20,000 bases of DNA from assembly GCA_010093745.1 (NCBI GenBank), contig MU005998.1:123135-143134 (forward strand), read 5' to 3'. This DNA comes from Piedraia hortae CBS 480.64. Taxonomy: Eukaryota. Positions 1 through 20,000 of the stretch are shown here, in pieces; the stretch's first letter is position 1, and every line of letters begins with the position of its first letter. The notes beneath the pieces were generated by a model. That model searched no databases. It saw only the letters and a program-made list of their open reading frames with translations, and was not told the origin of the DNA. Made by a program: the position numbers and the translations under genes.

Positions 1-418
1 TGGCCATTGTTCTGGAGGTCGCCAAGAATAAACATGAACGACCAAGAGGGAGACAAACACATGAAGGGCCTCGCCGCGTATGTGCAGAACAAAAGCAAAG
101 AAATACCACCTCCCCGAGGCAACGGGTGATGCCATCGTCGCACATCTACATGGGTCTCACGAATCCGCACATACCAAGATCTTCTAAACGTCTTGTACCT
201 AGCCGCCGATGACTTAGAGCAGATGAATCGTCATCGCACGGCAGTTACTAGTGCCACCATCCCATGCTGAACCAGGGGTTAGTAACCAGTGTTACCACGT
301 TTACCGAAACATGTGTCCTCGCGGGTAACCCGCAGTCACTCTTCACTGTCGGGGTAGGGTAGGTCGGAAACTGTCCGTAAATAGATCCTAGACTATATCC
401 AACGGATCCATCTACGGA

Positions 419-865
419 TTGGAGGAGGAGAGGATCATGGAAGAGGAAACTGAAGGGATTGTTGAGAAATGTGACACGCCACAGGTGCGATATCTCGTCG
501 ATCAAGCCTTCCTGCATAGGCTCACGGTCAACGATATGTATAATCAGCACGCGGAAGGTCCAGCCGTCGATTTTGTCCTCCAAGAACGATACAACAAAGG
601 GCAGTCTTAAGGCACTTTCCCCGACACCGGAGTGACCAAGGTTTTCATGGCGGGACATACCCATTTTGTCGCCCTGACCACTCTCATGAATATCATCATC
701 GACAGAGCCACTGCGAGTGTGCGCTTCGGCAACGAAAATGTGGTCATCTCAATCGGCTCGGTCGACCTGGACACGCCGATGCCATCTATGCTCTGTTTTG
801 CGGACATGGACGGGCTTGGAGTTTACTTTTACAGGATGTGCCAGGAGGGCATAGTGAGTGATTGA
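419..865 (+). mobile_element. Degenerate LTR retrotransposon (Ty1/Copia-like) polyprotein fragment with aspartic protease motif
   Basis: ORFs 419-610 and 632-865 are in the same frame, split by one TAA (608-610). The read-through gives YLVDQAFLHRLT...FVLQERYNKGQS*GTFPDTGVTKVFMAG...IDRATASVRFG...SIGSVDLDTP..MLCFADMDGLGVYF. This matches my recollection of an ascomycete retrotransposon protease region (L.DQAF.H..T..RY...FQGI.PDTG..ID..TA..FG..SIG..TP..CL.DMD.L). The DTG motif is at 623-631. Confidence 0.65.
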
Positions 866-2453
866 ACCATATACGATAGTGTCTTGATCTCGTGGGTGAA
901 AATTGCTTTGTTATAAGTGCTCTTGATGTTCACCAAAGATGAACGATGCATCCCATCGTCCGATAGCCGTGGAATTTGGCGTGGAGCTTGTGTCACACGG
1001 GCCCCTCGCTAAGTTTCACGGCCATCGCGCAATGTGATGGGGTCTAATCTTTCATCTTGCGCTTAGCGGAAGGACTTCAATTGCGTCGGTAAATTGGTAG
1101 ACTGGATTGCAAAGTCTTGCTCGACAGTATGCACATTTAATGTTTGTAAGTATTTTGCGCGAAACTATGGGTGACATCACGATGAGCTCTAGGTCAGATG
1201 AGTCAAGTCAGTGGTAGATAGGGCGTCCGGGGCCTCGCATGAGTTTCTACCTCACAGAGAAGCTTTCCCTACGGTGAGGTCACGGTTGAAAAGACAGGTA
1301 GTATGTACGAGTGAGAACGATGGATGGAGACTTAGAGATGTGTTTATGAGTGAATACAAGTATATCTTCGAGGGGACATCAGAGAATATATTCTGGGCTA
1401 GAAGGTCAGTGCGTAGCCTCGTATGAAGAGTCATCAATTGTATGACCGTAAGCAAGTGGTTATACATGCAGTAAAGACTGTCAGCATGCAGTCTTACTCC
1501 ATGACTCACCTCAAACAGTAGCAGGGCGCATTCACCATGTCGCATGCGACATGATCCTGAGGGAAACCTCTGTGAGAACCAAACCTAGGGTGCAGCTGCT
1601 GGTGTAAGAGGTGTCGCGCAGTGGCATCGTACACTGATAGCCACGAGACTTCATGCCAACAACGGTATCGCGTGGTCTCGGGTACCCTATCTTTTCTGGC
1701 CCATCTGATTCAGGACTCATCGTGCTAAGTGACGATTTGTGAACTCCAGGGCCGCTCACCAATATGGACCGCTCGCTCAAAATCCCTCTTTTGCAAAAAT
1801 GTACATGGAAACACTCAAAAAGTCCAGGAACCCCTACTGAAGTTTGTGGGGCTTTGGCAAAATTACATGTCCTTTTTGCTTGGTCTTCGCTCAACTGCAT
1901 GTCCTTTTGCTGAGTCAACGTGCTCCAGTTGAGCTACTTGCTGGTAAGTCTGTGTATGCGCTCGAAAACAGCTTCAACCGTGGCAATATGTGAATAGAAA
2001 GGCCAGTGTTATGCTTCCATTAAACAAGTATGTTGGAGGGATATGTTTGAAGACCAAAAAGCCTCAGTTATGATCAGCGGGTAATAGAACATAGTCCATG
2101 TGGATTGCAAAAGCCAAGCTACCGATATCATCCACCCCTGAAAGCATGGCACGGTTGTGCCACATTACGAGTATGGGGCGGTAAAAGCTAGCAGTTAGCT
2201 TAACCAAGCAGAGCATGCCGTTCACCGCGCAACTCTGCTGATTCAAAGCCATAAGGTACCGCACTCATTCCCTCCATCGTCAAACCCGATCTGAAGACCC
2301 ATATAATTTTCGTTAAGGATTTTCCGTATAACCCTATAACCTGTTAAAGCGATAAATGCACTAGAAGGAATTTTGCCTAGCCAATCCACACAGACAGGCA
2401 CTCTGCTCACCACTTCCGGAAAAAAACTTCATACCCACAAAACCTTCAGAGCT

Positions 2454-3257
2454 ATGTCCCGAGGCAAGAAACCCTCAGGCACCATACTACAGCCCCAAGG
2501 CATAGAAAGCCAGCCTAGCAACCCTACTGATGAGCACACTGCTGAGGACAATGCCGACCTTGCGAACGAATCTGGTCCGTCGTCTACTCGCACTCCTTTG
2601 CGTGAAGGGCTCCGACCAGTGGCGCCCACAGAACCCGCAGGCTTACCTGATCCCACTGAACAGTCTGGTCAAGAATCTGCTCAGCCTATGAAGCAAGATC
2701 CTGCGCCTGAAACCTATGACTTCGATCCCGACGAAGAAGGTCTCATTCAAATGGCCACACGCGGGAGGGGGCTCCGTCCAATCCACAAGCATTTAATACG
2801 CAAAGCGTCGGGCAAGGGAAAGAGACACAATACAAAGAAAACGCTGCTCTATCATCCCCCAGGGCCGTCAAATATAAGGTTCTCAGTAGTCCTGACTTAC
2901 GATGATGAGATTATGGGTGGGGGAAAGCGGATTGTGTTTCGAGACGGGCAGAAGAGGGCCAAGGACGATGAGGAGGTGGATGAAAAACCTGCGAAGAAGC
3001 TCAGCCTTACGAGCAAGAGCAGGATGAAACAGGAGGGTACGGGGCAAAGTCGGTGTTCTATGGTTGATGCGATTTTGCCTGCGTATGCTGCTGCTGACGC
3101 TAAAAAGGAGACGACGGGGGAGGATCGTGGCGAAGGCGATTGTGATATGCCAAGCGGAGAAAATGTTGGTGGTAATGATCAGGAGAGGGTAGGAGGCTCT
3201 CCATCTCGCGAGGGGGACGTGCTCGATCCTCATAAAGGCAGTAGCGAAGACGATTGA
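2454..3257 (+). CDS. Hypothetical low-complexity charged protein (267 aa from the first ATG), possibly transposon-associated
   Basis: Uninterrupted 885-nt ORF (2373-3257) with first ATG at 2454. Rich in P/E/K/G/S with basic clusters; no recognisable domain. Confidence 0.4.
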   Translation: MSRGKKPSGTILQPQGIESQPSNPTDEHTAEDNADLANESGPSSTRTPLREGLRPVAPTEPAGLPDPTEQSGQESAQPMKQDPAPETYDFDPDEEGLIQMATRGRGLRPIHKHLIRKASGKGKRHNTKKTLLYHPPGPSNIRFSVVLTYDDEIMGGGKRIVFRDGQKRAKDDEEVDEKPAKKLSLTSKSRMKQEGTGQSRCSMVDAILPAYAAADAKKETTGEDRGEGDCDMPSGENVGGNDQERVGGSPSREGDVLDPHKGSSEDD

Positions 3258-4072
3258 TAGATGTGCGTTATACTTCAGATGAATAGCAATTGCAAAGTGT
3301 AGCCCCCATAAAACACATATCCAACTCCAACGCGCATAACCCGCTCGCCATCACCTGCTCCTCTATCCCGTAAGCTAGGAGGGATCAGAACAAATTGAAG
3401 TTTGCTAGGCACGATAGCTATACTTAGAATCCTGACTTGACCGACTTTTGTGAAAATCGTGCCAATTTTATGCACAACCTCTTCGAACGTTCCCAATAGC
3501 TGGACGAACCCTAATGGTAGCTTGCTTTGTGACAGAATGTGCACAATAATGATTTTTCAGCATGGGTTTTGAGAGTTTGTTTCTTGAAGTTGAGCGAAGC
3601 GGCAAAAGTTTTCCATAGATCCTGTGCCCACGGCCAACCCCACAACACATGGGTACATTTGGATTTTCCCAGACTTATGGTAGCCATACCGAATGGGAGT
3701 ACCCGAATTATGGGACCCATGTGGGATCTTGAATTTAGGGGGCAATGTGGTGTCAATAACCTTCAAACCTTGGAAGCCCACATGGGTTCCTGGGTTTGTG
3801 AAGCAATGCGGTCTCCATATTTCTTGAAATCATATGGTCTTATGCCACTAGCAGCGGTCAACAACAAAGCTGCCATCATGCACGAGGTTTGTTCCCACAT
3901 GCCACCATTCACGTTGCCACATGATCACAACAAGCACACGAAAGACGCAACCGACGCCTGATCCCCAAAAAAAATCACTTTGAGTGAACCAAGACTTTCG
4001 TCACGATTTATTTAGGCCCTGTTACACCATCGAAAGAAACAAAAATAAGAGTAGTCAAGCGCCTCCTTCGCT

Positions 4073-7000
4073 TTATCGATGCATCCGCAGCACGTGCGGA
4101 ACAAAAATCCATCGCGTTGATTGGTCCTGCTCTGCATGTTTCCAAACATCGCCCGGCAGAAGTTCTCGTTCCAGGAGATGCGTGGACATTTCTCGCGTTG
4201 CATGGCATCCTTCAGAACAGAGGTATTGGATGTTTAGTACACTACCAATGTGATGCACTGACACAATCTCGTAACGCTAGGTGGGTTTTAGAGGAGCAAA
4301 GTCTCTTGATCGACAAAATCTTTCCGTCCAATTGCGCGATTCGGTATTATCAAACCTTTCAAGCAAGGCTATGCTTGCGTTAGATCTTGCGCTTTGCAGC
4401 GGGAGGAACTCGACCCTGAAGATGGCATTTCGACCATTGCATCGTACGAATGAGCCGATTGTACAAGCGGCAGGGCCCTGCAAACGACATTATCCAAGGT
4501 AGGAGTCTATCTGCCAATCAAGGCTAGCTCGTCATCAAGCGCTTTTGTGATTGGCTGAGTAAGCACAGACACTCGGACGGGCTTTTGGGACTTCTCTACT
4601 GGAAGTTCAATCATGGCGCGGATGTAAGGCTTGCGACAGGCCTCCAGGAACGCATATCCGGGTCGTGTGTCATAGCATTCATCGACGAACTAATAACCGC
4701 TTCCAGCAAGATAATAAATGAAGAGAATAATGCGAGTTTTATTCGCAAGGCCACGCGACGTTGCCCCACGGTTGGTCAGATCCACTAGGCCAGTTGGGGT
4801 CTTTGCACAACTGCGTTCACGCAGAGCTGGCTCGTCCTACTGGACTGCTGGAGCCTTTCCGCGGCTACGCGTGCTGTACAATGGACCTGACATCAGGCCA
4901 GATTGAGGGAAAACGGGATGGTAGTTGATGGTCGAGAAAAACCGACAGCCAGAACCACTCGCTGCAGCACGCCCTTGTTCATTCCCCCGGGAGTTTTTCA
5001 TGGCCCCAATAACTGGTCTGAATCTTCTAGCCCCGTGGGAAAGTGCAGCAGTAGGTGTAACTTGGTTTTTTCTCAGACTTCCTTGACACCCCAAAGCCCG
5101 CTCCACGTTTTCATCAGCTCTTGGCTATTGGAAAGAACCTTAGCCGACCATGCGTCATATCTTCAATGCTTGAGTCGTACAACATTCGAGTCAGGCTCGC
5201 AAGAGTGCACCAAATGCGAATCAACTTGCCCATGCATTTGGTCATCCCCTGAATCGAGTAGAACGCTACCAGTGTAGACGGTAATATCTGGTCTAGGTTG
5301 CGAAAATCAGGTCCAGTAAAGGTTATACCCCAGCTGACTATCGGTTTGGCAGTTGGAAATCTGTCTAGCTCGTCGCGATTGATGGCACCAGCACATAACG
5401 CGAGGGCATAAAGGTCCTTTCGGATCCCTTTTGCCTTCATTGTGCGTTGCCACAGGTATTTCACGTAGCCCAGCAATACACATAGTAAGATTTCGAACGG
5501 GAAGTCGCGGTGCGGGTCAGAACCACCCAGCTTGTAGAAGCTTGTTGGTGGCGATTCGATCCCAAGCGCCCGATTCTTTGTCCCGGTCTTGGTGCGCAGG
5601 ACTTTTCTCAGGCTTGGTGCGTGGATCAAATTGTCTATAGTTAACAGGTGTGTAATCTTGAACGAGCAAACGCGGCAGGGAAAGACGCTGTTCCACAAGT
5701 GTGAACAAAATTCCGAAACCTGCGGGTTATCACCCACACTCATCACAACCCCTTGCAGACCAGTCGCCTCTCCATTTGTTCTGGATCGAAGGCCACCATC
5801 CCCCGTGAAAGTCGTAGCAGCGCGATCAACAGTGCGTCGAATATGCTTTCAGCCGTCATTTTGACTCCTACGGCATGAAAGGAACTTGCTGATGCGTGTA
5901 ATTGCTAGATTGATAAGCCCAAGATCGATATTCATGACTGACCACACCTTTCGCAGCTTTTCCGCCATTGTTATGAGCCAAACTATGAGCGAATTCCATC
6001 TTGAAACTTTCACTGCTCCGATCCCCTCGCACCGAAAGTTTACGTTTATCTGAGATATCTCAAGGCCTTCAGCGGTGGATCTGGCGCGAGCAGAATGCGG
6101 TTGGTCAAGTGATTTTTAAAATATGGGATCCAAGTCTTCACCACTCAGCGAGTAAATCGCAAACTGCCGGCGGTCATAGGACTCAAGCACCCTCGTCTTC
6201 GCGAAGGAACAGCATGGTTGCTTAAAATATTCCGGGGCCCCATTAACGGTTTGCAGTCCAAGAGCGAGCTGTCCATTAACATCCTGAGCAGCAGTCATCG
6301 ATATAGCTCTTATGATCCTCTCCTCCTTATGGGAGCCCTCAACTGTATGTATCTCACAGTCGTTAAAAATGGTAATTTGCGTGCCCTCATCCAATTGAAA
6401 CCGAAGAACGTCGCCAAGTCAGACCGAAACCTGGTCGTTCCAAAGGTGTAGTAACTCCTTCAGGCACTGAAGTTGAGGAGTCCACCACAATTCTTCTCCA
6501 TGCCACAGTTTTGTATACTTCCGGGTTGGACTGGTCCTCCATCGGATGATTTACTAAAAATTACCTCTGGATGCTCTGTGATTGACTTTTCTGGCGTGCT
6601 GAACTGCATGCGGACGATATCGATAAGGTTGATGTTATAAAACGGCTCTCCATCGCTATTCTCGCTGCGTTCCACATTCGGTGTGGGAAATACGTGTCCG
6701 GTACTTCTTGAGTTTCTTCAAAGAAGGAATTTTAGCCTTTCCCGGCAGCTGTATAAATCTGGTACAAAGTAAAAGAATCGCCTTTATCATTTCCTCACTC
6801 ATAGAATACCTCTGTGAATGGAAAAACGCAAAGAGCAGTGCGTCCCGTGGCGAATCAAGTGGGTGCCAGGGATTTGTGGGCTCCGTAAAGTGCGGATTTC
6901 TTGGAGGAATAGAAATTGGCGACCCAGTTTCGTAATCTGATAGCTCAGTCACGTCATCATCTTTCGAACCTATATCCTCCCAGTCTCCTTCATCACACTC

Positions 7001-7243
7001 ATCGAACTCTCCATCATCGAGTGATACCGAATTGTTTCCTTCACTGTGAATTGATTGCATATCCGCGTCATGCATTACAGCATCATCATCCTCACCAGCA
7101 GGCCAAGGGAAAGTCATGGGGGCATCCGCCATACACTGCAAAGCCGCCGCCTCTGTGAGAGTCGGCTCGGCGTTTCCCGCTTGTTCCCATGCAACTCTCA
7201 TCCGTTCACTCGCGTTACGATATCGCTCCCACTGTTCAATCAT
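4073..7243 (-). mobile_element. Frameshifted DDE transposase relic of the CMC (CACTA/EnSpm-Mirage-Chapaev)/Plavaka-like fungal type
   Basis: Collinear motifs across frameshifts on the minus strand: NPWHPLDS..IPSLKKLK (6656-7243 ORF), S.DGEPFY (6460-6675), GMVAFD (~5790), GDNPQVSEFCSH..CRVC (~5670-5734), DPHRDFPFEILLCVLLGYVKYLW, KTKLHLLLHFP/RRFRP (~5010-5070), CTIGSFV (4277-4483 ORF) and VLNIQYLC..C..LER..H (4073-4264 ORF). This is the recalled order in the fungal GDNP..SE.CSH..CR.C..D.P.EILH.VLLG.VKY..K.H.L.H...RRFGP..N.QH.C family. Confidence 0.75.
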
Positions 7244-8724
7244 ATAAAATGTAGCTATGTGCCTCGCCTTCGCTATCTCTTTATTTTCTTGATGCTTTTG
7301 TGTAATGAGATGCGTCGGAGGGGTGAGCCTCCGAGGACTAGAGCGGAGTGGATGTCAACGACAAAAGTTTTCACTCAACTTTTACTGAAACATGTGTAAA
7401 TGTAGATGTCTATCTCTATGAGATGAGGTTCAAAATCCCCCCACACTACCTCAGTCTAACCGCATTTGCCAGGACAACGTCAGCGAGCCATGCCCTTAAG
7501 CATGAACGAGACAATGACCCGTCTCAGGAAAAACTTCCTCTATAGAGGTAAAAACCCTGAGAAGTTTCGACTTCTAGCTAAGGTTCTGGTCATTGTGGGT
7601 GCTACATCCTTTTGACAAGATGCCTTTCCAATTTCCTTCCCTGCAACGTAAATCCATGCCCTTCGTAAGACTTGTCGCAAGCCGGACGTTTGGTGGGTAC
7701 CATGAAAGAACAGATCATGCAAACGGATTGATAATGTTGTTGAAAAGTATCAGTGCCATACCTCGACCTGGTAACAAAGACTATAAAAAGAAAATCCTGT
7801 ATAGCAAAATGCTCAAAGAGCATAATAAAGAGGACAGTGAGGCAATGGAGTGATATTTGAGACTGTCTGAACAAAGAAGCTACTTGTATATAAGCTTTGT
7901 TAAAAACTCAATCTTCAGAACGATTACGCTACGCAACAACTGTCTTCCAACAGGTAAAACCAACGCGTTCACGCCCACGCCATCTTCTTTCCTAAGCTTG
8001 GCAAAATATTCCCTGATGTCCTCAGCACCGACCATTTTGCCGCTCTGGGCATGTGGCCACAGCATTTGCATCGCCAGACCACATAACATGTCTACCCGGC
8101 GTGGCTTCTAGAAACCATGGGATTACTTCATCGCTGTCAATATTAGTCAAATGCGGTCCAGTGCGATCATCGCTGATCATAAACCCAGATAGCATTGACC
8201 TCCCGCTTCGACTGTCCCACGTTGATGCATGATAAAACACACAGAGGAAATTATCTTGGGAAAGCGCGCCTCAAAGAATAATGCTGTCAAAGTGTGGAGC
8301 CGTCATGTAGTTCACTGCGACAATACCATAAATCCAACGTACCAAAACATGATTTTGTCATCATTCCGCCACATCTGGACAAGCACAGCCGGCTTCGAAA
8401 TGAGTCATGCTGAGTGCATATGCTACAGCCTGTCATCAAATACGTGGGACTCGGTAATGTGTTCATACTTCTGTGAGCTTCCTATTGCGCACTTGCAATT
8501 GCAAAATCACGTTGTCCCTAAACGGACGGAAAGAACCCAAGAAAAACTATAGTGCAGGCGTCAGTCGCACAGATAATGAGATCGGAACTAGACCTACGGT
8601 GGCTTTCTTCACACTTACTCCTTTTCGAGCAAACTTTACGCACCTTAATTACTTTTGTACGCACAGGTGGCCTATGTAAGAGCATCAACTGAAGCCTATT
8701 TACCAGTGGGGGAATTTCTCTGCG

Positions 8725-9681
8725 TCATACAACGCTCCACTCCATGTCCAGCTCATCCATCGTTGGGTCCAAGAATGCCTCTGTCGACAATTGGGCTTTA
8801 TTTGCCTCGAATGATTCTTTTGCCTTTTCCAGGTCCATACCCGATTCCACAAGATAAATTTCGGCAAATTTCTCCGTTAAGCCCGTTATCTTTCCAATCT
8901 CCATCACGAGCTGTCCCTTCTCACCGGCATCTTTAATAGCGCTCGCAACGACAGGGGCCGAATCTGCTTTGGCGGGCGACTCTAGTTTGCCATGGTCAAC
9001 GCCCTGTCCTCCACTGCTGCAGCCATAATCCAGACCTTCGCTCTTCTCAGAGAAATCAACATGTTCTTTGATGTCTAGACTGACACCAGCCCAATGCAAT
9101 CCATCCATTCGCAGATAACGACCTTTGGCCCTTTGTGGAATTTGAACCAGCATCTCTCCCGGGGCGATGACGCGAACATTGCGACTCCGACCATCTCCTG
9201 CCTTTCTCTTCAGCCAGTCCAGTAACACTTGAACGCCGCCATCGTGGTTTCCAGAGGCTTTGGAATAACCCCAGTTGGACACTCTGAGTGTAACTGACCG
9301 ATTTTTCCCTGGAGTCACGGGAGACTCTTCGTGACCATTTGAAACGAATCGCCGGCTGGGTGGGATATAACCTCTTTGCCTTTGGTTGTATGATCTGAAG
9401 GATCCAGAGTTGTTTCTTGGCGGGTAGTACGGCCTTCGATGATTCTGTCCGTAATAAGTTCGTCTGCTACGGGGATATGCAGCGGTCAGTCCACCTTGTT
9501 GATCCCTGGCGTCTGCAGATGAATTACCACGCCGCCAATGTGGGTGGCGGTGACGATTCCCATATCGAAAGTTTTGATTAGACTGTTCTAAATCTTCCGT
9601 GTCCGCACGGCATTTGGTACCAGTTTGATGTTCTTGGCTCAGGTTTTGGCCATTGCTTCCATTATTGTGATCGACATCCAT
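8725..9681 (-). CDS. Truncated MEX67/NXF1-family protein: R/Y/N-rich N-terminus, Mex67-type RRM and TAP-C (UBA-like) domain, lacking LRR and NTF2-like domains (318 aa)
   Basis: LRVSNWGYSKASGNHDGGVQVLLDWLKRKA...RMDGLHWAGVSLDI (~9294-9067) resembles the ascomycete Mex67 RRM (SKAASNPDGG..L..LE.KA..NG..FAG..L.I). QLVMEIGKITGLTEKFAEIYLVESGMDLEKAKESFEANKAQLSTEAF (~8922-8770) resembles TAP-C. Single intact ORF with ATG at 9681. Confidence 0.75.
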   Translation of the reverse strand: MDVDHNNGSNGQNLSQEHQTGTKCRADTEDLEQSNQNFRYGNRHRHPHWRRGNSSADARDQQGGLTAAYPRSRRTYYGQNHRRPYYPPRNNSGSFRSYNQRQRGYIPPSRRFVSNGHEESPVTPGKNRSVTLRVSNWGYSKASGNHDGGVQVLLDWLKRKAGDGRSRNVRVIAPGEMLVQIPQRAKGRYLRMDGLHWAGVSLDIKEHVDFSEKSEGLDYGCSSGGQGVDHGKLESPAKADSAPVVASAIKDAGEKGQLVMEIGKITGLTEKFAEIYLVESGMDLEKAKESFEANKAQLSTEAFLDPTMDELDMEWSVV

Positions 9682-10403
9682 TTGGAGGACAGAGTTTGTG
9701 GTGTACAAGATTTTTGAATTTCGAGGAGCTTCTAAGGCAATTCACGTTTGCAGTGATCACTCCAAAGCCATGGTGACTAAAACTTCGCCGTGATAAAACT
9801 CATGTTCAAAGTTTGGGGTGACCTGCAATGCGAATATCATATGATATCAGACTTTCAAGTGACTACTTCTGCCTTCCTGTGCAATTGCTAACATTCTCGC
9901 ACATGCGGCCCTTCCTTGTCATACGATAGCACTAGAGCAGGTGATTGTTCCACCACGATAGCATGAGATGTGAGGTAGGTATAAGGACAAGGGTTAAAGA
10001 TATTCGCAAGCGTGACAATAACAAGGCCTCAATCGCTTGTGCGCGGGCCTAGTCGGACCTAGATACTACAATTGGGTTTAGCTCTTACTGAAAATTGGAT
10101 TCCGCTGCGGGTCTTGGGAGGCGCTAAACCCGATTGGCGCCCTGATGAGTCCGCCTAAAGATAAGTACCTACAGCCCAATTGTCGGTGCAGCGCTATACC
10201 GATGAGCATCGCCTTGAATGCTGTTGAAGTTGGATCAGGTGTGTCAGCAAAGTCTGGGCATGCTATCGGCTTGGGAGCGAGAGTTGTTGTGCTTTCAAGG
10301 GTCGGCGAATCATGCAATGGCCACTTTGACAAGCTCTATGTTGTGAATATGCGGTATATTACGCGCATTATTAGTAACCGGCGCTCGGCTCTCGACTTCA
10401 CGC

Positions 10404-10462
10404 GTCAACTAGTTTTCCGTAGAGATTTGTATGCAGGTACACATCTGCTCACAATTATAATA
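10404..10462 (+). repeat. Left arm of a perfect inverted repeat (59 bp visible) paired with 19942-20000
   Basis: GTCAACTAGTTTTCCGTAGAGATTTGTATGCAGGTACACATCTGCTCACAATTATAATA is identical to the reverse complement of 19942-20000. Confidence 0.97.
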
Positions 10463-10679
10463 CTCTATCACAAAGACCTAGTGGGCCAACGGCGCTTGCT
10501 GTCCCATATTGATACCAGTCGGAGATGCGAAGGACCGTCTTCATGGCATGTTAAGCCATTCAAGACAAGAGTGACTTAATTCGGATTGACGTAGGGATTT
10601 AATTGCGTATCGCAGATCGCTATTTCGATAACTATCGGGTGCCTCTGGATCATGTGCCAATTTCGTTCTGACGCCCACT

Positions 10680-10689
10680 CCTAACCCTA
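10680..10689 (+). promoter_or_regulatory. Telomere-repeat-like box CCTAACCCTA upstream of VPS23
   Basis: Lies about 43 nt upstream of the ATG. The same 10-mer occurs in the same relative orientation upstream of PCC1. Confidence 0.4.
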
Positions 10690-10731
10690 ATTTTGTTTCA
10701 CCGACCAACCAGCTCACGTCATCACGTCGTC

Positions 10732-12147
10732 ATGGCATTTGACGGTTTGCCCGACTGTCTTTTGGCCTGGCTGCATAATGCCCTTCTGGAGTACGAAGAC
10801 CGTCAAAAGGCCTATGCGGATGTTGTCAACGCCCTTTCTCGCGAGCGCTCACTGCGGCCTCGAATGGAAGCGTATACGGCAGAAAACGGGACCTCATCCT
10901 TGCTGCTAGTCCTTGCAGGCACTTTGAAGGTAAATGTCAAGGGAGTCTTCTATCACTTTCCCGTATCATTGTGGGTTCCCAGACTCTACCCGCACGAACC
11001 GCCTTTAGTTTATGTCACACCGAGGCAGGGCACGACTATTCAACCTGGCCACCATGTTGCGGTTGATGGCCGTGTTTGCCACCCTTACCTGCGAGACTGG
11101 GGGCAGTCGCAGGGTCGTGCCAGTATAGTAGAATTTCTGGATATCCTAACCGGTGTTCTCGAGCATGAGCAGCCGATAAATGAGGCAGGGCCTCCATTGC
11201 CACCTAAAGGTTATAATTCTGACAAGAAAGTGGCTCATTCTCAAGGCTTGCCTCCTCCTCGGCCACCAAAGCCTTGGGGGGCCCGCCAGCAGACTGAACA
11301 GGTCGAAGCTCGCTATAGAGCACCGTTGCCCTTACCCAGCCAAGTACTGCCCCAACAAATACCTCAGTGGACGTCTCTTCAGCGACAGCAAAGATATCTT
11401 CAATCTCCCCAGCAACTCCCCCTAAAGTCCCATTCCGGGCTTCCAACTCATTATTTCTCGTTTTATCGGCCAGAGTTTCAGTCAAGGCTATTCCAGCTTC
11501 GAGCAGATTCACCACAATATCCAAGGCCAAACTCGAGAGAGATACACTCGAGTGATGTGTCCCACAGAGCACGTAAAGCCCCTCAAGACCTGCTCTCCGA
11601 TGCTTTTGAAAAGTCTCAGCCTGTTGTAGAAAATCCTATCCCTCCCATTGCTCCGAACCCCGAAAAAGAACGGCTCCTCCAGTTGCTATCAACATCATTT
11701 GCTGCACAAGCACGGTCCAAGGTCGATCAGGCCAAGACGGCGGCCTCTGACCTCCAAGCGCAGGCACAAGCTCTTACGAAAGCCCAGTCCAGATTAGAAT
11801 CAGAGCTTGCCTTTTTAGAGTCTCTTTCGTTAACGCTGGATGCTAACGAGCGTATTCTACATCAAGCAATCGCCGACTGTGAACGCACTGCTCAACTGGC
11901 TGGGAAGAAGCCTGAACCTCCTATTGATGAGATTTTGTTGGCGCCAACAACTGTGGAAAACCAACTTTGGAGTCTTTGCGCTGATGAGGCGGCTTGTCGA
12001 GAGGCAATGGGTGTCCTTCTCCCCGCCTTGGATAGAGGTCGTATTAGCACTGAAGTTTTTGTCAAGCAGATGCGCGCACTCAGCCGCGAGGCATTTCAGA
12101 AAATGGCACTTGCACGGAAATGTGCCCATAGACTCGGCCTTGACTAG
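10732..12147 (+). CDS. VPS23: ESCRT-I subunit Vps23/Stp22 (TSG101 homologue), 471 aa
   Basis: N-terminal UEV domain (LLLVLAGTL..YHFPVSLWVPRLYPHEPPLVYVTP..HVAVDGRVCHPYLRDW), proline-rich linker, coiled coil, and C-terminal Vps23 core/SB box (IDEILLAPTTVENQLWSLCADEAA..LDRGRI..FVKQMRALSREAF). ATG at 10732; no intron is needed. Confidence 0.95.
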   Translation: MAFDGLPDCLLAWLHNALLEYEDRQKAYADVVNALSRERSLRPRMEAYTAENGTSSLLLVLAGTLKVNVKGVFYHFPVSLWVPRLYPHEPPLVYVTPRQGTTIQPGHHVAVDGRVCHPYLRDWGQSQGRASIVEFLDILTGVLEHEQPINEAGPPLPPKGYNSDKKVAHSQGLPPPRPPKPWGARQQTEQVEARYRAPLPLPSQVLPQQIPQWTSLQRQQRYLQSPQQLPLKSHSGLPTHYFSFYRPEFQSRLFQLRADSPQYPRPNSREIHSSDVSHRARKAPQDLLSDAFEKSQPVVENPIPPIAPNPEKERLLQLLSTSFAAQARSKVDQAKTAASDLQAQAQALTKAQSRLESELAFLESLSLTLDANERILHQAIADCERTAQLAGKKPEPPIDEILLAPTTVENQLWSLCADEAACREAMGVLLPALDRGRISTEVFVKQMRALSREAFQKMALARKCAHRLGLD

Positions 12148-12712
12148 ATACAGGAACCGGCTGAAAGCCGCACAATGTCATATATATATCAGAAACTTTG
12201 CGACAAGTTCTCTACCAAGACATCCTGTCATGTTTGTGGCTTTTCGAAGTTAATCCACGCACAATAGTGTTAGACTACCTCTATCACGATCTTCCGACGT
12301 TCTACAGCGAATCGACGAAGGTGTGGTGTAAAACTGAGGTATTGTATAAGGTATTTCTATTTTCTGCGGTCGAGCGGCGAGGAGCCGCTCTTGAACCTTA
12401 GTTCTACATCACCTCTTCCAAGATACACATGGCTAGCGGCCATCAGTGGTTGATAAGAAACTCCTGAATCTTCGTGTTACATGTCGCTCCCGCAGCAGGC
12501 GGGCCTGTAACATAGCCTATACTTTCTTATGTCAACATCCGTCATAGAGACAAGTGCCAACAAGCGCGAAATTACAGGCCGAAGTTATTCCGAAAAAGTT
12601 TGGTTTCTAAAGCACCAGCTATCAAAGTCCAACTGATATTTCGAACTGACGATTGCATTTCAAACTTGCTCTTTGGAATCTGCTGGACTACTACTGGCTT
12701 ATCCACAGTCTC

Positions 12713-14100
12713 ATGACAATGCCACCCAACATCTATATTCCACAGGACCCGATCATAATGATTCTCAAAGAGCTTGAAGGTGAAGGTGCCACTCTCTTCA
12801 ATAGTTGCTTGGTGTGTTATGAGTGGTTTCCCTTCGCCATCGAACTACTCTGGCGCAGCCCGCCGGTCAGGGCGATCGCGCATCCCTGCTTGCAGTCCAA
12901 GGTCTACTACGTTGAGAAAGTGAAAAGTCTCGCGATTCAGACTATCAGCAATTATTTCAAGCCATCCTTGACATCAGTTTCCCCAGCGTAGCGCGTTTAT
13001 GCCCTAGGCAACTTCGGTATGATTTCGATGGTGAACAAGTGGCCGAGATTTTAACGGACTTTTTATCCTTTTGTTTCGGTTGTTGGGACTCAAATGTCGT
13101 GGTTTGAAAATATTTACCATCCAGGTCAACAACGAATTTTGGACAGTGGACTTTTTTTCTGCATCGCTGCTCGTGCTCCCAAGTCTAAAAGTAGTTCATC
13201 TTGAAAGTGCGACAGAACACGAACCCGCTTGGAATAACCTGTTGCATTTCTTAGCATTCTAATCTGACTGAGCTTTCCATCTTACCAAGCATTACGCATG
13301 CCTCCTTCCAGAACCTGCTCGCGCTGTCGAACGTTACCTTTCCTCCGTCGGATGTTGCCTTTTTTCCTGTTACGAACTGGCCCTTTCGTCCCATAGTTGT
13401 TTCATGGGTGTGGTTCACCAGTCGCGCGCGCTTTCTGTACAGGAGCTCATGAGTATATAGTAGGCCCTCTGGCCCTCTATAGCCTCCATACGAGACAATG
13501 TCTTGCTCGAACCCGGGTCTGCGCACACCCCCAGTGTTTCCCTTCACATCCACGCTGTAAAGACCAACATTAGGTCTTGCCTGGGATAGTGTGCCCAATC
13601 TCGCATATCTGGTGCCCAACTTGACAAGCTTCACCTTATTGTTAGTGGCGAAGACCCAGCAGTTGACATCTTTTGGAGGATTAGTTGGCTTACCACTCTG
13701 CGAGACTTGAATTTTGAGATTGAGGATCGCTAGGGTATTGACAAAATGCACGTACATCACCTACGCTGGCTGGAGGATCTTGGGTCTTTGAAAATTCACT
13801 GCTGGTCCGGTAGGGATGAACTGCTGGGTGATGACGAGTTCCGGGCTCGCGACGATAGAGTACCTGATGCAATTAGGACGACGCTATCCTATGCTCACAT
13901 CCTGCAAATGGAATCAAGTTTCACCTGTTGATGTTAGTCGGGAGCCAGTTTTTATAGGTTAAGGCGACTGGTAACCTCACTTCCTCTAGAGTCTTGGTAG
14001 TAACGTAGTAATAACAACATTGTCTTTCGTGCCACCCCCTATTTCTATATTCACTATCAACTTGCTTGTCTTGGAAACGTCTATTGATCCTCTCTTTCCG
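12713..14100 (+). pseudogene. F-box/leucine-rich-repeat protein pseudogene (3' end approximate)
   Basis: F-box-like start IPQDPIIMILKELEGEGATLFNSCLVCYEWFPFAIELLW. LRR-like segments follow in shifting frames (LDISFPSVARL, KCRGLKIFTI, LPSLKVVHL, LTELSI, LTTLRDLNF, LEDLGSLKI), broken by frameshifts and stops with no convincing introns. Confidence 0.55.
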
Positions 14101-14715
14101 TATTTGAAGACAGTCAGTGTCACGGAACCATACCACAGCCACGTGACCCGATACCTCACCTCCAGCTCATGGTGTAGTTAGCTCTTACGTAAGGCGCAAC
14201 ACAGATGTACGGATAGCATAGTCCGTGCCGTGACGCTCATTTTGGTAGACGGAGTACTCACGGAATAGCCTAAATGATAAGGATTTCCCCACTTTGCTTT
14301 TCCAGGAGGTAATTGCTAACTGTTGTACGGGCTTGCCATAGCAAAGGGGTTACAAAAAGTCCTTAAGCACGTACACCCGATTTGAAGGAGTTGATCCCTG
14401 ATAAGGCGAGCCTTGCTGGGAAGGTCATTGGGAAGCTTTTCAACTTTGATCTTACAGAATATAATTGGAGCGGGCCCATGGAGGAGATTTGCTTGTCACT
14501 ACGAACATGAACATTGTCTACAATGCAGAAGTCAAGCCTAAGATTGCAAATCAATTGATCATCACAACAATTGCCATGAGAATCATCTTACAGACTAGCA
14601 AGGCTAAGACCCAATTAAAAAGAATATTTTAGCAGTGTAACCATCCATGATACTCTACAATTAAGTAGTCTACTAACCCCAACCTCAGCGCATGGACTGT
14701 AATTAACTGCGTAAA

Positions 14716-14949
14716 CTATACCCCCCTCCTTGAAGGCAGGTGTGTAATGTTATCGAACTCGACCCCCGATTCTCGCCTTTGAGTACTGCGACGACTAGGC
14801 GTGCGAGAGACTTGAGCGCTAGCTTTGGCAGCTGCTGCTTTGCGCCGCTTTAGCATCACATATAAGACGTAGATGCCCACCACAATGGCTAGAATCAGCA
14901 CAACTAAGATAAACACGACAATGCCTGTTGAAATCTTTTGCTGGCCCAT
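14716..14949 (-). CDS. Small single-pass membrane protein (77 aa)
   Basis: ATG start, ~24-residue hydrophobic stretch (IVVFILVVLILAIVVGIYVLYVML) directly followed by KRRK (positive-inside rule), then an S/R-rich tail. Confidence 0.6.
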   Translation of the reverse strand: MGQQKISTGIVVFILVVLILAIVVGIYVLYVMLKRRKAAAAKASAQVSRTPSRRSTQRRESGVEFDNITHLPSRRGV

Positions 14950-15568
14950 GGTTGGTAATTGTCAAAGGCAGAGAAGATTGCTGTTGTATGCTTGCTTCAG
15001 GATAGGAAGAAAATCTGTTTAATAGGGACCCGAGAGTCGTGATTTTTTTCTTTGATTTCACTGACGGGTTCGAGTGAAGACATGTGCTGCGGTCATGAAA
15101 ACGGCAGAGGCGAACTCGGAGCAATGTTGCGTGAAGGCATTAGATCACTTATCTTAGATGAGAGGTCACACATACCGGTTGAAGTCCATGGGTAGGCCGT
15201 AGACTACGAATTACTTCCTGCCAAGCTATGGTGTCGACGGTGGTGTTTTCGGTATGTGATACATGGGATGATGGCCAGAGCTGATACCCAGCCACCATAG
15301 CATGTTCGAACGTGAATGAGCCAGGCGCCAGAAACGTCTCCATGCCAAGCAATTGATTGACAAAGTCCTCGAAGATAAGATAAAGCGATACCCTGCCATA
15401 CGCTTAACAGCACGATTGTTTGATCGGACGGTCTAAACGGAAGGGCTAGTGGTGAGACCAGCCTCAACATTGATCGAAACACGAACGGTTGGCATAGTCC
15501 ATTCTTCAACCCTTAAGTGCCATAGATCAATCACACCCTCCTTTAAACGTCGGTTGGAATTTATCAGC

Positions 15569-16024
15569 CTAGCCCCCAGTGGCACCGTTGCCCGTTAATC
15601 CGACCTCAACGCCCTGAACTCCTTCTAAATCCCCATTACAATCATCACCATCGATAACGTCTTCATCTAAGTGCCGCATGACCTGCAAGACCAGCGCTAG
15701 ATTCTCAAAGTACCCATTGACTGCAACCCTCAACATTCTATCTGTGGAAGCTTCGTAATCCGTTTGCAAAACAACTCTCTCACTGGAGGACATTGTGCCG
15801 TTTGGTTTGTCATCGTCTTTACCTCCTTCCAAAGCCGGTGCTATTAGAGTAAACTTTCGCCTTACAAACTTGGAAAGCTCTTCATCAACGCTCAAAGTGC
15901 CCATGGCAATCGCTGCCAATCGTTCTGTTGGAAACGTTGTTTGGATTTTTCTTCAAGTGTTAGGACTGTCCGTACTTCGAGCGGAAAGATGAACGCACAA
16001 GCAAACTGGAAGCACCTCTGCCAT
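15569..16024 (-). CDS. PCC1: KEOPS/EKC complex subunit Pcc1, 135 aa; exons 16024-15999 and 15950-15569
   Basis: Splicing a 48-nt intron at 15998-15951 (GTGCGT donor, CCTAAC branch, AAG acceptor) gives MAEVLPVCLKIQTTFPTERLAAIAMGTLSVDEELSKFVRRKF...VLQTDYEASTDRMLRVAVNGYFENLALV. This carries the Pcc1 signature (FP..RLA..A...L.VD.EL..R..MLRV.VN). Confidence 0.9.
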
Positions 16025-16085
16025 GCTTGATGGAATGAAATCGTGCTGGGTGTTGCTGTGACGTCGGCTTGGGGCACTTACAAAC

Positions 16086-16095
16086 TAGGGTTAGG
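16086..16095 (-). promoter_or_regulatory. Telomere-repeat-like box CCTAACCCTA upstream of PCC1
   Basis: TAGGGTTAGG on the plus strand, about 62 nt upstream of the PCC1 ATG; identical to the VPS23 box. Confidence 0.4.
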
Positions 16096-16100
16096 TTTGT

Positions 16101-16109
16101 GATTCGAAC
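16101..16109 (-). promoter_or_regulatory. Extragenic Pol III B box for U6
   Basis: GTTCGAATC on the minus strand is a full match to GWTCRANNC. It lies about 130 nt past the U6 terminator, similar to the S. cerevisiae SNR6 arrangement. Confidence 0.7.
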
Positions 16110-16238
16110 TTGCGACCTTTCGTACCTGACCCCTTTTTTTCCTTGCAGCCACGGACATTCCCATCAGGCCGGGAAAAAGGCAAAGGAAATACGCTAGGTA
16201 CGTTCAGAAGACAGGGCAGGGCTACGGTGTAAAAATGC

Positions 16239-16339
16239 AAAAAAACTGGAAGCACTCTTTGTTTGCATGTGTCATCCTTAGTGCAGGGGCCATGCTAATC
16301 TTCTCTGTATTGTTTCAAATTGACCAAATGCCCGAAGGC
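16239..16339 (-). ncRNA. U6: U6 spliceosomal snRNA (intronless)
   Basis: The minus strand reads GCCTTCGGGCATTTGGTCAATTTGAAACAATACAGAGAAGATTAGCATGGCCCCTGCACTAAGGATGACAC...CCAGTTTTTTT. It has a 5' UUCG hairpin, ACAGAGA box (16302-16308), AGC triad, ISL, internal A box TGGTCAATTTG (16326-16316) and T7 terminator (16239-16245). Confidence 0.98.
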
Positions 16340-16361
16340 AACAATTAGTGGGAAATCTATC

Positions 16362-16370
16362 ATATATATA
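16362..16370. promoter_or_regulatory. TATA box (TATATATA) for U6
   Basis: Symmetric (TA)n tract about 23-31 nt upstream of the U6 start. Confidence 0.7.
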
Positions 16371-16462
16371 CAACACTATGCTGGTATCGGGATTTTGCCG
16401 AACTCACTCCATCTCGCGTCGTCAACTCCCAACAACGATCTTACCGTTTACGAATGTAAACA

Positions 16463-19018
16463 ATGGACTGGACCGGCGGCGCACGACGAAGGTTTGCTCA
16501 ACGTGAAGATACAGTTGTACAGAAGCAAAGGGCACATTTTGCCAGCGTGAGAGCAGCGCAGAATGCCGCACAGGAACGCCAGCCTGAGCCACGAGGCGCT
16601 GCCATAGGGAAGCAACCCATCGCCAATCTCGATGCTGAGGCAGGTCTGATCAGGTCGCATACTCAGGCCGCGTATGTTGCGACGAGGCAACAGGCTGGAC
16701 CGACAACTTGTCCCAGCGCAGAGGACGAGCTGCTTCTGATTCAACGTCGCCGCTTGCTAGCCAAACCAGATTGGCCTGGAATTGCCACTGCGCGGCCAGT
16801 TCGAATGAGGTTTCCATCGGTTGCTGAGAAAGATAGGATAGGAAAGAGACGAAGAGTCGAATCCAAACCCATGGAAGACGCAGCTCAAACACCTTCGTCG
16901 GCAATGTTTATGAGCGAAGTCGATTCGACTGTAAATTTCAAAGTGGGCACTGAGGCTCTGAAGAGTCAAACCGTGACCATGCCGAAGAGCACTGTGGTAG
17001 GTACCAGTTTGAGACACATGTCGGGGCCAGTAATAGGCCCTTCGTCTCTGTATCTGAAGAGGGCTCAAGAGGCAGATCTTCCATCAATCTCTAGAAGATC
17101 TCCTGTGGACCATCTGAGTGACATGCCGACATCGCACAGAAATGTGTCATCTGACTTAGAGTCTATCTCCGAAGAATCGATGCTTCTAGGTGATGATGGA
17201 GACCAATCCGAACTTAATCTAAAGAAAATGTCTCTCGTCCAAAGTGCTGCGCCTCAAGTGCCACAGATGTTTTCCCATCATGGCACAACTTCAATGCCGT
17301 TCGAATGGAGTTCCACGATTCACGATGCTGTAGAGGACAAACCTTTGCGTCACTTTCAGAACGAAGAGGAACACGGTGAACTATCAGCACTTCTGAAATC
17401 GAAGGCGGGGATTGTCCATCCTTCACCCGAATTGAGTATAGAGGAAGTGATTGCAGCTCGGGGTCTCAATGATCAAACCAGAAGAATTGAGAATTGGCGC
17501 CACAAAAGCTGCACACAACTAGGAATATCTGCCATTTGCCGTTATTCAGGATCCCCGTCTAAGTTCGATCAGGATCGCGCTGACTTACATCTAGAGGTAG
17601 CAGATGGTATATCTGGCTCAGGCGCCAGAAGAACGAGGGAGGAACAAGCTGTCCACAATCCTAGTGGTACTCGTGGCAATGACACCCACACACTTTCCAC
17701 TCCTCATATCCCTAGGACTACCGCGAACTGCAACGTTGCCAACCCGTCCGAAAACCCAACTATTAGCCAGCGGTGTCATAACTTAGCACCTTCAACCTCT
17801 GCGGTATCCCACTTCCATATTCGAGTAGGAGAGTCTGGTCTTCACGAACAAAGCAGGTGTATGATTGACTTGAGAGCAGAAAATGGCACTTTCAACTTAT
17901 TACGTGCCACTAACAAGACTCCTATGGAGTTGAGTGTCCATTCCAAGGAAGAGGAGCCACGAAGAAGGCCACTTGGCGTGAGAGACTATCCAAACACTGT
18001 TCAGTATGGTGCGGATGGATTCTCAACACTGCCTCAGAACGAACTCGACATGGTCGATGATTCGAAGTCTAGAATGTCGACTGCGGAAAGGCAGCCAGAA
18101 GGTATGACTGAGACGGACCGAATTGAGGTAGGCATGGATGCCAAACCTGAGCAACCATTGAAGAAGTCCACCGGCATTGAGATCAATCCTCGAGCTGGGC
18201 CACGCGCTCTGGAGGGTGTCCTTGCTCCGCAAGAACATGCTAATTTATCCCCGAGGGCCTCTGATGCCAGACACAACCATGGCATAGAAACAGCATTTAA
18301 CAACGAAGGAACGTCTACTGGGCGCTACCAATCGCAGAAAAACGCGGCCGTCAAGCAGCCTTCTCGCGCCCCGGAGCCCAATCCCGAACCGGACCTCAAG
18401 CTCGAACCTATTGAAGGTAGGGTCTTGCGAGCTTCATCTACAATTTCATCACCTACAGTCAGCCAATACTTTAATACGTCCCGGGCAAATACAGACTTTC
18501 TATCAGAGGTGCAGGAACACAGCAGAAACGACATCAGTGCAGATTACTTCGCGGATAATTTATCCTTGGGTAAGAGTCAATCTGTATTTGAGCCCAGGCA
18601 ATAGGATCATCAAGTTGATAATGTCCTAGGCCATATCACAAGTCAAACAACTCAACAGGGCCAACCCAACCAGGACCCTGATCATACGATCAAGCAGCAT
18701 ATGGTAGAAACCGAAGATGAAGAAACCTTCTGGCGCAAACTAATGAAAATCTCCACGAACACAATCAGCAGCACGAGCAATGCCAACGAACCACAATTAG
18801 ATGAAACGGTTAACGAGCACGTGGGAACCTCTGAAGAGCTGAATCCAGTGGTAAAATTGAGATCTTCCTCACCTCAAGCTACTCTAAGTTGTTCACAGTA
18901 TTGGAATGATCAGTCCTTGCAGCAAATCGGCTTTGGAGAAGAGGCGCTAGCCAGTGAAGTTTCGGTCTTCACTATCAGTGGGCTTGGAACTTCGGACATT
19001 GCTACAGTAGGGAGTTGA
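16463..19018 (+). CDS. Large, mostly disordered fungal hypothetical protein with MxWTGG N-terminal motif; probably exons 16463-18569 and 18630-19018
   Basis: A 713-aa ORF begins MDWTGGARRR..QKQRAHFA and contains a second block, RRRLLAKPDWPGI..PVRMRF..IGKRRR. The 18701-19018 ORF is in the same frame, separated by a single TAG (18602-18604). That TAG lies inside a candidate 60-nt GTAAGA...TAG intron (18570-18629). Confidence 0.7.
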
Positions 19019-19200
19019 CATGAGATGAGGAGTAAGGTTCATCCTAACATCGTGCCATATATCGGCTAATCTTCACTTCAGAATTCGTCGGACCCCTCTG
19101 GGACACCGCCTGAGGACCTTTGAGCAGTCGTCCTCTCTTGATAATGTATTATGAGACGCAAAGATCAAATCGGCGGGGTCTAGGTGGCCAGTCATGAGGT

Positions 19201-19920
19201 CTATCCCCATTGCTTGAGCCCTTCCGCTAGACCTCCTGTCTAGGACAGTAGACCTTTACTCACACTGATTTCACCACTGACATGCAGAAGTCCGGAGAAT
19301 CTTGGAAGAACAATGGTCATGTCAATAGAAGCATTTGAGGGGCCAATCAGTTAATCAGTTCATCACGAGGCTACGATGATACCCCCGAGGGTTAGATCAG
19401 CCGCCCAATAGGTCCATTCGTGGTTTGTATAGAACTGACAGTAGAGATATACTAATCTCAGCTCATCGTGAACCCTCGAGAGCATGCAGTAGGGCTTCCC
19501 TTCCATGGGGGTAGCCGAAATGCTTTGCATCAATCGGCGACAGTGCAGTGTGGAGCTGTTAGAAGGTGTGACGCGGGTGAAACCAGATGCTTGTGCCAAG
19601 CAAATATGCGTGCTCAGATCATTTATGGGTTTCAGATGGATTTATTTTCTGCGGTTTGCGGCCTGGCCCCAGGCAAAGCCAGCCCTCATTAAGATAGAGT
19701 TCTCATCATTGTTTTCTTATCCAGCGCTCATCACCCATATGTTCTCATATAGTCCATTGAAAGTCACTGAGAGAAAAGCTGTGGTCGTGTTTGAGCTGTT
19801 GGATCCAACCACATGCTATGGATGCTGGGACCGCACGAGTGCAGTTACGTGGTTTGTTATGAACGCTATGTCCCGTCTACGTTTTGACATTCCTGGTGAC
19901 ATTGTCAAAGGGACCGGACC
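19201..19920 (-). pseudogene. Possible flavin-containing amine/L-amino-acid oxidase C-terminal relic
   Basis: One minus-strand frame with several stops reads K*IHLK..DLSTHIC..PS..LSRVH..FYTNHEWTYWAAD..GG..PRFSGLLHVSGE. This loosely follows recalled LAAO C-terminal motifs (KV.I.F, TDLP.R..VYPS, LARLH, W..D...G, G.LH..GE). The match is weak. Confidence 0.3.
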
Positions 19921-19941
19921 GTGACGGGCCGAGACGAAGAC

Positions 19942-20000
19942 TATTATAATTGTGAGCAGATGTGTACCTGCATACAAATCTCTACGGAAAACTAGTTGAC
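19942..20000 (-). repeat. Right arm of the perfect inverted repeat (truncated by the window end)
   Basis: Its reverse complement is identical to 10404-10462 over all 59 visible bases. Confidence 0.97.

Follow-up and report, generated by a model that had tools for sequence, protein, structure and literature searches.

The window, the whole 20,000-nt stretch of the Piedraia hortae genome analysed here (G000, contig C42, positions 123135-143134), carries a gene related to the mRNA export factor Mex67 on its minus strand (Table 1). A first-pass annotation had claimed one intact ORF at this place, and the frame was found at exactly 8725-9681, where 954 nt in a single exon encode 318 aa (P0001) without a stop and without requiring an intron; the same sequence is also present as a predicted protein in a public protein collection. 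The proposed architecture, that is, a basic and aromatic disordered N-terminus, a Mex67-like RRM, a linker of ~48 aa and TAP-C, was borne out by family profiles, AlphaFold2 and Foldseek. Pfam TAP_C (PF03943) matches residues 257-303 with an E value of 1.8e-7, which passes the curated cut-off, while Pfam RRM_9 gives no match in the protein. In phmmer searches of the PDB, the Chaetomium Mex67 RRM (4wpm) aligned with residues 116-207 (E 4.7e-6) and the Chaetomium UBA (4wp2) with residues 251-305 (E 4.9e-4). Profiles derived from 20 full-length relatives placed the RRM at 129-209 (51.5 bits) and the UBA at 254-305, and detected neither LRR nor NTF2L. AlphaFold2, run on residues 119-309 with 67 sequences, predicted the RRM fold and, for the UBA, three helices, both at pLDDT values of about 85-97, with the linker below 55. 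Foldseek searches with this model gave 4wpm as the top match (E 7e-7, rmsd 1.4-1.6 A) and superposed 4wp2 at an rmsd of 1.0 A.

Table 1. Features of the Mex67-related gene and of the repeat beside it, in window positions.
Feature	Position	Strand	Basis
Mex67 paralogue ORF (disordered N-terminus, RRM, linker, TAP-C/UBA)	8725..9681	-	Pfam, phmmer, family profiles
N-terminal low-complexity region, aa 1-128	9298..9681	-	composition
Mex67-type RRM, aa 129-209	9055..9297	-	phmmer, family profile, tree alignment, AlphaFold2, Foldseek
Ancestral (by comparison of loci) phase-0 RRM intron after Lys-Lys, missing; approximate site	9170..9185	-	frame continuous
Disordered linker, 44 aa, aa 210-253	8923..9054	-	profile boundaries, AlphaFold2
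TAP-C/UBA three-helix domain, aa 254-305	8767..8922	-	Pfam, family profile, AlphaFold2
Short acidic C-terminal tail	8728..8766	-	sequence comparison
305-bp solo-LTR-like repeat, (T)GTC...GACA ends	7313..7617	.	genome search; separate from gene

The family-profile and AlphaFold2 domain checks recovered RRM and TAP-C/UBA, with LRR (PF24048) and NTF2L (PF22602) absent. The RRM retains the family residues W137, D147-G148-G149, L153 and W156 as well as the LRMDG..WAG stretch. The linker, 44-48 aa long according to the domain boundary chosen, stands where relatives have about 420 aa of LRR and NTF2L. Since NTF2L is missing by profiles, the protein has no Mtr2/Nxt1 interface, as had been predicted, and one FG site at most. 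Translation of C42:91000-143134 in six frames, with stops read as X, revealed no LRR or NTF2L remnant beyond those of two other Mex67 copies on this contig. Neither the linker as an LRR remnant nor the N-terminus as captured sequence could be upheld, both lacking a significant match. Residues 39-113 (window 9343-9567) are rich in Arg and Tyr (17 Arg, 11 aromatics and a net charge of +15 over 75 residues), and the first 128 residues, whose best hit among stored relatives reached a non-significant E of 1.0, probably form an RNA-binding disordered tail. The AFLD..MDE ending is shared with an intronless copy 12 kb away (G000:C42:118.5-119.5k), a likeness that is weak alone (E 1.6).

Two unusual residues mark the UBA when it is aligned with 195 other domains. 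The conserved Trp of this domain takes part in pore binding; our literature search returned no passage on that role. Its column is aromatic in 191 of the 195 and Met in none, and the window copy has Met (M282). Tyr (Y276) occupies the column in which 185 of 195 domains have Cys and yeast has Leu. At the position equivalent to yeast G583, the pocket holds a small residue, S290, with the next Phe kept; Ser is also found in Chaetomium Mex67, and the column is variable, with Leu in 24 of 195. Judged from these residues, FG binding by the window UBA may be weakened or lost, and the Trp-to-Met and Cys-to-Tyr changes could represent a compensating core swap or a new binding surface.

The gene had also been placed at the boundary of a zone of transposon relics. 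That description held in part: the solo-LTR-like repeat lies 1.1 kb downstream, flanked by a 5-bp target-site duplication (7308-7312 and 7618-7622) and present at no fewer than 40 other places in the genome at 88-97% identity, but none of 13 frames scanned from 1-8700 matches a Pfam transposon family. The repeat sits at the start of frame 6656-7354. Minus-strand positions 4840-7354 hold broken frames which, the repeat aside, occurred only once in the genome search; we presume a resemblance to fungal DNA transposase motifs, and the ORFs have no Pfam match, leaving a transposase identity unsupported. VPS23/TSG101 (UEV and Vps23_core) occupies 10732-12147 on the plus strand, in divergent orientation to the mini gene and 1.05 kb away from it. 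Further along, a Pcc1 (KEOPS subunit) domain lies at 15569-15904 on the minus strand (E 1.7e-12), and a 713-aa ORF at 16463-18604 on the plus strand matches no Pfam family. A 63-nt inverted repeat (10404-10466 and 19938-20000, 98% complementary), one arm of which is the contig's very end, is perhaps a small mobile element at an assembly break.

A profile search for TAP_C located five Mex67 copies in the genome, at C5:223k, C56:40k, C42:96k, C42:118k and in the window. Gene models built from the DNA have the order RRM-LRR-UBA at C5 (408 aa), C56 (317 aa) and C42:119k (331 aa), and RRM-RRM-Gln-rich-LRR-UBA at C42:96k (697 aa); the window copy is RRM-UBA, the LRR (PF24048) being kept in the other four. 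The C56 model is identical letter for letter to public protein P0080, and public proteins filed under Piedraia hortae are identical to the exon-2 product of C5, to the C56 protein and to the 697-aa protein. The public C5 model P0003 (268 aa) begins at an internal Met and leaves out exon 1; the likely C5 protein of 408 aa is encoded with a 161-nt intron (L003:1291-2678, G000:C5:222.2-223.6k). In the C42:94-96k copy (G000:C42:94051-96252, L014:3051-5252), two tandem RRMs each contain the ancestral intron, 54 nt long in both, and are accompanied by a Gln-rich insert; a Pro/Gln linker of 100 aa takes the place of NTF2L.

Gene models and profiles agree that an NTF2-like domain is absent from all five copies. 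A full-length Acidomyces Mex67 query yielded 10 matches at the same five loci, none of them within residues 364-604; the NTF2L part of another relative, searched alone, had no match in the genome at E 10, and the PF22602 profile found only Ntf2 itself. This family is present in 7/7 other proteins of a near-length search and in 68/68 of a longer one, the latter biased to long proteins. It is very probable that this organism has no canonical Mex67. Upstream of the C5 copy lies a divergent GNAT gene, a neighbour that canonical MEX67 also has in 6 of 51 loci from relatives (metagenome loci, many of them short or distant; the six represent five distinct sequences at 47-56% identity), which identifies C5 as the copy at the ancestral locus, with NTF2L lost in place. 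Only 9 residues separate LRR from UBA in this copy, and the junction sequence is identical in C5 and C56. A DUF1776 gene, which adjoins MEX67 in one relative, lies near the C42:96k copy, a weaker hint than GNAT.

These results recast the window gene, which had been read as an odd paralogue beside a normal single MEX67. That picture finds no support, since all five copies lack NTF2L: our search for a separate full-length MEX67 returned none with this domain, and the orthologue at the ancestral locus is already without it. A proposed role as competitor of the canonical heterodimer is likewise left without a target, no NTF2L-bearing copy having been found. The suggestion of an Mtr2-independent adaptor fits the absence of NTF2L, but describes the whole five-copy family rather than the window copy alone. 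As far as the alignments tell, what is specific to the window copy is its lost LRR and altered UBA, together with a lost intron that C42:119k has lost as well. The RRM and TAP-C/UBA are homologous by sequence and fold to those of fungal Mex67 (4WPM, 4WP2, 4XM4; S. cerevisiae; Teratosphaeriaceae P0011 and P0052), and the domain order is the same; the window protein differs from the canonical form in having no LRR or NTF2L, a replaced UBA Trp and no ancestral intron, and the genome in having five copies instead of one. The gene is thus homologous to Mex67 and not a canonical member. Piedraia hortae has the smallest genome and the fewest genes of a 101-genome set, according to the available text of PMC7082219, so the five-fold expansion opposes the trend.

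We searched the genome for Nxt1/Mtr2 with PF10429, PF02136, PF22602 and its own Ntf2 as queries, and obtained only Ntf2 and a Bre5/G3BP-type gene. In a PDB control, the Ntf2 query retrieved animal Nxt1 chains at 29-35 bits and no fungal Mtr2 chain, so a fungal-type Mtr2 could escape the genome search; the chances that the Nxt1/Mtr2 gene has been lost are about even. Sac3 (G000:C60, L077:2269-4983, minus strand) is 905 aa long, contains 0 FG and has an Arg-Gly-rich N-terminus of 112 aa before the core domain, and minus-strand frames of at least 60 aa in the surrounding 9 kb contain one FG at most. The three Atlas clusters that match Sac3 best measure 1300-1554 aa. Sac3N of Chaetomium carries ten FG motifs to which NTF2L binds, and such motifs show no strong conservation from one species to another, as the available part of PMC4509546 reports. 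Joint loss of the Sac3 FG motifs with NTF2L is possible on this comparison with Chaetomium. The Mlp1 C-terminus (L079, G000:C29:188047-194152) has several NPF/SPF motifs and no NPFG; Chaetomium has two NPFG. On co-loss, the Sac3 and Mlp1 evidence is mixed.

The history of the window copy was approached through its missing intron and through trees. At the RRM intron site, 39 of 43 relative loci have at least 40 extra bases, most with a donor directly after the Lys codon, and judged by these loci the intron after Lys-Lys is ancestral. It is kept in C5, in C56 and in both RRMs of C42:94-96k, and absent from the window and C42:119k copies, in which its loss is probably one event. Clean removal of an ancestral intron is a retrogene trait; of the others, no poly(A) tract was seen by eye in about 430 nt downstream, and neither a target-site duplication nor an unlinked insertion was found. 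Three copies are confined to 39 kb of a single contig, an arrangement that local duplication following the intron loss would explain as well. The young solo-LTR-like family suggests a possible source of reverse transcriptase. In a careful tree of RRM plus UBA (30 rows), the three C42 copies, that of the window included, formed one group (84/88) amid Teratosphaeriaceae-like rows, and a single clade of all five copies was not rejected (p-AU 0.23). A quick tree of 61 rows, in which the window copy covers 45% of the columns, placed this copy apart from the Piedraia group, at a position lacking strong support. Its pairing as sister of C42:119k alone is absent from the best tree and not rejected (p-AU 0.38), at a point where long branches meet. 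The UBA Cys column is aromatic (Phe/Tyr) in the three C42 copies and in 0/195 other domains. We infer an order in which the ancestral gene would have lost NTF2L through an in-frame deletion fusing LRR to UBA and then been duplicated; one branch would have lost the RRM intron via spliced RNA and, by local duplication, given rise to the C42:119k and window copies, the latter losing its LRR afterwards.

The window gene had been described as an intact paralogue, and both column identity and a stop-free simulation now show purifying selection; it is almost certainly a real constrained gene. It shares 29% identity with C5 over 141 aligned positions, distributed as 16/25 conserved versus 7/60 variable columns (p 2e-6), a contrast that arises partly from selection on the C5 branch. 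Against the three copies compared, second codon positions are 49-54% identical and third positions 31-40%, and four-fold sites are near saturation (4/17 versus C42:119k, 7/21 versus C5). When drift was simulated neutrally with indels excluded, 140 codons remained free of stops in 0.8% of runs at the divergence observed and in 6% at 60% identity, giving a no-stop chance of 0.008-0.06. The branch leading to the window copy is 1.6-2.2 changes per site long, which indicates that constraint is relaxed. RIP was considered as a cause of this fast divergence and rejected, as no RIP dinucleotide signature exists in any copy or in any kb of the window.

In canonical Mex67, NTF2L binds Mtr2/Nxt1, and NTF2L and UBA provide two FG-binding sites; NXF1 in which a second UBA replaces NTF2L works partly (Braun 2002, cited in PMC4330390 and PMC4330393, in the available text of both). 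This engineered TAP/NXF1 exports without p15 at about half the CTE activity (same portions of PMC4330390 and PMC4330393); it has two UBAs per chain and keeps the LRR, whereas the copies described here are of natural origin with a single UBA each. In Aspergillus nidulans, mexA, nxtA and double mutants are viable, and nxtA-null growth is normal at 37 C (available text of PMC3192866), so loss of NTF2L is tolerable in a filamentous ascomycete. Our preferred reading, which we hold with moderate confidence, is that the window protein is a monomeric RNA-to-pore adaptor with one binding site; its predicted action in RNA export through FG binding is an evenly balanced call. The five proteins would work as monomers with no need for Mtr2/Nxt1, each with the UBA as its one pore-binding site, and hold RNA by the RRM plus LRR or, in the window copy, the RRM plus the Arg/Tyr tail. 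Because export requires two nucleoporin-binding sites, the missing one would most likely be supplied in trans by several Mex67 molecules per mRNP. C5 would be the main carrier, and the mini protein an accessory, low-affinity adaptor in the pool. A wider version of this model is more tentative: the heterodimer would have been abandoned altogether, with NTF2L, the Nxt1/Mtr2 gene and the Sac3 FG motifs lost, leaving a set of Mex67 variants, monomeric and with one site each, that would share out the tasks, RRM-UBA being their minimal natural form, in a rewiring that recurs in filamentous ascomycetes.

Somewhat unlikely, yet the strongest competitor of monomeric one-site export, is a neofunctionalised adaptor whose RRM and basic tail bind RNA and whose UBA binds a non-nucleoporin partner, so that RNA is retained, silenced or localised and not exported. 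The replacement of Trp and Cys in a UBA whose fold is kept, the loss of LRR alongside a new Arg/Tyr tail and acidic C-terminus, and a long branch under constraint are all in line with such a change. Drosophila Nxf2 and Nxf3 are likewise diverged export-factor paralogues with an altered UBA, and the Nxf2 UBA, which binds Panoramix (10.1101/608273, available part), offers a precedent. Piwi domains of the Argonaute type, three of them full-length, are also encoded in the genome, and a young repeat family is present. None of the results connects the gene with transposon silencing. The parallel is limited, however: Nxf2 keeps RRM, LRR and NTF2L and depends on Nxt1 (from the same part of 10.1101/608273), whereas the window copy has no LRR or NTF2L, and the pocket blocked by a bulky residue in Nxf2 holds the small Ser here, as in Chaetomium, in a column that varies anyway. 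Proximity to the repeat is uninformative for an element with at least 40 copies. The Piwi-domain frames lie on G000:C2, C38, C23 and C74, three long and one broken; Argonaute genes are kept despite the small genome.

A decaying duplicate, constrained while the LRR was present and non-functional since, with the open frame as a recent leftover, is improbable. Such decay could account for the loss of LRR and conserved UBA Trp and for the lowest GC3 of the five copies (0.47 versus 0.56-0.68), in a pathway that A. nidulans can dispense with. It would also suit the outcome of a homologue search, in which 585 candidates (174-557 aa) included no protein of the mini form besides the window protein itself, which does not imply absence elsewhere. 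The frame, however, runs for 954 nt with no stop or shift, its unalignable 128-aa N-terminus included, the RRM core residues are kept, and the neutral simulation argues in the same direction; adjoining VPS23 has the same GC3 of 0.47, and a RIP signature is lacking. Still less credible is an assembly artefact that dropped LRR and NTF2L from a normal gene or hid canonical MEX67 in a gap: the assembly is a draft of 132 contigs without a completeness figure, and absence from a draft is never proof, but NTF2L is missing at five separate loci, all joined in frame, the assembly does contain the orthologue at the syntenic site, where the domain is already gone, C42:91000-143134 contains no N and the window no direct repeat of 25 nt or more, and 0.95 of 130 31-mers sampled from window 8600-9800 recur in a run from another sample and study (1.00 in the possible source run; the missing 31-mers of the other run come without positions).

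Loss of NTF2L extends beyond this genome. A UBA without NTF2L occurs in 41 of 228 stored proteins, five from this genome, one with four UBAs and 35 from elsewhere with the order LRR-UBA or RRM-LRR-UBA; these Pezizomycotina proteins share the loss of NTF2L but keep the LRR, which the window copy lacks. Among 30 proteins looked up, named sources include Polyplosphaeria, Massarina, Pyrenochaeta, Cladophialophora, Fonsecaea, Hypomontagnella, Phlyctema and Trizodia, which puts NTF2L-less Mex67 in no fewer than seven other named lineages of fungi. The 61-row quick tree requires at least 13 changes of NTF2L state, and the loss has apparently arisen many times, as seen in protein models of which some may be gene-calling errors. 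RRM-UBA alone describes 1/228 stored proteins, the window protein, in a set whose main searches were led by the LRR. The ESM Atlas gave no usable feature match, Mex67 clusters appearing only as structural rows 2 and 3 at a TM of about 0.4. Trypanosome Mex67, Mex67b and Mex67L are likewise a lineage-specific expansion with differing domain sets and two members close on one chromosome; according to the available text of PMC12774637, LRR, NTF2L and Mtr2 binding are retained in all three, whereas here every copy has lost NTF2L.

Teaching presents Mex67-Mtr2 (NXF1-NXT1) as the mRNA exporter that animals and fungi generally use, each receptor having two nucleoporin sites, and an orthologue without the dimerisation domain offers a natural test of whether one FG site per receptor suffices. 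The real purpose of Nxt1/Mtr2 and the TREX-2 mRNP handover without NTF2L are further points testable here, and the five copies form a natural deletion series (RRM-LRR-UBA, RRM-RRM-LRR-UBA and RRM-UBA) in view of a pathway that is non-essential in Aspergillus. That dispensability and the recurrent loss of NTF2L in other fungi lessen the surprise. A literature search, mostly without subscription papers, returned no description of an NTF2L-less or Mtr2-independent fungal Mex67, and the recurrent loss in other fungi is apparently undescribed. Seven NTF2L-less rows of the quick tree (P0165, P0156, P0197, P0208, P0211, P0213 and P0217, Cladophialophora immunda included) form a starred clade on a long stem that would represent a conserved subfamily, and P0187 of Meristemomyces frigidus carries four tandem TAP-C domains behind an unrelated N-terminus, with no RRM, LRR or NTF2L.
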